Below, one piece after another: positions 1-64,000 of a stretch of DNA of 64,000 bases (positions within the stretch are counted from its first letter, which is position 1; every line of letters begins with the position of its first letter). The notes beneath the pieces were generated by a model. That model was not told where the DNA came from. It ran no database searches and saw only the letters and a list, made by a program, of their open reading frames with translations. The position numbers and the translations under genes were made by a program. Location: positions 1 to 64,000 of the IMG/VR virus record IMGVR_UViG_3300043436_004687. One strand, written 5' to 3'.

Positions 1-143
1 TAAAATAAACATTGCAATAAACACACGTCTTTCTTTAGTTTGATCATTTAATAAGTCAATTATCACACAAGATAGGATAAACCCTATCAATAAAACATAT
101 GTTGTTAAAAAAAATCTATCCATAATTTATTTATTTATTTTAA

Positions 144-3100
144 TTAATGCCAATACCACCAAGAGCCGTAAGTTTGTTTTAAAGAATTTATTTTTACTTT
201 AACACGTTCTACCACCAATGGATGTTCTTTAGCTAATTTTAATTCTTTGGTGATTCTTTTAGTGATTTCTCTAACCCTCTTACCATATTTAGTAATATTA
301 GATTTTTCACCATTTCTTTGAATGTCTGAAAGCATCTTTCTATACTTAGGAATTTTAATTACTTCCTCTTCAGATAATTTACTTTCAGACATAATTTGTC
401 TTAAAAGTTTAGCTTCATCTTTATTACGAATATGTTTAGTTTCCTTACCAATCATATCATTGTAATTAATCAACCTTTCTTTTTTACTTAATGTAAAATC
501 TATTTTAGGTTCGTAGAATCCTGGAATTTTACTTGCATCTGGTTTAATATGTTGTAACATAAAAATGGTTTTTAAAAATTAACATTACAAAGATATAACA
601 TTAATTTCTAAAAACCAAATTTATTTATTAAAAAATGTATTAAGAGTTTAAGAATGTTTTATATTCTTGTAACTTAACTACCTCAGCTTTATATGTTTCA
701 ATTTGACTCGATACTTTACCACTTTCTAATTTATTTTGATGTAATTTCTTTTCAACTTCTCTAACAGAACTTAACCAAGTTTGAACATCGAGATTATTTG
801 GAACTGAAAATTTTGCATTATTCAATTCTTTATTCAAATTAGTTTCTTCAGAGGTTAATTTTTTTAATTCCAATTCCAGCAATGGAATAAGATTAGTTTC
901 CCTAGTAACGATTTGAGTCTCTAGTTCAATACTTGCTCTTTCCACAAATTCATCAACCCTTTCAGAAAATAAGTCTTCTGGTGATTTTTTTGAATTTTTA
1001 ATTACCGTTTTTTTAAATTTTGATACATTCATTTTTATAAAATTTTAAATTAATATTAGTTTCTTTTATTGTTTGTTCTATTTTTGGGATGAAAATCTCG
1101 AACAATTTGTTTTCATTACTTTCCCCACCATCAAATTCATTATCAATTAGAGAATAGTAACCACAATCACTACAATCTTGTTTACAACCTTCCCGATATT
1201 CGTTTAAACCATAACCATTTGTATTGGTACATTCAAAATCATTATCATCAAATGATGGAATATATTGAATTAAATCATTTAACTCAAATTCAAAAACGTG
1301 TTTTCTTTGGATATTTAATTCCTCTACATTAATAAACCACATTCTTCCTTCATTCCATAAAACCCCAATTGAATTACTATTATAAGAACCAATTTCTTTA
1401 AAATTTTCTTGTAAATAATTTATTAATTTTTTATTTAAAGATAAACAATAACCACTAGTTGGAAATTGATTATCCTTTGATGGAAAGACTTTTTCTTGTA
1501 TAGAATCTAAAGATATAGAATACCCTCTGTTAGATACTATAGTTTCTTTTGGTTGACATATGAATTTTTCTAATTGTTTAATATCAAAATTCGGTTTACT
1601 AGAATTGTTATGTTCCAATACAAACCAAAAAGTTTTATAATTCCAAGCGATAGTTTTTGCTTTACCCTTATTTTCTAAACTACTATATTCCCTATGATTT
1701 TTTAGGTAAGTAATTAGTTCTGGTGTATGATAACATTTACCTTCATTAGGAAAGACATTTAAATTTCTATACTCTTTAAATAATTCAATATCTAAAAAAT
1801 TATCATCTTGTAATGGAGTTTCTGTTTCTTCTAAATTATCAACATATAAAGAGTATTCACTTTTATAAAATTTAAACATTACTAAGCAATTACATTTAGA
1901 AGTAAATTTATTAATAACAGAACTCCATTTTGAATTTTTGACTAATCTACTATTTCTTAATAGATCAAATTCTTCTTCATTTTTAACCCAAATTTTTTTA
2001 TTTAGTAAATCCATTATTTTTGAAGTTTAAATTGTTCAAACCAATATTTTTTTGCTACTTCTGATTTAACACAATATTTAAAAACAGACTCTATCCAAGT
2101 TCTATTATAATCTTTTACAGCACCACTTTTAATTAATTCATTACCATATTTTACAGATTCATCTTCAACAAATTCATTGTTAAGTTTTATTTCTAAATCA
2201 CTATGAATACTTTGCGATATTGAAAAATTAATATTTAATCTTAATAATATATTAGCAAAATAATTTAAAAAGATTTCGCTACAATTTTCTAATTTAATGG
2301 TTTTTAACCACCATTCACTATGGGATTTAAAATCATCAGTATGAACAATCTTATCGTTTACGATGTAACCATTTGGAAATTCCATTTCTATTTTATTAAC
2401 CTTATCAATAAAATTCCAAATCTCTTTTTCAATGAGAAGTTTTTTAACTTCATCTTCTGAAACTGATTTACCATCGAAATATTTTTCATCTGAATTATTA
2501 CTAATTACTTTATAACCTCGATTGTTTTTTGTTATTTCTAGTCCCATAATTTAATTTAAACCATTTTTTAAGATTCGAAGTTTCTCTTCCAATTCCTTAA
2601 TTTCTTTCTCTTTTTCCGCTTTGATTTTTTTCTCTTTATCCTCAAAATCAATAATTTCATTTGAATTGGATTTTTCTATTTTAAAAGCGTATAAATCTAA
2701 TTCATTATGGTCACAATGCCAATCACAAATCACATAATTCCCACCAATTTTTTTAAACTCTTCTAATTTTGATATTAAAGAATCTATTTTTATTGTACCA
2801 GAATCATAATTATTATGGTTATTATTACCCAAAATTTGAAATGTTCTGAAAGTATTGCCATAATCAAAACCAAAATCTTCTAACACCATAGAATCTATAT
2901 ATTCCTTTGCAACTAAATTTGATGTAATATATAATGTTTTTTTCATATTATTTTATTTTAAAATGAATATCATACATATAGTTAAAACCTTCACATTCAC
3001 GAAAATGTTGATTATCGACTAAAGTTATTTTAAATATTTTCTCAATTTCAATTGTTTTGAATTTAAATAAATATTTTCTCAATAAATTTTCATTTAATTT

Positions 3101-3247
3101 TTTATTAACCATTAAATGAATTGTTTTATTAAATGGATTATTACTATCAAACCATTTATACCAAAACTCATCTAAGTCTAAATTAAATAAATCATAACCC
3201 AATTGGATGATTTCTAATTCTATTTCTGGTTTAGCTATATGTTTCAT
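144..3247 (-). CDS. Block of six co-oriented hypothetical phage ORFs (144-560, 640-1032, 1013-2014, 2014-2547, 2551-2946, 2948-3247)
   Basis: Tightly packed or overlapping minus-strand ORFs with A-rich starts; no motif recognised. Confidence 0.7.
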
Positions 3248-3299
3248 GTTATCTTAAATTAATTATACAAAGATAAGACTTTATTTTAAATAAAAAAAA

Positions 3300-4268
3300 T
3301 TATTTATTAATTTCTTTTTTAATTATTTCACTAAAATCATCATTTAATATTTCATTAATTTCATTAAGATCTATTTTTAAACATTCAGTATAACCATTAA
3401 AAATGGTTAAAGGAATATACTTATTATTTATAAATTTATTTAAGTAATATCTTTCCAAATAAATAGAATTATATAATGATGTTTTATATTCCAATAATAT
3501 TTTCACATTATATGGAAATTGTTTCCCAGAAAACCTATATTTAGTTTCTTCTTTTTTAGTAATACCTATTTTATAAAATAATTCATTATTATTACTACAT
3601 TCCACTAAATAAAATTTTGCATTTATTTTATTCCATAATAACTTATTTCTTTTGGCTAAAGTTATTGTATAACCACCAGTTAAATTTTCAAATGAACATT
3701 TAGGACACCCATTACTTTGTAAATGAAATCTTGGGGATATAGAGAATTCCCCATGTTTTTTACATGTAATATTTATTTTGCTATACCAATCAACAAAAGA
3801 ATCTGAATTATAAACATAAAGATTATTAAATTTCTTATTGGCTTTTAAACAAAAACTTTTAAAATCATTTTTATAATTTCTATTAATAACACTACATTTT
3901 TTACAACCTTGACCATTTATATGATTACGTACATTTTGATTGAAATCACCATGAATTTTACAAGTAATTATAACTTTATCAATCATTTTTTTATACTTAA
4001 ATTTATCATAAGTATAAAAGTTATTATGGATTTTATTAAAAATTTTTATAAAATATTCTTCTTTATTAATTGCTGACCCAATTCCTATTTTCGTATTATT
4101 TAACAATAGATTTGGTCTAACTTTACATAAACCAAATTTATTTTTAACTATTATTTTAATATTACTTTTTACATAATTACTTTCCACAGTAAATAATTTA
4201 TTTTTATAATCACCATTTTTTATTAATAACAATTTAATAAATTCCGAATGCGTAAGTTTTTTATTCAT
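3300..4268 (-). CDS. Putative free-standing homing endonuclease (DUF723-like CxxHG..CxxC repeats, C-terminal GIY-YIG/T5orf172-like domain)
   Basis: Repeats CKIHGDF..GCKKC and CKKHGEF..GCPKC; C-terminal FYLVEC..YKIGITK..RF; directly downstream of thyA. Confidence 0.7.
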   Translation of the reverse strand: MNKKLTHSEFIKLLLIKNGDYKNKLFTVESNYVKSNIKIIVKNKFGLCKVRPNLLLNNTKIGIGSAINKEEYFIKIFNKIHNNFYTYDKFKYKKMIDKVIITCKIHGDFNQNVRNHINGQGCKKCSVINRNYKNDFKSFCLKANKKFNNLYVYNSDSFVDWYSKINITCKKHGEFSISPRFHLQSNGCPKCSFENLTGGYTITLAKRNKLLWNKINAKFYLVECSNNNELFYKIGITKKEETKYRFSGKQFPYNVKILLEYKTSLYNSIYLERYYLNKFINNKYIPLTIFNGYTECLKIDLNEINEILNDDFSEIIKKEINK

Positions 4269-4273
4269 TAAAA

Positions 4274-5602
4274 TTAATTTGATAAGGGAGTTTTTATAGC
4301 AGAATGAGATTGATAATTTTCTAATTTAAAATCACTAGGGGTACAAGATTCTAATAACTCATCAATAGTTCCATCAAACTTTATATTATCATTAAATCTT
4401 AATGTTGGTAGAGGAAATGGTTGTCTATGAGTTCTTAGTTTAATAATTTGTTTATCTCTAATTTGACCCGCCTTTTTATAATCCTTATCTTTAAGTAATT
4501 TATTTTTTTCTTCTTCTAATTCTAAATCAATTCCTAAATGTTCATTTACTGCATCAATTTGATTATCATAAATATGACAATCACCTATATTACCAATCAA
4601 GTCTTCTGGAATCATATTACACATCTTACCTAAGATGCATAATAAGGCACCATAAGATGCTATATTGAAGGGAATGCCAAGTGGGAAATCTGCTGATCTT
4701 TGATTCCATAATAATGAGATTGTTCGTTTAGGGACATTAATATCCTTTTCATTCATTAAATCTTCAAAGAATAAATCACCATCAGATAATTTATAGCCAT
4801 TTTCACTAACGGTGTCATTATCATAATGAGGGTGATGGTATTTTTCAGAATTATCAAAATAAAATTCTCTTCTTTCTTCCAAACTTAACTCTCTTGTATA
4901 AATTTGAAAATCAGTATGACATGGTGGTAATATAGCATCATCAATTTCACTAGGATTCCAAGCTGTTACCTTAAGCCTCCTTGAATCTGGGTTTGCTTTA
5001 ATTTCGTTGATTAAATCTTGAATTTGATCTATTGGGTATTGTTCTATTATTTGAGAAACATCATTTTCATAATTATATTTCCTCCAACCTCTCCATTGAG
5101 CACCATATATCCTACCAAGATTTCCCCATTTATTAGAAAATTCATCATCAGTTTTTATTTTGTTGATAAATTCTTCTTCTGTATAAGGTCTAAATTCACC
5201 TTTAGAAATAGTTCCACTAACAGTTCCATAAATATCTATTGATTTTGAATCAAATCCTTTAATAGTTATTACTCCATTCCCTCTACATTGAAAATTGTCA
5301 AAAGATAAATCTTTGGTTTGATTAAAATACTTCTTATAAGCATCCCCCACCCAAATAAAACAATTGTTATCAACCAAATATTTTAAATCAGTTCTACCAC
5401 TTAAAAACCAATGTAATTCGGTCATAATAGTCTTGAAACCCATTTTTTTTGTGGTTAAAATTGGAAATTTACCATCTTTAAATTTATATCTAATAGTTCT
5501 ACCAAATAAACTTCTTACACCACCATTTCTAGTTTCTTTCTTATGACCATTATCTAAAATATCTCTTAATATTTCTAAATAATCTTTATCTAATTTATTC
5601 AT
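4274..5602 (-). CDS. thyA: Thymidylate synthase with insertions
   Basis: ETRNGG, FPILTTKK, WNP..LPPCH, QRSADFPLGIPFNIASY, GDCHIY motifs. Confidence 0.97.
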   Translation of the reverse strand: MNKLDKDYLEILRDILDNGHKKETRNGGVRSLFGRTIRYKFKDGKFPILTTKKMGFKTIMTELHWFLSGRTDLKYLVDNNCFIWVGDAYKKYFNQTKDLSFDNFQCRGNGVITIKGFDSKSIDIYGTVSGTISKGEFRPYTEEEFINKIKTDDEFSNKWGNLGRIYGAQWRGWRKYNYENDVSQIIEQYPIDQIQDLINEIKANPDSRRLKVTAWNPSEIDDAILPPCHTDFQIYTRELSLEERREFYFDNSEKYHHPHYDNDTVSENGYKLSDGDLFFEDLMNEKDINVPKRTISLLWNQRSADFPLGIPFNIASYGALLCILGKMCNMIPEDLIGNIGDCHIYDNQIDAVNEHLGIDLELEEEKNKLLKDKDYKKAGQIRDKQIIKLRTHRQPFPLPTLRFNDNIKFDGTIDELLESCTPSDFKLENYQSHSAIKTPLSN

Positions 5603-6721
5603 TTATTCTATTATATGAGGTAAAAACCTACTTGTATTATTTGTTATATATTCTGAACTTTCTCTAAAACCAATTCCAACTGATTCTTGACCAATTACCC
5701 AACTACCTATCAATACCTTATTACCATCAAATTCAGGCAACTTAAATAACTCTTGATATATAAAACCCTCTTCACCATATTCACCATCAGTAGACTCTAC
5801 CAACATATCATTTTCAAACAACTCAACATTAGCACCCTCTCTAGATAAAAAAGGTTTCTTAACATAATTTCTTAAATTACGTTTTTCAAAATAACATTCT
5901 AATAAGCTTTCGTGATTTGGAAACAATTCCCATAAAATTGGTAATATCGCTTTATTGCTTAATATCATTTTCCAAGAGGGTTCAATCCAAAGTGTATCTG
6001 TTTTGATTATATTTTTACCAAACTCTTCATTAACAATCCATTCCCAAGGATATAATTTAAATATATTTTTAATTGGGTTTTCATCTATATCGGTGAATTC
6101 ATTTCCATTCCAACCTATTTCATCGATATATATTAATTTGGTTTCAATTCCACCTTGAATAGCACAATCTCTCATATATTCAACTGTGGTTAAATCTTCT
6201 AATGATTCTCTAACACAAGTAAAATATAAAACACCATCATTAAGATATTCTTTTAAAACACCCCAATATTCAACAAGACGTTCATGCACAGAACTAAATT
6301 GATCTTTATTAGGGAATAAATCATTCATCCAATTCCATTGAACAACACCACATTCAAACAACGAAGTTGGTGTATCTGCATTGAATTCCAATAATTTTAA
6401 TTTACCATCCTTCATTACAAAATCAAATCTACCATAAATTGATGGTACATCGTTTTCCCAACTATCAATTATATGTTGATGCATATAATCTGGAATTCCA
6501 AAGCTACTTAATAAATTATTATCAATAACATGTTGAACGGCTTCTAAAGACATTGACCATAATTCATTGGTTGCTTTATATATTTGCTCACTTTCCTCTT
6601 TGGAAATTGAATAATAAGCACTCTCATCCCAATATGGTGTATCTGTAGAATGGAAACCAAAACCAATTTCTTCTAGTTTTGATTCCCAATCTTTTCTTTT
6701 ATTTATCTTTATTCTTTTCAT
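5603..6721 (-). CDS. Glutathionylspermidine synthase-like ATP-grasp ligase (YgiC/YjfC family)
   Basis: YGRFDF, LLEFNADTPTSLFE, KLYPWEW, LSNKAILPILW, SREGANV motifs. Confidence 0.92.
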   Translation of the reverse strand: MKRIKINKRKDWESKLEEIGFGFHSTDTPYWDESAYYSISKEESEQIYKATNELWSMSLEAVQHVIDNNLLSSFGIPDYMHQHIIDSWENDVPSIYGRFDFVMKDGKLKLLEFNADTPTSLFECGVVQWNWMNDLFPNKDQFSSVHERLVEYWGVLKEYLNDGVLYFTCVRESLEDLTTVEYMRDCAIQGGIETKLIYIDEIGWNGNEFTDIDENPIKNIFKLYPWEWIVNEEFGKNIIKTDTLWIEPSWKMILSNKAILPILWELFPNHESLLECYFEKRNLRNYVKKPFLSREGANVELFENDMLVESTDGEYGEEGFIYQELFKLPEFDGNKVLIGSWVIGQESVGIGFRESSEYITNNTSRFLPHIIE

Positions 6722-7075
6722 TTAAGATGCTGAAGAAGAATGAGAACTACTACCAAACCCACCTCTTGATGAAACAACACTTCTTGAAGAAGAAATAGAA
6801 GTTTTATGAGAATTAGTCCCTATATTTGAATTGTGTGAAATAGAGGGACTATACATTCCACCATAATGATAAGAACCACCATAATATCCACCATAAGGTC
6901 TAAATGCAAGATACCACAATAAAAGATTGTTACTATGATGAGTTTGTTCATAAGAAGCCGTATTATCGCCTCTCATGTAAACTTTTTGTTCATCTTCATT
7001 CCATTCTTTTTCTTTATGACATGAAGCTAATAATGCTGTAATTAGCACCAACGAAACTATTTTTGACTTTCTCAT
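6722..7075 (-). CDS. Lipoprotein with Gly/Ser-rich tail (YgiB/DUF1190-like partner of the GSP-synthase-like gene)
   Basis: Lipobox LLASC; tail SSRGGFGSSSHSSSAS; abuts the ATP-grasp gene as in ygiB-ygiC. Confidence 0.65.
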   Translation of the reverse strand: MRKSKIVSLVLITALLASCHKEKEWNEDEQKVYMRGDNTASYEQTHHSNNLLLWYLAFRPYGGYYGGSYHYGGMYSPSISHNSNIGTNSHKTSISSSRSVVSSRGGFGSSSHSSSAS

Positions 7076-7077
7076 AA

Positions 7078-7389
7078 TTATTGAACAGTTACAAATATTG
7101 GAAATTTAGCTTCATGATTGATTACTTTCATTTCACCATTCTCATCTTCAATAGTGTCATTTACATTTGGTAAATTGGGTGTTTTAGTGGTAAAAGTTTC
7201 TTGCATTAATACATTATTCACCCAAAACTTTTGGGTAATAATATGCAATGTTGAATCTTTTTGTACTACACAAGAAAGTAATACTTCTCGGCTACCTTTT
7301 TTATCAGGTTTAGCAGTTTCTTGCTCTGTTGTTTCTTTACAAGAAACAAGGGTAATTGTCAAAGCAATTACAAATAATAATTTTTTCAT
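7078..7389 (-). CDS. Predicted lipoprotein
   Basis: MKKLLFVIALTITLVSC signal/lipobox; promoter box at 7413-7420. Confidence 0.65.
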   Translation of the reverse strand: MKKLLFVIALTITLVSCKETTEQETAKPDKKGSREVLLSCVVQKDSTLHIITQKFWVNNVLMQETFTTKTPNLPNVNDTIEDENGEMKVINHEAKFPIFVTVQ

Positions 7390-8103
7390 ATTTATATAAA
7401 ATTTAATTAGTGCAAATATAATAATTAATATTATATCTTGCAAGTTTTTAGATTACTTTTAAAAAACCAAATTCAATCCAACGAAATATAAAATCTGTTG
7501 AATATTCATTCAAATCAGTAATAATAGAACCTTTAACTCTATCATTAGAAGCTTTTATAATTGTTTCAGTTCTACTTTTAAATTCTAATTTATCACCTTT
7601 CTTTAGTTTCATTATAATCTTTTTAAAATTAATTCAAGTGCTTCCACATATTCAAATTTATCTTGAGTTATTTCTTCCTTTCTATCATATGAATGACAGC
7701 CAGCACTTTCTTCGAATCCACGATAAAATTTACCATCTTCTTCAAAAACCCAATTTTTCCAACCAATTTCTTTTTCAATTAATTTCTTAATAACGTCCTT
7801 TGGTTCTATTTGAACCTTTTGACTAAAATTTCCATATACTTGCATATTTATTATTTTTATTCGTTATACCCTCTTCCATTCCAACCTTGACCATTAGCAA
7901 TTACTCTAGCTGATGGATCAACATAAATTCCACCATATTCACATAATTCACCATTTACTGTAATGGTTGCCGCCCCAGATATGATTACGTTATGTGCAGT
8001 TAAATAAGTATAAATTGCCATTGCAACTTCAGAACCAGTTAAATCTATTTGAACCCCTGGACCATATTCTGTTTTTCCCTTTCCAAATGATATTTCCATA
8101 ATT

Positions 8104-8529
8104 TTATTTTTTAGTTGCTTCTCTTAATATATTCAGAATTGATTCCTTATTTTGTTTATATAGACCAATATTTCTTTTAGATGGGTGAATTAATTCAAAT
8201 ATTTCAGTGTTGCATGAATATGTTTTATCTTTACTATAAAAATAATCTCTAGCAACATTACCCAATAAAATGATTTTATCAGCCAATTGGACTTTAAATT
8301 CTAATGAGCGTTCCCAATATTCATCCATTTGAAATCTACTTGGTTTTAGATGTCCACCATTTTCATCAAAACCTGGGAACTTATCATAAACCGCATCAAA
8401 GGTAAATAAATTCTGAGCTTCTTCTTTAGAAATACCTATTTCACTTAACCAATCATATAATTGAGTAGTGTCATAAGGATAAGTTTGCTTTTGATTTGCT
8501 GGCGCTTGACCAATAATTAGTGTTTTCAT
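8104..8529 (-). CDS. Uracil-DNA glycosylase superfamily protein
   Basis: LIIGQAP and LIHPS motifs. Confidence 0.7.
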   Translation of the reverse strand: MKTLIIGQAPANQKQTYPYDTTQLYDWLSEIGISKEEAQNLFTFDAVYDKFPGFDENGGHLKPSRFQMDEYWERSLEFKVQLADKIILLGNVARDYFYSKDKTYSCNTEIFELIHPSKRNIGLYKQNKESILNILREATKK

Positions 8530-9984
8530 TTATTCTAAATTAAATTGTGGAATTGTTGATTGATTTTTAGACCAAACATTTATAATATCATTTCTGAATT
8601 CGGAAAATTCATTATAAAAAAATTTAAATGTATCAAGTTCAGTGTATCTACAATTTATGTCCGCTATATTCATTTCAAATCTTCGTTTAATTCTAATTTT
8701 TCTCTCTGGGCCATTTAAAAATAAAATAGTAAAGGCGAAATCAAATTCCACTTCAGTTATTGGTTCAAATTTATGAACGTAACCATCTGTATGGAAAATA
8801 TCACTAATACTATAAATTTTAGTTACATCAACTAAATCACCATTTATCGCTATAATCATCTTTTTAATTTTATAATTAATATTTTAATTGAATAATACAA
8901 CAAAAATATTGGAATTAGTATTATTTTTAATAAACGTTTTATAAATAACATACCTCTAATGTTCCTTTATTAATTCTTCCTTGTATTTTGACTCACCTAC
9001 CTTAACTGAATGTGTTCTCCAAGAAGTAACATTCTCTGGTTTAACTGGTAACACCAAAATTTTAATTGGGTTACCACCACCCTTTTCTTTTACTTCTTTA
9101 TATAATTCCTCTAATTGGTTAAGAGTTAATTGTAAACCAACTCTACCACTGGGTAAATCTAATAGATTACCATAACCTATATATCTTTCAGTATTTTTAT
9201 AATCACCCATATTTATTCTTCTAATTTTATCCAACCTTTATTTATTAAATCTTCCACTGAATAATCCATATAAGGAACTGCATAACCCCTTGAACGTAGA
9301 AAATCGATTATCTTAACAACATTAACAATTTTTTCCTTTTCATTTGTAGCTCTTGATAAACAAAATAAGCTAATATCGTAAAAATTACTAAAATTAATCA
9401 TATAATCTTGACGATCACCACAAAAATCTTGATGTTTGAAAGAAATTCCAAAATCTCTTTTAACATAATTTGTTATTTTTGGTTTTAAATCATAGATAGT
9501 TGAATTACCAAAACCTAATTTAGCAACTTCTATCGCATCTTCGTCTGTAATTTTAGACAATGATTTCAATTTAAGATAATCTATAGAGCAAGATATATAT
9601 TCATCATTAACTTCATATAAAGATTGATTAACAATACAATAACCAATTTTTTGATTCCAATATTGTACATAGAATTTATGTCTATTTAATTCTTTCATAA
9701 TATTATTTTTTTATTACTTCTTCTATTAATAAAACCCACTTTTCATCCATTTCATCAGCTGACCAATCTTTACATTCTATTTGATCTCGCATCCAATTTC
9801 TTATAGACATACCCTCTCTAAAATGAATAGGGTGAATTGGAATACCCTTTCTTTTAACATTTAAATTTAATACTGGTGAAACTTCACCCGTTAAACCTTT
9901 TAAATGAGAAAAGAAACTAATTCCTTCTGTCCCTAACCAAACTTTGGCTTTATCAATTAATCTTGTATTAATCATAATTTAAAT

Positions 9985-10231
9985 TTATTTTTTTCAAACC
10001 ATTCATCTAAAGTAAAAACATATTTATCAATATTTTCAAAATAATCTTCTTTGTATATATGTCCCTCATCCACTTGAAATTGATGAACTGTAATACCTAT
10101 TTGATTAAGTAACATGGGGGTTTCTAAAACATCAAGTATAAACTTTCTCTTGACTCGTATTCAAATGGAATATTCCATTCCCAACATTCGGGTTCGGAAC
10201 AATATGTATAATCAAACACTAGTTTTTTCAT
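9985..10231 (-). pseudogene. Small gene broken by a 1-nt frameshift near 10145 (or a sequencing error)
   Basis: MKKLVFDYTYC..YESRE continues as KFILDVLETPMLLNQ..EWFEKK* if one A is added at GAA(A)AG. Confidence 0.4.
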
Positions 10232-13041
10232 AAATTTGATTTTTATAAGTTGTTTTTGCAGCTTCTTCAATTGTTGGTTTATACCCTAGAATTTTTTTTG
10301 TTCTCTTGAAACAATTATCCCAGATTACATCCAACGTATTTTCTTTTAAATGTTCAATGGAAGCATGGGCAAGATGTAAAACACCCTTAAAACCGACTTT
10401 ATAGTAATATCTTTTTGGTAGTTTAACGCAAAATAACAATTCAGCTATTGGTGCTTGTCTTGTTTTTACATGTGAATCTGGTCCAAAATATTGTACCCAA
10501 GAAACTCCATTTTTACCTTTATATCTTAATCCAGTGGTATTTTTAGATGTAATATCTAAATACATACCTTGATTCAAAGCCCAATCTAAAACTTCTTCTT
10601 TTGTTTTATCTTCAAAAATAAAAGAAACAATTTGCGACTCTTCTTTATAAGATAAGTCAATTGGATTGGTAATACGTTCCCAATTTGATTTAATAATATC
10701 CCTTGATAAAATAGTTGCAAAGACACAACCAGTTTTACCTTGCCTAATAAAATGTAGATTTTTATCTATCATTTTCTTTTATTTATAGTTGTTATTGAAA
10801 ATAACATAATTAATATAAAGCAAATGACAATAAACCCTAATGATATCAATGAAAATAAAAATTTCATTATAGATAACATTATTATTAGTATAATAATCCA
10901 AGTTAAAGGTTTTGTATATTTTTCCATTATAATTTATATTTTAAACAAAATTAAACATTATTTTCCATTAAAACAAATAAAATGAGCATTATTTTCCATT
11001 AATTAAGAAATTAGATCTATATAATTATTAACTGTATTTTCACTCAACCCCAATAAATCAAACCAATTTAAAAAATATTGTTCTAAAATATCACTTTTAG
11101 CATGTATTCCTTTATGATGAACCATAAAATCTTTATAATTTTGTATTTTATCAGCTATAAGCATCAATTTAATGTCAATGTTAGTAAATCCAACAAAATT
11201 ATTAATGTCCATATAAGATAAATAACTATTAGCTACTCTACGATATTCACAAGCTAAGATAATTGATTCACTTGAAATATTATTATAATCTAAGGATTTA
11301 TTTTTATTGAATTCATCATCTGATTGCAATAATGGATGTAAATAATAAGCATCTTTAACATTATTAGAAGCTTTCAAATGATTTAAAATAGTACCACCCT
11401 CATCAATGTGGTAAATAAATGGGACTTTACTTCTCTGACTTTTTAAATCGCCATAATAATTTTGTATCAATTTATAGGCTTGACTATGTTTTAATTCTAA
11501 ATGATTACATTTTATTTTTTTCAAATAAGAAGTTATCCCACATTCTTCTAAAGTTAAAATTGCAATTTGATATTGTTGAACTCTTTTAATGAAAACTTGA
11601 TTACCTCTATATTGTTTTAAAACATAAACCGAACCATAATGTGGATAAGTTGGGTAATTGTATAAAGTTACGATAGAATCACCACAATCTATTTCTTTGA
11701 TAACAGAAACCCCAAATTTTTTTAATTGCTTATATCTATATTTTAAATATTTTTTAGCATCCTCAATAGTTTCAGCGTCATAATTGATTTCAAATTCAGT
11801 CATCTTAAATTATTTTTTTACGTTCAATATTGAATATTGGTGCACAATTCTTTAATTTAGCCCACCTAACTATTTCTAAGGTTTTAGGGTTTATTAATTG
11901 ACCTTGAGGATAACCACTATAACTTATTGTATGATAATAAACTCTACCCCAATGATAAACTAAAATAAGATTTCCAAGATATTCTTTACCCTCTATTTTA
12001 TGATATGGAATATCTTTACCTAATATGTAATTATCCGAAATAGAACTATTTTTAGCTTCAAAATTAGGTAATTTTTTAAAATTATTATAATCAAATTGCC
12101 ATTGATGTTTGGGCAAATCTCTGAAGTATTCATTCATTAATTGACTAAATTTATCTCTCTTTATTTCAATTGTATTTAAATTATTGAAATCTTCTTGAGA
12201 TATTCTAGTATCAATTTTTTCAATGTTGTTTCTTAATTTATAAATTTTTGTTTCTAAATTAAATTGAATTAATTTATTATCACCCGATTTATAATACTTA
12301 CAATTACTTTTCATAAATTACTTATATTTTAAATTAATAAAACCACCCATAGTAGTACCCTTTATAAAACCATTATCAAATACCTCATAAAAGCCAAAAG
12401 GATAATCATTTACCCGTTCAATAAGATTGCCTTCAATTATTTCTTTAATCTTCTCACATTTAATGTAATTATAATAGTAATAACCCATCCAAGTAAAAAC
12501 CTTAACTTTTTTATTTTTATAATATTTAATTGCTTCTTCTTCAGTCATCTTTTTATAATTTAAATTAATCCCATTTTCTGTAGAAATCCTCTGTTGGTTT
12601 TTCCAAATACTTAGGTGTATGTGGGTATTGATGTTCATTAAAATCATCATCAGATGTGATTTTTTTATCTGAAAATAAATAACCATATGCTTTAATTAAA
12701 AGCATAATTAAAATAGAAACAAGGATAACAAAAATATTTATAATATTCCCTATAATACCAAATAATTCAAAAAATGAAATAGTATTTGCAGTTGAATTCT
12801 GAGCTGAATTTAAAGCACGAATCCAATGAGCTGCTTCCAAATCATAAGAAAGTATTGTTTTTGATGAATTATCAATTGGTCTAAAATTCATTTTATTTGA
12901 TTCCATATCAATATATTGTTATTGTTCTTTTTAAAATTTATATTACAAAGATAAGACAATTAATTTAAATAACCAAATTTTATTTATCTTTTATTAAATT
13001 TAGCTATATTTATAATGAAGTAGTCTATTAGACTTAAATAT

Positions 13042-14250
13042 ATGCAATTAGTTGAATCACATATAATCAAACAAAATAACCCATTTTATTCTGAATGTAA
13101 TTCACTATGTTTTAACTCTAAAAACCTATATAATAGTTGTTTATATAAAGTAAGGCAAGCATATATAAATGATAATGTAAACATATTATATGATTTACAC
13201 CATCTTATGAAAGATACTGAACAATATAAAGCATTACCAGCTAAAGTGTCTTCTACTGTTCTACTAATGGTACAGAAAAATTTTAAATCATACTTTAAAG
13301 CAAATAGTGACTATTATAAAACACCATCTAAATATAAAGGCAAACCCAAATTACCTAAATATTTAAACACAACTAATGGTAAATTTTTTGTTTCTTATAC
13401 CAATCAAGCAATATCTAAAAAAGTATTCAAGAAAACAAATAAAATTAAATTATCTGGAAATAATATAGAATTTAAAACAAAAATAACCGATTTTAATCAA
13501 ATTAATTGTATTAGAATTATACCCAAATTAGGGTATAATGTAATTGAAGTTGTTTATACAATATCAGATGTGACTAAATTAGAAAATAATGATAAGTATT
13601 GTAGTATTGATTTAGGTGTTAATAATTTAGCTACCATAGGTAGTAATACTATTACACCATTTATAATAAATGGTAAACCTTTAAAAAGTATAAATCAATA
13701 CTATAATAAAAAATATGCTTATTATAAAAGCATATTAGAAAAGAGAAATAATAAAAAAACAAGTAACTATTTACATAAATTAAATTTAAAAAGAAAAAAT
13801 AAAATAGATAATTATTTACATAAAGGAAGCAAAGAAATTGTTAATATATGTAAAATAAATAATATTAATACACTTGTAATAGGTAAAAATGATGGATGGA
13901 AACAAGATATTAATATAGGAAAACAAAATAATCAAAATTTTGTTAATATACCTCATAGTAGATTTATAGATATGTTAAACTATAAATGCGAAAGAGAAGG
14001 TATAAATGTTATACTACAAGAGGAAAGTTATACTAGTAAATGTAGTTTTTTAGATGATGAGAGTATTAAAAAACATGATGTTTATAAGGGTAGCAGAATA
14101 AAAAGAGGATTATTTAAGAGTGCCAAAGGCACACTTATAAATGCTGATTTAAATGGTAGTTATAACATACTAAAAAAAGCAATCCCGAACGCTTTCGCTA
14201 ACGGGATAGAGGGTGTAGGAGTACATCCAAAGGTAATTACTTTAAAGTAA
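13042..14250 (+). mobile_element. tnpB: Solo IS200/IS605-family TnpB RNA-guided nuclease, inserted antisense; omegaRNA-like hairpins overlap its 3' end
   Basis: RuvC motifs IDLGVNNLA, QEESYTSK, NADLNGSYNI; ATCCCG/CGGGAT hairpin ~14182-14207; no tnpA. Confidence 0.92.
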
Positions 14251-14842
14251 GGTATATATTTCTATATTTTATGTAACTCTAAATCCCATTTTATTTTATT
14301 CTTATAAAGAAATCACACCGTTTTCAATCCTATACCCATAAGATTTGGTTGCATCATCAAAGAGTTTTTCTGAGTCTAAATTATTATCATGCATGAACAT
14401 TTCTTCTTCGTTATCTGTGATAAATTTTGTTTGAAATGTTAAAACTAATTCGTTCATAATTTCCCCCAAACTATTTTGCCCATATTTAGATAAACCATCA
14501 ACAACATTCTTTTTACCTTTATCAAACCTAATTAATCCTTTATTACCATCTTTCGATATATAAGTTTTCCCATTTTCTTCTATTATTTCAAAACCTTCTT
14601 TTTTTAAATTGTTAAGTTCTTCTTGGGTTTTAACATAAGATTTAATTAGGATTGATGAGTTATTTTTAACCATCCAGTATTCCCCATCTTTTTCTTCAAT
14701 TTGTATTGATGTTTTATTTTCAACATCTTCAATTGTAAACTCTTTTTGAAATGTAATTTCTAATGACATATTATTTATTGTTATTTAATTTATATTGCAA
14801 ATATAACAATAAATTCTATTAAAACCCATTTATTTTAAATAA

Positions 14843-15601
14843 ATTATTATTCCTTTACGGATTAAAATAAATACTACAATAGAATTTTATCAACGTGTTG
14901 ATACTGTATTGTGATTCCCTTACGGATTAATATAAATACTAACTATAGTTTTTGGACAATCAGCAACTGATGCATTGTGATTCCATTTCAGATTAGGATA
15001 AATACTACAGTCAAAGTTTATTATGGGTCAAATAAAACATTGTGATTCCATTACGGATTAAGATAAATACCAATTGTATTAGCGAACGTTTCTCAAATGG
15101 AACGGTTGTGATTCCCTCACGGATTAGGATAAATACCAATTTATATGCTTCATATTGTTCCAACCTATCGGTTGTGATTCCCTCACGGATTAGGATAAAT
15201 ACCAATTCAAAAATGGTCCCAAAGAAAGATTGGTAGGTTGTGATTCCCTCACGGATTAGGATAAATACCAATAACTGAAACTGAATCAATGCTTTGTACT
15301 TAGTTGTGATTCCCTCACGGATTAGGATAAATACCAATATTAATATTTATGATATTACTTATTGGTTTGTTGTGATTCCCTCACGGATTAGGATAAATAC
15401 CAATGTATTCCCAACTATATTTAAAGAGATTAGGTTGTGATTCCCTCACGGATTAGGATAAATACCAATTATAATAATTTCAGATATGCAAGTTAATGTG
15501 TTGTGATTCCCTCACGGATTAGGATAAATACCAATTTATGAAGCTTTATAACAAGCTGTATGATAGTTGTGATTCCCTCACGGATTAGGATAAATACCAA
15601 T
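14843..15601. CRISPR. CRISPR array: 12 repeats of 36 nt (GTTGTGATTCCCTCACGGATTAGGATAAATACCAAT), 11 spacers of 29-30 nt
   Basis: Identical repeats start at 15105, 15171, 15237, 15303, 15369, 15434, 15500, 15566; degenerate copies at 14843, 14908, 14974, 15039, so the likely active/leader end faces cas6. Confidence 0.98.
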
Positions 15602-15714
15602 TGCTCTTTGTAAACTCCAATAATCATTGGAGAAAATTACCAATTTTACTAATGGGAAATGAGTATTTTTAAATCTATTTAATATAATTAGCCTCATTTT
15701 TTTAATCCTAGTGT

Positions 15715-16410
15715 TTAACGATAAATTGATTTATTTTCACTTTTATATATTGTACCAAAACCAGAACCTGTTGATTGACCAATTCCTATATTATATAATA
15801 ACTCAGCAATTTTCTTATTGGTATAAATATTAATATGACATGAATTGGCGATATTAAGAACATTTTTAACCATAACCTTGCTAGTTTTATGGTTAACATG
15901 CTTAGGTATTTTAACATCAAAATTACTCAAATCTAAAGATGGGTTAATCTTACTTATCTTATTAATCAAATAATTCTTCAATGTAATTTGAAATTCTATG
16001 TCCTTCAAAGTATGAAAACTATAGTCTTTTTTAGATGAATATTTTTTAATGATAAATGGGGATAAAGTAACAAAATGGTTCCACCCATTATAAAATTTCT
16101 CATCAACAAACTCAATACCAATAACCTTTATATCACCATAAAAAGGTGTCGAATATAATCTAATTAAAATCTTATTGATGAATTTTTCATCTAAGCTTGA
16201 TATTGTTATATAACCTCCATTTTTAAATGATATGTTTTTAGTACCTTTTATCCAAGTACCACCTTGTAAAGATGAAATAGAATAATCATTCTTAGCGTCA
16301 TGGAATTCATTATCACTACCTAACACTCTATGTATAAATGAATTAACCAAATCTTGATGATTTATTCTTAATTCATCATTTGTTCCAGATAACAATATTT
16401 TTAGTCTCAT
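15715..16410 (-). CDS. cas6: Cas6 endoribonuclease (not Cas6f-like)
   Basis: C-terminal G-rich loop GIGQSTGSGFG; FVTLSPFI; adjacent to the array. Confidence 0.93.
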   Translation of the reverse strand: MRLKILLSGTNDELRINHQDLVNSFIHRVLGSDNEFHDAKNDYSISSLQGGTWIKGTKNISFKNGGYITISSLDEKFINKILIRLYSTPFYGDIKVIGIEFVDEKFYNGWNHFVTLSPFIIKKYSSKKDYSFHTLKDIEFQITLKNYLINKISKINPSLDLSNFDVKIPKHVNHKTSKVMVKNVLNIANSCHINIYTNKKIAELLYNIGIGQSTGSGFGTIYKSENKSIYR

Positions 16411-16429
16411 TTTTATATTTTTTTAATTA

Positions 16430-17302
16430 TTAATATTTTTCTTCGGAAATTTCTGACATGAGAACAAAATTTTCAGTGTCATTTAATTCGTCTTCATAAA
16501 AGATGCCTTCAATTTTAACATAACCACCATCTAAAATATTGGTTGAGTTTTTCGATAATTTATCGACAAACCATTGTTCATAAGGTACTAAAATTTCACC
16601 ATTAAAAATATTGATGTAATCAACACCAGAAATAATTGTTTCACCTAGTAAACCATTTTTTGTTATTTCTGACCTATCTGGAGCTTCTTTGGTTAGAAAA
16701 TTAACTATTGGTGTTTTATTTTTTTCTAATAAATATTTAACAACACCATCTAACTTTGTACCTTCAATTCTATAAATATTTAACAATAATTCAAAAGGTT
16801 TTTCGGTTACATCATAACCTAATGATCCATTAATGATTTGAATAAATTCATCGTAATATTCACCCATGTATCTTTTAATCTTAAACCATTGAATGCTTGG
16901 AGCTTTGGTCCATGAATCCGATGCTGATTTATTTACCTTTGTAAATTCATCAATATACGATTCAAAAATCTCATTTTTTCTAGTTTTATTAACTTTAGGT
17001 GAATTAATTTTTAAATATGATTTATTTGCTAAATTAAAAATTAACTCATTTTTATCATAAAAAGTTTTTCTAAAGCTTGGGGCTGGTCTTTCACCAATAA
17101 GTGTATGTAACATATTGGATATTTGATGTACTGTGATTGGTTCTTTAAATGAGGTTATTTCATTTAAAGATCTACTAGACCTATTGAAATATAAATTACC
17201 TTTAGAATTAACACCAATGACAGTAACAAAATCCTTAGTTTTAACATTTTTGGGGAAAAGCTTAGCATTTTTAAAACTAAGCTTTATATATTTATTACTC
17301 AT
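16430..17302 (-). CDS. cas5: Cas5-family subunit, Cas5fv (type I-F2)-like with a helical insertion
   Basis: PITVHQISNMLHTLIG resembles the Cas5/Cas5fv N-terminal helix (recalled, not searched); C-terminal NILDGG; lies between cas7 and cas6. Confidence 0.7.
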   Translation of the reverse strand: MSNKYIKLSFKNAKLFPKNVKTKDFVTVIGVNSKGNLYFNRSSRSLNEITSFKEPITVHQISNMLHTLIGERPAPSFRKTFYDKNELIFNLANKSYLKINSPKVNKTRKNEIFESYIDEFTKVNKSASDSWTKAPSIQWFKIKRYMGEYYDEFIQIINGSLGYDVTEKPFELLLNIYRIEGTKLDGVVKYLLEKNKTPIVNFLTKEAPDRSEITKNGLLGETIISGVDYINIFNGEILVPYEQWFVDKLSKNSTNILDGGYVKIEGIFYEDELNDTENFVLMSEISEEKY

Positions 17303-17349
17303 AATTATTAATTCTAAATGGTTTCATCTGTTGTTTCTTCACCATATTT

Positions 17350-18390
17350 TTAGCTGGTTTTTTTTAGTTTTTTTGCATCAGCAGTTTTTTTTGTTTCTTC
17401 TTTAAGAGCTTTTTCGATAATCGCTCTTTGTTCTTTAGCATTAGATTCATCAGCCAAAACATAACTTTCTTCAACATCAAAATTTAAATTATCGATATCT
17501 TCATTAGAATTAATATCAACCCAAATATTCTTTTTTGAATCCAATGGGTCCATAACTAATTCAACTGTTAACGACTTAATTTTAGCATATGCTGTTGCTC
17601 TATCAATACGAATTTGTAACATTCGTTTAAGTGTTTCTTTAATAAGAAATACAATTTGTTCATTGGTAAGTTTTAACCCATATTCAGCAACATCAATCAC
17701 TGAAGTTTTTAATGTATAATAACCCAACTCACCATCAAAATTTGGTAGGGTATGTATCAAAAACGTTTTTAATATTTCATAATCATCGGAATTAAATGAA
17801 TATCTATCAAAAATTGGATCACCACTTAAAAATTCTAATGATTGGAGATTAATAAAACCTTCAGCGATGTATGTAATATCACCAATAGTTTCCTTATTGA
17901 ATATGGTGGTATCTGATTTATCAGAATCATCACCAACTTTTTTCCCACCACTTCTAGAATAAAATTCCATATATGATTCACTATTATTTGTTTGAATAGC
18001 TGATGTAATTGTCAATGGACTTTTTCGTTTAAGTGTTTCTTTTTTTCCAGCAAACATGTATCCTCTAACAAGACCCATTGTACTTCCAATAAATGAATTT
18101 AAAAGAGATTTGTGGTGAGTTATTGATGGATTAGTAGCAATCGCATCTCCTTTAAAAATAGCATTTCTAAGAGCATCAGATGATATTTTAATTTTATAAC
18201 CCAAAACCCCATCTTCTCTTCTAAAATAATACTTCTTAGCATACATATTATTGTTATCACCAGAAGTAAATTTATTTTTATTCCCTTCTTTACTTTCTCT
18301 ATTCCAAAGATATTTTTGATCACCTGAATCATAATTTACAATTCCATTACCTTCTAATTCAATTTTAAAATTTACATGTTTTACTTTCAT
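17350..18390 (-). CDS. cas7: Cas7 backbone subunit, Cas7fv (type I-F2)-like
   Basis: VNFKIELEGNGIVNY, GLVRGY..KRKSPL, FNKETIGDITYIAEG, LEFLSGDPIFDR match my recollection of Cas7fv motifs. Confidence 0.82.
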   Translation of the reverse strand: MKVKHVNFKIELEGNGIVNYDSGDQKYLWNRESKEGNKNKFTSGDNNNMYAKKYYFRREDGVLGYKIKISSDALRNAIFKGDAIATNPSITHHKSLLNSFIGSTMGLVRGYMFAGKKETLKRKSPLTITSAIQTNNSESYMEFYSRSGGKKVGDDSDKSDTTIFNKETIGDITYIAEGFINLQSLEFLSGDPIFDRYSFNSDDYEILKTFLIHTLPNFDGELGYYTLKTSVIDVAEYGLKLTNEQIVFLIKETLKRMLQIRIDRATAYAKIKSLTVELVMDPLDSKKNIWVDINSNEDIDNLNFDVEESYVLADESNAKEQRAIIEKALKEETKKTADAKKLKKTS

Positions 18391-18418
18391 TTTTTATTTA
18401 TTAAGTTATTTATTGGTG

Positions 18419-18455
18419 CAAATATATGTTTTAATTCTTTTAATATACAAAGATA
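18419..18455 (-). promoter_or_regulatory. Two Bacteroidota-type -7 boxes (TAnnTTTG) ahead of cas7-cas5-cas6
   Basis: caaatata 18419-18426 and caaagata 18448-18455 on + (TATATTTG, TATCTTTG on -). Confidence 0.6.
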
Positions 18456-18457
18456 AT

Positions 18458-20692
18458 TTAATTATTTTTTACAACACCTAATTCATCATCATAATATCTA
18501 TCATAAACAATATATGGGGTATTCGATTTTTTAGCCATTTTTCTAATGGTATCAATAGTTTTATACTTCTTATCATCAATAATGTCATTATATTCAAAAA
18601 GTTGATTATTTGAATTTCTAATTTTTTCCATAGTTTTAAACATTCTATTTAATGTTTTTGAGTTCTCATTAAATTCTACATCAAAACCATTTAATATTTG
18701 TTTATTAAATGGACCAACCCAATCTTTACCATTTTTATGTTGAACAATATAAAATATTTCATTATTAATACTTCTTAATTTATTTGAACCAGCTGTTAAG
18801 ACATTTTTATTTCTCTTGTTATTAAATTTTATTGGGTAAATATTTGATAATCTAATTTTACTTATATCAAAACTAGTAGTAACAAATTGTTTAATTGCTT
18901 TATCATTTAATTTATTGAAATTGTTATAAATAACATAGATTTCATTTAATGTTAATTTTTTATTATTATAGGGTAATAAAAATTCAAACCAACTATCAGA
19001 TAAATTTCTTGTGTATAATAAATTTTTTATCGTTGACTGTGAACTAATATATTTTTTATTGATATCACCATTAGGTATTTCTTTTATTATTGTAATTTCC
19101 GAGTCTCCAATACTATTACCAAATCTATCACATCTACCTATTCTTTGTAGTGTTGACTGTGGGGAGAGTACATCTTCAAATAAATTTTTAAAACTTATAT
19201 CTAACGAAGCTTGTAAAATATGAGTACCAATTATATTAGGTTTAATTTCAGAAATTAATGACTTTTTCCCATACATTTCAACTAATTGATTAAAATCCTC
19301 ATCTTTTTTTTCTTTGATAAACTCATTATGTAATAATAAATCATATTTACCTTTTAATTTTTCTTCTTGTGCTGAAGAAATTGTGTTTTTAACTACTAAT
19401 GAATTACTATTAAATTTTATGTTTGGTCTTTTATTAAGTAGTTTAATTAAATATTTTTTATCATGAATTGCATTATAATGTGATTCATGATTTGGTAATA
19501 TAGTTGTTTGATTATTTAAAGAATCCCACAAAAATTCACAACTAATTTGAGTTGCCGATAATAACAATGTTTTACTTTTTGTTAATCTATGCCTTACTCT
19601 CATTATATTAACAAATAGTGACATAAAAGCAGCTTCACTTATTAATTCATGATATTCATCAAAAACTACATTACAACCAAAAATTAAACTGGACGAATCC
19701 ATAATTTCATTTTTAAATGATGGTGCTAAAAAATTATCAATATTTGTTATAATAATATCAGAATCAAATATCTTTCTTGAATCAGCATTTGTTTTCTCAA
19801 TATCACCACCAAGAATTAATTGAACCGAAGGAGAAATAGATAAACTTTCTATTTCTTCTAATACTGAATTAAAAACTGATTCTGCTACTGCATTTCTAGG
19901 GGTTACCCAAACCAATTTTTTATTATTTTTTAAACCCCATAATAAACCCATTATAGTTTTACCAAAACCAGCGGGTGCTTTTATTATTGTAGTTTTATCT
20001 GTCTGTTTTATTATATTTTTCTGTTCCTCATATCTAACTGTATTATCATATTTACAATTAGTAATTATATGTTTATTTTGCGTTGACATATATTGCTCAA
20101 TTAAAGTAGGAGAAACTTCTGTTAACTCATTTAAATTTGAAGAGATTCTATCAGCAGTAATCACTATTGATCTTAAAAAAATTAAATATTCTAATGATTT
20201 ATCATTCTTAGGATAAAATAATGGTGTTGTAACTGAATCAAAATATTCTATATTTTCATTTACATTTTCAACACCAACTATTTCAATTAAAAAATTTAAC
20301 ATATTATTTATTGAGATATCATCTAATAAATTTAAAATTTCAATATCAGTATGTTTTTCAATTTGGTTTGAAATTCCATGATGCCAATAAACAATATTTA
20401 AAATCATTGATTTATTTGGAAATTCATCTTTTAAATATTTAGATAAAAAAGCCCACCCTATTTCATTATGTCTAAATTTTAAATTTGGTTTTTTGTTACT
20501 GTTTAAAAGTTCTTGAAATTTAGTGGTTCCTTTACCTATGTCATGTAATAAAGATGAAAACTTTATTATTTCATTAAATCTATTAACAATATCACCATTA
20601 CTCATTTTATCAAATAATAATTGAGCCGTTTTAGATACTATTAATGAATGAGTCATTAAAATTAACCCATTACTTTTAGCTATTATTTTCAT
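18458..20692 (-). CDS. cas3: Cas3 HD nuclease-SF2 helicase, no Cas2 fusion
   Basis: THS, LLHDIGK, RHN, WHHG, TAD (HD); APAGFGKT, FDEYHE, SAT, QRIGRCDR (helicase). Confidence 0.96.
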   Translation of the reverse strand: MKIIAKSNGLILMTHSLIVSKTAQLLFDKMSNGDIVNRFNEIIKFSSLLHDIGKGTTKFQELLNSNKKPNLKFRHNEIGWAFLSKYLKDEFPNKSMILNIVYWHHGISNQIEKHTDIEILNLLDDISINNMLNFLIEIVGVENVNENIEYFDSVTTPLFYPKNDKSLEYLIFLRSIVITADRISSNLNELTEVSPTLIEQYMSTQNKHIITNCKYDNTVRYEEQKNIIKQTDKTTIIKAPAGFGKTIMGLLWGLKNNKKLVWVTPRNAVAESVFNSVLEEIESLSISPSVQLILGGDIEKTNADSRKIFDSDIIITNIDNFLAPSFKNEIMDSSSLIFGCNVVFDEYHELISEAAFMSLFVNIMRVRHRLTKSKTLLLSATQISCEFLWDSLNNQTTILPNHESHYNAIHDKKYLIKLLNKRPNIKFNSNSLVVKNTISSAQEEKLKGKYDLLLHNEFIKEKKDEDFNQLVEMYGKKSLISEIKPNIIGTHILQASLDISFKNLFEDVLSPQSTLQRIGRCDRFGNSIGDSEITIIKEIPNGDINKKYISSQSTIKNLLYTRNLSDSWFEFLLPYNNKKLTLNEIYVIYNNFNKLNDKAIKQFVTTSFDISKIRLSNIYPIKFNNKRNKNVLTAGSNKLRSINNEIFYIVQHKNGKDWVGPFNKQILNGFDVEFNENSKTLNRMFKTMEKIRNSNNQLFEYNDIIDDKKYKTIDTIRKMAKKSNTPYIVYDRYYDDELGVVKNN

Positions 20693-20905
20693 CACCATTT
20701 AATTTTTAAATTAATAAAAGGCAAGTTAAATATATCTGAAACATTGAAGTCAATTATCACAAACATAATTAACCAAATTAATGAAAACCAAAAAGATAAA
20801 TATATTGAAAAGAATATATCTGTTTCTTTATACCCATAGATTTTAAAAATTAATAAAACACCAATAACCCAAAACAATAAATCTAATAAATGAAATTCCA
20901 TAATT

Positions 20906-21325
20906 TTATAAATTAATTAATAAATAATAAGTTAAAAATAACTGAGCATAATGAAGTACTTGATCAAATCCAACCATACTGAAAAAACCAAAAACTGGTA
21001 TTCTACTTCCAAAATTACCATTTTCATACATTTTACTAGTAATCTTAGATGTATAATAATCCGTTATAGTATGAAAAATAAAAGTAATCGGTGGAAATAA
21101 AAATATTAAATTAATACATTGTGTATTAGTAAAATATGCCGTATCAACATCGGAAGATGTAATTCTACAAATTAAACCTATTGAGACAAACCAAACAAAA
21201 GTATACATTGTTGTATGTGCTAATAATGGTTTCACACTTTTACTCTTATTTACGGCCCAATCACCATCTTGAAAGATAAAATCTGCAATATAGTGAATAA
21301 CAATAATAATAAATGCTTCTAACAT
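20906..21325 (-). CDS. DUF3307-like membrane protein
   Basis: HYIADFIFQ and GFDQVLHYAQL motifs. Confidence 0.75.
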   Translation of the reverse strand: MLEAFIIIVIHYIADFIFQDGDWAVNKSKSVKPLLAHTTMYTFVWFVSIGLICRITSSDVDTAYFTNTQCINLIFLFPPITFIFHTITDYYTSKITSKMYENGNFGSRIPVFGFFSMVGFDQVLHYAQLFLTYYLLINL

Positions 21326-21380
21326 ATTTTTATTTTTTTAAATTTATATTGCAAATGTACAAAACTTATTTTAATAAAAC

Positions 21381-21412
21381 AAAAAAAACTTAAATATTTC
21401 TATTTAAGTTTT
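21381..21412 (-). terminator. Intrinsic terminator
   Basis: AAAACTTAAATA/TATTTAAGTTTT stem followed by a U-run on -. Confidence 0.6.
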
Positions 21413-22121
21413 AAAATTTTTTATAATCTTTTATTAAATTAGGTGGGATGTTGTTTAAAACATATATCCCATTAATTGGTAGGTTAGGATCAACATAGAA
21501 TTTAAACTTATCTTTTATTTGAGAAATATCAATTGATAATAATATTGGATTTTCTATATCGAAATTAATATTATCTACTAAACCATTAGCATCATCAGTA
21601 TTTTTTAAAAGATATATTCTTTCTGGATGGTAACTAATTTTATTTTTATGTGTTGGTTTTAACCCTATTGATTTTATACCATTTAAATATTTCTCGTCAG
21701 TTACATGATAAAGTATATCAGGTAAATTTTCTGAACTTATTTCCTCACCAAATTTAGGTTCAAATATCAATTTACTTATCATATCATCTTCATCCCACCC
21801 ATTAGATTCAATAGTTTCTAAGTTAAAGGATAAATCATTTTTAAATTCATCCACATTACTATTGATTGGCTCATGAAAATCTTCTTGATAACCAGCTAAA
21901 TACCAACCAAATATAGTCTCCATTTTCTTTATCATTGGAATTACTATATCTTTATATTTAAGTTTTAACTCGAAATTTATTTTACCATCATTATAATAAA
22001 TATCATCTGGGGAAATATTCAAACTTTCCAATTTTTGAATTAATTTTTCACCATTAATACTTTGGGTTAAACCCTCTAAAATTATATTTAATTCTTCTCT
22101 GAGTTTATATTTGATGTTCAT
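21411..22121 (-). CDS. Hypothetical protein with C-terminal ART-fold/Tpt1-like domain
   Basis: LYHVTD..IKSIGLKP..RIYLL pattern. Confidence 0.5.
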   Translation of the reverse strand: MNIKYKLREELNIILEGLTQSINGEKLIQKLESLNISPDDIYYNDGKINFELKLKYKDIVIPMIKKMETIFGWYLAGYQEDFHEPINSNVDEFKNDLSFNLETIESNGWDEDDMISKLIFEPKFGEEISSENLPDILYHVTDEKYLNGIKSIGLKPTHKNKISYHPERIYLLKNTDDANGLVDNINFDIENPILLSIDISQIKDKFKFYVDPNLPINGIYVLNNIPPNLIKDYKKF

Positions 22122-22463
22122 AGTTTATTTTTTCTTACCAATAGATTTTCTAATTTGACTTGAAAAATTCATCAAAGCATTGCTGATTTTAGTTAATTCT
22201 TCATCACTAAAACTATAAACACTACCACTATCGTTAGGTTCTCTTTCTAATTTTTTTCTAAATAAACTTCTATTTGAAGCTTCTTTATCACCTAAAACTA
22301 TTTCACAAATAGCTGCGGTGTTAATAATATCATTTTTTAAGATAGCAGCTATTTTATCATAATTAGAACCACCTACTTCATTATTTGGTTTATCCGTTTC
22401 TAGCTCATTTAAACTCTTGTTTAACAATTCACTAATTAACAATTTATTCATAGAATTTGTTTA

Positions 22464-23348
22464 CTAATAAATAGTCATTATTTTTTTTAATTTGATTAAA
22501 TTTTTTTGCTTTATCTGTCTAACACCCTCCTTGGATAAATTCATTTTTTCAGCAACTTCTCTTATGGAATGAACTTTATTACCATTCAATCCAAACAAAT
22601 AAATGAAAACTTCTTTATTTCTATCATCTTTAATATTAGATAATAGTTTATCAACCAAAGCAATGGTATCTTCATTATTTATATTATCATCAGCCCTACC
22701 ATAAACATTATCTTCTAATAATTCAATTCTAGAATATGAATTATTTTCATTATCACTTATTTGTTTATCTAAAGAATATGAATTTTCAGTTTCGTGTTCA
22801 AAATAAAATTCAATTTGTTCTTTGGTATATTCACCCCCACAATATTCCATTAGCTCATTTATGTTTGGTTGTCTCTCCAAAATTTGTTCCATTAGACAAG
22901 CCTTTTGCCTAATTTTACTAATCATAGATAACTTATTAATTGGTAATTTTACAGACCTAGCATTTTTAGCTATAAAAGATAACATATCCGCCCTAATCCA
23001 CCAAACAGCAAAAGTAATGAATCTGAAACCCTTTGTGGGATCAAATTTTCTGGCAGCTCTTATTAAACCGTGATTACCCTCGTTAATCAAATCTTCCAAT
23101 GAATTTTCAACAGAAACATATTGCTTAGCTACACTAATAACAAATCTTAGATTTTTATTAACTAAAATCATCAACGCTTCTTCACGCTCTAATTCTGATA
23201 AATTAGGGTTGGTAGCCTTTAAAGCAATTTCAAATTCCTCATCTGGACTTAAGACTTCGGTGCTTCTAACCTCATCTAAATATCTATTAAAAGAATTAGA
23301 AACTAAAAGCCGATTATTCATTTTTTGGTGAAGCCTAAAATTTTTCAT
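22464..23348 (-). CDS. RNA polymerase sigma-70 factor (short RpoD/RpoS-like)
   Basis: YLDEV..LSPDEE, NLRFVISVAKQY, DLINEGNHGLIRAARKFDP, FITFAVWWIR, region 4 HTH. Confidence 0.93.
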   Translation of the reverse strand: MKNFRLHQKMNNRLLVSNSFNRYLDEVRSTEVLSPDEEFEIALKATNPNLSELEREEALMILVNKNLRFVISVAKQYVSVENSLEDLINEGNHGLIRAARKFDPTKGFRFITFAVWWIRADMLSFIAKNARSVKLPINKLSMISKIRQKACLMEQILERQPNINELMEYCGGEYTKEQIEFYFEHETENSYSLDKQISDNENNSYSRIELLEDNVYGRADDNINNEDTIALVDKLLSNIKDDRNKEVFIYLFGLNGNKVHSIREVAEKMNLSKEGVRQIKQKNLIKLKKIMTIY

Positions 23349-24286
23349 TAATTTTTTTTGTGTGGGTTAAAAATTATTTTTTTGGAAATGTGAAAGAAAT
23401 ACATAATATTTGAATAAATACCACATAATAAGTATGCTGTATTGCTAGTGGTAAAGCCCAATCATCTACACTCCAATTAATCTCAATACCATTATTGAAA
23501 CGAACGAAGCCGTTAGAGAAGCAAATATATTTCTTTTTAATTTTCATCTACTCTCCAATTAATTCAACATTATGGGAAAAAAAAGCTTTAATTATTGAAT
23601 ACATTGATTCCGTTTTTTCAAGCTTTTGTTGATATCTGAAGTTAAATTTAACAATTATATAATTTTCCCCAGTTTCATAAATATTGCACCAATTATCATT
23701 TTGACCACTAACCAATTGATAACGTTTATTACCACCAGTTTCTTCATAATGCCACCATCTCCCACTCATTAATGGATTTTCCATTTCATGTTTATGTGGA
23801 ATAGAACCACGAAGACAAATAAGAGTTGCTACATTTAAAATGTCTTCTAAAGCAGTATTAAATTGGTGTTTAGTTTCTCCGAAAATTTTAAGTTTCATAA
23901 TTTTATTAATTGATTAATTGATTAAACTTTTTTCTAATAATGCAGATATGAAATCTAAAGTTTTACCGCTTTTAAAACTTATTTGAACTTTATATTCAAA
24001 AACTTCAACTACACGACCTTTACCAAATTTAGGGTGATTAATTTCTTCATTAACTATAAATTCTCTTTTTGATTTAATTTGTTTAACTACTTTTGGTCTT
24101 CTAGTCTTTTTTAAAAGTGTTAACGGAAAAGCGCCATATTTTCCAAATGCGTGAGGTACACTTGCAACATTTTTCATTTCCTCAATTTCAAATTGCATTT
24201 GAATCGCAAATGGAGATGAATAACAAGTCGTGACATAATCACCTAACGTTAAATTTTTACCCATAATTTTTATTATTTTAAATTAG

Positions 24287-24359
24287 TGCCCCCAAAAGGA
24301 TTTGAACCCTTAACAACCCCTCCGTAAGGGGCCATTTTATCCAGTTAAACTACAGAGGC
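24287..24359 (-). tRNA. tRNA-Arg(ACG)
   Basis: Cloverleaf; anticodon arm GCCCC-TTACGGA-GGGGT; T-loop TTCAAAT; several G-U pairs in the acceptor stem. Confidence 0.85.
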
Positions 24360-24435
24360 AAAAATTTCTGTTGGCGTACTATTTATTCTTTCGACTTTAA
24401 AATTAGGCGTTGCCCCTCCTAATTACCATTAAGAA

Positions 24436-24867
24436 TTATTTGTGAGAATAAATACCACCACATTTTCTACTACAACAGATTTTTTTATTTAAATGTAATG
24501 CTTTATAAGAATTTTTTTTACTCCTATTAAAAACTTTTTTACATATAGGACATTCAAATTCAATTAAAATTTCTGTCAAATTATAAAAAGCATTTTTTTT
24601 AATGTTATTATCTTTTGATGATAAAATTTGTAAATTTTCTATAACATCATTTAATTTATTATTATCTATATGATCAACATGTTCTTCAAGTTTTAAATAT
24701 CTATTTAAATGAACAGCCATTATATATCTAGCATATGCTGTTGAAGTTTTAGTCCCATCATTCCTGATTAATAATAAAGTTCTACGAGGTTCTTTATTTA
24801 TATTTAAATAACCTATTTTAAAATCTTTATTATATGGTGATTTTAATTCTATTTTTGTATTATTCAT
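24436..24867 (-). CDS. HNH homing endonuclease in a tRNA cluster (start likely 24867)
   Basis: EHVDHIDNNKLNDVIENLQ; C-terminal CPIC..CCSRKC. Confidence 0.85.
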   Translation of the reverse strand: MNNTKIELKSPYNKDFKIGYLNINKEPRRTLLLIRNDGTKTSTAYARYIMAVHLNRYLKLEEHVDHIDNNKLNDVIENLQILSSKDNNIKKNAFYNLTEILIEFECPICKKVFNRSKKNSYKALHLNKKICCSRKCGGIYSHK

Positions 24868-24869
24868 AG

Positions 24870-24946
24870 TGGTCTTGGACAGAATCGAACTGACATGTGA
24901 CCAATTACCCTTTCTACGCATTATGAGTGCGAGGAGATACAAGACC
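24870..24946 (-). ncRNA. Atypical tRNA-like RNA with CAT anticodon loop and no D-arm in the canonical position
   Basis: Perfect acceptor GGTCTTG/CAAGACC+A, T-arm GTCAG-TTCGATT-CTGTC, CGCA-CTCATAA-TGCG only 9 nt after the acceptor. Confidence 0.7.
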
Positions 24947-25630
24947 ATTTGATTACCTTAAAACTCAGTTGCAATACACCCAAGAAAACTAATAATCCGA
25001 AGTTTATTTAACAATCTAAAAAAAATTATTTCTTTAACATTTTTAATAATTCCTCATCAGAAACAGTTGTAATTTTTTCTTCTTTTCTTCTAGCAATTTC
25101 AGCAAGAATTTTTTCATTGTGTTCTTTAACACTCTTAGCATTTTTCAATACTTCATTCTCCTCAACTTTAGTGGTAAGAATATCAACCACAATATCAAAT
25201 CTTAATTTTGTAGTTTTATCTTTTTCAGATTTTTTAACTAAGAAAGATTTTTTTCCAGAATCTTTATATTCCGTTTCTAATTTTACAGCTAATTCATCTA
25301 ATTCAGGTAAATCTAATTCCCATAATTGTTCAGTTGATAACAAACCTCTATTAGTTTGAAATCTTAATTTTTGTCTTAATGCCTCTTTAAAATCGCTCAT
25401 AATTCTTATTTATTTTAATTGTTATTATTCTTTATTTAAAAATGGATTACTTTATAATTCTTATTTATCTCCCGTAATGTAGCATATTCGACTCACTCGC
25501 TTCGTCTTATATAAAGCCCCTCACGATTGGGTTTACCCATTTAAATTTACTCATCTTTAAGCCTCTCAGTTTTCGTTCTGTTAGAGTTGAGGCAATTAAA
25601 TAACTAGGCGACCAAGCACAATGTATTTGT

Positions 25631-25707
25631 GGGGAAAAAGGAGACTCGACTTCCCTTACCTATCCCTACAAGATACTTATTAAAGTTACTCATAGTACAT
25701 TCTTCCC
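25631..25707 (-). pseudogene. Possible degenerate tRNA (Tyr, GTA loop)
   Basis: GGGAAGA/TTTTCCC stem, TATC-TTGTAGG-GATA arm, decayed T-loop AGTCGAG. Confidence 0.3.
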
Positions 25708-25848
25708 ATTTTAAATTAGGGGGGGCAATTTTGCTTACTATTATTCCACAATTATTAAACATCACTAACTATATTATAGAAATTATTTAACATCCCCCAT
25801 TTTATTTATGCAAATATAAAGTAAAAATCTTATATTAACAAACTTATT

Positions 25849-27978
25849 TTAATTAAAATTAACTTTTATTGTTCTTTTAAAATTACCACCCAATTTTAGT
25901 ATTACAGAATCTTTAACCGTACTATTAAAACCTAACCCCGATAATTGTTTATCAGTAGTTTCAATCATATTAGTATTACCTAACACTTCCATAACTCTTT
26001 TATGTTGGATAAGTTCATCATTTAAATTCTCATTATGAAAACTTCTAATACTTGTAGGTGCTTTACAACCCTCTAACATGAAGAAAAAATGTTTATTCCC
26101 AATATTATTATCACCCCAATGATTTGGTGAAAGACTGATAAGATTTACCTTATGGAACTGATTAGTTTCAAGAGAATAAATTTCTTTATTCACACCCACA
26201 CCCTCAGTAGCTGGGATTAAGTGTTTTATTGAAAATTCACCATCTTTAAGGGTAACCTCAGCAATATGTAAATCTCTGGTTACATAGTTACAATAATCAT
26301 ATGTATAAATTTGATTATTAAATTCAACCTCAGCTTTAAAACCTTGATTATTACCACCGTCATAATTTCTGATGAAGAATTTATAAACACCATCTTTCAT
26401 TTTAGATTGATCATCCCAAACAATATTTTCAACACCTAATTTACCAGGTCTAATCATATCAACATCTAAATTACCTGACATACTAGTTTTATTACCTTTT
26501 CCTTTATAAGAACCATAATATATTTCTGTTCTGTTTGGTTCAATTGTATGAGCATCAAAATCTAAAATATCCCTTCCATCCTCATTCCAAGTAATTGAAA
26601 ATCTCAATACACCATCAATCTTACCACCAGCAGTTTTAACAGCTTCTTTTATTTGAGACTTACCAGCTAAATTACCATTAAATGTCCATGAAAAATTATT
26701 TTTCCATTTAAAAATAGGTTTACTATCTGGGATGTTAGCAGTAGTTAATGAAACAAAATTACCTTCATGTCTATTTTCTAAATAAGCTTCTACAGAAGTA
26801 CAACTTGGTAATATATCTTTCATGAATTTATCAATTGAGACTTCTTCAACACCTTCAAACTCGTTCTTTTTGTGTTGGCTTTTTGTTGCTTTTACACCAT
26901 CAAATATTGAAACTGTTTTAATGCCATCTTTACCAATATTACTATGTAGAATTTCAGATACTTTTATATCATTCATTGTTGCAAATCTTCTATCAAAAGA
27001 TTCAACATAACCATTATCTTCAACAAATTTTCTAGCCTCTTCAATTTGTTTTGTTGTAATAGGTGCTGTAACTTTCATATAATTTCTTGGGTCTACTCTT
27101 TTGTTCCAATCTTGGCACGCTTTATTTATTTCTAACCCTAGTGATAAATCTGAACATAAAACACCAATTAATTCATTTTTAAATTTAGCAAAAGGTAAAT
27201 TGTATGAATTAATCCAACACCAATTATCTCTTTCTTTAGCAGACAAAGCATCATATTGTGTTTTAAGTGGAATAAATTGTTCAACCTTATATAAATGAGT
27301 TTGACCATCTAACAACGAACCTTGATTGATTAAATCTCTAACCAAATTTAAAGTATCTAACGAAATTTCTTCCATAGCTCTTTGAAATACATTTTTAGCG
27401 TCTCTATAACCACCCATTAATGATTCAACTGATTTTCCACTTACATCAACAAAATTTTTATTTAAGAAAACATGGAAATGATTGAAGACATAAATATCTT
27501 TAGTATTCACCACACCAAATTTATCAACTTCTTCTTGCGTATATTGTTTGTGATTCTTCTCATGACCTAATTGAAATTTAGTTTGTGTTTTAGAACACTT
27601 TTCATAAGGTAGTGAATTTAATTCATCAAATGTCTCAAAAAAAACTTCACTTACTTTAGATTGAGAAATTAACAATTGAACATTTTTGATGGCATCCTCA
27701 TAAGTAGTACCTTCCACATCAATATCAAACATAGAAATGATTTTAGATTCTGGAGTAATAGCCACAACATTACCATATCTTCTAATGAAGTTTTTATCAT
27801 TGTTACAATTAGCTTCAGATGAAGCTGGGTCTCTAAATATAGGGTTTTGACCAGGTTTAAAACCACCTAAATAAGCATCCCAGATTTGTTGACCAGTAGC
27901 TTCTAATCTAAACAATTTGTATTGTTGCATAACATCAAATTGTTTCTGTATTCTTAAATTTAATTCTTTAAAATTCAT
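25849..27978 (-). CDS. Large conserved phage protein with a TerD/YfaP-like beta domain
   Basis: FSITWNED..LDFDAH..LDVDM..GVENIVW segment; assignment from recollection. Confidence 0.5.
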   Translation of the reverse strand: MNFKELNLRIQKQFDVMQQYKLFRLEATGQQIWDAYLGGFKPGQNPIFRDPASSEANCNNDKNFIRRYGNVVAITPESKIISMFDIDVEGTTYEDAIKNVQLLISQSKVSEVFFETFDELNSLPYEKCSKTQTKFQLGHEKNHKQYTQEEVDKFGVVNTKDIYVFNHFHVFLNKNFVDVSGKSVESLMGGYRDAKNVFQRAMEEISLDTLNLVRDLINQGSLLDGQTHLYKVEQFIPLKTQYDALSAKERDNWCWINSYNLPFAKFKNELIGVLCSDLSLGLEINKACQDWNKRVDPRNYMKVTAPITTKQIEEARKFVEDNGYVESFDRRFATMNDIKVSEILHSNIGKDGIKTVSIFDGVKATKSQHKKNEFEGVEEVSIDKFMKDILPSCTSVEAYLENRHEGNFVSLTTANIPDSKPIFKWKNNFSWTFNGNLAGKSQIKEAVKTAGGKIDGVLRFSITWNEDGRDILDFDAHTIEPNRTEIYYGSYKGKGNKTSMSGNLDVDMIRPGKLGVENIVWDDQSKMKDGVYKFFIRNYDGGNNQGFKAEVEFNNQIYTYDYCNYVTRDLHIAEVTLKDGEFSIKHLIPATEGVGVNKEIYSLETNQFHKVNLISLSPNHWGDNNIGNKHFFFMLEGCKAPTSIRSFHNENLNDELIQHKRVMEVLGNTNMIETTDKQLSGLGFNSTVKDSVILKLGGNFKRTIKVNFN

Positions 27979-27984
27979 ATTTTT

Positions 27985-28482
27985 TTATTTTAATTTATTT
28001 GGATTTATTCTTACTATTTCTTTATTTTTACTTTCAGCATATTTAACACAATTACCAGTTCCACCAGGGGTTCCATCCCATACTGCTATAACTAAATCAG
28101 ACTTATCGCACATCCACTCATTTCTAACTTGCATTAAATACGGTTGATATTCTTCATCACTTACTAAAACCACTTCATCACTATTATCACAAATATATTG
28201 CCACTCATTTTTACTTGCTTGTGGCCATCTATTTGGATGATTTCTACAAGGAATTGCTGAAATAAGTTTTATATGTGGGTATTTTTCTTTTAGTTTTATA
28301 ACTATCTTAGCAGACCACATATCAACCCCTAAAGCCAAACCATTAATAAAGGTGGTCACACCCCTATTTTCTATTAAATTTACAACTTCATTGTGAATAC
28401 CCCAAAGTAATTTTTTATTATCTTTGGCATTATAACCATTTAATTTATTTGGGCGATGTCCTGTGAAACAAGCTGTTAACAT
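27985..28482 (-). CDS. SLOG-family protein (YspA/DUF1273-like)
   Basis: CFTGHRP, GLALGVDMW, RNEWM..LVIAVWDG..GGT. Confidence 0.88.
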   Translation of the reverse strand: MLTACFTGHRPNKLNGYNAKDNKKLLWGIHNEVVNLIENRGVTTFINGLALGVDMWSAKIVIKLKEKYPHIKLISAIPCRNHPNRWPQASKNEWQYICDNSDEVVLVSDEEYQPYLMQVRNEWMCDKSDLVIAVWDGTPGGTGNCVKYAESKNKEIVRINPNKLK

Positions 28483-30019
28483 ATTAATTTTATTAAAACT
28501 AATTTTAATGAGCAGAAAAATTAGTAAAACAGCAAAAGCCTACGTTCTTTTATACGAGTGTAAACATATAGTGACACTAACCCTGTTGTTTGTTAACCTC
28601 CCTACAACTCAGACTTTATCAAAAACATTTTTAATATATTAAAATATTGGTATTTAAGTAAAATTTGGTGATGATTAATTCATTCTTACACCAAAAATCG
28701 TTTTTCGTCCAACATCGAGTATTAACCTTTCAATGGTAAATTATTCCACTTCGATATATTTTAATATAAATCTTCACTAAATAATCTTTCTCCCCTACAA
28801 TTATTTAAATCCAATATTTGATTTTCTCTTTTAGCTATTTCAAAAGCTTCATATCTATCAACAAATCTGTTTTTAGATGTTAAAAACCCTTCAACTTCCT
28901 TATCTTGTAATTCCCTACCTTCATTAGTATATGGAAACCCAACTATTTGACTGAATGTAAAAATGCAATTGTGATGACGATGACCAGTAACAACAAAACC
29001 AGTTTTTATATTTTTACAATTATGAACATATGTTTTACCATCATCATAATAATTTGCCGCACATAAAATTCTCTCATTAGTTTTCATATTATCCGAAAAT
29101 AAAATCAATAGTACAAACAAAACCTATTATTGCAAATACAATAATCACTAACTCCATTAATTCATTATCATCATTCATATAGCTTATTTTTTTTAAATTT
29201 CTTTTAACCAATGAGTTACTATTTGATTAGACACATTAAAATGTACTTTACCATTTGTAATGGAAACTGAACATTGTAATTCATGTTTATTATTATACTT
29301 TGTTAAAGTTTTAACAATATATTTACCCTCTTTAGTTGGTAACTCATCTTTAACATCTACAAATTTGAATAGATTATTCATAATTATTTTAATTTTAATC
29401 TAGCTTTAAATGAACTAGCTTTAACTTTTTCTTTTACTTCTAATATTAAATTTCTATTATTGGAAAGTATTTCTTGTTTGTATAACTGCCTTATTTTTGA
29501 TAATTCAGTGCTGACCTTATCAATAATTTTATTCACTACTTCAGTTTCTAAATCACCTAAATTAGGAAAATCATGGTTAGTTACAATTACTTTAGTTTTA
29601 GTAATCACGATATGATAACCCAACTCATCTAATTCGATAATCATATCACTTGTTTTCAAATCACAAAACAACTTGCTATTTGGGTGATGAAGAGTTAATA
29701 AAACTATTTTATATATTTCTATTGATTCTTTTGAAATAGGTTTTTTAAATTTATTAAAAACTCTATAACCAATTTTCTTAAATATTTTAAGCATCTTTTA
29801 ATTTATTAATTATTCAACAAAGATAAAATAAAATTTTAACTTAACCAAGAAAAACACCAATTTTTTAACAAAAAATATTTTCTTTTTCCAATTCTTTGTG
29901 AAAATGTTAAACTATACTTATTTAAGTTTTTAATAGATAAGCCTTTACCAAATATTCTAAACCAACCCGAACCATTTGAATAATAAAAACATAGGATTAA
30001 AGAACTATAAGAATAGAAT

Positions 30020-30562
30020 TTATCTTGCAAATATTTCATTACTCCCTTGTTTTATGTGATTAACTTTTACTTCTGCACCAATTATTTTACCCCAAGATTC
30101 AAACATTTCAACATGTTCTGGTCTATCTTCAAATAGTTCAACTTCTTCCACATGTGGGAATTCTTCTAACAATTTATCTAACGTTTTGATTTTACAAGAA
30201 AATGTCTCACCACCAGTATTGTAGTAATATCTATGAAATTTTAAATTATGTTTTTCAAGTATCAATTCAACTTCTTTAGATAATACAGTTCTTCTGCCAG
30301 TCATCATAATACAAAGAGTATTTTCTCTTTGGAATTCTCTTTTATAAAAATTAAAAGTTTCTTCAATAAGTTCATTATCAAATATATTGACATCCAAAGA
30401 TTCTGGCTTACCCCACCAGCCAATATGTGGCCAATCTAATCCAGTTTTTTCTTTATATTTAATTTTACCAGTTTCGGGTAATTCAGTTGAAATTAAAGTG
30501 CCATCAAAGTCAAAAACACTTATTTTAATTATTTTTTCATTTATATTTCCAGACATATCCAT
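30020..30562 (-). CDS. HAD-family phosphatase (Swiss-Army-Knife RNA-repair-like)
   Basis: VFDFDGTL, WWGKPESL, MMTGR, FEDRPEH. Confidence 0.82.
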   Translation of the reverse strand: MDMSGNINEKIIKISVFDFDGTLISTELPETGKIKYKEKTGLDWPHIGWWGKPESLDVNIFDNELIEETFNFYKREFQRENTLCIMMTGRRTVLSKEVELILEKHNLKFHRYYYNTGGETFSCKIKTLDKLLEEFPHVEEVELFEDRPEHVEMFESWGKIIGAEVKVNHIKQGSNEIFAR

Positions 30563-31220
30563 ATGCTTGTTTTGTTTTATTTCTTAAATTAGCACTAATG
30601 TTTTTTCTACTTAACCCTATTTCAATTTCAACATCTTTAGCACTCTTCCATTCTTTGATGAAATTACCTTCTTTATCATATTGTAAAATAGGTTTTTTAA
30701 CACTTTCAGCATTATTTCTCACCCACTCTTCCGATTTATTTATTTTACGTCCTTTTAATTTATCAATTGCTATTTGATGTGCTAAAGTTTTACCAGTTTT
30801 TTTTCGGCTTTCTGAAATTAATTTTTTAGTTTCTTCGCTATGTTTTTCACGTACCCTATTTCTATTAAAATTTCTTATTTTTTCTTTATGCTCCTCACTA
30901 ATTTTTCTACCAAAACCACCATCGCCTCCAAGAGTTAAATTCATTCCATTTTTATTATTTAAATAAAATGAATTAAAAAAACCAATAAGGTATATTTCTA
31001 TCTCGTTTAATTCTTTTAAGTTATTTTCACCCTCATAAATAATATCAATCGTGTGAGCACTAAAACCATATTTTAATAATGAATTATAAATTAATGGTTG
31101 TTTTTTACAATTTAATCCTTTATAATTACTAATCCTTTTATTTATATTACTACTTTTCCCAATATAAATTTTACCTGTAGGAGAGGTGATTTTATAAATG
31201 TATGAGTATTTCTTTTCCAT
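30537..31220 (-). CDS. GIY-YIG homing endonuclease with NUMOD3/NUMOD1 domains
   Basis: YIYKITSPTGKIYIGKS..R; KHSEETKKLISE; KPILQYDKEGNFIKEWKS..YGYVWKY. Confidence 0.9.
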   Translation of the reverse strand: MEKKYSYIYKITSPTGKIYIGKSSNINKRISNYKGLNCKKQPLIYNSLLKYGFSAHTIDIIYEGENNLKELNEIEIYLIGFFNSFYLNNKNGMNLTLGGDGGFGRKISEEHKEKIRNFNRNRVREKHSEETKKLISESRKKTGKTLAHQIAIDKLKGRKINKSEEWVRNNAESVKKPILQYDKEGNFIKEWKSAKDVEIEIGLSRKNISANLRNKTKQAYGYVWKYK

Positions 31221-31265
31221 AAGTGAGTTTAACTATAAATAGCTCACTTTTTATCGAAATCAAAA

Positions 31266-31322
31266 TTATTTTAAAGTACCATCTAAATCAAAAACTGATA
31301 TTTTAGTTATTTTTTTATTCAT
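31266..31322 (-). pseudogene. Orphan original N-terminus of the HAD gene (MNKKITKISVFDLDGTLK*)
   Basis: Duplicates KIIKISVFDFDGTL of the 30020-30562 ORF on the other side of the GIY-YIG gene. Confidence 0.75.
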
Positions 31323-32019
31323 GATTTTTATTTTTACCACCCATAAAAAACCATTTGATTTCTTTTCCAATCAAATGTTTTATAGATATTTACTAATTCA
31401 AATACAGCATATTCATATTTCCAACTTGTAGTTACTTCAGTTCCACCATTTAAAGAATAAGGTCTTTTATTTGGGAAACATGAACTATTCCATTCATCAT
31501 TCATGGATTTTACATGTTTAAACATCTTTATTATTTGTACATTTTGATCTTCTGTTAAATCACTGAAATTCCCAATTGTTTCATATTCATAATCTTCTTT
31601 AGAATATCTATGTTTTGTATCTTTAAATAATGTACTTGTATCTCTATCATCTTCATCAAAAAATGGTTCTAACATATTTGAATAAATTTTTCTAACCTTA
31701 TTAGAATAATATTCAATCAAATATTCTAAATATTCTTTGGTAACAATTTCAAAATCATATTCCTCATAATATTCTTTCATAACACATTTCTTAAAAAATG
31801 GTTTATGAGATTTTTTTGGTGGTTCAAAATCAGTATATTTACCAAAATTATATAAGCTTTCAACTATCTTATAATTACTAATTTTATCATGATTATCATC
31901 AAAATCTTCATGATCCTCATCAACTAAATTAAAATATTCTTTAAATTGTTTCACATCTAAAGATTTAATTTTATTATATTCTCTTTTCGTAATAAAACCA
32001 ATATAAGTTCTATAACCCA

Positions 32020-33006
32020 TTATTTTAAATTATTTAAATTTTCAATACTTAAACCTTTATCAATTGCTATTATACCCTTTGATATTTGTTTGTAAAGTGA
32101 TATTATTTTAATTTTATTACCTTCTATTACATTAAGACTATTCGAACAAAGAAAAGCTTCTAATTTAGAATTATTGATAGTATCATATGCGTTACCCGAT
32201 AAGACACCATGAGTTACAATTGCTTTAACTGATTTTGCTTTACCTTCATCAAGCAATACACCAGCACCCTTGCAAATAGTACCACAAGTATCAGCTAAGT
32301 CATCAATTATGATAACATCTTTACCTTCAACATCACCAATTATAATCATCTTGTCAACAACATTAGCTTGACTTCGAGTCTTATCCATGAATACTATTGG
32401 TAATTCTATATTATATTTTAATTTAATTAAATCTCTATAATGTTTCACTCTTTTTCCACCACCCGCATCAGGAGCTGCTAACACAAGATTATTTAAACCA
32501 CATTCTTTAATGTATGATTCAAATAAATATTTACCATGCATATGAATAACTGGAATTTGAAAAAACCCTTCTATTTGTTCTGCATGTAAATCAAATGTTA
32601 TTACAGATGTTGCACCTAAAAATTCTAATTTAGAAGCAATTACTTTGGCTGAAATAGAACCACGAGGATAATCCTTTTTATCACTTCTAGCATAAGCAAA
32701 ATAAGTAATTATTGGTATTATTTCTTTAGCACCAGCTCTACGTGAAGCATCAATAGCAAATTCCAACTCAAGAATTTTATCTGAATTAGACAAATTAGTT
32801 AATAAAAATACTTTTTTACCCCTAACTGATGTTTCAAGATCTACTGAAATTTCACCATCTGAAAATTTTTGATAGTTAGTTGTTCCAAAATTATTATGTA
32901 AATTATAAGAATGGAATTCATTTAAATGTTTTTTCACTTCATTATAAAGAATTTCAGTACCACTTAGACCAAAAATTATGCTATTATTTTTCATGTTGTT
33001 AAGCAT
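32020..33006 (-). CDS. prs: Ribose-phosphate pyrophosphokinase (possibly NARP1 Adps-like)
   Basis: FSDGE, YFAYARSDKK, DLHAEQI, APDAGG, IIDDLADTCGT. Confidence 0.93.
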   Translation of the reverse strand: MLNNMKNNSIIFGLSGTEILYNEVKKHLNEFHSYNLHNNFGTTNYQKFSDGEISVDLETSVRGKKVFLLTNLSNSDKILELEFAIDASRRAGAKEIIPIITYFAYARSDKKDYPRGSISAKVIASKLEFLGATSVITFDLHAEQIEGFFQIPVIHMHGKYLFESYIKECGLNNLVLAAPDAGGGKRVKHYRDLIKLKYNIELPIVFMDKTRSQANVVDKMIIIGDVEGKDVIIIDDLADTCGTICKGAGVLLDEGKAKSVKAIVTHGVLSGNAYDTINNSKLEAFLCSNSLNVIEGNKIKIISLYKQISKGIIAIDKGLSIENLNNLK

Positions 33007-33011
33007 TTAAA

Positions 33012-33431
33012 TTACCAATTTAAAGGTTTAATTATGTTAGGTGGTAAATCTAATTGAAAATAAGGGATCATTTCTTCTTCCGTAAATCCAGCAATACCAC
33101 AACCAACTTTAGTTAATAAAAATACCTTAGTTGGGTTTTCTAATGCACATTCAATTAAATTATCAACATAATCTTCTAAATCAAACCAGCCAATTCTTTC
33201 CATTTCTTTATCTAAAGTAGGGAATGCGTATGATTGTCCTTGTAAACCTTCTCCTTGGCCCATAATAGCTCCAAATTTAAGTAATGCTAACTTTGCCGCA
33301 CCACCAAAATGATTACCCCTTAAATTACTCCCAAATACAAATACTTCATATGGCTCAAGCTCAGTTATTTCATCTGGCGTAAATGGATATGCTTTTTTTA
33401 TTAAAGCATTGATTAATTTTTGTTTTTTCAT
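33012..33431 (-). CDS. A1S_2505-like phage non-structural protein
   Basis: EVFVFGSNLRGNHFGGAA..GQGEGLQGQSYAFPT..TKVGCGIAG. Confidence 0.75.
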   Translation of the reverse strand: MKKQKLINALIKKAYPFTPDEITELEPYEVFVFGSNLRGNHFGGAAKLALLKFGAIMGQGEGLQGQSYAFPTLDKEMERIGWFDLEDYVDNLIECALENPTKVFLLTKVGCGIAGFTEEEMIPYFQLDLPPNIIKPLNW

Positions 33432-34020
33432 AAATTTATTTTTTTTAATATTAGATGAAAATTATTTTCTTCTGTAATACATTTATCAATGTAAGGATAA
33501 TCAATTGCTATATCCATACAATCTTTCATACAATTAAAAGTATTTTCAGCTTTAGAAGAAAACCCATCACTTATTTTAAATTCAAAAGTCTCTTCTTTTT
33601 GTTCAGCTATTAATAAATTTCCGTATTTTTTAAGGTTTTCTATACATTTAAGTTTCATAATACAAAGATATAACTTATTCTTCTAATTTCCAAATTTTAT
33701 TTTTAAATTTTCTTTTATATTTACCAGGTTGAAACTTTTCAACACAAGTAACAATTTCTAAAGCAGTTGGAAGCTCCTCATAAAAAATAATGGCGTTGGA
33801 AACTTGTTCATTGGTGTATAAAATAGAATCTTCCATAGGGTTGAAAGGTTTATCAGGTTTACCGTAGATAATAGAACCTAAATCTTCAACAAGATTTGTC
33901 CCACCAAATGGACTTTCATTAGTATCCATCTCAAACAAATATTTTATGTTTTCATTCCAAACTAAAGCTTTGATTAACATCAAATGTTCTTTTTTAAGCT
34001 CAAATCTAACTATACTCATA

Positions 34021-34761
34021 TTATAATTCTTTAATTAATTCTAAAAATTTTTTCATCCCTTCAGTAGCAGTTTTTCTAATATAAATTGGGTTTAAATCAT
34101 CTAAATCCATTGCTGGATTAGGATCTATATAATAGACTTTAGTATCTTTTTTTATTTTTCTTAATAAATCATGCGTATAACCTATTGGTAGGCTAGTGCC
34201 GATAATTAATAATACATCACAATCTTTTAAAGCATTTATAGAAGAATTAACATTAAAGGGATATTCACCAAATAAAACTGTATGGGGTCTTAAACTCACA
34301 CCATTTTCATTTTTATCACCCCAATTTAAATCACCCAAACAATCATATAATTTAACACTTTTATCTGAAATGTCAGCAAAAACATTTAATTCTTTATTTT
34401 CCCTAGATTTATATATTTCCCCATGTAAATGTAGTATATTTTTACTACCAGCCAATTCACTTAAATTGTCAACATTTTGAGTTATAATAACAACATCATG
34501 CTCTTTTTCCAATTCTACTAAAGCAAAGTGTGCTGAATTTGGCTTTTTATCCTTACATTTTTCCCTAAGCATATTATGGAAGTCCATAACTAACTGAGGA
34601 TTTTTTTTCCAACCTGAATGTGTTGCCACTTTATCAACCTCATAATTATACCAAAACCCATCTTTTATATCCCTAAAAGTGTGAATTTCACTTTCAGCAC
34701 TTAACCCAGCGCCACAAAATACAACAATTTTACTTTTCACCATAATTTTAATTTTCCACAA
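34021..34761 (-). CDS. Sir2/CobB NAD-dependent deacylase
   Basis: GAGLSAES..FRD, TQNVDNL, HLHGE, IGTSL. Confidence 0.92.
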   Translation of the reverse strand: MWKIKIMVKSKIVVFCGAGLSAESEIHTFRDIKDGFWYNYEVDKVATHSGWKKNPQLVMDFHNMLREKCKDKKPNSAHFALVELEKEHDVVIITQNVDNLSELAGSKNILHLHGEIYKSRENKELNVFADISDKSVKLYDCLGDLNWGDKNENGVSLRPHTVLFGEYPFNVNSSINALKDCDVLLIIGTSLPIGYTHDLLRKIKKDTKVYYIDPNPAMDLDDLNPIYIRKTATEGMKKFLELIKEL

Positions 34762-34858
34762 ATATATAATTTATTTTCTTATTAACCAATATTTTTAACA
34801 CATTAATTGTTTTTTTATTTTATTCACTATATTTATAAGTATATAAAATAATACACTT

Positions 34859-35035
34859 ATGAAAAAAACTAGAGAAAGATCATTAAACAATAAAAAAGAA
34901 AAGGTTGAAGTGATGATATTCCGTATAGAACCAGAATTAAAGGGACAATATTTAAATTATTGTGAAGAAAATGGGTTTTCTTATGGTAAAAGATTACGAT
35001 TATTGATTAAAAATGATTTAAATAATGGGAAATAA
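34859..35035 (+). CDS. Small ribbon-helix-helix-like DNA-binding protein (58 aa, not in ORF track)
   Basis: MKKTRERS..VMIFRIEPELKGQYLNYCEENGFSYGKRLRLLIKND; overlaps the start of the 35025 ORF. Confidence 0.6.
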   Translation: MKKTRERSLNNKKEKVEVMIFRIEPELKGQYLNYCEENGFSYGKRLRLLIKNDLNNGK

Positions 35036-36119
35036 TTTTATAGAAAAAGCTAAAATAATGCATAAAGATAAATATGATTATTCATTAGTTAAATATGTAA
35101 ACGCTAAAACAAAGATAAAAATAATTTGTCTTATACATGGTGAGTTTATGATATCACCAGAAAAACATTTATCTGGTGGTCAATGTCAAAAATGTTCTGG
35201 TAAATATAGACCAACCACTAATGAATTTATTGAAAGAGTGAAGTTAATACATAAAGATAAATACAATTATTCTACAGTAGACTATATTAACTCAAAGACA
35301 AAAATAAATATAATATGTCCATTACATGGTAATTTTAAACAAACACCTAGTACACATATATTAGGTAAAGGTTGTAATAAATGTGGTATAGAATCAACTA
35401 TAAATTTATTAAAAAAAGATAAAATTAATTTTATTAGTGAATCTAATATTATACATAATAACAAATATGATTATTCATCAATAGAATACGTTAATAGTAA
35501 AACTAATATAAAAATTGTGTGCCCAATACATGGAGAATTTAACCAAAGACCAAATAATCATTTAAAGGGTAAAGGGTGTAAACAATGTGCTAGTGATAAA
35601 CAAGCTAATAAATTAAATATAGGGTTAAAAGAGTTCATTAAAAGAGCTAAAGTTTTACATGGTAAAAAATATGGTTATGATTTAGTTCTATCATATAAAA
35701 ATAATAGAACTAAATTAGAAATTAAATGTGAAAAACATGGAGTTTTTAAACAAACACCGCAAAAACATTTAAAGAATCAAGGTTGCCCTAAATGTAAAGA
35801 GTCAAAAGGTGAAAAGGAGATAACTAATTATTTAAATGAGAATAAAATAAATTTTATCCCCCAATATAAATTTTTGGAATGTAAAAACTTATTGCCATTA
35901 CCTTTTGATTTTTACCTACCAAATTATAATATTTGTATCGAGTATGATGGAGAACAACATTTCAATAAATTTAGATTTGAAAAAAATGAAATGGGATTAT
36001 TACGAAGACAGAATAATGATAAGATAAAAACGAATTATTGTTTAAATAATAACATATATTTATTAAGAATAAAATATAATGAATGTATTATAAAAGCATT
36101 AAAAACATTTTTTAATTAA
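35025..36119 (+). CDS. Endonuclease: five DUF723-like CxxHG..CxxC repeats plus PD-(D/E)xK (Vsr/DUF559-like) domain
   Basis: YDYS.V.Y.N.KTKI.I.C..HG.F repeats; LPFDFYLPNYNICIEYDGEQHF. Confidence 0.85.
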   Translation: MGNNFIEKAKIMHKDKYDYSLVKYVNAKTKIKIICLIHGEFMISPEKHLSGGQCQKCSGKYRPTTNEFIERVKLIHKDKYNYSTVDYINSKTKINIICPLHGNFKQTPSTHILGKGCNKCGIESTINLLKKDKINFISESNIIHNNKYDYSSIEYVNSKTNIKIVCPIHGEFNQRPNNHLKGKGCKQCASDKQANKLNIGLKEFIKRAKVLHGKKYGYDLVLSYKNNRTKLEIKCEKHGVFKQTPQKHLKNQGCPKCKESKGEKEITNYLNENKINFIPQYKFLECKNLLPLPFDFYLPNYNICIEYDGEQHFNKFRFEKNEMGLLRRQNNDKIKTNYCLNNNIYLLRIKYNECIIKALKTFFN

Positions 36120-36723
36120 AAATGCAACTATTTTCATACTTTATAATTTTATAATGCAAATATAGAATAAAAAAAATAACTTAACAAATAAATGTTAAGT
36201 TATTTCATAAATTTCTTTCAATAAGCCTAAAGTTGGTTCCCAATCCTCCTCAGCATCAAAACCAGCTTTATCATCAAATAAAACTGAAATGTATGGTTTA
36301 TCATCATAACAACCATAACCATTTTTATCTGTTTGTACTTCTGGATTTTTATTTACATATTGAAAATAAATATCATTTTTCCTAAAAAAATTAAGATATA
36401 AATCTATTTCTTTTGGGTGAGAACAAGTATATAAAATAAGTTTAATTCTAGGATTTAACTTACTCATATATTGTAGAGTTTCTTTTGCAAATGGATAAAA
36501 CTCAGTTGGGATTGATTTTGAGTCGTAATTTGATTTTACTATTGTTGAATGGATATCAACAAAATAATAACTTCTATCAAAATTTCTTTCTAAACACTTT
36601 TTTTGATCTTCTTTAATCGCTTTTAATATTCCTACCATATTTTTTTATTTTGAAATTTCTATAATATGTGAAATTGCACATTGATTTTCATTGTAAATAA
36701 TGAATTCATTATTTTTCAAATCA

Positions 36724-38571
36724 TTAAAAAGTCATTATATCGACCAATTCCAAATCTTTATATTTAGCATAAGAGTGTAAAGTACTAGGAACGTTAAACG
36801 AATTAGCCGCTTCAAAATCTAAACTAACTATTGTGTATTCATTATCATCAAATATTTTACACTCTTTTGGTTTAAAAGTTAGTGGATGTGAACAAACTTT
36901 TTCTGATTCTGAACAAATTTTATTAATAATTAACTTAATCTCTATTTCTGTCAACCCATGTTTTGTGTTGTAAAATTTTACAGGATTACCACCATAATCA
37001 ACTACATCTTTTAAACAATCAAACTTTATTTTCGTATCTTTAATAAAAACACCACCCTTTAGTTCTTTATACTTCTTATATAATTTTATGGCATCAAATT
37101 TTAGCGAAATTAAATCTTCTTTTTTACCACCATATTCAACAAATATAGATTTAGCATTTCTTAATTTATCAACAAAAACTTCATCATTTGATAGATATGT
37201 GTTGAAATAGGTAACATAATTATATTCGACATGTTTCTCACCCTCAAATACATATTTAACATCATCTATAACTAAATTAAATGGTTTAGCGGTCTTCTCA
37301 TATTCTTTTGATACTAAACCAATTTGAAGACAACTCATTCTCCATCCTTGTGTTGGTATTTCCAACCTTGTGTATTCACCATTCTTTTCAAAAAGTCGGA
37401 CAAGAGTATCAGGTTTTACATCATAAAACAAATTCATACTAACCTTTTCTCTATTATCACTATTTAAACATAAGTTAACAGCAATAATTGTGTCAGTATT
37501 TTCCTTTAAGTCAACATACGTATAAAAATTTTTATCTTTATATAAATCACTTAAATTTGTTTTCTTAGTACATGATATAACCAACATCGACAACACTAAA
37601 ATTAATAATTTTTTCATTTTATTTAATTATTTAATTTATTAAAACTTTTATTTGAAACATCATAGTATAACCATAACACACCAACCCCAATAACTGTTGT
37701 ACCATCAACATTAGAGTATTGTCTTTTAGCTATTGAAAATAAATAATAATTATCAGTAGTAACTGCAATATCAATTATTCGGTCAACACTAGTTTCTAAA
37801 ATGTTTTGAAAATACGTTGGTAAGTCGACACCAGATGTTGCGTTAGCTGAATAAGATTTTGCGTGTTCTTTAGCAGTTTTTTCAAATTTTTCTTGATTAG
37901 GATTTCCAACCAAGAAAAGCACTATCAATACACCTAAAGAAGTTAATATTTTTTTGTGAATAGTTTTCATTTTATTTAATTTTATATTTATTTTTTTCTA
38001 ATTGAACCCAATCAACTTTTGTTGATATTGATTTATTATATGCTGACATAAACTCAGCAGCATCTTTTTGTATTTTTAACTCTTTTGGTTTTTCACCAAC
38101 TACTTGTAACGTTACTTTCTTAGCGTTTTTCATTTCATTAATTATATAGGCATCAAAACTACCACCTATATGTTTCATATAAGCTTTAGTATATTTTGGA
38201 AAAGAAGCAGATTTATTTCCAGTTATTGCATTTGAAGCATCTTTAAACCCAGAACCACTTCCATCATGATATTTTTCATAATATAGTTCTTTACCATCAA
38301 TGGTAAGTCTATAGTCTTTACCTAAAGGTACATTAAATTCCAACTTAGAAAACCAAGTATTATCAATCATTTTAGAAATATTGTATGAAAACACATAATC
38401 TTTTGTTACTAACTCATATTCGATTTCAGTAGAATATTCAAATAATGTATCATAAGTAATTTCTAAATATTCTTTTTCAACTATTTTTTCTTTTTTAGTA
38501 TTGACATCATTTTTACACGAGTTTAAGGTTAAGATAAAAATTAATGTTAACCCAATTAAATAATTTTTCAT
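36724..38571 (-). CDS. Three exported/lipoprotein genes (36724-37617, 37623-37970, 37972-38571)
   Basis: N-terminal signals MKKLLILVLSMLVISC and MKNYLIGLTLIFILTLNSC. Confidence 0.65.
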
Positions 38572-38681
38572 TTTTAATGTTTTTAAATTAGAGTACAAAG
38601 ATACGCATTTATTTCAGTTCTCACAAACTTTTTGATATTTATTTTCAAATTATTTTACATATATTTATAATAAAAGATATT

Positions 38682-38813
38682 ATGAGAAAAGAACAAAAAA
38701 TAATTAACGTTGTTATAACACCAGAAATGAAACAAAAATTAGAGGAAAGTGGATATAATAAATCAAAATTAGTTAACTCACTACTCGAAAAATATTTTAA
38801 AAAAAACTCTTAA
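38682..38813 (+). CDS. Small RHH-like protein (43 aa, not in ORF track)
   Basis: KIINVVITPEMKQKLEESGYNKSKLVNSLLEKYF; TATTTATA at 38662. Confidence 0.55.
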   Translation: MRKEQKIINVVITPEMKQKLEESGYNKSKLVNSLLEKYFKKNS

Positions 38814-38877
38814 ATTTAAGTCTTTTTTACTTTTTCTAGATATTTATAGATATAACAATTACTTAAATTCAAATATC

Positions 38878-39030
38878 ATGAGAAGAAAAACAAAAACAAT
38901 AGAAGAGAAAAAAAGTAAAATATCTTTTTCAATCACAAAAGACATGCACGATAAACTATCTGAGTCAAATATGAATAAATCACAATTAATCAATTGGTTA
39001 TTAGAACAGCATTTTAATTCTTTGAAATAA
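38878..39030 (+). CDS. Small RHH-like protein (50 aa), paralog of 38682 ORF; stop overlaps the GIY-YIG ATG
   Basis: KISFSITKDMHDKLSESNMNKSQLINWLLEQHF; TATTTATA at 38841. Confidence 0.6.
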   Translation: MRRKTKTIEEKKSKISFSITKDMHDKLSESNMNKSQLINWLLEQHFNSLK

Positions 39031-39932
39031 TGGATAATTTTACAATTTATAGTATTAGTAGTGAGGGTGAAATTTTTTATATTGGTAGGACTTGTGATTT
39101 AAAACGTAGAAAAAACGAACACATGTCTGAAAATAAAGGAAACACTTATAAGTCAAATAAAATAAAAAAGTTAAGAAGAGAAAATAAAGAAATTAATTTT
39201 AATATTTTACATGAAAATCTTACATATGAACAATCAATTGAATTAGAAATAAAGGAAATTAAAGAACATAAAGAAAAAGGTTATATACTAGCTAATTTAA
39301 CTGATGGTGGAGAAGGAACTTTTGGTCATAAACCTATATTTACTGATGAATGGAAAAATAATCTTAAAATGGCTAGAAAACTCTTATTTAATGATGGTTA
39401 TGAAGTTGCCAATAAAGGTAAAACATTAGAGGAATTAATTGGAAAAGAAAAAGCTAAAGAACAGAAAGAACGTATTGGTAAAAAGATTAGTGATGGAATA
39501 AAATCTGGATTAATAAAACATAATAAAGGAAAAAAGTTAGAAGAATTAGTAGGTATTGATAGAGCAACTGAACTAAAAGAAGAAATTAGGGTTAGAGCTA
39601 AAAATACCTTTACTGGGATAAAACAAAATAATAGCCACATTAATAAACGTATTAGTAAACAAATTGAAACTAAATCTAATTGGTCAATTGAAAAACGTGA
39701 AGAAATTAGACAGGCTAATAAATTAAATGGTGCTAAAGCACATAAAAATTATAACTTTATTGTTGATGGGTTTAATCATTATGGTACTTGGAAAAGTTTA
39801 TCTCCAGCACTAAGAGAAGAACAAGGAATAATAGTTAGTCCCGATTCATTAAGTCAATTTTATAGAGGAAAAATTAAAACCTTAAAATGTGGAATTAAAA
39901 CAATTAAAATTCAACCTCTATTAAATGACTAA
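39030..39932 (+). CDS. GIY-YIG endonuclease, antisense insertion overlapping the PARP 3' end
   Basis: IYSISSEGEIFYIGRT..RRKNEH; LANLTDGGEG; repeated NKGK.LEEL.G. Confidence 0.85.
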   Translation: MDNFTIYSISSEGEIFYIGRTCDLKRRKNEHMSENKGNTYKSNKIKKLRRENKEINFNILHENLTYEQSIELEIKEIKEHKEKGYILANLTDGGEGTFGHKPIFTDEWKNNLKMARKLLFNDGYEVANKGKTLEELIGKEKAKEQKERIGKKISDGIKSGLIKHNKGKKLEELVGIDRATELKEEIRVRAKNTFTGIKQNNSHINKRISKQIETKSNWSIEKREEIRQANKLNGAKAHKNYNFIVDGFNHYGTWKSLSPALREEQGIIVSPDSLSQFYRGKIKTLKCGIKTIKIQPLLND

Positions 39933-41175
39933 TAGTCGTTTGTTGTGATTTATATATAATATACTCATCTTTTCGTAAATCAATACCTTTATGAGCATGA
40001 ACACTATCATAACCACCAGCTTCAACTTCTTTACTAATTTTATAACATGACGAATCATGTTTATATTTATTTAATTGTTTACCAACATGAACATCAAATA
40101 ATCCCAAAAATACTTTATTATTTCTAGAACCACCTGCCCACCTACCACCATCAGTATAACCTAACGATTTATCTGAATCTGATGCAAAATAAATCCCATC
40201 ATCCCACATACTACCAGTATGAATTGCCCCAGAAGGTCTGATTAATAACCCAGTTTGTAAGATATTGAACCAATTTTGGTTTCTAGAACCATGCCAATAA
40301 AGTCTTCTTTTCTTAACTTTAGCTAATTCAAAATTATTATCAAATATTCTTTGTGTTTTCTTATTAATCACTTTGAATACTTTTCTAATTTGATGAGCAT
40401 TATGACCCATAAGTTTTTTAATTAAATCCAATTTTTCATTGTCAGTTTCAATCTCAACTTTTAAACCTAATTGATCTAATATGGTTAAATCTTGTTTTAT
40501 ATCTTCACTATTATTTGAATCTTCTTTTTGTTTTTTCAATAATTGAACTTGACCCGCCATTACATCTAGGGTTTCTTGCTCGCTATTAATAAATTCTTTA
40601 GCTTTTTCTAAATCTTGTTTATTATTAATAGGTTTTAATAAATAATCCTTTACATCTTTCATGTTTCTAGGGATTATTGTATATAATTTCAATAACAATT
40701 CATTTAAAACTTTAACATCTGATTTTAAATTTAAAGTACTAGAAATTTGATTTAATATTTCTTGAGCAGAATTAATTTGTAATTCAGTTACCGAACTTTG
40801 AGTTACCTTATAATTCTTTTGGATAGATTTATTAGCATAGGCCATTAAATCATCAATAAGTTGTTTAACTACTTTATCTTCAATTTCTTTTATGGTTGAA
40901 CTAGAAGCGTTGTCTATTTCAGTTTCAATGAACATTTCGGTAACATCGGTATAACCCTTAGTTTTAGAAATTTTTTGTTTATAAACAGAATTCCATTTTG
41001 AAATATCTTTATATTCTGTTGCTAAATTATTACCAACTCTACCATATTGACACTTAATTTTACCATCACTTTGTTCCTCCATAATGTAAACCTTATTGGA
41101 ATTTGACGTTAAACCATTGTCGATTGATACATGAATTAATTTAGCATAACGTAAACCATTCTCCTTTATAATCAT
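39904..41175 (-). CDS. PARP-like ADP-ribosyltransferase (WGR, regulatory, catalytic domains)
   Basis: WGR-like NKVYIM..QYGRVG; LYTIIP; WHGSR..ILQTGL; GIYFA; DEYIIY (H-Y-E triad). Confidence 0.88.
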   Translation of the reverse strand: MIIKENGLRYAKLIHVSIDNGLTSNSNKVYIMEEQSDGKIKCQYGRVGNNLATEYKDISKWNSVYKQKISKTKGYTDVTEMFIETEIDNASSSTIKEIEDKVVKQLIDDLMAYANKSIQKNYKVTQSSVTELQINSAQEILNQISSTLNLKSDVKVLNELLLKLYTIIPRNMKDVKDYLLKPINNKQDLEKAKEFINSEQETLDVMAGQVQLLKKQKEDSNNSEDIKQDLTILDQLGLKVEIETDNEKLDLIKKLMGHNAHQIRKVFKVINKKTQRIFDNNFELAKVKKRRLYWHGSRNQNWFNILQTGLLIRPSGAIHTGSMWDDGIYFASDSDKSLGYTDGGRWAGGSRNNKVFLGLFDVHVGKQLNKYKHDSSCYKISKEVEAGGYDSVHAHKGIDLRKDEYIIYKSQQTTISHLIEVEF

Positions 41176-41423
41176 TTTATTTTTTAATTAATTTATGGTG
41201 AACTCAGTTATTTTTGTTTTTATCTCTGGTGATACAAGTTCACCTTTAATTATCATTATATCCCCTCCCCAATAATTAGTATCACTATCTTTTGGCAATT
41301 CATTCATGTAATTAGGAAATGAACCATAATGCTCATCATTAATTCTCTCTAATAACACTTCTTTAGTAACACACTCAACATGAGTATCACCATCACTATT
41401 TGTAATTATGAAATATTTGTCCA

Positions 41424-42653
41424 TTATTTATTTGGGGCGTATTTATGTAACAATTCTAATTTAACTGACATTATCTCATCACTAGCTGGATAATTATTAT
41501 TAGTTGAAGTTTCTAATGATAATGGCATGTATTTCATTTGATTGGTTTTTAATGCTTTAATATCTAAAAAATTATCATCTTGTGCAGAACCAAATGGTTC
41601 CCATATATTAGTACCATCAAAATAGGTTTCTAACATATCCTCACCATCTTCATGAGCAAACAAAATTGTTTTTTTATTTGACAACGCTTCTGATGTGCGC
41701 ACAACTTTAAATGGACCAGGTAAAGTTCCTTTACCAAGAGTTTCACTAAATTTAACAACTGGAATATCTTCTTCACCAACACTTGCTAATGCATATTTAG
41801 CAGAAAGATTATCTCGTTTTAGATTGTTTCTAAGTCCTCCACCTTGACCAAATAATCCCCAAGTATAAAAAGCATAGCCCTTGTCTAAAAGAGCATCCAT
41901 TTCATCAAGAATATCTTCAAATGATTTACCATCACCATCTAAAAAATGAAATAAAGTACCACATTTCCAAACACCAGTTTTAGTTGTAATCTCAGTAAAC
42001 AATCCATTTTCAACACTTAAATCACAAATTTCAATAATTTGATCTTTAGTTGTATAACCATCTTTTGAAGAATCTGGTCTAGCAACAACTACTTTACCAT
42101 TATTTTCATTTTTACTTCTTAACGCTAATGGTAAAAGATAATTTCTCACAGCATTTTTAGCATCATAACAATCATCCACCATACTTGCTATCTCATCATT
42201 TCCACAACTATTATAAATTGCTTCATAACAATCTTTTTCATTTTCATATGATTGTACATTTCTATGTGCCAAAGCATTTACACTAGAGAAAATACCCACC
42301 GATTCATCTGAATTTTTCCAAGCTTGATAAGCACCTGAAAACGTATCAGTCCCACCAAATGTATATAAATGAACCATCCCTAATTCTTCAGATTCTTGAC
42401 TACATATACCAGCTCTATCTCCAAAATCAGTAATCATTATACTTGCCCAGAAACTTAACATTTCTTCTGACATATCAGGATCTACACGTAAAATTCTTTT
42501 TTTAATTTCTTGTAAAAAATGCTCATCTTGTGTAACTCTTTCTGTAGTGGACCAAACTTGAAGTAATTTTGATTCAAACCAAGCACCTAATACGCCAAAA
42601 CCTTTTACATCAGATGTAATTTCAATAACTGGCTCATTTGGATAACAAATTGA
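41424..42653 (-). CDS. nadV: Nicotinamide phosphoribosyltransferase-like protein, exon 2
   Basis: SICYPNEPVIEITS, TDFGDRAG, TDT, VARPDS, GGGL; in frame with exon 1 after splicing. Confidence 0.85.
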   Translation of the reverse strand, partial: SICYPNEPVIEITSDVKGFGVLGAWFESKLLQVWSTTERVTQDEHFLQEIKKRILRVDPDMSEEMLSFWASIMITDFGDRAGICSQESEELGMVHLYTFGGTDTFSGAYQAWKNSDESVGIFSSVNALAHRNVQSYENEKDCYEAIYNSCGNDEIASMVDDCYDAKNAVRNYLLPLALRSKNENNGKVVVARPDSSKDGYTTKDQIIEICDLSVENGLFTEITTKTGVWKCGTLFHFLDGDGKSFEDILDEMDALLDKGYAFYTWGLFGQGGGLRNNLKRDNLSAKYALASVGEEDIPVVKFSETLGKGTLPGPFKVVRTSEALSNKKTILFAHEDGEDMLETYFDGTNIWEPFGSAQDDNFLDIKALKTNQMKYMPLSLETSTNNNYPASDEIMSVKLELLHKYAPNK

Positions 42654-43621
42654 CGTTTATATTCCACTCAACTCGCAACTGTTGAATGCGTTCTCTAAGG
42701 AACTGCTTTATCTCTCAATAAAGACTAGACTATATCAAAACCCTATTTACTAGGGTCAAAACCATTTCCAGAACCATTAGCTTGTTCTGTACTCCCTTGC
42801 GGGATAGTCGTTGAACGTTTTTCTAAAATATTTTTATAAATATTATCAATTAAATTTAAAAAATCATCATGGTCTAGTGTCATTTTAGCGGTATTACATA
42901 GTCCACAACATGGGACAACATTTTCATTCGTATAACCAATAGAATTTATTAATCTATCAATACCGTTTCTTTTAAACTCTAAGCCACTTTTATTTACTAA
43001 TTCATCACTAGGATTATTTCTTGGTTCAGAACCACAATAATAACAATTAGAAAAAATTAATTCTCTGAATTTTTCTTCAGATATTAAAAATTCATATTTT
43101 CTGTTTTTTGCAGCTCTTTTATAATTTCTGAAAACTCTTTCAATAATAGTTGCGTTTTCTGGTCTTATTCTTTTTTCAGCATTTTTTTTTAAAACGCATT
43201 TTGGACACATAGTACGTTTACCGTTATTCAAATGATTAGTTCTGACAGTTGCGGTGTTTCCACAATCACAATCACAAATCCAACAATTTTCTTTATAGTT
43301 TTCATATTCCCTAGAAACAAATTCTTTAGCAACTAAGTTACCAAATCTTTTATTTTTTAAATCAATGAACAATGGTGATTCAACACCTTTTTTATAATTT
43401 CCCATATTAAAGCATTTATTAATAAATATCTAAAACTTTTAAAAAAGCTTTAATTAGGTAAAAATATTTTAGAAACTTCGCTGCTGATTTCCCAATCCTT
43501 TATCTTTTCAAACATTCACGCTTGATATTACTATCTACGTTGTAGTGTTAAAGGCTCTAAGGGGTTTCCAGCAATTAGATTTCTTTAGACATACTATTAC
43601 TAGTATGAATGGCTACTAATA
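42654..43621 (-). mobile_element. Group I self-splicing intron (968 nt) carrying an HNH ORF
   Basis: 5' splice site after U (GGT|) with P1 U-G pair; terminal G; core P AATTGCTGGAAA, Q AATCAGCAGC, R TCAACGACTA, S GATATAGTCT; splicing restores REG-SICYPNEP. Confidence 0.93.
42743..43405 (-). CDS. Intron-encoded HNH/His-Cys homing endonuclease
   Basis: WICDCDCG (AP2-like), CYYCG, NGIDR..GYTNENVVPCCGLCN. Confidence 0.88.
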   Translation of the reverse strand: MGNYKKGVESPLFIDLKNKRFGNLVAKEFVSREYENYKENCWICDCDCGNTATVRTNHLNNGKRTMCPKCVLKKNAEKRIRPENATIIERVFRNYKRAAKNRKYEFLISEEKFRELIFSNCYYCGSEPRNNPSDELVNKSGLEFKRNGIDRLINSIGYTNENVVPCCGLCNTAKMTLDHDDFLNLIDNIYKNILEKRSTTIPQGSTEQANGSGNGFDPSK

Positions 43622-44026
43622 ACCTTCTCTAAAACCCCTAACTTTAATTGGTGGTCTACCATTGAATTCATCCACAACTCGTCTCCAAATTTCTTCTGGG
43701 AATTCATATTCAGCAAAACCTTTAGTAGTAACTTTAGCATGAGCTAAAAAACGTTTAGTTTCATCAATTTCTTCATGTGTAATAGGTTCATAGAATAATC
43801 TTTCTAAAATTCTTTGTAACCCTATGAAAACTATTCTATTATCTTCTTTAGAATAAATAGAATTATTTATCTCATGTAATCTACGTCTAAATGTAATATA
43901 ATAAACTGATTTTTCTTTAGCTTTTAAACTTTCAAATTTATTAGACCCTATTGTATAAGCATCACCTAACAATAAACGAGGTGTTTTATATATTTTACGT
44001 TTTGGTAGTTTTACTATCTTTTCCAT
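43622..44026 (-). CDS. nadV: NAMPT-like protein, exon 1
   Basis: LLLGDAYTIGS, FIGLQRIL, PIKVRGFREG. Confidence 0.85.
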
Positions 44027-44028
44027 GA

Positions 44029-44670
44029 TTATTTATATTTTATGTTATTATTTTTAAAATCAAAATAAAAATCAAATTGATTTATATTAGCGTATTTATT
44101 TTTAATTAGGTTGATAGTCCTATTAGGTTTATTTAACCAAAAACAAAAAAAGTATTTTGCTTTTTCTAAAAATGTAAATTTATCTTTTATAGTTAAATCA
44201 ATAAAAATGTCAGCTTTTTGCATTTTATTTAACGAAGTACCCACTAATTTAGTACCATTTAAATCTTTAACATGTTGATTGCTAATTAAAACGATAAATT
44301 TTTGTTTTAATTTCTCAACAAATTGAAAACTTTCTTTTTTTATTACATGTGAATCATCAAAAATAATTACATCAAAACCACTTTTTATAATTTCATCATA
44401 TAATTTATTATCTAAATTGTCATATTTTGTAATAGTTAAATAAGGTAATTTACCATAAAACAAAGGATCTAACTTCACCCTAGTTTTATCTCTAATAGTA
44501 TTTACAGAACATTCATTTGTTAAAAATAAAACCCTTTTACCTTCATTATGAAATTCAGCAGAAATAAAGCATAATAAATTGGTCTTACCAACACCGCATT
44601 TAGAATTTAAAACTGCTAATAATTTTGAACTAAAAGTTAACCCTAATTTATCAATTAATTTTTGTTTCAT
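44029..44670 (-). CDS. P-loop ATPase, RecA/DnaB-like
   Basis: Walker A SKCGVGKTN, Walker B VIIFDD. Confidence 0.6.
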   Translation of the reverse strand: MKQKLIDKLGLTFSSKLLAVLNSKCGVGKTNLLCFISAEFHNEGKRVLFLTNECSVNTIRDKTRVKLDPLFYGKLPYLTITKYDNLDNKLYDEIIKSGFDVIIFDDSHVIKKESFQFVEKLKQKFIVLISNQHVKDLNGTKLVGTSLNKMQKADIFIDLTIKDKFTFLEKAKYFFCFWLNKPNRTINLIKNKYANINQFDFYFDFKNNNIKYK

Positions 44671-44671
44671 A

Positions 44672-45607
44672 TTAATTAGTTTTGGTGGTTAGAAATTTTA
44701 TCAATTTTTTCATCATATCTCTATGTTCTTCAACGATATTTAATACAATAAACCCATCATTAAATTTTTCAATATCAAAATACTTCAACTCTTCAATATC
44801 ATCACTTGCTATTGGTCTACCCATTTGATCCCAATCATAAGTTAAAAACAAGGTAGTTAAGATACCACTTTCTTGACCTCTATATCTCCAATCTTCAACT
44901 TTTTGACTCAACACATAGTGCATAGTTAAAGCACTCAATTTACTTTCCTCATATAATTCTCTACGAGCAGCCATTTCTAAGCTTTCATCACTTCTATCAA
45001 CAAACCCACCAATAAATCTAAATTGTTCTTCATTAGGTTTTCTAGCTAGTAATATTTTATTACCACTAACCACAACCACATCAACAGTTGGGTAAGTAAC
45101 TGCTCTATTTTTATATGTTTGAAAAATGACACCATTCCTAAAATCTTTAGAATTAATTTCATTCTTGGCAATTTCATTTCTTAAATCAGATGCGTTAAAA
45201 TATTCATTTTCACTTTCTAACTCAATGGTTTTAAAAATTCCATTATAACTAGGGATAAAAGAATCTCTACAACCATATAAAACAACACTTTTATTATCGC
45301 TAACACTTAATATTGATTTATCTAAATCATTAGACCAGATAGAATCAAATCTTTGATCTAAAAGTGGTAAAATAATGATATTAGGGTATAATTCTTGAAT
45401 CATATTCTTCCTCATTGAAAATGATAAAGGATTCTTTTTAGTGTTTTGTATTTTAGCAACGCCTATAAATAAAATTACTTTTTTATGCTTTGAGGAAACA
45501 TAATCTATTAACCCTAAATGACCTTCATGTAATTCATTTATTTGAAATCTTCCAATGATAACACCAGTTTCAAATAGATTAGAATCTAAATTAGTTTTAT
45601 TCTTCAT
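44672..45607 (-). CDS. Bifunctional NMN adenylyltransferase / Nudix hydrolase (NadM-Nudix)
   Basis: IIGRFQ..HEGH, NPLSF..R; Nudix GGFVDRSDESLEMAARRELYEE. Confidence 0.92.
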   Translation of the reverse strand: MKNKTNLDSNLFETGVIIGRFQINELHEGHLGLIDYVSSKHKKVILFIGVAKIQNTKKNPLSFSMRKNMIQELYPNIIILPLLDQRFDSIWSNDLDKSILSVSDNKSVVLYGCRDSFIPSYNGIFKTIELESENEYFNASDLRNEIAKNEINSKDFRNGVIFQTYKNRAVTYPTVDVVVVSGNKILLARKPNEEQFRFIGGFVDRSDESLEMAARRELYEESKLSALTMHYVLSQKVEDWRYRGQESGILTTLFLTYDWDQMGRPIASDDIEELKYFDIEKFNDGFIVLNIVEEHRDMMKKLIKFLTTKTN

Positions 45608-45612
45608 ATTTT

Positions 45613-46011
45613 TTAATTTAAAATTTCTTTTACAATATTACTCAATGATTTACCATCATACAAACCATCATAATTTGTTTTAAAATGGGCCATTATTTTA
45701 CCCATATCTTTTGGTGAATTCCAACCTTCAGTATCTTTAACTAAATTAATAGCTATCTTCATTTCATTATCTGACATTTGTTTTGGAATATACTTTTCTA
45801 AAACTTTAATTTCAAATTCATTATTGGTAGTTTCTACAACACCCTCAATTAATTTTTTAACTAATTTTACAATATCAGCATCAGTCAATTCCACCTTACC
45901 TTTATTTCTTTCGATTTCACCCTTTAACACTTTAAGAATATCTCTAGTAATATAATCTTTTGCAATAATTGCTTTTGTAATATCGTAATTTATTAATTCT
46001 GTTAAGTTCAT
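45613..46011 (-). CDS. GatB/YqeY-domain protein
   Basis: LEKYIPKQMS, PKDMGKIM, DGKSLSNIVKEIL. Confidence 0.85.
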   Translation of the reverse strand: MNLTELINYDITKAIIAKDYITRDILKVLKGEIERNKGKVELTDADIVKLVKKLIEGVVETTNNEFEIKVLEKYIPKQMSDNEMKIAINLVKDTEGWNSPKDMGKIMAHFKTNYDGLYDGKSLSNIVKEILN

Positions 46012-46646
46012 ATGTTTATTATTTTTAATTATTGAGCAAATTTATTAAAAATATTTCAAATATCCTAATTATAATTTAAAATAATAGTGAAAATTTTTAT
46101 TTTCTTCTGTATCAAAGGCTAAATAAGCCCATTGTATTTTCTTTTCTTGAATTAACTTAGAAAGTTTATTATATTCCTCAAGGGATTCATCTTCCGCAAT
46201 TCTAATATAAGTTTTATCTAATAAATTTTTTGTTTTTGCTGGTCCTATTCTAGATGAAACTGGTAATAATTTAACAGAAGATTTAATTCGTTTAATAACA
46301 TTCTTTTTAATTATCTTATTGCTAATTTTAGATGTGGTAACAGAAGCAGTTTTACTTGGAGCTTTATTTAAACCTATTTTCTTTTTCACTAATTTCCAAT
46401 TTAATTAAATCTTCTCTTAATCTATTTTTTAAACTTTCTTCCCCATCATCACCACCAAAAAATTTATATAATCTATTGGAATAAATTTCAGCTATTTTTA
46501 ATATTTTAGAAGCTTCGTTTAAAATTTCAATTGTTTCACTAGAATAAATTTCATTAAATTCTTTATTCTGAATACCCTCAATTTCTTTTCCTTGATTATC
46601 TATATTTTCTTGAATATTTTCATAAAGCTCTTTAATAATATAACTC

Positions 46647-47165
46647 TTATTCATTTTTTAATTTTAAATAATCGTTAAACCTTTCTTTTGAAGCATATTC
46701 TTCAAACCTATAATCTAAATTATCTTCATTATAAGGTCCATCAAACTTCAATAAAACCCAATTTTCATTTATCAAACCATCAACAAAAATATCACCATCA
46801 ACTTCATTAAGAATGTTGGTTAAATATAGTTTATCAGCTAAATTAAATGATTGTTTATATATTTCCGCACCCCCAATAATGAATAATTCCTCACCAACTT
46901 TATCAAATTCTTTAATTGCTTCAATTAAATTATTTCTAATCTCACAACCCTCTGCTTTAAATTCAGTATTTCTTGTTATAACAACATTTATTCTGTTGGG
47001 TAAAGGTCTGTATGGCAATGAATCCCAAGTATTTCGCCCCATAATGATTGTTTTACCTGAAGTTACTTTCTTAAAGTTTTTTAAATCGGTTGGTAAGTTC
47101 CAAGGTAAATCATTTTTTTTACCAATAACACCATTTTTAGACATCGCTAATATAATACTTATCAT
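46647..47165 (-). CDS. folA: Dihydrofolate reductase
   Basis: NGVIGKKNDLPW.LPTDL, IMGRNTW, PLPNRIN, IIGGAEIY. Confidence 0.96.
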   Translation of the reverse strand: MISIILAMSKNGVIGKKNDLPWNLPTDLKNFKKVTSGKTIIMGRNTWDSLPYRPLPNRINVVITRNTEFKAEGCEIRNNLIEAIKEFDKVGEELFIIGGAEIYKQSFNLADKLYLTNILNEVDGDIFVDGLINENWVLLKFDGPYNEDNLDYRFEEYASKERFNDYLKLKNE

Positions 47166-47167
47166 CC

Positions 47168-47725
47168 TTATTTGTTTTTAAAATTATAATATTTTTCAGA
47201 ACCATCTGCTTTCGAATAAATTATCCTAGTAGCAGTTAATTTTATAGGATTATCTAAGTTTCTAATATAATCTTTACCTTTACCTCCCTTTACAAAAGCT
47301 ATGGTTGCATGGGCCTCATACTTAGGAAAATCACTCTTAAAAGGCAATTCTTTTAGTTTTTTATTCATATCCTTTAATGATTTATCGTTGATGTTGAATT
47401 TAACTACATCAATATCATCATTTTCAAATATATCTATTTTATCAAAGGTAATTTCTGGAGCTACAAATTCACAAACAATTTTTTTAAGTTCACTATCTTT
47501 AATACTAGGTAATAACCCATAAAGTAAAGTAATGTGAAAATTAGTTTCCCTACCTGATTTCCCATCAATATCAGAAACATCTTCATCCTTAATAGCATCT
47601 TGTAATTCTTTCATTTTATCTTTGGGTAAGTTAAAATCAAGCATCACACAACCATATTTATACTTTACCCCAGCTATTTCATTAAGCCTCATTCTTAACG
47701 ATTCTCTAATCAATTCCTTTCTCAT
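47168..47725 (-). CDS. 2H phosphoesterase (Acb1/gp57B-like)
   Basis: Two HxT motifs: HITLLYG and HATIAF. Confidence 0.75.
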   Translation of the reverse strand: MRKELIRESLRMRLNEIAGVKYKYGCVMLDFNLPKDKMKELQDAIKDEDVSDIDGKSGRETNFHITLLYGLLPSIKDSELKKIVCEFVAPEITFDKIDIFENDDIDVVKFNINDKSLKDMNKKLKELPFKSDFPKYEAHATIAFVKGGKGKDYIRNLDNPIKLTATRIIYSKADGSEKYYNFKNK

Positions 47726-48488
47726 TCTTACAATATATTAAATGTTCGTCATTATTATATAAATCAGTTAACAAATCACTTTGCCAATATTCTTTGGTGT
47801 CTACATCCATTATGGTTAACCTACCGTTAGAACCACCACCAGTATCTAAATTCCAAAGATTATAAAAATTAAGTGGTTGGTCTGTTGCAAACATAAGTGT
47901 GGGTGTATGACCTATAAAAATTTCTTTATAATTATTCAATCTTTTAGGTCTATACCTAATTAAATCCTCTATATTATCTTTATGCTGATGACTAACCGTA
48001 TAGGCTGCATCTAAAAGACTTCTATCCCAATATAATGTAGATAATTGGAACTCATCTCTGACTCCTTTAGGTGCCTTAAAACCACCATGTACGAATAATC
48101 TATTTTTATTATCAATGTAGTAATAATCTAACTGATCAATAAATTTTCTATGTTCATTTAAATCATATGTTGTTTTCCTATATGAATTTAATGTGGAATG
48201 CCCACCATTATTTAACCAATTAAAATTTACTACACCAAATACTAAGTATTCCCTTAACCATGCATCATGATTACCAAGTATAAAGATGGGTTTAAAATCA
48301 CATTCATTTTTTAACTTTATTAAATAATCTATAGTTTCAACAGCTGTTGCAAAACCATCTACATAATCCCCCAAGAAAATTAATTGATCTTCTTTTTTAT
48401 TAAAATTACATCTTTCCAAAACTTGTACTAATGCTAAATAACCATTATGTATATCTCCTATTACAAGCGTTCTTTTAATTTTAATCAT
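47706..48488 (-). CDS. Metallophosphoesterase (Ser/Thr phosphatase-like)
   Basis: IGDIH, FLGDYVD, LGNHD, FVHGG, IGHTP, LDTG. Confidence 0.9.
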   Translation of the reverse strand: MIKIKRTLVIGDIHNGYLALVQVLERCNFNKKEDQLIFLGDYVDGFATAVETIDYLIKLKNECDFKPIFILGNHDAWLREYLVFGVVNFNWLNNGGHSTLNSYRKTTYDLNEHRKFIDQLDYYYIDNKNRLFVHGGFKAPKGVRDEFQLSTLYWDRSLLDAAYTVSHQHKDNIEDLIRYRPKRLNNYKEIFIGHTPTLMFATDQPLNFYNLWNLDTGGGSNGRLTIMDVDTKEYWQSDLLTDLYNNDEHLIYCKNEKGID

Positions 48489-49169
48489 TTATTTAAATTT
48501 AAATTTATAACCATGTGTATGTTTTCTTTCTTCTTTACAAACCCTAGAAATCATTTTATAACTAATACCAGTTTCATTTGATGCTATTCTACCCGAAGAA
48601 AATTCTTTAATGAAATTATCATTTAAATCTAATTGAATAACTGGTTTTTCACCATTACAACTAATTAATTTATAAGGAAATTTTTCAAATTTTTCAAATA
48701 GCCATAAAAAACCACCAGCCGAATTAATTCCATTTTCATTACTTTTTTTACATGCTCTTAAAATATTACTATCTGGAATTTTAAATTCAATACCTGCATG
48801 ATTAGAATTTTCAAATGTTTTAATAAACTCACCATTTAAAGAATATTGATGGACTAACTTACCAACTTTTACTAAACCTAAACAATTATCCCAAGAATTT
48901 GTTAAATTATAACGTTTCATTAATTTTCTCATAAAAGTTTTTTCAATTTTTATTGATTCATCAATAGTACATACTTCATGATAAATTACATCTAATATTG
49001 GGTCACATTTTAAACTTCTAATCCAATTACATTTATGACTTTTACAATCACCTTTAGATTCTTTAATATGACATCTTAATCTATTTTTTGGGTTTAAAGT
49101 TCTACCAAAATATTTAATTTCATTTGTGTTTGGATTGCGTAATACATAAAAGTAACATTCTCGTTTCAT
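48489..49169 (-). CDS. GIY-YIG homing endonuclease with two NUMOD1 domains
   Basis: FYVLRNPNTNEIKYFGRT..RLRCH; VHQYSLNGEFIKTF; VIQLDLNDNFIKEF..HGYKFKF. Confidence 0.85.
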   Translation of the reverse strand: MKRECYFYVLRNPNTNEIKYFGRTLNPKNRLRCHIKESKGDCKSHKCNWIRSLKCDPILDVIYHEVCTIDESIKIEKTFMRKLMKRYNLTNSWDNCLGLVKVGKLVHQYSLNGEFIKTFENSNHAGIEFKIPDSNILRACKKSNENGINSAGGFLWLFEKFEKFPYKLISCNGEKPVIQLDLNDNFIKEFSSGRIASNETGISYKMISRVCKEERKHTHGYKFKFK

Positions 49170-49214
49170 CTTTTTATTTTAAGATAAACATGAAATATTA
49201 TTTTTAAATATTAT

Positions 49215-49262
49215 TTAATCAATATAATCACCTATAACAAGCGTTCTATTTGGGTTTAACAT
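49215..49262 (-). pseudogene. Orphan original N-terminus of the metallophosphoesterase (MLNPNRTLVIGDYID*)
   Basis: AGAACGCTTGTTATAGGTGAT versus AGAACGCTTGTAATAGGAGAT in the intact gene. Confidence 0.75.
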
Positions 49263-49796
49263 TTATTCTTTAATTTTAATATATTTTGATGGTACTTCTT
49301 CAGTTAACCAAACATTATTTTTAGACTTATAAAATTTATAACCATCTTTAAGCATTGATTTAGAATCAACTATCAATATAATTGGGTTACCTCTTCTGGA
49401 ACCTACATTGGTAGCAGTATTCAGATTATCACTTAAATGAACATGATTTCTATTCATTGGTTTTAACCCCTCTTTAAGAATTGGTTTTATGAATTTTTCA
49501 ACTGTTCCATGATACAATGTGATTGGTGGGATAGAAATTTTTAAATCAAGATCAACATTTATAGAATGGCCTTGATTTGCTCTAATTTTAGATTTATCTT
49601 CATTAAATGTAAATCGTTGTTTATCATTAGAAAAAACAATTTCATCTAATTCTTTTTTGGTAATATGATAATCTTTTAATGAACATTTTTCCAATAATTC
49701 ATCAACGCCAACCCAACCATTTTTATCTAATTTGATATTTATTGTTTCTGGTTTATGTCTTAAGATAAGACTAAGAAATTTACTATTATTTTTCAT
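49263..49796 (-). CDS. kptA: RNA 2'-phosphotransferase (Tpt1/KptA)
   Basis: LSLILRHKP, DKQRF, IRANQGHS, LYHGT, RNHVHLS. Confidence 0.95.
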   Translation of the reverse strand: MKNNSKFLSLILRHKPETINIKLDKNGWVGVDELLEKCSLKDYHITKKELDEIVFSNDKQRFTFNEDKSKIRANQGHSINVDLDLKISIPPITLYHGTVEKFIKPILKEGLKPMNRNHVHLSDNLNTATNVGSRRGNPIILIVDSKSMLKDGYKFYKSKNNVWLTEEVPSKYIKIKE

Positions 49797-50208
49797 TTTA
49801 TATATTTTAACACCAACGCATCATTTTATTACAATTAGGGCATTTTAAGTAATGATAAGTATCAGTACCCCCACCATAAGGTTCATTTTCCACTTTTTTG
49901 TCTACTTCATTCTCAAAATATTCTATTACTGCACCACAAGATGAATGAGTTCTTTGTTTAGCTTTTGATTTATCAATTTTTAAAACTTTTGCCATAATAC
50001 TTTGTTTTTAATTTATTGCAAATATAAGATTTTATATGCAAACTTCCAAATTATATTTTATTTATCTGAACCATAAATTAAAAGTTTATTGCATCACCTT
50101 AATGCTTTAGGGTTAATTACACACCAACCCCTTAGCCATTTAAGGGGTTGCTACCACTTCTTTATTTTTAATTTATTTATCATTTTATTTATTTTATTTG
50201 TTTTATTG

Positions 50209-50284
50209 TCGGGATAGCAGGGATCGAACCTGCGTGAATGTCCTACTCCCAAAGTAGGCGACTTACCAATTAGTCCATATCCCG
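50209..50284 (-). tRNA. tRNA-Pro(TGG)
   Basis: CGGGATA/TATCCCG acceptor; CCTAC-TTTGGGA-GTAGG; T-loop TTCGATC. Confidence 0.95.
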
Positions 50285-50292
50285 TGTTATTG

Positions 50293-50375
50293 TGGTGAGA
50301 TGAGGACTCGAACCTCTCCATTTTAATGACTAGATTTACAGTCTAGCTGCCATATCCAAATGACTTTATCGCACC
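50293..50375 (-). tRNA. tRNA-Tyr(GTA)
   Basis: CTAGA-CTGTAAA-TCTAG; long variable arm; T-loop TTCGAGT. Confidence 0.92.
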
Positions 50376-50388
50376 AATTTAATATAAT

Positions 50389-50428
50389 AAAAAAAACCCA
50401 GTTTAGATTTTTAATTCTAACTGGGTTT
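50389..50428 (-). terminator. Attenuator terminator A (upstream of tRNA-Tyr/Pro)
   Basis: AAACCCAGTTAGA/TCTAAACTGGGTTT stem plus U-run. Confidence 0.85.
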
Positions 50429-50465
50429 ATATTTTGTGGTTATAATTAACCAAAACTTAATATAT

Positions 50466-50558
50466 TTATGTGAAAATTTTTCCCATACCCAGTTTACCAT
50501 AAGGTCTATAACCTTTAGGTGTTTGCTGTTTTTGTTGATATGTGAAATTTGTATTCAT
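50466..50558 (-). CDS. Leader peptide A, MNTNFTYQQKQQTPKGYRPYGKLGMGKIFT
   Basis: 30 codons; 3 Tyr, 2 Pro, 4 Gln; contains antiterminator AAACTGGGT (50487-50495). Confidence 0.75.
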   Translation of the reverse strand: MNTNFTYQQKQQTPKGYRPYGKLGMGKIFT

Positions 50559-50640
50559 AGTTTTTATTTTTAATAAAATTTAGCGTGGTTTATTCAAAAC
50601 TCAAGGTTTATTGTATTTAACTCACAAATTTATAATCTCC

Positions 50641-50753
50641 TAATTTTATTGTTATTAATATATATATTGCAAATATAAGACAAAGTTTTATAATATACAA
50701 GCTTTTTTTAATTTATTTTTAAATTATTTTATAACTAATTGATAATCAAGTTA
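50641..50753 (-). repeat. Promoter block (TTG-N20-TATATTTG) repeated at 61201-61312
   Basis: About 110 nt near-identical to 61201-61312; both blocks precede leader-attenuator-tRNA units. Confidence 0.85.
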
Positions 50754-51126
50754 ATTAATTTTTCTTTTCCTTAAAATTTTTTCAGTAATTTTACCACCAT
50801 TTAAAATTTTCATCTTGGTGATTAATAAATTATTCAGATGTTGATATAAGGTGTCTTCTAATTCTAATTTTTCTTTTAATGAAATTAAACGATTTTTAGA
50901 TTCTAAATAGAGTAAATTAGATATGTGTTTTTTAAATTCACTATCTTCAACATTTTCCAATTTTTTAATAAGATTTGAATATGAAAAAATTAATTTAGAG
51001 ATTGGTTTAATTAAACTTTTATTTTCATTTAATTTATCCACAATATAAGGAAGCATAGAAAGAGTATTTCTATCTCCAAAGGTACCAGTTTCAATTAATT
51101 TAATTTTCATCTTAATATTATATTAG

Positions 51127-51196
51127 TATAGATTAAGGGATTCGAACCCTTGGTTATCAAAGTATTGGTTCAGCAAAACCACTCTGCCAAACCCAT
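51127..51196 (-). pseudogene. tRNA-Ser(GCT)-like sequence lacking the 3' half of the D-arm
   Basis: ATGGGTT/AATCTAT acceptor, TGGCAGAGTGG, TGGTT-TTGCTG-AACCA, AAGGG-TTCGAAT-CCCTT. Confidence 0.6.
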
Positions 51197-51199
51197 GTC

Positions 51200-51905
51200 C
51201 TTTACTTTGAATTTAATGCTTAATCAAAGTTTCTTATAACTCATTATATCTAGTTGATCAAACCAATAAAAAGTTAAGTTCAATTTTATATTTCAAGTCA
51301 AAATTGTAAAAACATAGAGTATTTTATAATAAAATACTAAATCAATTGTTATTTTAAGTTCACCAATAAAGAACTGCATTTAGCACCCTCTTGTCTTATA
51401 ATAGCACTTTCGACAATTTGTCAGCTAACAAGAGTAGGGTCAGTAGTTAATCAAGACATTTTATAATATGCTACCACGTATTTCTTTGGTTCACTTATTA
51501 ACTATTTTGCTGAGAACTTCTCATGGTTTATAGATACATATCTCATACATTATCATCCATGGATTACATTACTATAATCTTCTAATTAAAGTTGGTAGAT
51601 TTCAACTTATTTTAAATAAACACATCCATCAAGATTGGGAGAACTATACCCGAATTTTACTGGGACGATTTTACTCACTGACTACGGCAAATCCCAAATT
51701 TCTCATACTCCACAAACATAACACTTCTTGATAATGTTGTAATAAAACTCAGCTTACTTCTACCTTAGCTTTTGATAAGTAACTGATTCTCACAGTTTTT
51801 AATTTTAATTACTTGTTTGTCTTTCTATGTGCTTATTTTTAAATTAAAGGAGAAGAGGCTTTACAAACGCACTTTAAACTATTTTGTTACGTTCTCCTTT
51901 AATTT
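51200..51905 (-). ncRNA. Candidate large structured ncRNA
   Basis: About 700 nt without a long ORF after a promoter (~51910); helices 51841-51854/51892-51905, 51388-51394/51428-51434 and others. Confidence 0.45.
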
Positions 51906-52652
51906 CTTTGCAAATATAAATTAAAAATTCAATACTTGCAAATTATTTTTTAATTAATTTAAAACTTTCTAAAAGTCCCTTTTCTAAAGCCTCTTCATAA
52001 GTTTTGTATTCATTATTATCACCAAAACTATAAGTACCATCCTCAATGAAATCATTTAAAACATCTCTTTTATTAGGATCCCCCATATATTTTTCAGATA
52101 AATTAAATTTTAACGCTTGTACACACCAATTAGTCCCGTTTAAATAATGCTCTGCCCAAACTTTAATTTCAATATTGTGAACCTCTCTAAACCATTTCTG
52201 AAGGAAAGATTGAGTTGGTGCAGAAATGTATCCATCGTTCAAACCAGAACCCATAAACCCATAATTTGCATAATAACAATATTTACCAACATTGCTATAT
52301 AAAGAAGCTTCATGTCCATATCTTTGGATGATAGAGAACCCATAATTTTTAGCTAATTGAGCAACTTCAAAGCTTACTAATTGTTCTACCATAAATTATA
52401 AAAAATTTAAAAATAAAAATTTCCCAATATAAAACCAAGATATTGCACAAAAAGCAAATACAAATGGTTCAGCGGCATTAAATAATTTTTCCAATTTTGC
52501 TTCTAACTCTGGATTAATAAAATTATCCTTATCTGCCATTGCTAAATCTTCAATATTTGAATTTATAAGTATTAATATAGTTATAATAATCCAAAATATA
52601 AACATAATTGGTTTAATAGGAAGAATGAATATGTTAAAAACCAACTGTTTCA

Positions 52653-55600
52653 TTAGAAACCAATAGTAACATTAGGTGTAATGTAATCTATCCCGTCCCA
52701 ATTTGTATAACAAACGCCATAAGTAATTTTACCCACCGAATAACTAATTCCAGAACCATATTCAATGAAACCATTACCAACTTGGTTGTTAAAATAACTA
52801 CCAGCACCAAATATAATATTAGCATTAACAGCACCCAGAGGGAATGATGGGACTACTTTTACTTCCCAGTAGTAATTACCTATAGAGTCAGATGTATATA
52901 TTTTATCACCATTTTTATAATCATAAGGACATGCTGTGGTTTCATCCAGTACTTGTTCATAATTACCAGAAAAATATTTTCTACTACCTAAACCTCTAAG
53001 ATTTCCACGCCCTAAAACAAAACCTAATGATAGGTTATCACGAGAAACACCAAATTCTAAACTAGGGTATGCAGCATCTCTAAATTCATATGAATTTGAG
53101 TTGTCACCATAATCATTACCATTTGAAATCGATAAATTTAAAGCAACATATTTAGACCATTTTGGTTTGTCTGTTTTAACAGAATCCACTGAAGTAGAAT
53201 CAACATTTACGGAAACCGCTTTTGTGTGATGTACACCAGCATGTCTTTTTTGACTAAAAGAAAGAATAGTAAATAATAATGTAATAAATAATAATTTTTT
53301 CATAATTTTATATTTTTAGTTAATAATTAAAGTACAAAAATATAACAAAAATTTATACTTTCCAAATTTATTTTAAGATTTTAATAAATAAATTTATCTT
53401 TAAGTTTAAATGATTTACTATCATATGTAAAAGAACCATGTAATTCACCTGGAACACCATAACTATTAGACGCATTAAAATATATCGACATATAAAAATC
53501 TTTTTTGTCACCAAATTTTGGATAAATCGAAATTGATTTTGGGTTAAATGTTTCTGGGTTATTACATGAATATTTACATTCGATTAAAGCAGAATTAATA
53601 AGTGATTTTAATTTTCCACTATTTGGTAAAGTAGATAGTTCATTTTTTTGAATAGGAAGAATATCAATTGTAGTGCTATCCGAATCTTTATTATAATCTA
53701 ATTTAATTTTTTTATTTAAACCCCATAAAGTGTCTTTAGTTTTTTTAAAGTCTGAGACTATTTTCCAATCTTCTTTATGGAAATAACCTGAACATTCATA
53801 ATTTAATTCTGGTTGACAGCTTACAAAAGCCAATGTGCTCAATAGTAGTAGAGTTCCTAATAACAATTTTTTCATTTTTAATGTTTTTAAATTAGAGTAC
53901 AAATATATAACAAATATTTGTATTATCAAAATTTATTTTAAGATTTTAATAAAATTTCTTTTATTTCTTTGGTTTATAAATTACTATTATTTTAACAATG
54001 TAATATTATTTTGAAGTACAATTGATAGTTTAATCGCATTTGCCTTAGAAATTAAGATATATGCACCATCTAAATCCTCAAGATAAATATTATTAGAGAA
54101 ATCGTATAGATTAATATTAAAACCATCCCCATGGTCTCTTATATTAGATTTAGGTGGGATTTTACTAAAAACTTTTAATTTATCAATTAACATTTGTAAA
54201 CCTTCTTTATTACCAATAAAAATAGTACCAACATCATAAATATAATTATATTTACCATTTTTAAATTGAAAAATGAAATATGTTGTTTCAACCCCATTTT
54301 CAACATCTTTTTGTATCTTCCAATTATATTCCACACCTTTTGCTAGTGTTGTTGTAATTATTTGTTGACTAAATGTTGTAAATGCGCTCAATAATAGTAG
54401 AGTTCCTAATAATAATTTTTTCATTTTATTTTTATTTAGAAATTGCCATTATAATTGCAGCACCAACCCATAATCCAATTATTGAAAGAATTATTATACC
54501 TATTGTCTTCAATATTTTACCACCTTGTTTTTGTTCTGCTTCTCTTTTTGCACCCCTATCTTTAAAATCATCATTTGGATTTTGAATAATGTGACTAATA
54601 GCTTCAAAAATTGATTGTAATCTGCTATTAGATGCACTTATTTCACTAGGTTCATCGATAGCACCAATTTGTTTCTGAATTTCAACTGTTATTTTAGTTT
54701 TACCGCTATCACCTTCAATTACATCAATAATTATTCGATACATACCTGCAAATAACCCAGTTGTAAATTTGAATTGACCTAATAATTCATCATATGATTC
54801 TAACGTATATGATGGTTCATAATTGTTAAGTTTTTTAATTGCTAACACAACTTCAAAAATCGATTTAGATACTTGAATATCCCTTTTAATAATTTGATTC
54901 ATTTTATTTATTTTTAAATTAGAATACAAAGATAATACAAATATTTGTATTATCAAAATTTATTTTAAGATTTTAATAAAATTTCTTTTATTAAGTAAGT
55001 AATGTTTTTTAATTTTACTATTTAATAAATTTCATTAATTCCTTTTTAATATTTTCATATTCTTCTTGAGTAATTACACCCAAGTCTAGTTTTATTTTTG
55101 TTTTCTGTAATTCAGCTAGTGCTTGGTCGCTTGTTATTGATGCTTTTGGGTTTATTAATTCCCCATATTGTAGTGCAAGGTCTAAATTTAAAACAGTAAT
55201 ATCCATTCCAGGATTATCAAATATAACCATTACACCTGCGTTTGTTGCTTTCTTTCCATTTTTGACAAACTTTATATCCTCAATTTCTACTTCACTTCCT
55301 TTAAACGCATCGGGTAAATAAGTTATACCACTTAATATCGCACTTCCCATTCTGCCCAACATTAAATAACTAAAAATATTTACATTTTGGTTCGACGAAC
55401 CAAAAATTCCTGGTGTTTGTTGATTTGATGTATTAGTTCCACTTGGTTTCCCTAACAACATTTTATCACCAATTTGTAAAGTCGAACCATCTACAAAATT
55501 TAAATATTTAAATTTTGTAGAATTCGAAATTGATTTTACCCATTCTGTGTCATTTAATTTTGATATGAATAATGTATCGGCTAATTGGGCTGATGTTGAA

Positions 55601-55974
55601 ATACTAAACCCTAAAAAGAGTAATAAAATCGTTTTCTTCATTTTATTTGTTTTTGATTAAGATAAGAAGTTAAATATTATATTTGAACCAATAGAATATT
55701 AATATTCTATTGAGTTTCCTACAACTAGATTAACTGGTTGGAATAATACATTCATTCCATTAATTAAAGTAATTGTAACATTTTTAGTATTACCAGAACA
55801 GACATCTACCAATGTTAAATTTGTTTTTGTAATAGTTTGGTTGCTAGAACTAATACTAGTCACAGTTTCACCAATACTAGTTATCTTACCTATTAAACAA
55901 TCATTAGGCTCATTCTCACAACTTGTTAATGTTAGCATTAGCATTAACACTAATAATGTAATATTTTTTTTCAT
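52653..55974 (-). CDS. Array of mostly exported/lipoprotein genes in repeated promoter cassettes (52653-53303, 53381-53875, 53987-54424, 54432-54902, 55018-55641, 55699-55974)
   Basis: MKK-hydrophobic signal peptides; shared upstream repeat; SHOCT-like C-terminus in 55018-55641. Confidence 0.7.
53876..53965 (-). repeat. Promoter/leader cassette repeat; copies near 38572-38605, 53330-53385, 54903-54992, 55975-56005
   Basis: ttttaaattagagtacaaa(t/g)ata and caaaatttattttaagattttaataaaatttc shared. Confidence 0.8.
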
Positions 55975-56098
55975 CCTTAATATTTTAAATTAGAGTACAA
56001 ATATACTATTTTATTTTTACATAACAAATAAAATACCAAAATTTATTCCGTTAAATAATACTAAACTAATGAAACCCAACCTATCTTCAATATTAATT

Positions 56099-56836
56099 TT
56101 ATATTTTTTCATCAATCTTTTTTTTTAAATCTTCTTTAATTTCATTTAATTGTTTTGATAATTCTTCAATAGTATCAATACTAGCATTATTATTTCTTTC
56201 TTTATCGGTGAAAAAATTAGAAACATATCCAACTAAAGCACCAAATAAACCGATTCCAGAAATCATAAGTAAAATAGAAACTATTCTACCACCCTCAGTA
56301 ATAGGAAATTTATCACCATAACCAACTGTTGTAATTGTACAAACAGCCCACCACATTGCATCGTATGCGTTTTTTATATTACATTCTGGTAAAACTTCAA
56401 ATTGCATTATTGAAATTGTTGCAAATGTGACTAATAACACCCCAAATACTAACATTGATTTAAACGCTGAATTTATGCTTTCTAGCACAAACTCTATTGT
56501 CGTTTTAACACATCTAATTGTCACACCAACAGTTAACCAAGATAACGAATAAAATGGTAAACAAAGAAATATATCAACCCAACTGATTTTTAAAAATTTT
56601 ATTTTGTTCTTAGATAAATAAAATCTATAACCAAAATCAGCTAAGAAAAAATAACAGACAACATGTAACATTTCATTCAACTTAGGACCAGATAATATTG
56701 TGTCAACTAATAAAATTAGCAAACATAATATTGAAAATGTAATCCTAACATAATGATATCGACCTTCAACAACCTCATCATTTAAATATTCTTTAAATGG
56801 GGATGTTAAATTTTCTTCTTTTCTTTGTACAAACAT
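56099..56836 (-). CDS. Potassium channel (Kv/MVP-like)
   Basis: Pore helix and filter [17 protein letters not shown]; multiple TM helices; C-terminal coiled coil. Confidence 0.93.
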
Positions 56837-57201
56837 TATCTTCTACTTGACGAACTTTTACTACTTGAACTACCAAAAGAGGATTTACTTCTATTAGAAG
56901 ATGAATTACTAGTTGTAGTATTTTTATTACCACCAAAACCAGTTGTTTTAGGTTTTGAGTTAGATGGTGTTGTTTTGGTAAATGATTTTTGACTTTTTGT
57001 TGGTTTTGAAATTTCCTTAGCTCTACTTGTTACTGCTGATGATACCTTATTAGAGTTAGGTGATTTGATATTACTTTTCACACTAGCTTTAGAATTTACA
57101 ACAATTTCAGGTTGATTAACTTGGATGTTTGAACTAGTTTGTTGACTATCTTTACAAGAAAATAGTGCGAATAACAAACTAAAAATTATTAATTTTTTCA
57201 T
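56836..57201 (-). CDS. Lipoprotein with Ser/Thr/Gly-rich tail
   Basis: LFALFSC lipobox; [19 protein letters not shown]. Confidence 0.65.
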
Positions 57202-57264
57202 AATTTGTGTTTTTAATTGTTAATATTGAGGCAAATATATAACAAATAATTTTAATAACCTAAT

Positions 57265-58338
57265 TTATTTTAAATTATTTTTATAATTATTAATCTCACT
57301 AATTAAATTTTCTTTTATTTCAAGTGGAGCTTTCTTTTTATTACCCTTAGTCTGAAATTGTAATAACCTATAATTACCACCATCAATACCTAATTCAAAT
57401 GTGCCCCTAATTTTTAATTCTAAATTATGATATTTATAAATTAAACTTTGCCCATATTTACATTTTTCCCAATAACCAGACCCACCAACACAATGTCTCA
57501 TTTCTTGCCCCTCATAAACCAACCCAAATTTTGAAGTTAATAATGTAGAATGATTAAATGTTGGATAATCCACGTTCGGATCTAAAAATTCATTTTCCTC
57601 AGATAAAAGCTTTTTTTCTCTAATTTGATGTGACCAATTATCGTGTTCTAACTTAATCCTTTTAAGACTCCATTTCATATTTACTTTATAACCTAAATTA
57701 GGTGCATCAATAAACATATCCACAAGATTCATTTTCTTTAATTTGTGAATATGTTTAAAAAACATTGTTTTATCTAAACAATGGTTTAGATAATAGTATA
57801 TTGGTTGGTAACGAGAAACTTTATTTTGCCAATGAATTACCTTAACACTAAGACAATTTTTGAAAGCAGACATTGGAAAATTTTCAAGTGGGACTTGGTT
57901 ATTTATTAAATTTAATTTTATAATATCTGTAGGTGTAGTATATTTTTTAAATACACAATCCAAAAATACTTTAAAATCTAATTTGATATAGTGATTAACA
58001 TCATTAATACATTCATCCAACAAAAATTCTAATCCTAAATAATTTAATAACTTAGAATCTTTCCAACAACCATAAAAATTAATAAAATTTGTTAATTTTT
58101 TATTAATCAAATCAACCTCAAACAAACCTAACGTTATAAAATTACTTTCAGAAAAATTATATAAAGAAAAATTTAATCTTCTATATTCAACATATATTCT
58201 AGTCTCATTTTTCTCAATATAATAAAAATAACAGCCACCAGTATCGTAATCACTATCATTTTTAAATTTTAACCTAATGCTTTTTAATTGATTTTTTTTA
58301 CTATAATTTTTAGCAAAAATTCTAAAACCTTTTTTCAT
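57265..58338 (-). CDS. PcfJ-like domain protein
   Basis: LVYEGQEMRHCVGG..SLIYKY..TFEL..LLQFQTKGN. Confidence 0.7.
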   Translation of the reverse strand: MKKGFRIFAKNYSKKNQLKSIRLKFKNDSDYDTGGCYFYYIEKNETRIYVEYRRLNFSLYNFSESNFITLGLFEVDLINKKLTNFINFYGCWKDSKLLNYLGLEFLLDECINDVNHYIKLDFKVFLDCVFKKYTTPTDIIKLNLINNQVPLENFPMSAFKNCLSVKVIHWQNKVSRYQPIYYYLNHCLDKTMFFKHIHKLKKMNLVDMFIDAPNLGYKVNMKWSLKRIKLEHDNWSHQIREKKLLSEENEFLDPNVDYPTFNHSTLLTSKFGLVYEGQEMRHCVGGSGYWEKCKYGQSLIYKYHNLELKIRGTFELGIDGGNYRLLQFQTKGNKKKAPLEIKENLISEINNYKNNLK

Positions 58339-59122
58339 TAATTTCTATTAAAGGGTTATACAAATTTTCTAAAGCTATTACTAATTTTTGTAAGTCTCCC
58401 TTATAAAATCCACTACAATTAATACAATTTATTTCAACCATTTTCCAACCATCTGGTGTTAAGCAAATATCCATCACAAAACATTCAGCTACTTGGTATA
58501 AGTCAACCATTTTTTGAGCAAATTCTAAACCCTCTGGTTCAACATTTTCTTCATAAGCAACATATTGGCCAAATCTATAATATGAACTAGTGACTATCTT
58601 ACCACCAACAATCCAAATTCTAGCTTCCTTATATATTGTTTTAGGTTTACCAATTTGAATTAACTGAGGTTCTACTAATTTAGTATAATTAACATTTAAT
58701 TTACGTTGTTCAATTAAATCATCCCATTTAGTTTTGGTAAATAATTGACCATTAAATAACTTAGAATCTTTACAAGGTCTTATGAATTTAGTTTCATTGT
58801 AATCCCATTCTATAGGGTCAAGAAATTCTTTAATCTCACTATCATAATTTAAAAGATTTTCTTTATAAAATTTAGAATAAATTGAATAATCATGATTCCC
58901 ACCAAAGAATGAACCAGGATACCAATCTTTTTCAGCAGCTAATTTTGCCATTCTAATTGAACCGAATGTGAATACATCTTTACGTTTAGTTTTTACTTGA
59001 AAATCATCGGAATTAGGTAAACAAGTGATAACCTCAAACTCCAAATTTAATTTAGTTAAAGTGTCAAATATAAGATTATAATTTACTTCCCTGAAAACAT
59101 TTTCTTGGATTACGTAGTACAT
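58322..59122 (-). CDS. ATP-grasp domain protein (DUF4343/R2K-like)
   Basis: FIRPCKDSKLFNG, EARIWIV, FVMDI..WKMVEIN..SGFY. Confidence 0.75.
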   Translation of the reverse strand: MYYVIQENVFREVNYNLIFDTLTKLNLEFEVITCLPNSDDFQVKTKRKDVFTFGSIRMAKLAAEKDWYPGSFFGGNHDYSIYSKFYKENLLNYDSEIKEFLDPIEWDYNETKFIRPCKDSKLFNGQLFTKTKWDDLIEQRKLNVNYTKLVEPQLIQIGKPKTIYKEARIWIVGGKIVTSSYYRFGQYVAYEENVEPEGLEFAQKMVDLYQVAECFVMDICLTPDGWKMVEINCINCSGFYKGDLQKLVIALENLYNPLIEINEKRF

Positions 59123-59685
59123 ACTTTATAAGTTGAGTTTGTTTTTTTAATTTTATTTATTTCTTCAGTTTCATCTAAAATATATTCCTCAAATTCATTA
59201 TGATTTAGTAAAAGTTTTTCATTTTCTTCCAACTCAAACATTTTTATTAAATTTTCATAATGGCGTGAATTATCTATAGGTTCGACCAAATCTAAATGAA
59301 TTTTAATACTTCCAGTAAACAAATCATCCAGTTGTTGACGAAGTTGCTTATCAGCCTCTATCTTATAGAGTTTAACTGCTTCTTGATACTCATCCTTATG
59401 TTTTTGATAATTCTCTTTTATTTTTGAAATTATATTTTCTTTGCTAATTGTAGTTTTCATAATTAATCATTTATTTAGTGCAAAGATAGTAATTAAAAAT
59501 TAATTGAACAAATTTATTTTTCTAAAAGTTCAATTATTTTTTTCTTGAAGTCTAAAATAACTTCATTGGCACTTTCCTCATCAAAAGTCGAAGTTATTAA
59601 TGAAATTAATTCTGAATCATCAAATATAAACTGTAGTTCTAGTAATTTTTTTTCTAATGTCATTTTAAATTAATTTATTTATTTG

Positions 59686-59757
59686 TACTCCCGAAGGGAA
59701 TCGAACCCTCCTTCCCAGGCTGAAAACCTGATGTCCTAACCGATAGACGACAGGAGC
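59686..59757 (-). tRNA. tRNA-Glu(TTC)
   Basis: GCTCCTG/CGGGAGT; TCAGG-TTTTCAG-CCTGG; T-loop TTCGATT. Confidence 0.95.
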
Positions 59758-59766
59758 ATAAAAATT

Positions 59767-59880
59767 AATCAAAAAGTCTTCGTCTCTCCTAGCTGGCCCA
59801 CTTGAGGATAAATCCTCGTGCCCGACTCGAACGGGAATGCTAGCGACTCAATCCAGCTTGCCATTTTCATGGTTTTGATT
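59767..59880 (-). ncRNA. GC-rich structured RNA with a T-loop, between tRNA-Asp and tRNA-Glu
   Basis: AATCAAAA/TTTTTGATT closure, AGCTGG/CCAGCT, CCCG-TTCGAGT-CGGG, GAGGA-TTTA-TCCTC. Confidence 0.6.
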
Positions 59881-59886
59881 AATTTA

Positions 59887-59961
59887 TGGCGGTCCTAGAG
59901 GGAATCGAACCCTCATCATGCCCGTGACAGGGGCGTATCCTAGCCATTGAACGATAGGACC
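59887..59961 (-). tRNA. tRNA-Asp(GTC), CCA encoded
   Basis: GGTCCTA/TAGGACC+G+CCA; GCCC-CTGTCAC-GGGC. Confidence 0.96.
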
Positions 59962-59963
59962 TT

Positions 59964-60797
59964 TTATTTTAACCATTTTCTTATAGCATTATCACTAACA
60001 CCATATTTCCTACCAGTTGCAGAATAACCTAATTGATCAACTTCTTTTAATAAAATCTCTTTACTAGGTCTATCTTTAACTTTTCTTAATTTAGTTGAAC
60101 TTTCGATTTGTTTATTAGTCCTCGCATTATTAATTAATTTTTCAGAATTTAATAATATTTTATCTTCATTTAATTTTTCAATCTTAACATATTTTATTTT
60201 TAATCTATTATGACCAATACAATGAGTTTTTGTTTGACTATGACAATTTGGGCATAAATATCTTAAATTTTCCAACCTATTATCACTATTATCACCATTA
60301 ATATGATCAATTTCTAATTTAATTTTATTTCCACACCAAATATCTATTATGCTACAATTTATATTACTACATTTATAAGATAATAATTTATCTTGAATAA
60401 TTCTTTTCTTTACTACATTTTTACTAACACTAGAATTTAAAATAAATATTTCATTATTAGTTAATATTCTACTGTATTTATTACCTCTATTATATTTATA
60501 TTTTAATATTGAAACATCAATTCCATATAACAAACAATATTTATCTAATGTTTGAAAATTCCCAGATTTTAATGTTATATTTAAATTTCTTAATACATCC
60601 GATTTACATTCTGATTTAGATATTGCATTAAGTAAATTTTCTTTAGTCCAATTATGTGTTCTTTTATAACCACTAGTATTTAAACCAAATTTTGTTAAAT
60701 TATATCTTATTTTACCCTCACTAACCTCAAAAAAGTTACTTAATTTTTTAATTGTATAACCCTCTTTAATTTTTTCTTTTAAAATTTCTATATCCAT
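59964..60797 (-). CDS. HNH homing endonuclease within a tRNA operon
   Basis: LEIDHINGDNSDNRLENLRYLCPNCHSQT; HTH-like ends. Confidence 0.9.
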   Translation of the reverse strand: MDIEILKEKIKEGYTIKKLSNFFEVSEGKIRYNLTKFGLNTSGYKRTHNWTKENLLNAISKSECKSDVLRNLNITLKSGNFQTLDKYCLLYGIDVSILKYKYNRGNKYSRILTNNEIFILNSSVSKNVVKKRIIQDKLLSYKCSNINCSIIDIWCGNKIKLEIDHINGDNSDNRLENLRYLCPNCHSQTKTHCIGHNRLKIKYVKIEKLNEDKILLNSEKLINNARTNKQIESSTKLRKVKDRPSKEILLKEVDQLGYSATGRKYGVSDNAIRKWLK

Positions 60798-60889
60798 ATC
60801 TTTTATTATAAATATAGAAACTTTAAAAAAAGTAAACTAAGTAAAGATAATAATTTAAATAACCCTATTATTACATAATTTACACTAAG

Positions 60890-60962
60890 TGAGTTCTATG
60901 GTATTCGAAACTATTCCCAATGCTCTTCAGGCATTTGTGCGCACCAGCTACACCAAAAACTC
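60890..60962 (-). tRNA. tRNA-Phe(GAA)
   Basis: GAGTTTT/AGAACTC; AATGC-CTGAAGA-GCATT. Confidence 0.9.
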
Positions 60963-60968
60963 TTTTTG

Positions 60969-61042
60969 TGGAGGATAACAAGATTCGAACTGTTGACCCC
61001 TTGCGTGCAAGGCAAGTGCTCTACCAACTAAGCTAATCCCCC
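60969..61042 (-). tRNA. tRNA-Ala(TGC)
   Basis: G3-U70 identity pair; CTTGC-CTTGCAC-GCAAG. Confidence 0.95.
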
Positions 61043-61051
61043 ATTTTATTC

Positions 61052-61088
61052 AAAAAAAAAAACTCAACCTAATTAAAAGTTGAGTTTT
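61052..61088 (-). terminator. Attenuator terminator B
   Basis: AAAACTCAACTT/AGGTTGAGTTTT stem plus long U-run. Confidence 0.88.
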
Positions 61089-61110
61089 ATAATTTATAAA
61101 TGTTTTACAT

Positions 61111-61200
61111 TTAACTAAATTCCATACTCAACTTACCAAAGCCATAATCTTCAGCTATTGCTTCAAAAGCAAAATCAAATATGTTATTAAGTGTTTTCAT
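61111..61200 (-). CDS. Leader peptide B, MKTLNNIFDFAFEAIAEDYGFGKLSMEFS
   Basis: 29 codons; F/D/A/E are 11 of codons 8-21; antiterminator AAGTTGAGT at 61126-61134. Confidence 0.8.
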   Translation of the reverse strand: MKTLNNIFDFAFEAIAEDYGFGKLSMEFS

Positions 61201-61309
61201 AGTTTTTATTGTTATTAATATATAGTGCAAATATAAGATAAAGTTTTATAATATGCAAGTTTTTTTTAATTTATTTTTTAAATTATTTTATAACTAATTG
61301 ATAACCAAG

Positions 61310-61525
61310 TTACTTTTTACGCATTTTAGCTTGAAAAGTTTCCAATTTTTTAATCATTTGACCATCTGTTTTATCAAATACTGACCAAATTCCAGAGACC
61401 ATTGCCATAAGGGCACCACTAAGAGTTAAAAATGTTGCGGAATCTAAAACACCATAAGTTGTTAAAAATACACCAAGTGCTGTAAGCACATATCTAATTA
61501 TCGATAAAATTTGTTCTTTGTTCAT
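61310..61525 (-). CDS. Putative holin (two TM helices, basic C-terminus)
   Basis: EQILSIIRYVLTALGVFL..SGIWSVFDK, resembling Pam3-gp28-type holins. Confidence 0.6.
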   Translation of the reverse strand: MNKEQILSIIRYVLTALGVFLTTYGVLDSATFLTLSGALMAMVSGIWSVFDKTDGQMIKKLETFQAKMRKK

Positions 61526-61578
61526 ATTTAAATAGTTTATTAATAAATATATTTAAAAAATTAAAAAATTATTTTATT

Positions 61579-61650
61579 TGGTAGTGAAGGTGGGATTCGA
61601 ACCCACAAACTCCCTGTTTCTAAGACAGAATACTCTACCGCTTCTTAAAT
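61579..61650 (-). pseudogene. 3' part of a tRNA (TAG anticodon, short variable loop, CCA) whose 5' acceptor strand lies at 63081-63087
   Basis: GCGGTAGAGT, TCTGT-CTTAGAA-ACAGG, GTGGG-TTCGAAT-CCCAC, CTTCACT-A-CCA; complementary GGTGAAG only beyond the tnpB element. Confidence 0.7.
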
Positions 61651-61751
61651 AATATACATTTCTGTACATAACTCAATTCCTAATTCAACAAATAAACTAA
61701 TGTTCATTCTCCAAAGGCTTATATTCCCCATTGCGGATGGGTATATTATTT

Positions 61752-62894
61752 TTATTTTAATCCTAATAACCTAATTCCTTCATTCTTTATATTGATAGCT
61801 GCATTCAAATCCCTATTAATACTCAAATTACATTCACTACAATTATATAACCTATGTTTCAATTCTAAATCTATTTTTTTATTCCCACAACAACTACATA
61901 ATTTACTACTAGCAAACCATCTATCAATATCAACTAAATCCCTACCATACCATTCAGATTTATATTTAAGTATATTCTTAAATCTATTTAAACTCAATTC
62001 TTGTATAGATTTAGCTAATTTATGATTCTTCATCATACCACTTACATTTAAATTTTCAATTACTATAACTTGGTTATCATTTAGTAATTTATTTGCTACT
62101 TCATGTAAATAATTTTCTTTTTTATTAGTTAATTTTTCATTAAATTTAGCTAATTTTATTCTAGCTTTTTCTTTATTTTTACTACCATTTTCTTTTTTAC
62201 TTAAATTCTTATGTAATTTAGCTAACTTGTTTTTGTTATTTCTAATTATTTTTAAGTTATCATATTCTACACCATTTGAATCAACTATAAATGTTTTTAT
62301 TCCTAAATCAATTCCTACTATATTATTTTTAGGCGTATCTAATTCTAATAATTCATTTGAATCAACTAATATACTTAAAAAATATTTGTTTGATTTAGTT
62401 TTAGATAGTGTAGCTGATTTAATTCCTTCTTTATATTTGTTAAGATAATTAACATACTTATCTGACGTTCTAAATTTAATATCTTTTAATTGACTTGTAA
62501 GTGTTAACTTATTTGATAAATAATTATTTTTCTTAGATATTGCTTCTAATGGAAATCTACAACTTTGTATATTATCATGTTTTGATTTAAAATTAGGAAA
62601 CCCACTTCCATTTATAAAAAATCGTTTATAGCTATCTAACAAATTAATTACAGATTGTTTCAATACTTTGGTATTATGATTAGTTAACCAAATATAATCT
62701 GAATTTTTAGTTAGAGTTTGATGAAAATAGTTACCCAATTCTTTCAACCCCAAATTGCTTTTATCTTTTAAATAAGATTCTTTTTTAAGGGATAAGCAAT
62801 TATTAAATACGAATCGATAGCTACCAAACAAATCATTTAAATATGATTGTTGTGTAGTATTAGGGTATATACGTATTTTAATTGATTTTAACAT
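61752..62894 (-). mobile_element. tnpB: Solo IS200/IS605-family TnpB (HTH, RuvC, Zn finger) with downstream omegaRNA-like region
   Basis: KIRIYPN, GIDLGIK, VIENLNV, CSCCG..CSEC, RDLNAAINI. Confidence 0.95.
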
Positions 62895-63095
62895 AAAATT
62901 TTATGGGTATATTAATACCCTGTTATTATAAATATAAGAATAAATTTAAAAAGTTCAATATTATTATGTTAAATTTAGTTAAAATTATACATTATGGTTT
63001 TAAATCTATTTAATTGTTTATGTTTGTATAAGATTGTTTAGATAATTAGTTTCTGTTACTAACCCTTCGTTTTAATAGCACTTCACCATATTTTG

Positions 63096-63179
63096 TAACC
63101 CTGACAAGATTCGAACTTGCAACCCATTGAGGGACAGCATTCTAAGTGCTGCGTGTATAGCCATTTCCACCACAGAGCC
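63096..63179 (-). tRNA. tRNA-Leu(TAG)
   Basis: CAGCA-CTTAGAA-TGCTG; long variable arm; GCAAG-TTCGAAT-CTTGT. Confidence 0.92.
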
Positions 63180-63185
63180 TTCCTT

Positions 63186-63485
63186 TTATTTTAACTTAAT
63201 AAAATCTTCTTTTTCAATTGCTTTAGTAATCCATCTTATGAGTTCACTTCCTTTAATTTCACTATGAAACTCAGTTAAACCCAAATCCTCACTTAAAACA
63301 AGTGTATTGAAAGTTTCGGTTTGAAATGAATTGGAAACTTTTTTATGTTCAACTGTTGATATAGGAAATTGGAATGTTCCGTTAGATAAATCTATATTAT
63401 AAAATAACTTTCCATTATAATAATGAGAAAATTTAGCTAATGTTTTTAATTTGTATAATTCTTTTTTTATTTCTGTTGCATTCAT
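63186..63485 (-). CDS. Hypothetical protein inside the tRNA operon
   Basis: 99-aa ORF from the track, A-rich start. Confidence 0.65.
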   Translation of the reverse strand: MNATEIKKELYKLKTLAKFSHYYNGKLFYNIDLSNGTFQFPISTVEHKKVSNSFQTETFNTLVLSEDLGLTEFHSEIKGSELIRWITKAIEKEDFIKLK

Positions 63486-63515
63486 TTTTTTTTATGTATT
63501 TAATTTATTAATTAG

Positions 63516-63601
63516 AACTGGAAGTAGGATTCGAACCTACGGTGCACTTTTCAGTAATTAGGGTTGCAATCTAATGAATTCGACCACTTTTCTATTCCAG
63601 C
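63516..63601 (-). tRNA. tRNA-Cys(GCA) with an unusually long variable arm
   Basis: GCTGGAA/TTCCAGT, U73, loop TTGCAAC, 16-nt variable region, GTAGG-TTCGAAT-CCTAC. Confidence 0.85.
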
Positions 63602-63611
63602 ATTTGTTTAA

Positions 63612-63648
63612 AATAAAAAATCCGATTAAGTTTTAATTAATCGGATTT
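63612..63648 (-). terminator. Attenuator terminator C
   Basis: AAATCCGATTAA/TTAATCGGATTT stem plus U-run. Confidence 0.85.
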
Positions 63649-63670
63649 AAAATTGTTTTATAATTATTTC

Positions 63671-63775
63671 TTAATGAAAATAATTTATTTCAAATTCCGA
63701 TTCTTCCAACCCTAATAGGATCAGTGAAGTTAAACATAAGTTAAGCGCCAATTTGAATTTATTTACTACTTTCAT
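63671..63775 (-). CDS. Leader peptide C, MKVVNKFKLALNLCLTSLILLGLEESEFEINYFH
   Basis: 34 codons; 8 Leu (five different codons) and 1 Cys in codons 9-23; antiterminator AATCGGA at 63696-63702. Confidence 0.75.
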   Translation of the reverse strand: MKVVNKFKLALNLCLTSLILLGLEESEFEINYFH

Positions 63776-64000
63776 ATTTTTAATATTAGTTCTTTATTAA
63801 TATATAGTTTATTTTTCAAAAAAATAAATATTATTTATTAATTTTATTTAAAATTTGTATTGAATTTGATATTGTTGCTTCATTGGTGCTGTTTTCTAAC
63901 AACCAATTAACATAATTTATTAAATCAAATTTATTTATCTCATCAATTTTTTTATAATTATATTTACCACTAATGACATAAAATGTGTTGTTAGCCTTTC

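Follow-up and report, generated by a model that had tools for sequence, protein, structure and literature searches.

How are the tRNA genes of a huge bacteriophage controlled when they lie immediately downstream of a transcription terminator? The question is raised by a tRNA array on the minus strand of the phage sequence studied here, a stretch of 64,000 nt further referred to as the window. A very short open reading frame precedes the terminator, and it is rich in codons read by the tRNAs that follow. The first-pass annotation proposed that this is a leader-peptide attenuator whose codons match four downstream tRNAs (Ala, Phe, Asp and Glu). We analyzed the elements of this unit (unit B), tested the codon match and the alternative RNA structures, and compared the unit with similar ones in the window and in related phages.

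Composition of the unit and alternative structures

All elements of unit B are on the minus strand at the annotated places:

61203..61312 (-): promoter module, about 94% identical to the module in front of a second unit in the window (50655-50760, unit A), with the -33 TTG at 61258-61256 and the -7 box TATATTTG at 61235-61228; the predicted transcription start is near 61223
61111..61200 (-): leader ORF with an ATG start, 29 codons plus TAA; the regulatory zone, codons 8-18 (61179-61147), reads FDFAFEAIAED
61172..61183 (-): segment 1, over codons 7-10
61123..61134 (-): segment 2; positions 61134-61126 are AAGTTGAGT
61097..61113 (-): small 7-bp hairpin starting at the stop codon, between segments 2 and 3
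61048..61088 (-): intrinsic terminator, with the 5' arm (segment 3) at 61088-61077, the loop, the 3' arm (segment 4) at 61070-61059, and the T-run
60968..61042 (-): tRNA-Ala (anticodon tgc)
60889..60962 (-): tRNA-Phe (anticodon gaa)
59964..60797 (-): HNH endonuclease ORF of 277 aa with HNH_3 and HNH Pfam hits, probably a mobile insert within the tRNA array; a degenerate -7-like box lies about 10 nt upstream of its ATG
59887..59961 (-): tRNA-Asp (anticodon gtc)
59758..59886 (-): unidentified GC-rich spacer (42% GC against about 25% for the genome), closed by a 13-nt inverted repeat
59685..59757 (-): tRNA-Glu (anticodon ttc), the last tRNA of the unit

The -7 box conforms to the TAnnTTTG motif of Bacteroidota sigma-A and has TTG 20 nt upstream. 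This two-part motif occurs 24 times on the coding strand, once on the other strand, and 4.4 times on average in shuffled sequences. In contrast, a scan with the sigma-70 consensus was uninformative (51 sites against 42.5 expected). Given the position of the -7 box relative to the start site (PMC9723704), the leader ORF begins 23 nt downstream of the predicted transcription start. The terminator is a 12-bp stem followed by a run of 11 T. Only 9 nt separate the T-run from tRNA-Ala, which leaves no room for a promoter, so that tRNA-Ala and tRNA-Phe must be read through the terminator. A strict terminator scan of the window found only three terminators on this strand, and all three lie directly upstream of tRNA clusters.

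Codons 8-21 of the leader contain four Phe, three Ala, two Asp and two Glu codons, that is, 11 of 14, as the first-pass annotation had counted. Ten of codons 2-20 are readable by the four downstream anticodons, against a background of 0.21 (binomial p=2.4e-3), whereas the other two frames give 1 and 2 hits. None of the 227 other ORFs of 20-45 codons in the window reaches 10. The zone of codons 2-20 was chosen after seeing the data; in whole-ORF tests unit B remains significant.

Segment 2 takes part in two mutually exclusive helices. Its positions 61134-61126 are the exact complement of 61085-77 in the 5' arm of the terminator; only 5 of 2000 shuffles of the upstream sequence give a match this long. 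In the minimum-free-energy fold, segment 2 (61134-61123) pairs with segment 1 (61183-61172) in a 12-bp helix that includes G-U pairs, forming the anti-antiterminator and possibly a pause hairpin. The small hairpin at the stop codon would bring segments 2 and 3 closer together, and equivalent hairpins appear in the other units. This is the 1:2 / 2:3 / 3:4 layout of trp-type attenuators. The competing domains have similar energies, -14.5 (1:2), -14.9 (2:3) and -12.3 kcal/mol (terminator). The antiterminator forms in folds when segment 4 is absent. A simulated ribosome stalled at codon 17 or earlier leaves the full antiterminator able to form, at codon 19 the helix is partial, and from codon 21 onward only the terminator can form.

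One element could not be verified as described. The region 59886-59758 had been annotated as an ncRNA, but an Rfam search at E<=10 gave nothing meaningful, ARAGORN with introns and tmRNA allowed gave nothing, and BLAST against all loci retrieved for comparison found no homologue. The predicted fold is no better than that of shuffled sequence (z-score -0.83).

Comparison with other units

No orthologue of leader B was found. A blastn search of 59400-61600 against GenBank phages gave only tRNA and HNH-tail matches. Exact-pattern scans of IMG/VR with the promoter module found only this contig, and scans with the YG.GKL.M region shared by leaders A and B found only this contig plus three unrelated chance hits. 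The closest relatives by the neighboring ATP-grasp protein (loci L034 and L038, 82% identity; L numbers denote loci retrieved for comparison) have no tRNAs nearby. Hence unit B has no alignment of its own, and covariation for it rests on its paralogue, unit A. Two sister units lie in the window:

50208..50760 (-): unit A, with the same promoter module, leader ORF 50558-50466, terminator 50428-50394, then tRNA-Tyr and tRNA-Pro
63095..63775 (-): unit C, with leader ORF 63775-63671, terminator 63648-63618, tRNA-Cys, a 99-aa ORF, then tRNA-Leu(tag)

Eight more distinct units were found in related huge phages, including GenBank LR756500 and LR756501; the system occurs in the published 462-kb and 735-kb huge phage genomes. 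The leaders are unrelated in sequence, and each is enriched in-frame for the amino acids of its own tRNA array. The counts of cognate codons among the codons counted are as follows:

Unit A: 5/19, p=0.011
Unit C: 4/19, p=0.0025
Lys/His/Ser/Phe/Trp arrays (L002, L004-6, L095): 13-15/19, p from 2e-4 to 9e-7
L068, Pro/His/Gln array: 9 consecutive QPQPQQHPQ codons, p=1.6e-6
L096, Asn/Tyr/Asp/Ser/Thr/Glu array: 13/19, p=6e-3
LR756500, His unit: 17/23, p=3e-7
LR756500, Ala unit: 18/21, p=3e-7
LR756500, Asn unit: 10/22, p=2.6e-3
LR756501: 25/41, p=3e-5

Fisher's combined p over six of these units is 1.4e-14. The LR756500 Lys/Met/Phe unit is not significant on its own (p=0.09). In whole-ORF tests unit C and most relatives stay significant, whereas unit A (p=0.06) and the Ser-less L005 set (p=0.10) do not. 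Ten of 11 leaders score best with their own tRNA set, and 0 of 200,000 random pairings reach the observed total. Leader composition predicts array content. This worked once as a blind test: on a contig that ended after tRNA-Asn, the composition of the leader correctly forecast the array found on a longer contig. It also flags array decay, as leader A keeps Gln and Thr codons but no such tRNAs follow it.

In 9 of the 11 units the leader carries a clear complement of its own terminator arm, and two are weaker; the LR756500 His unit has only a weak antiterminator. The complement is 7-11 nt long and always sits at codons 19-27. Within the Lys/His/Ser/Phe/Trp family the antiterminator helix is 100% paired, with 2 compensatory pairs. 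Between units A and B, the K-L-G/S codons differ at three positions, of which two are synonymous, and all three are compensated in the terminator arms. Some relatives carry a promoter-like box, or a conserved GTTCWTTGAMA motif, between the terminator and the first tRNA; in those phages control may be only partial. More distant, GC-richer relatives (L008/L062, L011/L070, L016/L087, L036 and L077) have tRNA arrays but no recognizable leader-terminator unit, and the design appears restricted to the AT-rich lineage with Bacteroidota-type promoters. The single tRNA-Arg in the window (24359) and its counterpart in LR756500 have no leader and sit directly after long ORFs.

Proposed mechanism and alternative explanations

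Based on sequence evidence alone, we consider it likely that unit B is a ribosome-mediated transcription attenuator gating the array of tRNA-Ala, tRNA-Phe, the HNH insert, tRNA-Asp and tRNA-Glu. This supports the interpretation of the first-pass annotation, although its term "multi-input sensor" is an inference. In the proposed mechanism, host RNA polymerase starts near 61223 and a ribosome begins to translate the leader. If Phe, Asp, Ala and Glu codons are decoded quickly, the ribosome reaches the end of the ORF and covers segment 2; if no ribosome loads, segment 1 pairs with segment 2. In both cases the terminator hairpin forms and transcription stops 9 nt before tRNA-Ala. If the ribosome stalls on any of the ten cognate codons at positions 8-18, it sits on segment 1 and leaves segment 2 free to capture the 5' arm of the terminator, and the polymerase reads through into the tRNA genes. 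Translation of the leader, stalling, read-through and the physiological trigger are inferred. The output tRNAs would relieve the stall, making the circuit a negative-feedback supply control for decoding capacity, to which any one of four amino-acid/tRNA classes could be an input. Leader-peptide attenuation is reported as likely in Flavobacteria (PMC9723704).

The most serious alternative, though still unlikely, concerns the extent of control. The attenuator may govern only tRNA-Ala and tRNA-Phe, while the HNH gene, tRNA-Asp and tRNA-Glu form a separate unit, the Asp and Glu codons of the leader being a relic from before the HNH insertion. Indeed, a degenerate -7-like box (TATATTTA, about 60814-60807) lies 11 nt before the HNH ATG and could drive tRNA-Asp and tRNA-Glu independently, as the first-pass annotation itself cautioned. 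Boxes of this TTTA variant appear to serve as leader promoters in LR756500, and homing endonuclease genes may often carry their own promoter. However, the box lacks both the TTG at -33 and the final G, and the strict motif is absent between 61228 and 59511. In relatives, leaders keep codons for tRNAs that lie beyond ORF inserts 1-3 kb away, and no terminator follows tRNA-Phe.

The remaining explanations seem very unlikely. Small ORFs are abundant in AT-rich DNA (228 ORFs of 20-45 codons in the window) and, taken alone, the p-values for unit B are only about 0.002-0.003, so that an ordinary small gene with its own terminator, followed by tRNAs made from leaky read-through or from another promoter, could be imagined. 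The same coincidence would then have to recur in 11 units with unrelated sequences and different amino-acid sets, and neither the frame specificity of the enrichment, nor the lack of room for a promoter before tRNA-Ala, nor the occurrence of strict terminators on this strand only in front of tRNA clusters agrees with it. Alternative terminator and antiterminator helices are also the core of riboswitches and T-boxes, and no Shine-Dalgarno sequence precedes the ATG, which would suit an untranslated RNA switch responding to a protein or to uncharged tRNA; such sequences, however, seem to be generally lacking in Bacteroidota. No T-box or other Rfam family matches at E<=1 across 58500-64000, the cognate codons are enriched only in the ATG frame, and a single specifier cannot explain leaders that match 4-7 tRNA species. 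Finally, the peptides themselves could be functional products: leader C has a hydrophobic stretch resembling a membrane helix and could be a small membrane peptide, and leaders A and B share the YG.GKL.M motif. Yet the peptides of different units share no sequence while each tracks its own tRNA set, and the shared motif coincides with segment 2, an RNA-level constraint whose synonymous changes are compensated in the terminator.

A more tentative possibility is that these leaders are a codon-by-codon gauge of the decoding capacity of the host, switching on replacement tRNAs exactly when particular host tRNAs become limiting, including the case where host defense nucleases cut them. Under this reading, tRNA arrays in the largest known phages would be demand-driven counter-defense and supply modules. 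Leader composition would co-evolve with array content and provide a readable record of which tRNAs each array is meant to back up.

Relation to known systems

Why phages carry tRNA genes has been debated for decades, and how their expression is controlled is largely unknown. If the leaders work as proposed, tRNA genes could be regulated by the decoding of their own codons, of which our literature searches found no report in cells or viruses, and a single attenuator could integrate several unrelated inputs. Phage tRNA arrays used for codon supply or to replace tRNAs cut by host defenses (PMC10264068, PMC11555353) are likewise clusters often interrupted by homing-endonuclease genes, with a proposed role in keeping translation going in the infected cell. 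These studies concern what the tRNAs do and, as far as their abstracts show, mention no demand-sensing leader upstream of the arrays.

T-box riboswitches are also terminator/antiterminator switches that report on the status of a specific tRNA. A T-box binds one uncharged tRNA directly through a specifier codon, needs no translation, and regulates aaRS and amino-acid genes. The pheST (phenylalanyl-tRNA synthetase) attenuator of E. coli and the predicted attenuators of aaRS operons (Lopatovskaya et al. 2010, cited in PMC4833913) apply leader-peptide attenuation to a component of the translation apparatus and sense decoding of the cognate codon, but they regulate a protein that charges tRNA, have a single amino-acid input, and belong to cellular genes. 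With the leader-peptide attenuators of amino-acid biosynthesis operons (trpL, hisL, pheL, leuL, thrL, ilvL classes) unit B shares a short leader ORF enriched in regulatory codons, the 1:2, 2:3 and 3:4 alternative helices, an intrinsic terminator directly before the regulated genes, and reliance on coupled transcription and translation. It differs from them in being carried by a phage and in regulating tRNA genes and not enzymes, so that the output acts directly on the signal that is sensed. Moreover, the leaders described here mix codons of 2-7 amino acids that share no pathway and are instead defined by whichever tRNAs sit downstream.

Genomic context and elements of unit B

The IMG/VR contig IMGVR_UViG_3300043436_004687 is 339,635 bp long, and its first 64 kb are AT-rich, with almost all genes located on the minus strand. 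The encoded proteins include a Cas3-like HD-helicase (746 aa) and an adjacent DevR/Cas7-like protein (17350-20698, minus strand), a 442-aa thymidylate synthase ThyA (4274-5602), a PARP-domain protein (39904-41175), an R2K ATP-grasp protein (58322-59122, minus strand) and a TnpB. The R2K ATP-grasp gene lies next to tRNA arrays in many related phages (loci L002-L016 and L032-L095), and in one GenBank phage record its homologue is annotated as ribosomal protein S6 glutaminyl transferase; the linkage to the translation-related arrays may be functional. In a tblastn search with the ATP-grasp protein, the nearest GenBank phages were LR756500 (462 kb) and LR756501/LR756503 (735 kb). Judging by accession and size, these are probably huge-phage genomes of Al-Shayeb et al. 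2020. According to that paper, the genomes larger than 634 kb fall in the Mahaphage clade and are predicted to infect Bacteroidetes; attenuation and leaders are not mentioned in it (PMC7162821).

Promoters were searched for using the two-part Bacteroidota sigma-A motif (TTG, 18-21 nt, TAnnTTTG), the motif and its position being as described in PMC9723704. The motif occurs 24 times on the coding strand and once on the other strand, compared to 4.4 times on average in shuffles. Most copies lie 15-40 nt before an ORF.

The elements listed in the first-pass annotation of unit B are present on the minus strand. The element given there as an ncRNA is a GC-rich spacer for which no family could be assigned. 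The order of the elements is as follows.

61203-61312, minus strand: promoter module, with TTG at 61258-61256 and TATATTTG at 61235-61228
61200-61111, minus strand: leader ORF of 29 codons; codons 8-21 hold 4 Phe, 3 Ala, 2 Asp and 2 Glu
61134-61126, minus strand: AAGTTGAGT (segment 2), the exact complement of 61085-61077 in the 5' arm of the terminator
61088-61077 with 61070-61059, minus strand: 12-bp terminator stem, followed by eleven T
Starting 9 nt after the T-run, minus strand: tRNA-Ala, followed by tRNA-Phe, an HNH ORF and tRNA-Asp
59758-59886, minus strand: 129-nt GC-rich spacer, followed by tRNA-Glu

Only 5 of 2000 shuffles give a match as long as that between segment 2 and the 5' arm. 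The spacer between tRNA-Asp and tRNA-Glu has 42% GC in a genome of about 25% GC, is closed by a perfect 13-nt inverted repeat and contains a T-arm-like hairpin. It has no Rfam, ARAGORN or BLAST match, and its fold is no better than that of shuffles.

Codon composition and alternative structures of the leader

The background codon frequencies were calculated from 15,427 codons of long ORFs in the window. Codons readable by the four downstream anticodons have the frequency of 0.21, whereas the leader has 10 of them among codons 2-20 (p=2.4e-3). The other two reading frames of the same DNA have 1 and 2 such codons, and none of the 227 other ATG-ORFs of 20-45 codons in the window reaches 10.

The minimum-free-energy fold of the transcript from about 61223 to 61045 contains two main helices, a 12-bp helix between 61183-61172 (codons 7-10) and 61134-61123, and the terminator. 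The same nine bases of segment 2 can instead pair with the 5' arm of the terminator. The three competing domains are close in energy (-14.5, -14.9 and -12.3 kcal/mol). A stalled ribosome was simulated by masking everything up to 12 nt past the A-site codon. With the stall at codon 17 or earlier, the full 9-bp antiterminator forms before segment 4 (the 3' arm of the terminator) exists, and at codon 19 a shortened 6-bp helix still forms. From codon 21 onward, only the terminator can form. All ten cognate codons of the zone (codons 8-18) fall in the permissive range. This is the layout of a classical trp-type attenuator.

A strict scan of the whole window (stem of 8 or more, 3 or more G-C pairs, T-run) yielded exactly three terminators on the coding strand, each located 16-19 nt (from the stem end to the tRNA start) upstream of a tRNA cluster. 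An ordinary end-of-gene terminator would not be expected only there. Moreover, there is no room for a promoter between these terminators and the first tRNA.

Analogous units in the window and in related phages

The other two terminators belong to two further leader-terminator-tRNA units.

50208-50760, minus strand: unit A, with leader 50558-50466, terminator 50428-50394, tRNA-Tyr and tRNA-Pro
63095-63775, minus strand: unit C, with leader 63775-63671, terminator 63648-63618, tRNA-Cys, an ORF and tRNA-Leu(tag)

Unit A shares with unit B a promoter module of about 120 nt (50655-50760 and 61203-61312, respectively, minus strand) that is about 94% identical and starts right at the stop codon of the upstream gene, while the leaders behind the two copies have diverged almost completely. 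The leader of unit A has three Tyr and two Pro codons (5/19, p=0.011), and its segment 2 is 8 nt long (0 of 2000 shuffles). The homologous K-L-G/S codons that form segment 2 in units A and B differ at three positions. Two of these changes are synonymous, and all three are matched by changes in both terminator arms. Leader A also carries four Gln, three Thr and several Gly codons, although only tRNA-Tyr and tRNA-Pro follow it. It scores best with the Ala/Tyr/Leu/Pro/Gln/Gly/Thr set of LR756500, which suggests that the array has decayed in this phage, having lost members while the leader kept their codons.

Unit C has four cognate codons (CTN or TGT) in 19, against a background of 0.031 (p=0.0025), and its antiterminator is stronger than its terminator. 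A TnpB/IS605-type ORF (61752-62894, minus strand) sits inside unit C and is followed by a weak second tRNA-Leu(tag)-like gene (61660-61579, minus strand; Rfam 31 bits over 61582-61639), found by ARAGORN only at a relaxed threshold. This may be an insertion sequence that landed in the tRNA array.

To find units in related phages, the search was anchored on the neighboring ATP-grasp gene and supplemented with DNA-pattern scans. Analogous units were recovered whose leaders have no sequence similarity to leader B.

Leader-terminator units at loci of related phages (locus; core of the leader; downstream tRNA array; cognate codons; p)
L002, L004, L005, L006, L095; KHS..SKSFKFW; Lys, Phe, Trp, Ser, His; 13-15/19; 2e-4 to 9e-7
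L068; QPQPQQHPQ; Pro, Pro, His, Pro, His, Gln, Gln; 9/19; 1.6e-6
L064; rich in Ser, Tyr, Ile, Thr, Asn, Asp; contig ends after tRNA-Asn; -; -

A longer contig for L064, denoted L096, was retrieved afterwards. It showed Asn, Tyr, Asp, Ser, Thr, Glu and a CAT-anticodon tRNA, which is possibly Ile2, because both Ile codons in the leader are ATA. The composition of the leader had therefore predicted the array.

In a piecewise survey of the complete LR756500 genome, all 26 tRNAs were found within one 58-kb stretch, and leader-terminator units precede four arrays.

Leader-terminator units of LR756500 (array; cognate codons; p)
His/Glu/Val/Trp/Ile/Leu; 17/23; 3e-7
Ala/Tyr/Leu/Pro/Gln/Gly/Thr; 18/21; 3e-7
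Asn/Asp/Arg(tct)/CAT; 10/22; 2.6e-3
Lys/Met/Phe; 6/19; 0.09 (weak)

LR756501 has a unit before an Arg/Pro/Ala/Thr/Val/Gly array (25/41, p=3e-5) with a 10-bp antiterminator. In LR756500, at about 100290-100550 (minus strand; locus L101), an ORF ends in a Ser-rich tail (..SENSSLNSDSSSSLLYS) immediately before two tRNA-Ser genes, with no terminator in between. This may be a different, terminator-less form of coupling between codons and tRNA genes, or it may be chance. ARAGORN also calls tRNAs with a CTA anticodon (labelled Pyl) in related huge phages (position 17166 of L097, a locus of LR756500, and position 140 of L055); these are possible amber-suppressor tRNAs.

In the nine units tested, segment 2 sits at codons 19-27. 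Fisher's combined p over six independent units is 1.4e-14. When leaders and tRNA sets were paired at random across the 11 units, 0 of 200,000 pairings reached the observed total score, and ten of 11 leaders score best with their own set. In the Lys/His/Ser/Phe/Trp family, the antiterminator helix is 100% paired, with two compensatory pairs, whereas sliding the partner strand by one column drops pairing to about 55%.

Proposed mechanism and comparison with known systems

The best explanation of these observations is ribosome-mediated transcription attenuation in which the regulated genes are tRNA genes. Fast decoding of the leader, or no translation at all, would give termination, whereas stalling on cognate codons would give read-through and more of the tRNAs that relieve the stall. 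The parts, their geometry, the alternative pairings, the frame-specific codon match and the recurrence of the design follow from the sequences, while translation of the leader, its coupling to transcription and the stall response are inferred. The physiological trigger is likewise inferred and could be codon-supply mismatch, loss of host tRNA during infection, or tRNA-cleaving host defences, the last being raised by work on phage tRNAs as counter-defence (PMC10264068, PMC11555353). Leader-peptide attenuation has been inferred upstream of amino-acid operons in Flavobacterium (PMC9723704), and hence the host machinery is plausibly able to run such a switch.

No orthologue of unit B was found, so its own helices have no alignment support beyond the paralogue, unit A. 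A degenerate TATATTTA box lies 11 nt before the HNH ATG and could drive tRNA-Asp and tRNA-Glu independently of the attenuator. On the other hand, the strict promoter motif is absent between 61228 and 59511, and in relatives, leaders keep codons for tRNAs that lie beyond ORF inserts. In some relatives, a promoter-like box or a GTTCWTTGAMA motif lies between the terminator and the first tRNA, and there attenuation may add to a basal level of expression. The GTTCWTTGAMA motif was observed 9-30 nt upstream of many tRNA 5' ends (L002:3910, L004:2881, L068:2882, L096:6101, L097:9043 and 40582, L098:8237, and L100 (minus strand), all loci of relatives), both after the attenuator terminator and inside arrays. 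Ten of its 21 occurrences are next to a called tRNA. It could be a promoter element or a processing signal, and it is absent from the three units of the window.

Full-text literature searches, in which many subscription-journal papers were not covered so that an earlier report cannot be excluded, revealed no description of leader-peptide attenuators upstream of tRNA genes in cells or phages. The element gave no T-box match in an Rfam scan. It satisfies every structural criterion of the trp/his/phe class of attenuators that could be tested, and differs from it in three ways, namely, in what it regulates, in its composite codon content and in its viral origin.

What the first reader, a model, noticed from the sequence alone, without database searches (positions are those of the whole stretch)
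61579..63087. tRNA gene split by a 1.4-kb solo TnpB element
The 3' three-quarters of a tRNA (to CCA at 61579) lacks its 5' acceptor strand locally. The complementary GGTGAAG lies at 63081-63087, 9 nt after tRNA-Leu, where a tandem tRNA would start. Between them are tnpB and its omegaRNA-like end, so the TnpB guide would be the tRNA remainder, targeting intact alleles in co-infecting phages. Whether the halves are rejoined is unknown; I saw no group I core.
Basis: partly seen in the sequence, partly recalled or inferred. Interest (0 to 1): 0.65.

Follow-up and report, generated by a model that had tools for sequence, protein, structure and literature searches.

The report
TnpB transposon splitting a phage tRNA gene
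A 1.4-kb IS607-type mobile element carrying only the RNA-guided nuclease TnpB sits in the D loop of a leucine-type tRNA gene of a 340-kb lake-water jumbo phage; its guide RNA is predicted to read the rest of that tRNA gene, which is an ordinary way for such elements to work.

Summary
On the minus strand, tnpB (62894..61752, 380 aa) has an intact RuvC triad and zinc finger. It is followed by a conserved, covarying omegaRNA scaffold.

Independent insertions of relatives define the family ends as NGGG | T...CGG | T. This is the IS607 signature (G-rich TAM, GG core, scaffold ending CGG). One relative carries an IS607 serine recombinase, and so does this phage, at 87.6 kb.

The element is therefore 63062..61638 (1,425 bp), with TAM AGGG at 63066..63063. 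The guide covers the tRNA D-stem 3' strand and anticodon arm (UAG).

GGTGAAG at 63087..63081 lies 7 nt after tRNA-Leu and is unlikely to be chance (about 4e-3). However, exact excision leaves a D loop 4-6 nt too long for a canonical tRNA. The surplus (CGAA before GG) resembles the family's right-end terminus and may be a scar.

I found no group I intron, no end-to-end pairing and no empty allele. Verdict: a new member of a known kind; the tRNA gene is most likely dead, and a canonical tRNA-Leu(UAG) sits next to it.

The parts
63095..63179 (-). Canonical class-II tRNA-Leu(UAG), the upstream neighbour. It carries the same anticodon as the split tRNA, so it is a redundant decoder.
   Evidence: ARAGORN; Rfam tRNA 46.3 bits.
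63063..63087 (-). 5' piece of the split tRNA: acceptor strand GGTGAAG (63087..63081), T8 G9 C, D-stem 5' strand TAT (63077..63075) and D-loop part TAAAA-CGAA-GGG. The CGAA(G) at 63069..63065 is surplus compared with related tRNAs.
   Evidence: It pairs 7/7 with CTTCACT. The only match to the pairing pattern in 61500..63200 is here. ARAGORN gives a cloverleaf only after 4-6 nt are removed. Related tRNAs have an 11-nt D loop.
63063..63066 (-). Transposon-adjacent motif AGGG (family consensus NGGG). Its last GG is the core dinucleotide that recurs at the right end.
   Evidence: Ten family insertions all have GGG before the left end. IS607 has TAM TGGG and a GG core (bioRxiv 10.1101/2023.11.20.567912).
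62895..63062 (-). Left end (168 nt). It starts TTAGTAACAG, holds A/C-rich subterminal repeats, a promoter-like 41-mer (62966..62926) and a hairpin GGGTAT-TAAT-ATACCC (62920..62905) just before the ATG.
   Evidence: The left-end start is conserved in relatives. The 41-mer recurs at 65018-65058. Rfam finds nothing here.
61752..62894 (-). tnpB, 380 aa, an RNA-guided endonuclease with an intact catalytic triad and zinc finger.
   Evidence: NCBIfam NF040570 292.8 bits. Alignment to ISDra2 TnpB 8EXA/8BF8, 155 bits. 7,203 homologues at E<=1e-20, the best at 65-71% identity.
61638..61751 (-). Right end, the omegaRNA scaffold downstream of the stop codon. It has hairpin 1 (61741..61727), the conserved GAATATAAGCCTTTGGAG, hairpin 2 (61709..61690), TGAATTAGGAA, hairpin 3 (61667..61654) and the terminus AAGAAGCGG.
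   Evidence: Alignment of 11 elements (A1). Hairpin 1 covaries. In hairpin 2, 7 of 8 pairs show compensatory changes. The terminus ...CGG is shared by all.
61618..61637 (-). Predicted 20-nt guide, TAGAGTATTCTGTCTTAGAA. It equals the tRNA D-loop end, D-stem 3' strand, anticodon stem and anticodon loop.
   Evidence: It is the first flank base after the conserved CGG. The rule that the guide begins after ...UCGG comes from the IS607 IStron paper. The guide length is assumed from known TnpBs.
61579..61637 (-). 3' part of the split tRNA, up to the encoded CCA: anticodon UAG at 61622..61620, T arm 61606..61590, acceptor 3' strand 61589..61583, A73 at 61582.
   Evidence: Rfam tRNA 31.4 bits. The same anticodon and T arms occur in nine short tRNA-Leu(UAG) genes in phage-like tRNA arrays.

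Best explanation
An IS607-type insertion sequence that has lost its transposase gene sits in the D loop of a short-variable-arm tRNA-Leu(UAG) gene. That gene was the second tRNA of a tandem pair in the phage's tRNA array.

Shown here: the element has a left end, tnpB and an omegaRNA-coding right end. It landed at a GG next to AGGG.

Inferred from the family mechanism:
- tnpB is transcribed in the same direction as the tRNA array.
- The 3' part of the transcript folds into the omegaRNA scaffold, and the first 16-20 flank bases (the tRNA D-stem/anticodon arm) serve as the guide.
- TnpB-omegaRNA would then cut any copy of the site that lacks the element (AGGG followed by the guide sequence). Such a copy could arise by excision, for example by the phage's own IS607 serine recombinase at 87.6 kb, or it could be carried by a co-infecting relative.
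- Repair from an occupied genome would then reinstall the element. This is restorative or true homing.

The interrupted tRNA is most likely not made. Even precise excision leaves a D loop 4-6 nt too long. The neighbouring canonical tRNA-Leu(UAG) covers the anticodon.
For: - TnpB identity and intact active site.
- Ends defined by five independent insertions of one relative plus six further relatives: NGGG | T...CGG | T.
- Joining at those ends restores a 149-aa HAD-family ORF in L013.
- These ends are the published IS607 signature: TGGG TAM, GG core, scaffold ending UCGG.
- An IS607 TnpA lies next to a 53%-identical relative's tnpB and also occurs in this genome. No Y1 TnpA is present.
- The right end is conserved and covaries.
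- The tRNA pieces: Rfam hit, the positional statistics for GGTGAAG, and a clean cloverleaf once 4-6 nt are removed.
- Related short tRNA-Leu(UAG) genes exist in phage-like arrays.
- tnpB lies on the same strand as all neighbouring tRNAs.
Against: - No empty allele was found in any collection, so the pre-insertion sequence is inferred.
- The exact joint is not a canonical tRNA.
- There are no expression data.
- By protein model the TnpB scores higher on the IS200/IS605-type HMM (334.6 bits) than on the IS607-type HMM (154 bits), and is below both curated cut-offs.
- The guide length and TAM stringency are taken from other TnpBs.
- If the original D loop ended in AAGG rather than AGGG, naive alleles might lack a good TAM.
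Confidence: 0.7

Rival explanations
1. The interrupted tRNA is still produced. The element would behave like an IStron or another intron and be removed from the transcript, or the two halves would assemble in trans as in archaeal split tRNAs.
For: Relatives of this element also sit inside protein-coding genes, in frame: the HAD gene in L013 and a DUF7487 gene in L026. IS607 IStrons that splice exactly at the transposon ends are known.
Against: - Rfam finds no group I intron or any other ribozyme in the left end, the right end or the whole 5 kb.
- The left end is only 168 nt and very AT-rich.
- The first and last 60 nt of the element pair no better than shuffled sequences (-11.7 against a mean of -13.5 kcal/mol).
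- Removal exactly at the ends would still give a tRNA with a 16-nt D loop.
- In-frame restoration in relatives is expected for any recent precise insertion.
Confidence: 0.04
2. The tRNA was never split here. GGTGAAG would be a chance match. The 3' fragment would be a relic, carried in with the element by homing co-conversion or left by a deletion, or a free-standing D-armless tRNA-like unit using GGTAGAG as its 5' strand.
For: - Rfam's above-threshold hit is the D-armless fold with a local 6/7 acceptor helix.
- The exact joint is not canonical.
- One match to the pairing pattern is about what chance gives over the whole 1.7 kb (0.7 expected).
- The 15 nt left of the element resemble the element's own right-end terminus, so part of the supposed 5' half may be element-derived.
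Against: - The 7-mer sits within the few positions allowed by both constraints: 7 nt after the previous tRNA, as in the other tandem pairs here, and directly upstream of the TAM. The probability is about 4e-3, or about 6e-4 with T8 and R9.
- T8, G9 and a D-stem strand complementary to GTA follow at the right distances.
- Deleting 4-6 nt gives a full cloverleaf with the same architecture as nine related tRNAs.
- D-armless tRNAs are not known to be used in bacteria or phages (established knowledge).
Confidence: 0.12
3. The element is a domesticated weapon or regulator rather than a selfish transposon. Under this reading the phage keeps TnpB and its tRNA-derived guide to destroy competing phages that carry the intact tRNA gene, or to bind that DNA, with no transposition involved.
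For: - The element has no transposase.
- tnpB is intact although its closest known relative is only 71% identical, which suggests long retention.
- A 41-nt promoter-like segment of the left end is nearly identical to a sequence upstream of another phage gene 2 kb away.
- The tRNA array also hosts an HNH endonuclease gene. Homing nucleases in phage tRNA clusters (T4 SegB) are known to exclude competitors' markers (established knowledge; review PMC13565253).
Against: - The ends are complete and typical of mobile relatives.
- A compatible IS607 recombinase is encoded in the same genome.
- No target-bearing phage was found.
- Cutting followed by repair from the occupied genome is the same reaction as homing, so this reading differs mainly in who benefits.
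Confidence: 0.14

Closest known systems
IS607-family TnpB/omegaRNA elements, including the Clostridium botulinum IStron (bioRxiv 10.1101/2023.11.20.567912)
   Same: - G-rich TAM (TGGG there, NGGG here).
- GG core dinucleotide at both ends.
- omegaRNA scaffold ending ...CGG, with the guide starting at the next base.
- A serine-recombinase TnpA in full-length relatives.
- Predicted cutting of the empty donor joint.
   Different: - There is no tnpA in this copy and no group I intron.
- The left end is 168 nt, against several hundred nt in the IStron.
- The TnpB protein scores better on the IS200/IS605-type model.
- The host is a jumbo phage and the target is a tRNA D loop.
ISDra2 TnpB (IS200/IS605; PDB 8EXA, 8BF8, 8H1J)
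   Same: It is the closest natural solved protein (155 bits over residues 3-378). It has the same RuvC D/E/D and zinc finger, and its omegaRNA likewise derives from the 3' end of tnpB plus the right end.
   Different: ISDra2 uses a TTGAT TAM and a Y1 (HUH) transposase with subterminal DNA hairpins. Here the TAM is NGGG, and no Y1 transposase is present in the genome.
Free-standing and intron-borne homing endonucleases in phage tRNA gene clusters (for example T4 SegB) and group I introns in bacterial tRNA genes
   Same: These are selfish nuclease genes lodged in a phage tRNA array that can cut the homologous site of a co-infecting relative and be copied in by repair. An HNH gene lies in the same array here.
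   Different: Here recognition would be by a guide RNA, not by protein. The element interrupts the tRNA in the D loop without a self-splicing intron, so the tRNA is lost rather than preserved.
Archaeal split tRNA genes (Nanoarchaeum equitans)
   Same: Two tRNA pieces are encoded apart.
   Different: Those halves carry complementary leader and trailer sequences and are joined by the splicing endonuclease. No such complementarity is present here, and the break is in the D loop, not after position 37.

Membership tests
TnpB (RNA-guided endonuclease, OMEGA) | Protein matches the TnpB family model above its curated cut-off | tested here: met
   NF040570 guided_TnpB scores 292.8 bits against a cut-off of 100.
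TnpB (RNA-guided endonuclease, OMEGA) | Intact RuvC D-E-D triad and C-terminal zinc finger | tested here: met
   GIDLG, IENL and NRDLNAA align with D191, E278 and D361 of ISDra2 TnpB (residue numbers from established knowledge). CSCCG...CSEC is present.
TnpB (RNA-guided endonuclease, OMEGA) | Conserved structured RNA at the 3' end of tnpB and the right end, followed by a variable flank (the guide) | tested here: met
   Eleven elements align up to ...CGG and diverge after it. The hairpins covary. The RNA itself was not observed.
IS607 family | GG core dinucleotide at both junctions and a G-rich target/TAM | tested here: met
   NGGG precedes the left end in 10 of 10 relatives and CGG closes the right end in 11 of 11. 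A GG/GG joint restores an ORF in L013.
IS607 family | Serine-recombinase TnpA encoded in the element | tested here: not met
   This copy has none. The relative L065 has one next to tnpB, at 188 bits against a cut-off of 110. This genome has one at 87624-88184. The copy is therefore a non-autonomous member.
IS607 family | TnpB matches the IS607-type TnpB model above its cut-off | tested here: not met
   NF038280 scores 154.3 bits against a cut-off of 350. The IS200-type model NF038281 scores 334.6 against 425.
IS200/IS605 family | AT-rich TAM and a Y1 (HUH) TnpA acting on subterminal hairpins close to the ends | tested here: not met
   The TAM is NGGG. No IS200-type TnpA is in the genome. The hairpins lie about 100-150 nt from the ends.
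IStron | Group I intron core within the element, with splice sites at the transposon ends | tested here: not met
   There is no Rfam Intron_gpI or other ribozyme hit at E<=10 in the left end, the right end or 59000-64000. The ends do not pair.
Canonical tRNA gene (after precise excision) | Cloverleaf with a 7-bp acceptor stem, a D arm with a 7-11-nt loop, an anticodon arm and a T arm | tested here: inconclusive
   The acceptor stem (7/7), anticodon arm and T arm are present. The D loop is 16 nt at the exact joint, and ARAGORN cannot use GGTGAAG. A clean cloverleaf appears only after 4-6 nt are removed.
Archaeal-type split tRNA | Complementary sequences next to the two halves that form a bulge-helix-bulge | tested here: not met
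   The duplex energy of the element's first and last 60 nt is no better than that of shuffles.

The most novel reading that the evidence does not exclude
The tRNA remainder may be more than a passive flank. The right-end GG plus the flank folds into a D-armless tRNA-like unit with an encoded CCA (Rfam 31.4 bits). Host tRNA-processing enzymes could act on it. That would either set the 3' end of the omegaRNA or sever the guide from the scaffold, a conflict like the one between intron and guide RNA in IStrons. Together with the right-end-like scar at the left junction, this could mark a lineage of IS607 elements that specialise on the GG(G)TAGA motif of tRNA D loops in jumbo phages and drive through phage populations by RNA-guided homing.
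Probability: 0.08. Interest if true: 0.6.

Novelty: new member of a known kind. Interest (0 to 1): 0.3.

Why it matters
This locus gives a clean natural example of an IS607-type TnpB/omegaRNA element in a jumbo phage. Its TAM, scaffold end and guide can be read off from comparative data, and the guide is a recognisable gene, a tRNA. That makes it a convenient system for testing whether TnpB elements spread between co-infecting phages by RNA-guided homing, as protein homing endonucleases in phage tRNA clusters do. It does not reveal a new mechanism. TnpB is already known to be common in phages, and insertion next to a G-rich TAM with the flank as guide is the textbook arrangement.

Tried and rejected
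1. An ARAGORN scan of 7,320 artificial joints was too permissive to locate the joint: 312 joints were called tRNA.
2. I searched for an uninterrupted allele in several ways, without success.
   - The 40-nt tRNA core gave nothing in viral contigs, and relatives of the 99-aa neighbour gave none there either.
   - Exact-protein look-ups of both neighbours returned only copies that already carry tnpB.
   - Homologues of the 99-aa ORF at 60% identity have syntenic tRNA arrays but no orthologue of the split tRNA.
   - The guide 18-mer gave only non-tRNA chance hits in viral and genome contigs.
3. Reads.
   - Runs from lake-water metagenomes hold the locus, and three runs hold only 21-23% of its words, which could be flanks without the element.
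No read-level evidence on empty alleles, circle junctions or RNA could therefore be obtained.
   - One local BLAST inside a script compared two fetched loci with window 59000-63700, which contains those places.
4. Intron or split-tRNA ideas failed: Rfam found nothing and the ends do not pair.
5. The sigma-70 promoter scan was uninformative in this AT-rich DNA: 21 sites against 15.3 expected.
6. I considered an IS200/IS605 (Y1) identity because of the protein model scores and the shared ATACCCAT motif near both ends. I rejected it on the TAM, the ends and the absence of a Y1 TnpA.

Full report
**Setting.** The window is the first 64 kb of a 339,635-bp virus record with direct terminal repeats, estimated 100% complete. 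Public runs that hold the locus are lake-water metagenomes. The genome is very AT-rich (26% G+C). All genes discussed here lie on the minus strand, inside a tRNA array: Cys, a 99-aa ORF, Leu(UAG), the finding, a 71-aa holin-like ORF, Ala, Phe, an HNH ORF, Asp, Glu.

**What is in the sequence.**
- ORF 62894..61752 encodes a 380-aa TnpB. It scores 292.8 bits on NCBIfam guided_TnpB (cut-off 100).
- Its closest natural solved relative is ISDra2 TnpB (155 bits). The three RuvC residues and the CxxC..CxxC zinc finger align.
- Downstream lies a tRNA 3' part ending in ACCA at 61579. It has the anticodon arm TCTGT/CTTAGAA/ACAGG (anticodon UAG), the T arm GTGGG/TTCGAAT/CCCAC and the acceptor strand CTTCACT.
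- Rfam's tRNA model scores this part 31.4 bits (gathering score 29). It does so as a D-armless fold in which GGTAGAG (61639..61633) serves as a 6/7 pseudo-acceptor strand.
- GGTGAAG lies at 63087..63081, 7 nt after tRNA-Leu(UAG) (63179..63095). The other tandem tRNA pairs of this genome are 5 and 7 nt apart.

**Where the element ends.**
- One relative (P0025, 68% identical) occurs as the same element in at least five different contexts. Identity begins at GGG|TACATC and ends at ...GAACGG|T.
- Six further relatives show the same ends: NGGG before a left end that starts with T, and ...CGG before the flank.
- In L013 the element lies between two fragments of a HAD_SAK_2 gene. Joining the flanks at GG/GG gives one continuous 149-aa HAD ORF. 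This validates the ends.
- The arrangement is the published IS607 signature: TAM TGGG, a strict GG core dinucleotide, and an omegaRNA scaffold ending ...UCGG with the guide starting at the next base (bioRxiv 10.1101/2023.11.20.567912; review PMC13565253).
- A 53%-identical relative with the same right-end terminus has an IS607 serine recombinase directly upstream of tnpB (188 bits, cut-off 110).
- This phage carries four tnpB genes and one IS607 TnpA, at 87624-88184 next to the tnpB at about 86.5 kb. It has no Y1 transposase.
- In window coordinates the element is 63062..61638 (1,425 bp), the TAM AGGG is 63066..63063, and the flank/guide starts at 61637.

**The omegaRNA.**
- The 114 nt between the stop codon and CGG align with ten relatives (A1).
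- Hairpin 1 switches between CCC..GGG and GGG..CCC in 5 of 11 sequences.
- In hairpin 2, 7 of 8 pairs show changes on both sides. Over hairpins 2 and 3 together, 84.5% of cells are paired, against 35-50% when the partner columns are slid (A2).
- Rfam has no family for this scaffold. It reports no RAGATH-18, no IS605-orfB motif and no intron.
- The scaffold is thus a conserved structured element up to the last base. The RNA itself was not observed.

**Is the tRNA really split?**
- For:
  - The 7-mer that can pair with CTTCACT occurs at 4.2e-4 per position on this strand, and only once between 61500 and 63200.
  - It must lie both a few bases after the previous tRNA and about 20-25 nt upstream of the TAM. 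That gives roughly 4e-3, or about 6e-4 when T8 and a purine at position 9 are required.
  - After GGTGAAG come T, G, C and TAT. TAT can pair with GTA just before the anticodon stem.
  - Nine short tRNA-Leu(UAG) genes with the same anticodon and T arms sit in phage-like tRNA arrays in metagenomes. They share the layout of a 7-nt acceptor strand, TGN, a 3-bp D stem, an 11-nt D loop containing GG, and a short variable loop.
- Against:
  - The exact GG/GG joint has a 16-nt D loop. The product is 81 nt to the discriminator, against 75 nt in the relatives.
  - On that joint ARAGORN cannot use GGTGAAG and returns only a poor alternative.
  - Removing any 4-6 nt just left of the GG gives a clean cloverleaf with the 7/7 acceptor stem and an 11-nt D loop, TAAAAGGTAGA.
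- The surplus bases:
  - They read CGAA followed by GGG, close to the family's right-end terminus CGAACGG. None of the other left flanks has this.
  - L019 shows the mirror image: 11 nt of its own left-end start are repeated just after its right end.
  - I infer, with modest confidence, that the surplus is a scar of an earlier or tandem copy. It could also be original, or a later insertion.
  - In any of these cases the present locus cannot yield a normal tRNA by precise excision.

**Rejoining at the RNA level.**
- No group I core or other ribozyme is detected in the left end, the right end or the whole 5 kb.
- The left end is 168 nt of AT-rich sequence.
- The two ends do not pair better than shuffled controls.
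- Relatives that interrupt ORFs in frame (L013; also L026 by inspection) are what any recent precise insertion would look like.
- I put RNA-level rejoining at about 4%.

**Mechanism.**
- Shown:
  - an intact TnpB gene;
  - a conserved scaffold ending CGG;
  - a TAM-like AGGG at the left junction;
  - a flank that is the tRNA D-stem/anticodon arm;
  - co-orientation with the tRNA array;
  - an IS607 recombinase elsewhere in the genome.
- Inferred from the established behaviour of IS605 and IS607 TnpB:
  - The transcript is processed to an omegaRNA whose guide is about 16-20 nt from 61637.
  - The ribonucleoprotein cuts AGGG plus that sequence wherever the element is absent, whether after excision or in a co-infecting relative.
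  - Recombination then restores or spreads the element.
- The guide has no other TAM-flanked match in its own genome. The only exact copy is preceded by GCGG, the self-avoiding motif.
- The guide 18-mer has no tRNA match in viral or bacterial genome collections. A host target is therefore not indicated.
- Loss of this tRNA is probably tolerated because a canonical tRNA-Leu(UAG) lies 7 nt upstream.

**What could not be done.**
- I then worked beside those places and sent none of their letters to database searches. A local script alignment did include them.

**Verdict.** This is a real feature with corrected coordinates and an ordinary mechanism: a non-autonomous IS607-type TnpB/omegaRNA element in a phage tRNA gene. 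It is a new member of a known kind. The unexplained part is the 4-6 surplus bases at the left junction.

Noticed in passing
G000 (outside the window) 86447-88199, 104166-105392, 262817-263935: The phage carries three more tnpB genes (31-40% identical to this one). One forms a complete IS607 with a serine-recombinase tnpA at 87624-88184. No Y1 transposase is present.
   Followed up: partly
window 62926-62966 and G000 65018-65058: A 41-nt promoter-like segment of the element's left end (TTGAAC ... TATATT/TATAAT) recurs with 2 mismatches on the other strand. It lies about 2 kb away, shortly upstream of an apparent ATG on the + strand. Either the phage and the element share a promoter type, or a left-end remnant drives a phage gene.
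   Followed up: partly
G000 about 104090 (right end of the tnpB at 104166-105392): This other element ends ...TTTACGG. Its flank TCTAGTTGTCTGTCTT matches our guide at 12 of 16 positions, although it is not a tRNA. By a rough estimate this is unlikely to be chance (about 2e-4). It may reflect a target preference beyond GG.
   Followed up: no
window 63515-63601 (-): tRNA-Cys(GCA) is 87 nt with a long variable arm, a class-II shape. Relatives carry 82-nt versions with a Ser-like D arm. This is unusual for a Cys anticodon and could mean a different amino-acid identity.
   Followed up: no
L031-L039 (metagenome contigs): Large phage-like tRNA arrays (10-26 tRNAs) contain 75-78-nt tRNA-Leu(UAG) genes, and also Leu(CAA) and Leu(UAA) genes, that lack the long variable arm and have a 3-bp D stem. 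L032 also has a tRNA with a CUA anticodon, and L036 a tmRNA.
   Followed up: partly
L013 2651-4493; L026 1916-4165: Relatives of the element interrupt protein-coding genes in frame: a HAD_SAK_2 gene, which is restored to 149 aa by a GG/GG joint, and apparently a DUF7487 gene.
   Followed up: partly
L019 about 2940-2960 and 4242-4252: The 11 nt after this relative's right end (TGCCGACTGTT) repeat the first 11 nt of its own left end. A second tnpB lies 1 kb downstream. The site looks like a tandem-copy or circle-junction remnant.
   Followed up: no
window 59964-60797 (-) and 61310-61525 (-): An HNH endonuclease-like ORF (277 aa, PF13392 weak) sits between tRNA-Phe and tRNA-Asp. The 71-aa ORF next to the tRNA fragment is a Phage_holin_10 family protein.
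   Followed up: no
It lies just beyond the 3' end of the 71-aa holin-like ORF (61310-61525, -) and is not part of the finding.
   Followed up: no

What the first reader, a model, noticed from the sequence alone, without database searches (positions are those of the whole stretch)
63096..63800. Attenuator C: Leu-rich leader with one Cys before tRNA-Cys and tRNA-Leu(TAG)
Leader 63671-63775 has 8 Leu codons in codons 9-23 using TTG, CTT, TTA, CTG and CTA, plus TGT. CUN codons are unexpected at this density in so AT-rich a genome. GAATCGGAATTT (63692-63703) can pair with AAATCCGATT of terminator 63612-63648. Its sequence is not obviously related to A/B, suggesting deep divergence or an independent origin of the same device.
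Basis: partly seen in the sequence, partly recalled or inferred. Interest (0 to 1): 0.8.

Follow-up and report, generated by a model that had tools for sequence, protein, structure and literature searches.

The report
Leader-peptide attenuator before phage tRNA genes
A large phage of Bacteroidota-type bacteria places a short coding frame and a transcription stop signal in front of its tRNA genes, and the frame is rich in the codons those tRNAs read, so the phage probably makes more of a tRNA only when ribosomes run short of it, a form of control not described for tRNA genes in the papers searched.

Summary
On the minus strand a 34-codon ORF (63671-63775) is followed by a strong intrinsic terminator (63618-63648 plus a U-tract). 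A tRNA with anticodon GCA starts 16 nt after the stem, and tRNA-Leu(UAG) lies further on. ORF codons 25-30 can pair with the terminator's 5' arm. A second pairing, between the ORF's start and that same segment, gives the classical 1:2 / 2:3 / 3:4 layout. The terminator and antiterminator states are almost equal in energy (-29.3 and -29.0 kcal/mol).

On its own, C is only moderately convincing: 4 of 33 codons are cognate (P=0.019), or 9 of 34 residues are Leu or Cys (P=0.008). The case rests on eight further devices of the same anatomy: A and B in this window, three in the uncultured phage LR756500.1, and three in Cellulophaga phage phi17:2. In eight of the nine devices the leader matches its own downstream tRNA set better than any other set. 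The match is codon-specific (Fisher P about 4e-17; no shuffled pairing does as well).

Verdict: C is most likely a ribosome-mediated attenuator that gives tRNA supply a feedback loop. This is a known mechanism applied to a new class of target. C is the weakest member of the set.

The parts
63671..63775 (-). Leader ORF C: 34 codons, A-rich start context without a Shine-Dalgarno sequence, stop TAA
   Evidence: no Pfam family; no Rfam family
63707..63751 (-). Regulatory codon block, codons 9-23. Eight Leu codons including CTT (codon 11), CTG (18) and CTA (20), plus TGT (14). These four are readable by the two downstream tRNAs.
   Evidence: With a ribosome's A site on any of these codons up to codon 21, the terminator's 5' arm stays sequestered.
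63687..63703 (-). Region 2, the antiterminator 5' strand (codons 25-30). It pairs with the 5' arm of the terminator.
63750..63775 (-). Region 1 (start codon to codon 9). It pairs with region 2 and the stop-codon hairpin in the terminator-permitting fold.
   Evidence: fold of the transcript up to just before the 5' arm, and the fold with the terminator forced (-29.3 kcal/mol)
63607..63648 (-). Intrinsic terminator (regions 3 and 4): 12-bp stem, 7-nt loop, U-tract
63515..63601 (-). First regulated gene: tRNA with anticodon GCA and U73. It has a class-II long variable arm. It starts 16 nt after the terminator stem, with no promoter in between.
63186..63485 (-). 99-aa ORF of unknown function lying between the two tRNAs
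63095..63179 (-). Second regulated gene: tRNA-Leu(UAG), which reads CUN codons
61043..61320 (-). Sister device B: promoter, 29-codon leader (61111-61200), terminator (61059-61088). It precedes tRNA-Ala, tRNA-Phe, an HNH ORF, tRNA-Asp and tRNA-Glu (59685-61042).
50376..50760 (-). Sister device A: the same promoter as B, 30-codon leader (50466-50558), terminator (50394-50428). It precedes tRNA-Tyr and tRNA-Pro (50208-50375).

Best explanation
Device C is a ribosome-mediated (leader-peptide) transcription attenuator. It gates read-through into a small phage tRNA operon made of tRNA(GCA) and tRNA-Leu(UAG). It belongs to a set of such devices in one group of large phages that infect Bacteroidota-type hosts.

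Inferred steps:
- Transcripts arriving from the upstream genes carry the 34-codon leader, which ribosomes translate.
- If charged tRNAs for the Leu and Cys codons in codons 9-21 are short, the ribosome stalls there. Codons 25-30 (region 2) stay free and pair with the terminator's 5' arm as it emerges. The terminator cannot form, and RNA polymerase runs on into the tRNA genes.
- If decoding is fast, the ribosome covers region 2 while the terminator is being made. Once the ribosome has passed, region 2 may instead be captured by region 1. The terminator forms and transcription stops 16 nt before the tRNA.
- The result is negative feedback: the phage makes these tRNAs when decoding of their codons is limiting, and stops when supply is adequate.

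Shown directly: the anatomy, the alternative pairings and their energies, the codon match, and the recurrence in other phages. Inferred only: translation of the leader, coupling of the ribosome to RNA polymerase, and the response to tRNA supply.
For: Anatomy: ORF, terminator and tRNA lie in direct succession with no promoter between terminator and tRNA.

Alternative folds: in the minimum-energy fold of the nascent transcript, the terminator's 5' arm pairs with codons 25-30. The terminator state with 1:2 pairing (-29.3 kcal/mol) and the antiterminator state (-29.0) are nearly equal in energy.

Ribosome-mask scan: with the A site on codons 2-21, the 5' arm is sequestered at about 0.6-0.8. On codons 22-31 this falls to about 0.2-0.4. 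The last cognate codon (CTA, codon 20) lies just before the switch. The same holds in all nine devices.

Codon match: for C, P=0.019 (codons) and P=0.008 (amino acids). Own-set P values for all nine devices are 0.057, 0.0024, 0.019, 3e-4, 6.5e-7, 0.002, 0.0036, 4.6e-4 and 0.0049. The own set ranks first in eight of nine. Fisher combined P is 4e-17, and none of 200,000 shuffled leader-to-operon pairings reaches the observed score.

Codon-level specificity in the sister devices:
- The phi17:2 unit 1 leader has 11 consecutive codons that cover exactly its seven tRNAs, with CGT for Arg(ACG) and CTA for Leu(UAG).
- Unit 2 uses AGA with Arg(UCU).
- The LR756500 leader before tRNA-His uses CTT and CTA, with no TTA, ahead of Leu(UAG).
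- The LR756500 leader before tRNA-Ala uses only TTA ahead of Leu(UAA).
- phi17:2 unit 3 has two TGT codons and ends with a tRNA-like gene bearing a GCA anticodon, which parallels C.

Antiterminator complementarity against shuffles: 0.0165, 0.0035 and 0.05 in the window; 0.0055, 0.05 and 0.22 in LR756500.

Host type: the nearest relatives are Cellulophaga phages, and the promoters are of the TTTG...TAnnTTTG type.
Against: C is the weakest of the nine devices.
- Five of its eight Leu codons are UUR, which tRNA-Leu(UAG) cannot read. No tRNA-Leu(UAA or CAA) lies in the window or in the next 12 kb.
- CUN is not significantly enriched among the Leu codons themselves (P=0.16).
- C has no recognisable promoter of its own and follows three ORFs, so its terminator could simply end that unit.
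- The Leu-rich stretch also looks like a signal peptide or membrane helix.
- The ORF runs 21 nt beyond the core of region 2, so a ribosome parked on the stop codon no longer masks it in the simple model. The off state then depends on timing or on the 1:2 pairing.
- No close relative of this phage was found, so conservation of C itself could not be tested.
- There are no expression data. All structure calculations are at equilibrium, not kinetic.
Confidence: 0.68

Rival explanations
1. C is an ordinary end of an operon. The terminator closes the upstream three-gene unit. The 34-codon ORF is either a real small hydrophobic or secreted peptide or a chance frame. The tRNAs are made by leaky read-through. 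The Leu richness comes from hydrophobicity, not from sensing.
For: C has no promoter of its own and directly follows ORFs of 72, 114 and 137 aa. The peptide has a positively charged N-terminus followed by a 17-residue hydrophobic run. Elsewhere in these phages, tRNAs lie directly after ordinary gene terminators without any leader, for example LR756500 tRNA-Met at 91220 and tRNA-Arg at 78771. C's own statistics are modest.
Against: This reading does not explain why the terminator's 5' arm has its best upstream complement inside the last third of this ORF, as in the eight other devices. It does not explain why the rare codons CTG, CTA, CTT and TGT occur just before the switch point. It does not explain why both amino acids match the two tRNAs that follow. 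The peptide has no Pfam family, and the JGI gene caller did not call it. A 34-codon open frame has roughly a 4% chance per frame at this base composition (my estimate).
Confidence: 0.17
2. C is a decaying relic of an attenuator. It once controlled a larger tRNA operon that included a UUR-reading tRNA-Leu. It has since lost its promoter and some tRNAs through insertion-sequence and homing-endonuclease traffic, and it now regulates little.
For: Five UUR codons have no cognate tRNA downstream. An IS605-type TnpB element sits directly after tRNA-Leu(UAG), next to a tRNA-like remnant. Leader A likewise fits a larger tRNA set than the one it now precedes. The promoter that A and B share is absent from C apart from 13 nt.
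Against: The ORF is intact. The terminator is perfect (12 of 12 pairs). The antiterminator and 1:2 pairings are balanced to within 0.3 kcal/mol. That balance is not what one expects of a part drifting without selection.
Confidence: 0.1
3. The small ORFs act after transcription. Ribosome position on the leader would control processing or stability of the tRNA precursor, for example access of RNase E, III or P to the hairpin, rather than termination by RNA polymerase.
For: The hairpins lie 10-70 nt from the tRNA 5' ends, where precursor processing occurs. In LR756500 a conserved GTTCTTTGR motif follows each terminator.
Against: Every hairpin is followed by a U-tract typical of intrinsic terminators. 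The mutually exclusive pairing has the classical attenuator geometry.
Confidence: 0.05

Closest known systems
Classical leader-peptide transcription attenuators of amino-acid biosynthesis operons (trpL, hisL, leuL, pheL, thrL, ilvL), and the Bacteroidota Trp leader motif in Rfam (from my own knowledge)
   Same: A short ORF enriched in regulatory codons. A 1:2 / 2:3 / 3:4 set of alternative hairpins. An intrinsic terminator before the regulated genes. Ribosome position as the sensor. Leaders carrying several amino acids also exist (thrL: Thr and Ile; ilvL: Ile, Leu and Val).
   Different: Here the regulated genes are tRNAs, not enzymes, so the product feeds straight back on the signal being sensed. 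The leaders list up to nine different amino acids, matched codon by codon to the tRNA set. The devices are phage-encoded. No Rfam leader family matches.
pheM leader of the E. coli pheST operon (phenylalanyl-tRNA synthetase) (from my own knowledge)
   Same: Leader-peptide attenuation that controls a component of the translation apparatus serving the sensed codons.
   Different: It controls a synthetase protein and senses one amino acid. It is cellular, not viral.
T-box riboswitches (from my own knowledge)
   Same: Terminator/antiterminator switches that respond to the state of a specific tRNA and control genes of the aminoacylation system.
   Different: A T-box binds uncharged tRNA directly and needs no translation. 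No T-box fold or specifier loop is present here (no Rfam hit).
Cysteine-rich small ORFs in mycobacteria that respond to tRNA-Cys cleavage by the VapC4 toxin (Barth et al. 2021, seen only as an entry in the reference list of PMC10264068; what the ORFs do is from its title and my own knowledge)
   Same: Small ORFs that turn the depletion of a particular tRNA into a change in gene expression.
   Different: They control stress and cysteine genes, not the tRNA itself, and they are cellular.
Small ORFs scattered through the phage T5 tRNA region, and the crAss001 tRNA array
   Same: Phage tRNA arrays interspersed with short ORFs and homing-endonuclease genes.
   Different: No terminator follows those ORFs, and their composition does not match the downstream tRNAs. 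The device is therefore not a general property of phage tRNA arrays.

Membership tests
Ribosome-mediated (leader-peptide) transcription attenuator | Short translatable ORF upstream of the regulated genes, on the same transcript | tested here: met
   34-codon ATG...TAA frame at 63671-63775 with an A-rich start context typical of Bacteroidota. Translation itself has not been shown.
Ribosome-mediated (leader-peptide) transcription attenuator | Enrichment of codons whose decoding relates to the regulated genes | tested here: met
   C: 4 of 33 cognate codons (P=0.019) and 9 of 34 Leu or Cys residues (P=0.008). Across the nine devices Fisher P=4e-17, and the own set ranks first in eight of nine. Weak point: the five UUR codons of C have no cognate tRNA downstream.
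Ribosome-mediated (leader-peptide) transcription attenuator | Intrinsic terminator between the leader and the regulated genes | tested here: met
   12-bp stem plus U-tract at 63607-63648, -11.4 kcal/mol. The tRNA starts 16 nt after the stem.
Ribosome-mediated (leader-peptide) transcription attenuator | An antiterminator pairing that excludes the terminator and is masked by a ribosome that has passed the regulatory codons | tested here: met
   Codons 25-30 pair with the terminator's 5' arm. Sequestration falls from about 0.7 to about 0.2-0.4 once the A site passes codon 21. Caveat: masking is lost again at the stop codon in C.
Ribosome-mediated (leader-peptide) transcription attenuator | A 1:2 hairpin that holds region 2 when the leader is not being translated | tested here: inconclusive
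   Pairing of the ORF start with region 2 appears in the fold of the transcript made before the terminator's 5' arm, and in the terminator-forced fold (-29.3 against -29.0 kcal/mol). At equilibrium without a ribosome, the 2:3 pairing still dominates (0.83). Kinetics were not modelled.
Ribosome-mediated (leader-peptide) transcription attenuator | Read-through rises when the cognate charged tRNA is limiting | not testable with these tools
   This needs reporter assays, term-seq or ribosome profiling in an infected host.
Curated Rfam leader or riboswitch families (Leu, His, Thr and Trp leaders, T-box and others) | Match to the family covariance model | tested here: not met
   Only tRNA hits reach the gathering score across the whole window. 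Nothing relevant appears at E<=1 in 63560-63860.

The most novel reading that the evidence does not exclude
One group of large phages of Bacteroidota hosts (this 340-kb phage, LR756500.1, and the cultured Cellulophaga phages phi17:2 and phi4:1) divides its tRNA arrays into operons. Each operon is gated by a leader peptide that acts as a codon catalogue of the tRNAs behind it. This would be a self-tuning tRNA supply: any tRNA of the set that becomes limiting switches its operon on. The shortage could come from codon-usage mismatch with the host, from host shut-off, or from host anticodon nucleases used as defence. It would be the first case of tRNA genes controlled by leader-peptide attenuation. 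It would also let the phage detect tRNA-targeting defence.
Probability: 0.6. Interest if true: 0.9.

Novelty: new variant of a known kind. Interest (0 to 1): 0.85.

Why it matters
Why phages carry tRNAs, and how they set tRNA levels, has been debated for decades. The main ideas are compensation for codon usage and replacement of host tRNAs destroyed during infection or by defence nucleases. An attenuator whose leader lists the codons of the tRNAs it controls would show that the phage measures decoding capacity codon by codon and responds by making the matching tRNAs. Regulated, demand-driven tRNA expression would then be directly testable.

The test system exists. Cellulophaga baltica with phage phi17:2 or phi4:1 is a cultured pair that carries three clear devices. 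The devices also give a simple rule for reading which tRNAs belong to one transcription unit. Where leader and operon disagree (leader A, and the UUR codons of leader C), the mismatch may record past gain and loss of tRNAs. Finally, the leaders offer compact natural sensors of the supply of specific tRNAs for use in Bacteroidota.

Tried and rejected
- Close relatives of the C locus. Scans of IMG/VR with the 99-aa ORF, a 29-nt piece of the tRNA(GCA), and the promoter shared by A and B returned only this contig. blastn against GenBank phages matched only the tRNA-Leu. Conservation or covariation of C itself could therefore not be tested.
- phi4:1 against phi17:2. The three devices are nearly identical, with one synonymous Gln change, so they carry no covariation signal.
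- More tRNAs upstream of C. There are none in the next 12 kb of the contig.
- A promoter for C. There is no TAnnTTTG-type box between the 137-aa ORF and the leader. A candidate motif, AATAAACTAT, is not over-represented.
- Known RNA and protein families. Rfam and Pfam gave nothing for the leader region or the peptides.
- Generality. The T5 and crAss001 tRNA arrays were inspected and lack the device.
- The idea that the tRNA(GCA) is a misread tRNA-Leu(CAA). I rejected it: the Rfam alignment gives a standard 7-nt loop with U33, anticodon GCA and A37, and the discriminator base is U73.
- Rebuilding a tRNA from the two flanks of the IS element. ARAGORN accepted many different junctions, so the result is not decisive.
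- Literature. Ten full-text searches found no description of leader-peptide attenuators before tRNA genes. The library lacks most subscription journals, so absence is not proof.

Full report
**Source and setting.** The window is the first 64 kb of IMG/VR contig IMGVR_UViG_3300043436_004687 (339,635 bp). The same phage was assembled from a second JGI sample. The sequence has about 25% G+C, and almost all genes lie on the minus strand. A conserved 709-aa protein finds its best matches in the uncultured 462-kb phage LR756500.1 (65% identity) and in Cellulophaga baltica phages phi17:2 and phi4:1 (49%). Promoter-like sequences before several units have the Bacteroidota form TTTG...TAnnTTTG. A Bacteroidota host, probably a flavobacterium, is therefore likely, though this is an inference.

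**The observation.**
- The ORF at 63671-63775 has 34 codons. Eight Leu codons fall in codons 9-23 (TTG, CTT, TTA, TTA, CTG, CTA, TTA, TTG), and TGT is codon 14.
- A 12-bp hairpin with a U-tract lies at 63607-63648.
- A tRNA with anticodon GCA (63515-63601) starts 16 nt after the stem.
- A 99-aa ORF and tRNA-Leu(UAG) (63095-63179) follow.
- GAATCGGAATTT (63703-63692) is complementary, with one bulge, to the terminator's 5' arm.

**Structure of C.** The minimum-energy fold of the leader transcript already contains the antiterminator: codons 25-30 pair with the terminator's 5' arm around a small hairpin that spans the stop codon.
- Folding the growing transcript shows that, before the 5' arm is made, region 2 pairs with the start of the ORF (a 1:2 pairing).
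- On the full transcript, the state with 1:2 pairing plus terminator (-29.3 kcal/mol) and the antiterminator state (-29.0) are almost equal. This is the classical three-hairpin logic.
- I masked a 30-nt ribosome footprint at each codon and measured how far the 5' arm is sequestered before the 3' arm exists. Sequestration is about 0.6-0.8 with the A site on codons 2-21 and about 0.2-0.4 on codons 22-31. The last cognate codon (CTA, codon 20) sits just before the switch.
- One weakness: at the stop codon the mask no longer covers region 2. The off state in C must then rely on timing or on the 1:2 pairing.

**Statistics for C alone.** Leu plus Cys make up 9 of 34 residues against 10.7% background (P=0.008). 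Codons readable by the two tRNAs make up 4 of 33 against 3.1% (P=0.019). CUN is 3 of 33 against 1.7% (P=0.018), but three CUN among eight Leu codons is not significant (P=0.16). Complementarity to the terminator arm gives P=0.05 against shuffles. On these figures alone, C would be only suggestive.

**The sister devices carry the case.** Devices A and B in the window share a roughly 120-nt promoter that occurs only twice in IMG/VR. Each has a 29-30-codon ORF, a terminator, and tRNAs within about 20 nt.
- Leader B contains a run of 11 codons, 10 of which encode Phe, Asp, Ala or Glu. It precedes tRNA-Ala, Phe, Asp and Glu (P=0.0024).
- Leader A has Tyr-Arg-Pro-Tyr and precedes tRNA-Tyr and Pro (P=0.057).

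I then read the whole of LR756500.1 and found three more devices.
- A 24-codon leader rich in His, Trp, Glu, Val and the codons CTT and CTA precedes tRNA-His, Glu, Val, Trp and Leu(UAG) (11 of 23 codons, P=3e-4).
- A 22-codon leader has 18 of 21 codons cognate to the eight tRNAs that follow: Ala, Leu(UAA), Pro, Tyr, Gln, Gly, Thr and Gly (P=6.5e-7).
- A 23-codon leader rich in Asn and Asp, with AGA AGA and ATA ATA, precedes tRNA-Asn, Asp, Arg(UCU) and a CAU tRNA (P=0.002).

In Cellulophaga phage phi17:2 the 22-tRNA array is split into three units. Each has a promoter, a leader and a terminator.
- Unit 1's leader has 11 consecutive codons that cover exactly its seven tRNAs, using CGT for Arg(ACG) and CTA for Leu(UAG).
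- Unit 2's leader lies inside the annotated gp077 and has 22 of 26 codons cognate to its ten tRNAs, using AGA for Arg(UCU).
- Unit 3's leader lists Asn, Tyr, Ser, Trp and Phe, plus two TGT codons. The unit ends with a tRNA-like gene whose anticodon is GCA.
- Phage phi4:1 carries the same three devices almost unchanged.

**Joint test.** Across the nine devices the own-set P values combine to 4e-17. Each leader's own tRNA set ranks first among the nine sets in eight cases. None of 200,000 random re-pairings of leaders and operons reaches the observed score. In all nine devices, the best partner of the terminator's 5' arm lies in the last third of the ORF or over its stop codon. The ribosome-mask switch follows the block of cognate codons. 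The nine leaders are unrelated in sequence and sit before different tRNA sets. The shared relationship is hard to explain except by function.

**Mechanism.** The best-supported reading is ribosome-mediated attenuation that gives negative feedback on tRNA supply. Slow decoding of any codon in the catalogue keeps the ribosome upstream of region 2. The antiterminator forms and the operon is transcribed. Fast decoding lets the terminator form. Shown here: the parts, the pairings and energies, the codon match, and the recurrence. Inferred: leader translation, coupling to RNA polymerase, and the response to tRNA level. The trigger during infection could be codon-usage mismatch, host shut-off, or host nucleases that cut tRNAs. 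The last idea draws on the proposal in PMC10264068 that phage tRNAs replace tRNAs lost to anticodon nucleases. It is speculation here.

**What is special, and weaker, about C.**
- C lacks the promoter that A and B have and follows ORFs of 72, 114 and 137 aa. The promoter for that unit lies about 1.2 kb upstream.
- Five UUR Leu codons have no cognate phage tRNA in the operon, in the rest of the window, or in the next 12 kb.
- Leader A shows a similar mismatch. It fits the eight-tRNA set of LR756500's Ala operon better than its own two tRNAs. This suggests that leaders can outlast tRNAs lost from their operons.
- An IS605-type TnpB element and a tRNA-like remnant lie directly after tRNA-Leu(UAG). 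C may therefore once have controlled a larger set.
- The hydrophobic look of the peptide keeps the small-membrane-protein rival alive. That rival does not explain the pairing geometry or the Cys and CUN match.

**Comparison with known systems.** The mechanism is that of the classical amino-acid operon attenuators and of pheM-pheST. The target, and the many-codon catalogue leaders, are new as far as I could establish. No Rfam family matches. Ten literature searches found no description, but the library lacks most subscription journals. The T5 and crAss001 tRNA arrays lack the device, so it is a trait of one phage group and not of phage tRNA arrays in general.

**Verdict.**
- Confidence that the class of device is real: about 0.85.
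- Confidence that C itself is a working member: about 0.68.
- Novelty: a new variant of a known kind.
- Interest: high, because the device makes demand-driven control of phage tRNA genes directly testable in a cultured phage-host pair.

Noticed in passing
window 63515-63601 (-): The tRNA called Cys has anticodon GCA and discriminator U73, both marks of Cys identity. It also has a 17-nt class-II variable arm, like Leu, Ser and Tyr tRNAs (87 nt in all). No similar tRNA was found in GenBank phages.
   Followed up: partly
window 61582-61639 (-), 61752-62894 (-), about 63081-63087 (-): An IS605-type TnpB gene sits directly after tRNA-Leu(UAG). On its 3' side lies a tRNA-like sequence without a D arm, with a UAG anticodon loop and an encoded CCA end. 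A heptamer complementary to its 3' acceptor strand lies on the far side of the element. This may be a tRNA gene split by the insertion, but the junction could not be fixed.
   Followed up: partly
window 51127-51196 (-): A tRNA-like sequence passes the Rfam threshold (34.7 bits) but lacks a proper anticodon arm. ARAGORN does not call it. It lies upstream of promoter A.
   Followed up: partly
window 50466-50558 (-): Leader A contains many Thr, Gln, Gly and Lys codons. It fits the eight-tRNA set of LR756500's Ala operon better than its own tRNA-Tyr and tRNA-Pro, which suggests tRNAs were lost from operon A.
   Followed up: partly
window 50640-50760 and 61205-61320 (-): A and B share a nearly identical promoter block of about 120 nt. 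It occurs only twice in the contig and nowhere else in IMG/VR.
   Followed up: yes
window 59964-60797 (-): An HNH endonuclease ORF lies inside tRNA operon B, between tRNA-Phe and tRNA-Asp. Endonuclease-like ORFs also interrupt the arrays of LR756500, T5 and crAss001.
   Followed up: no
LR756500.1 about 65690, 87370 and 118860 (minus strand; L008, L009): A motif GTTCTTTGR follows each of the three attenuator terminators by 10-20 nt, before the first tRNA. Its function is unknown.
   Followed up: no
LR756500.1 100287-100340 (minus strand; L009): A longer ORF ends in a Ser-rich tail: 9 Ser in the last 17 codons, using both AGT and TCN. It ends directly before tRNA-Ser(GCU) and tRNA-Ser(UGA), with no terminator between. 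This may be a different way of coupling decoding to tRNA expression.
   Followed up: no
LR756500.1 110652-110720 (L001 4220-4288) and L001 about 3105: A tRNA with anticodon CUA and an in-frame TAG early in a nearby ORF suggest that this relative reads the amber codon as sense. The window phage shows no such sign.
   Followed up: no
window 61310-61525 (-); contig 64877-66154 (L002 126-1403, opposite strand): The 71-aa ORF upstream of promoter B carries the Pfam family Phage_holin_10. Just beyond the window lies a second TnpB-like gene of 425 aa (Pfam SSO2105_N) on the other strand. A third lies at window 13042-14250.
   Followed up: no
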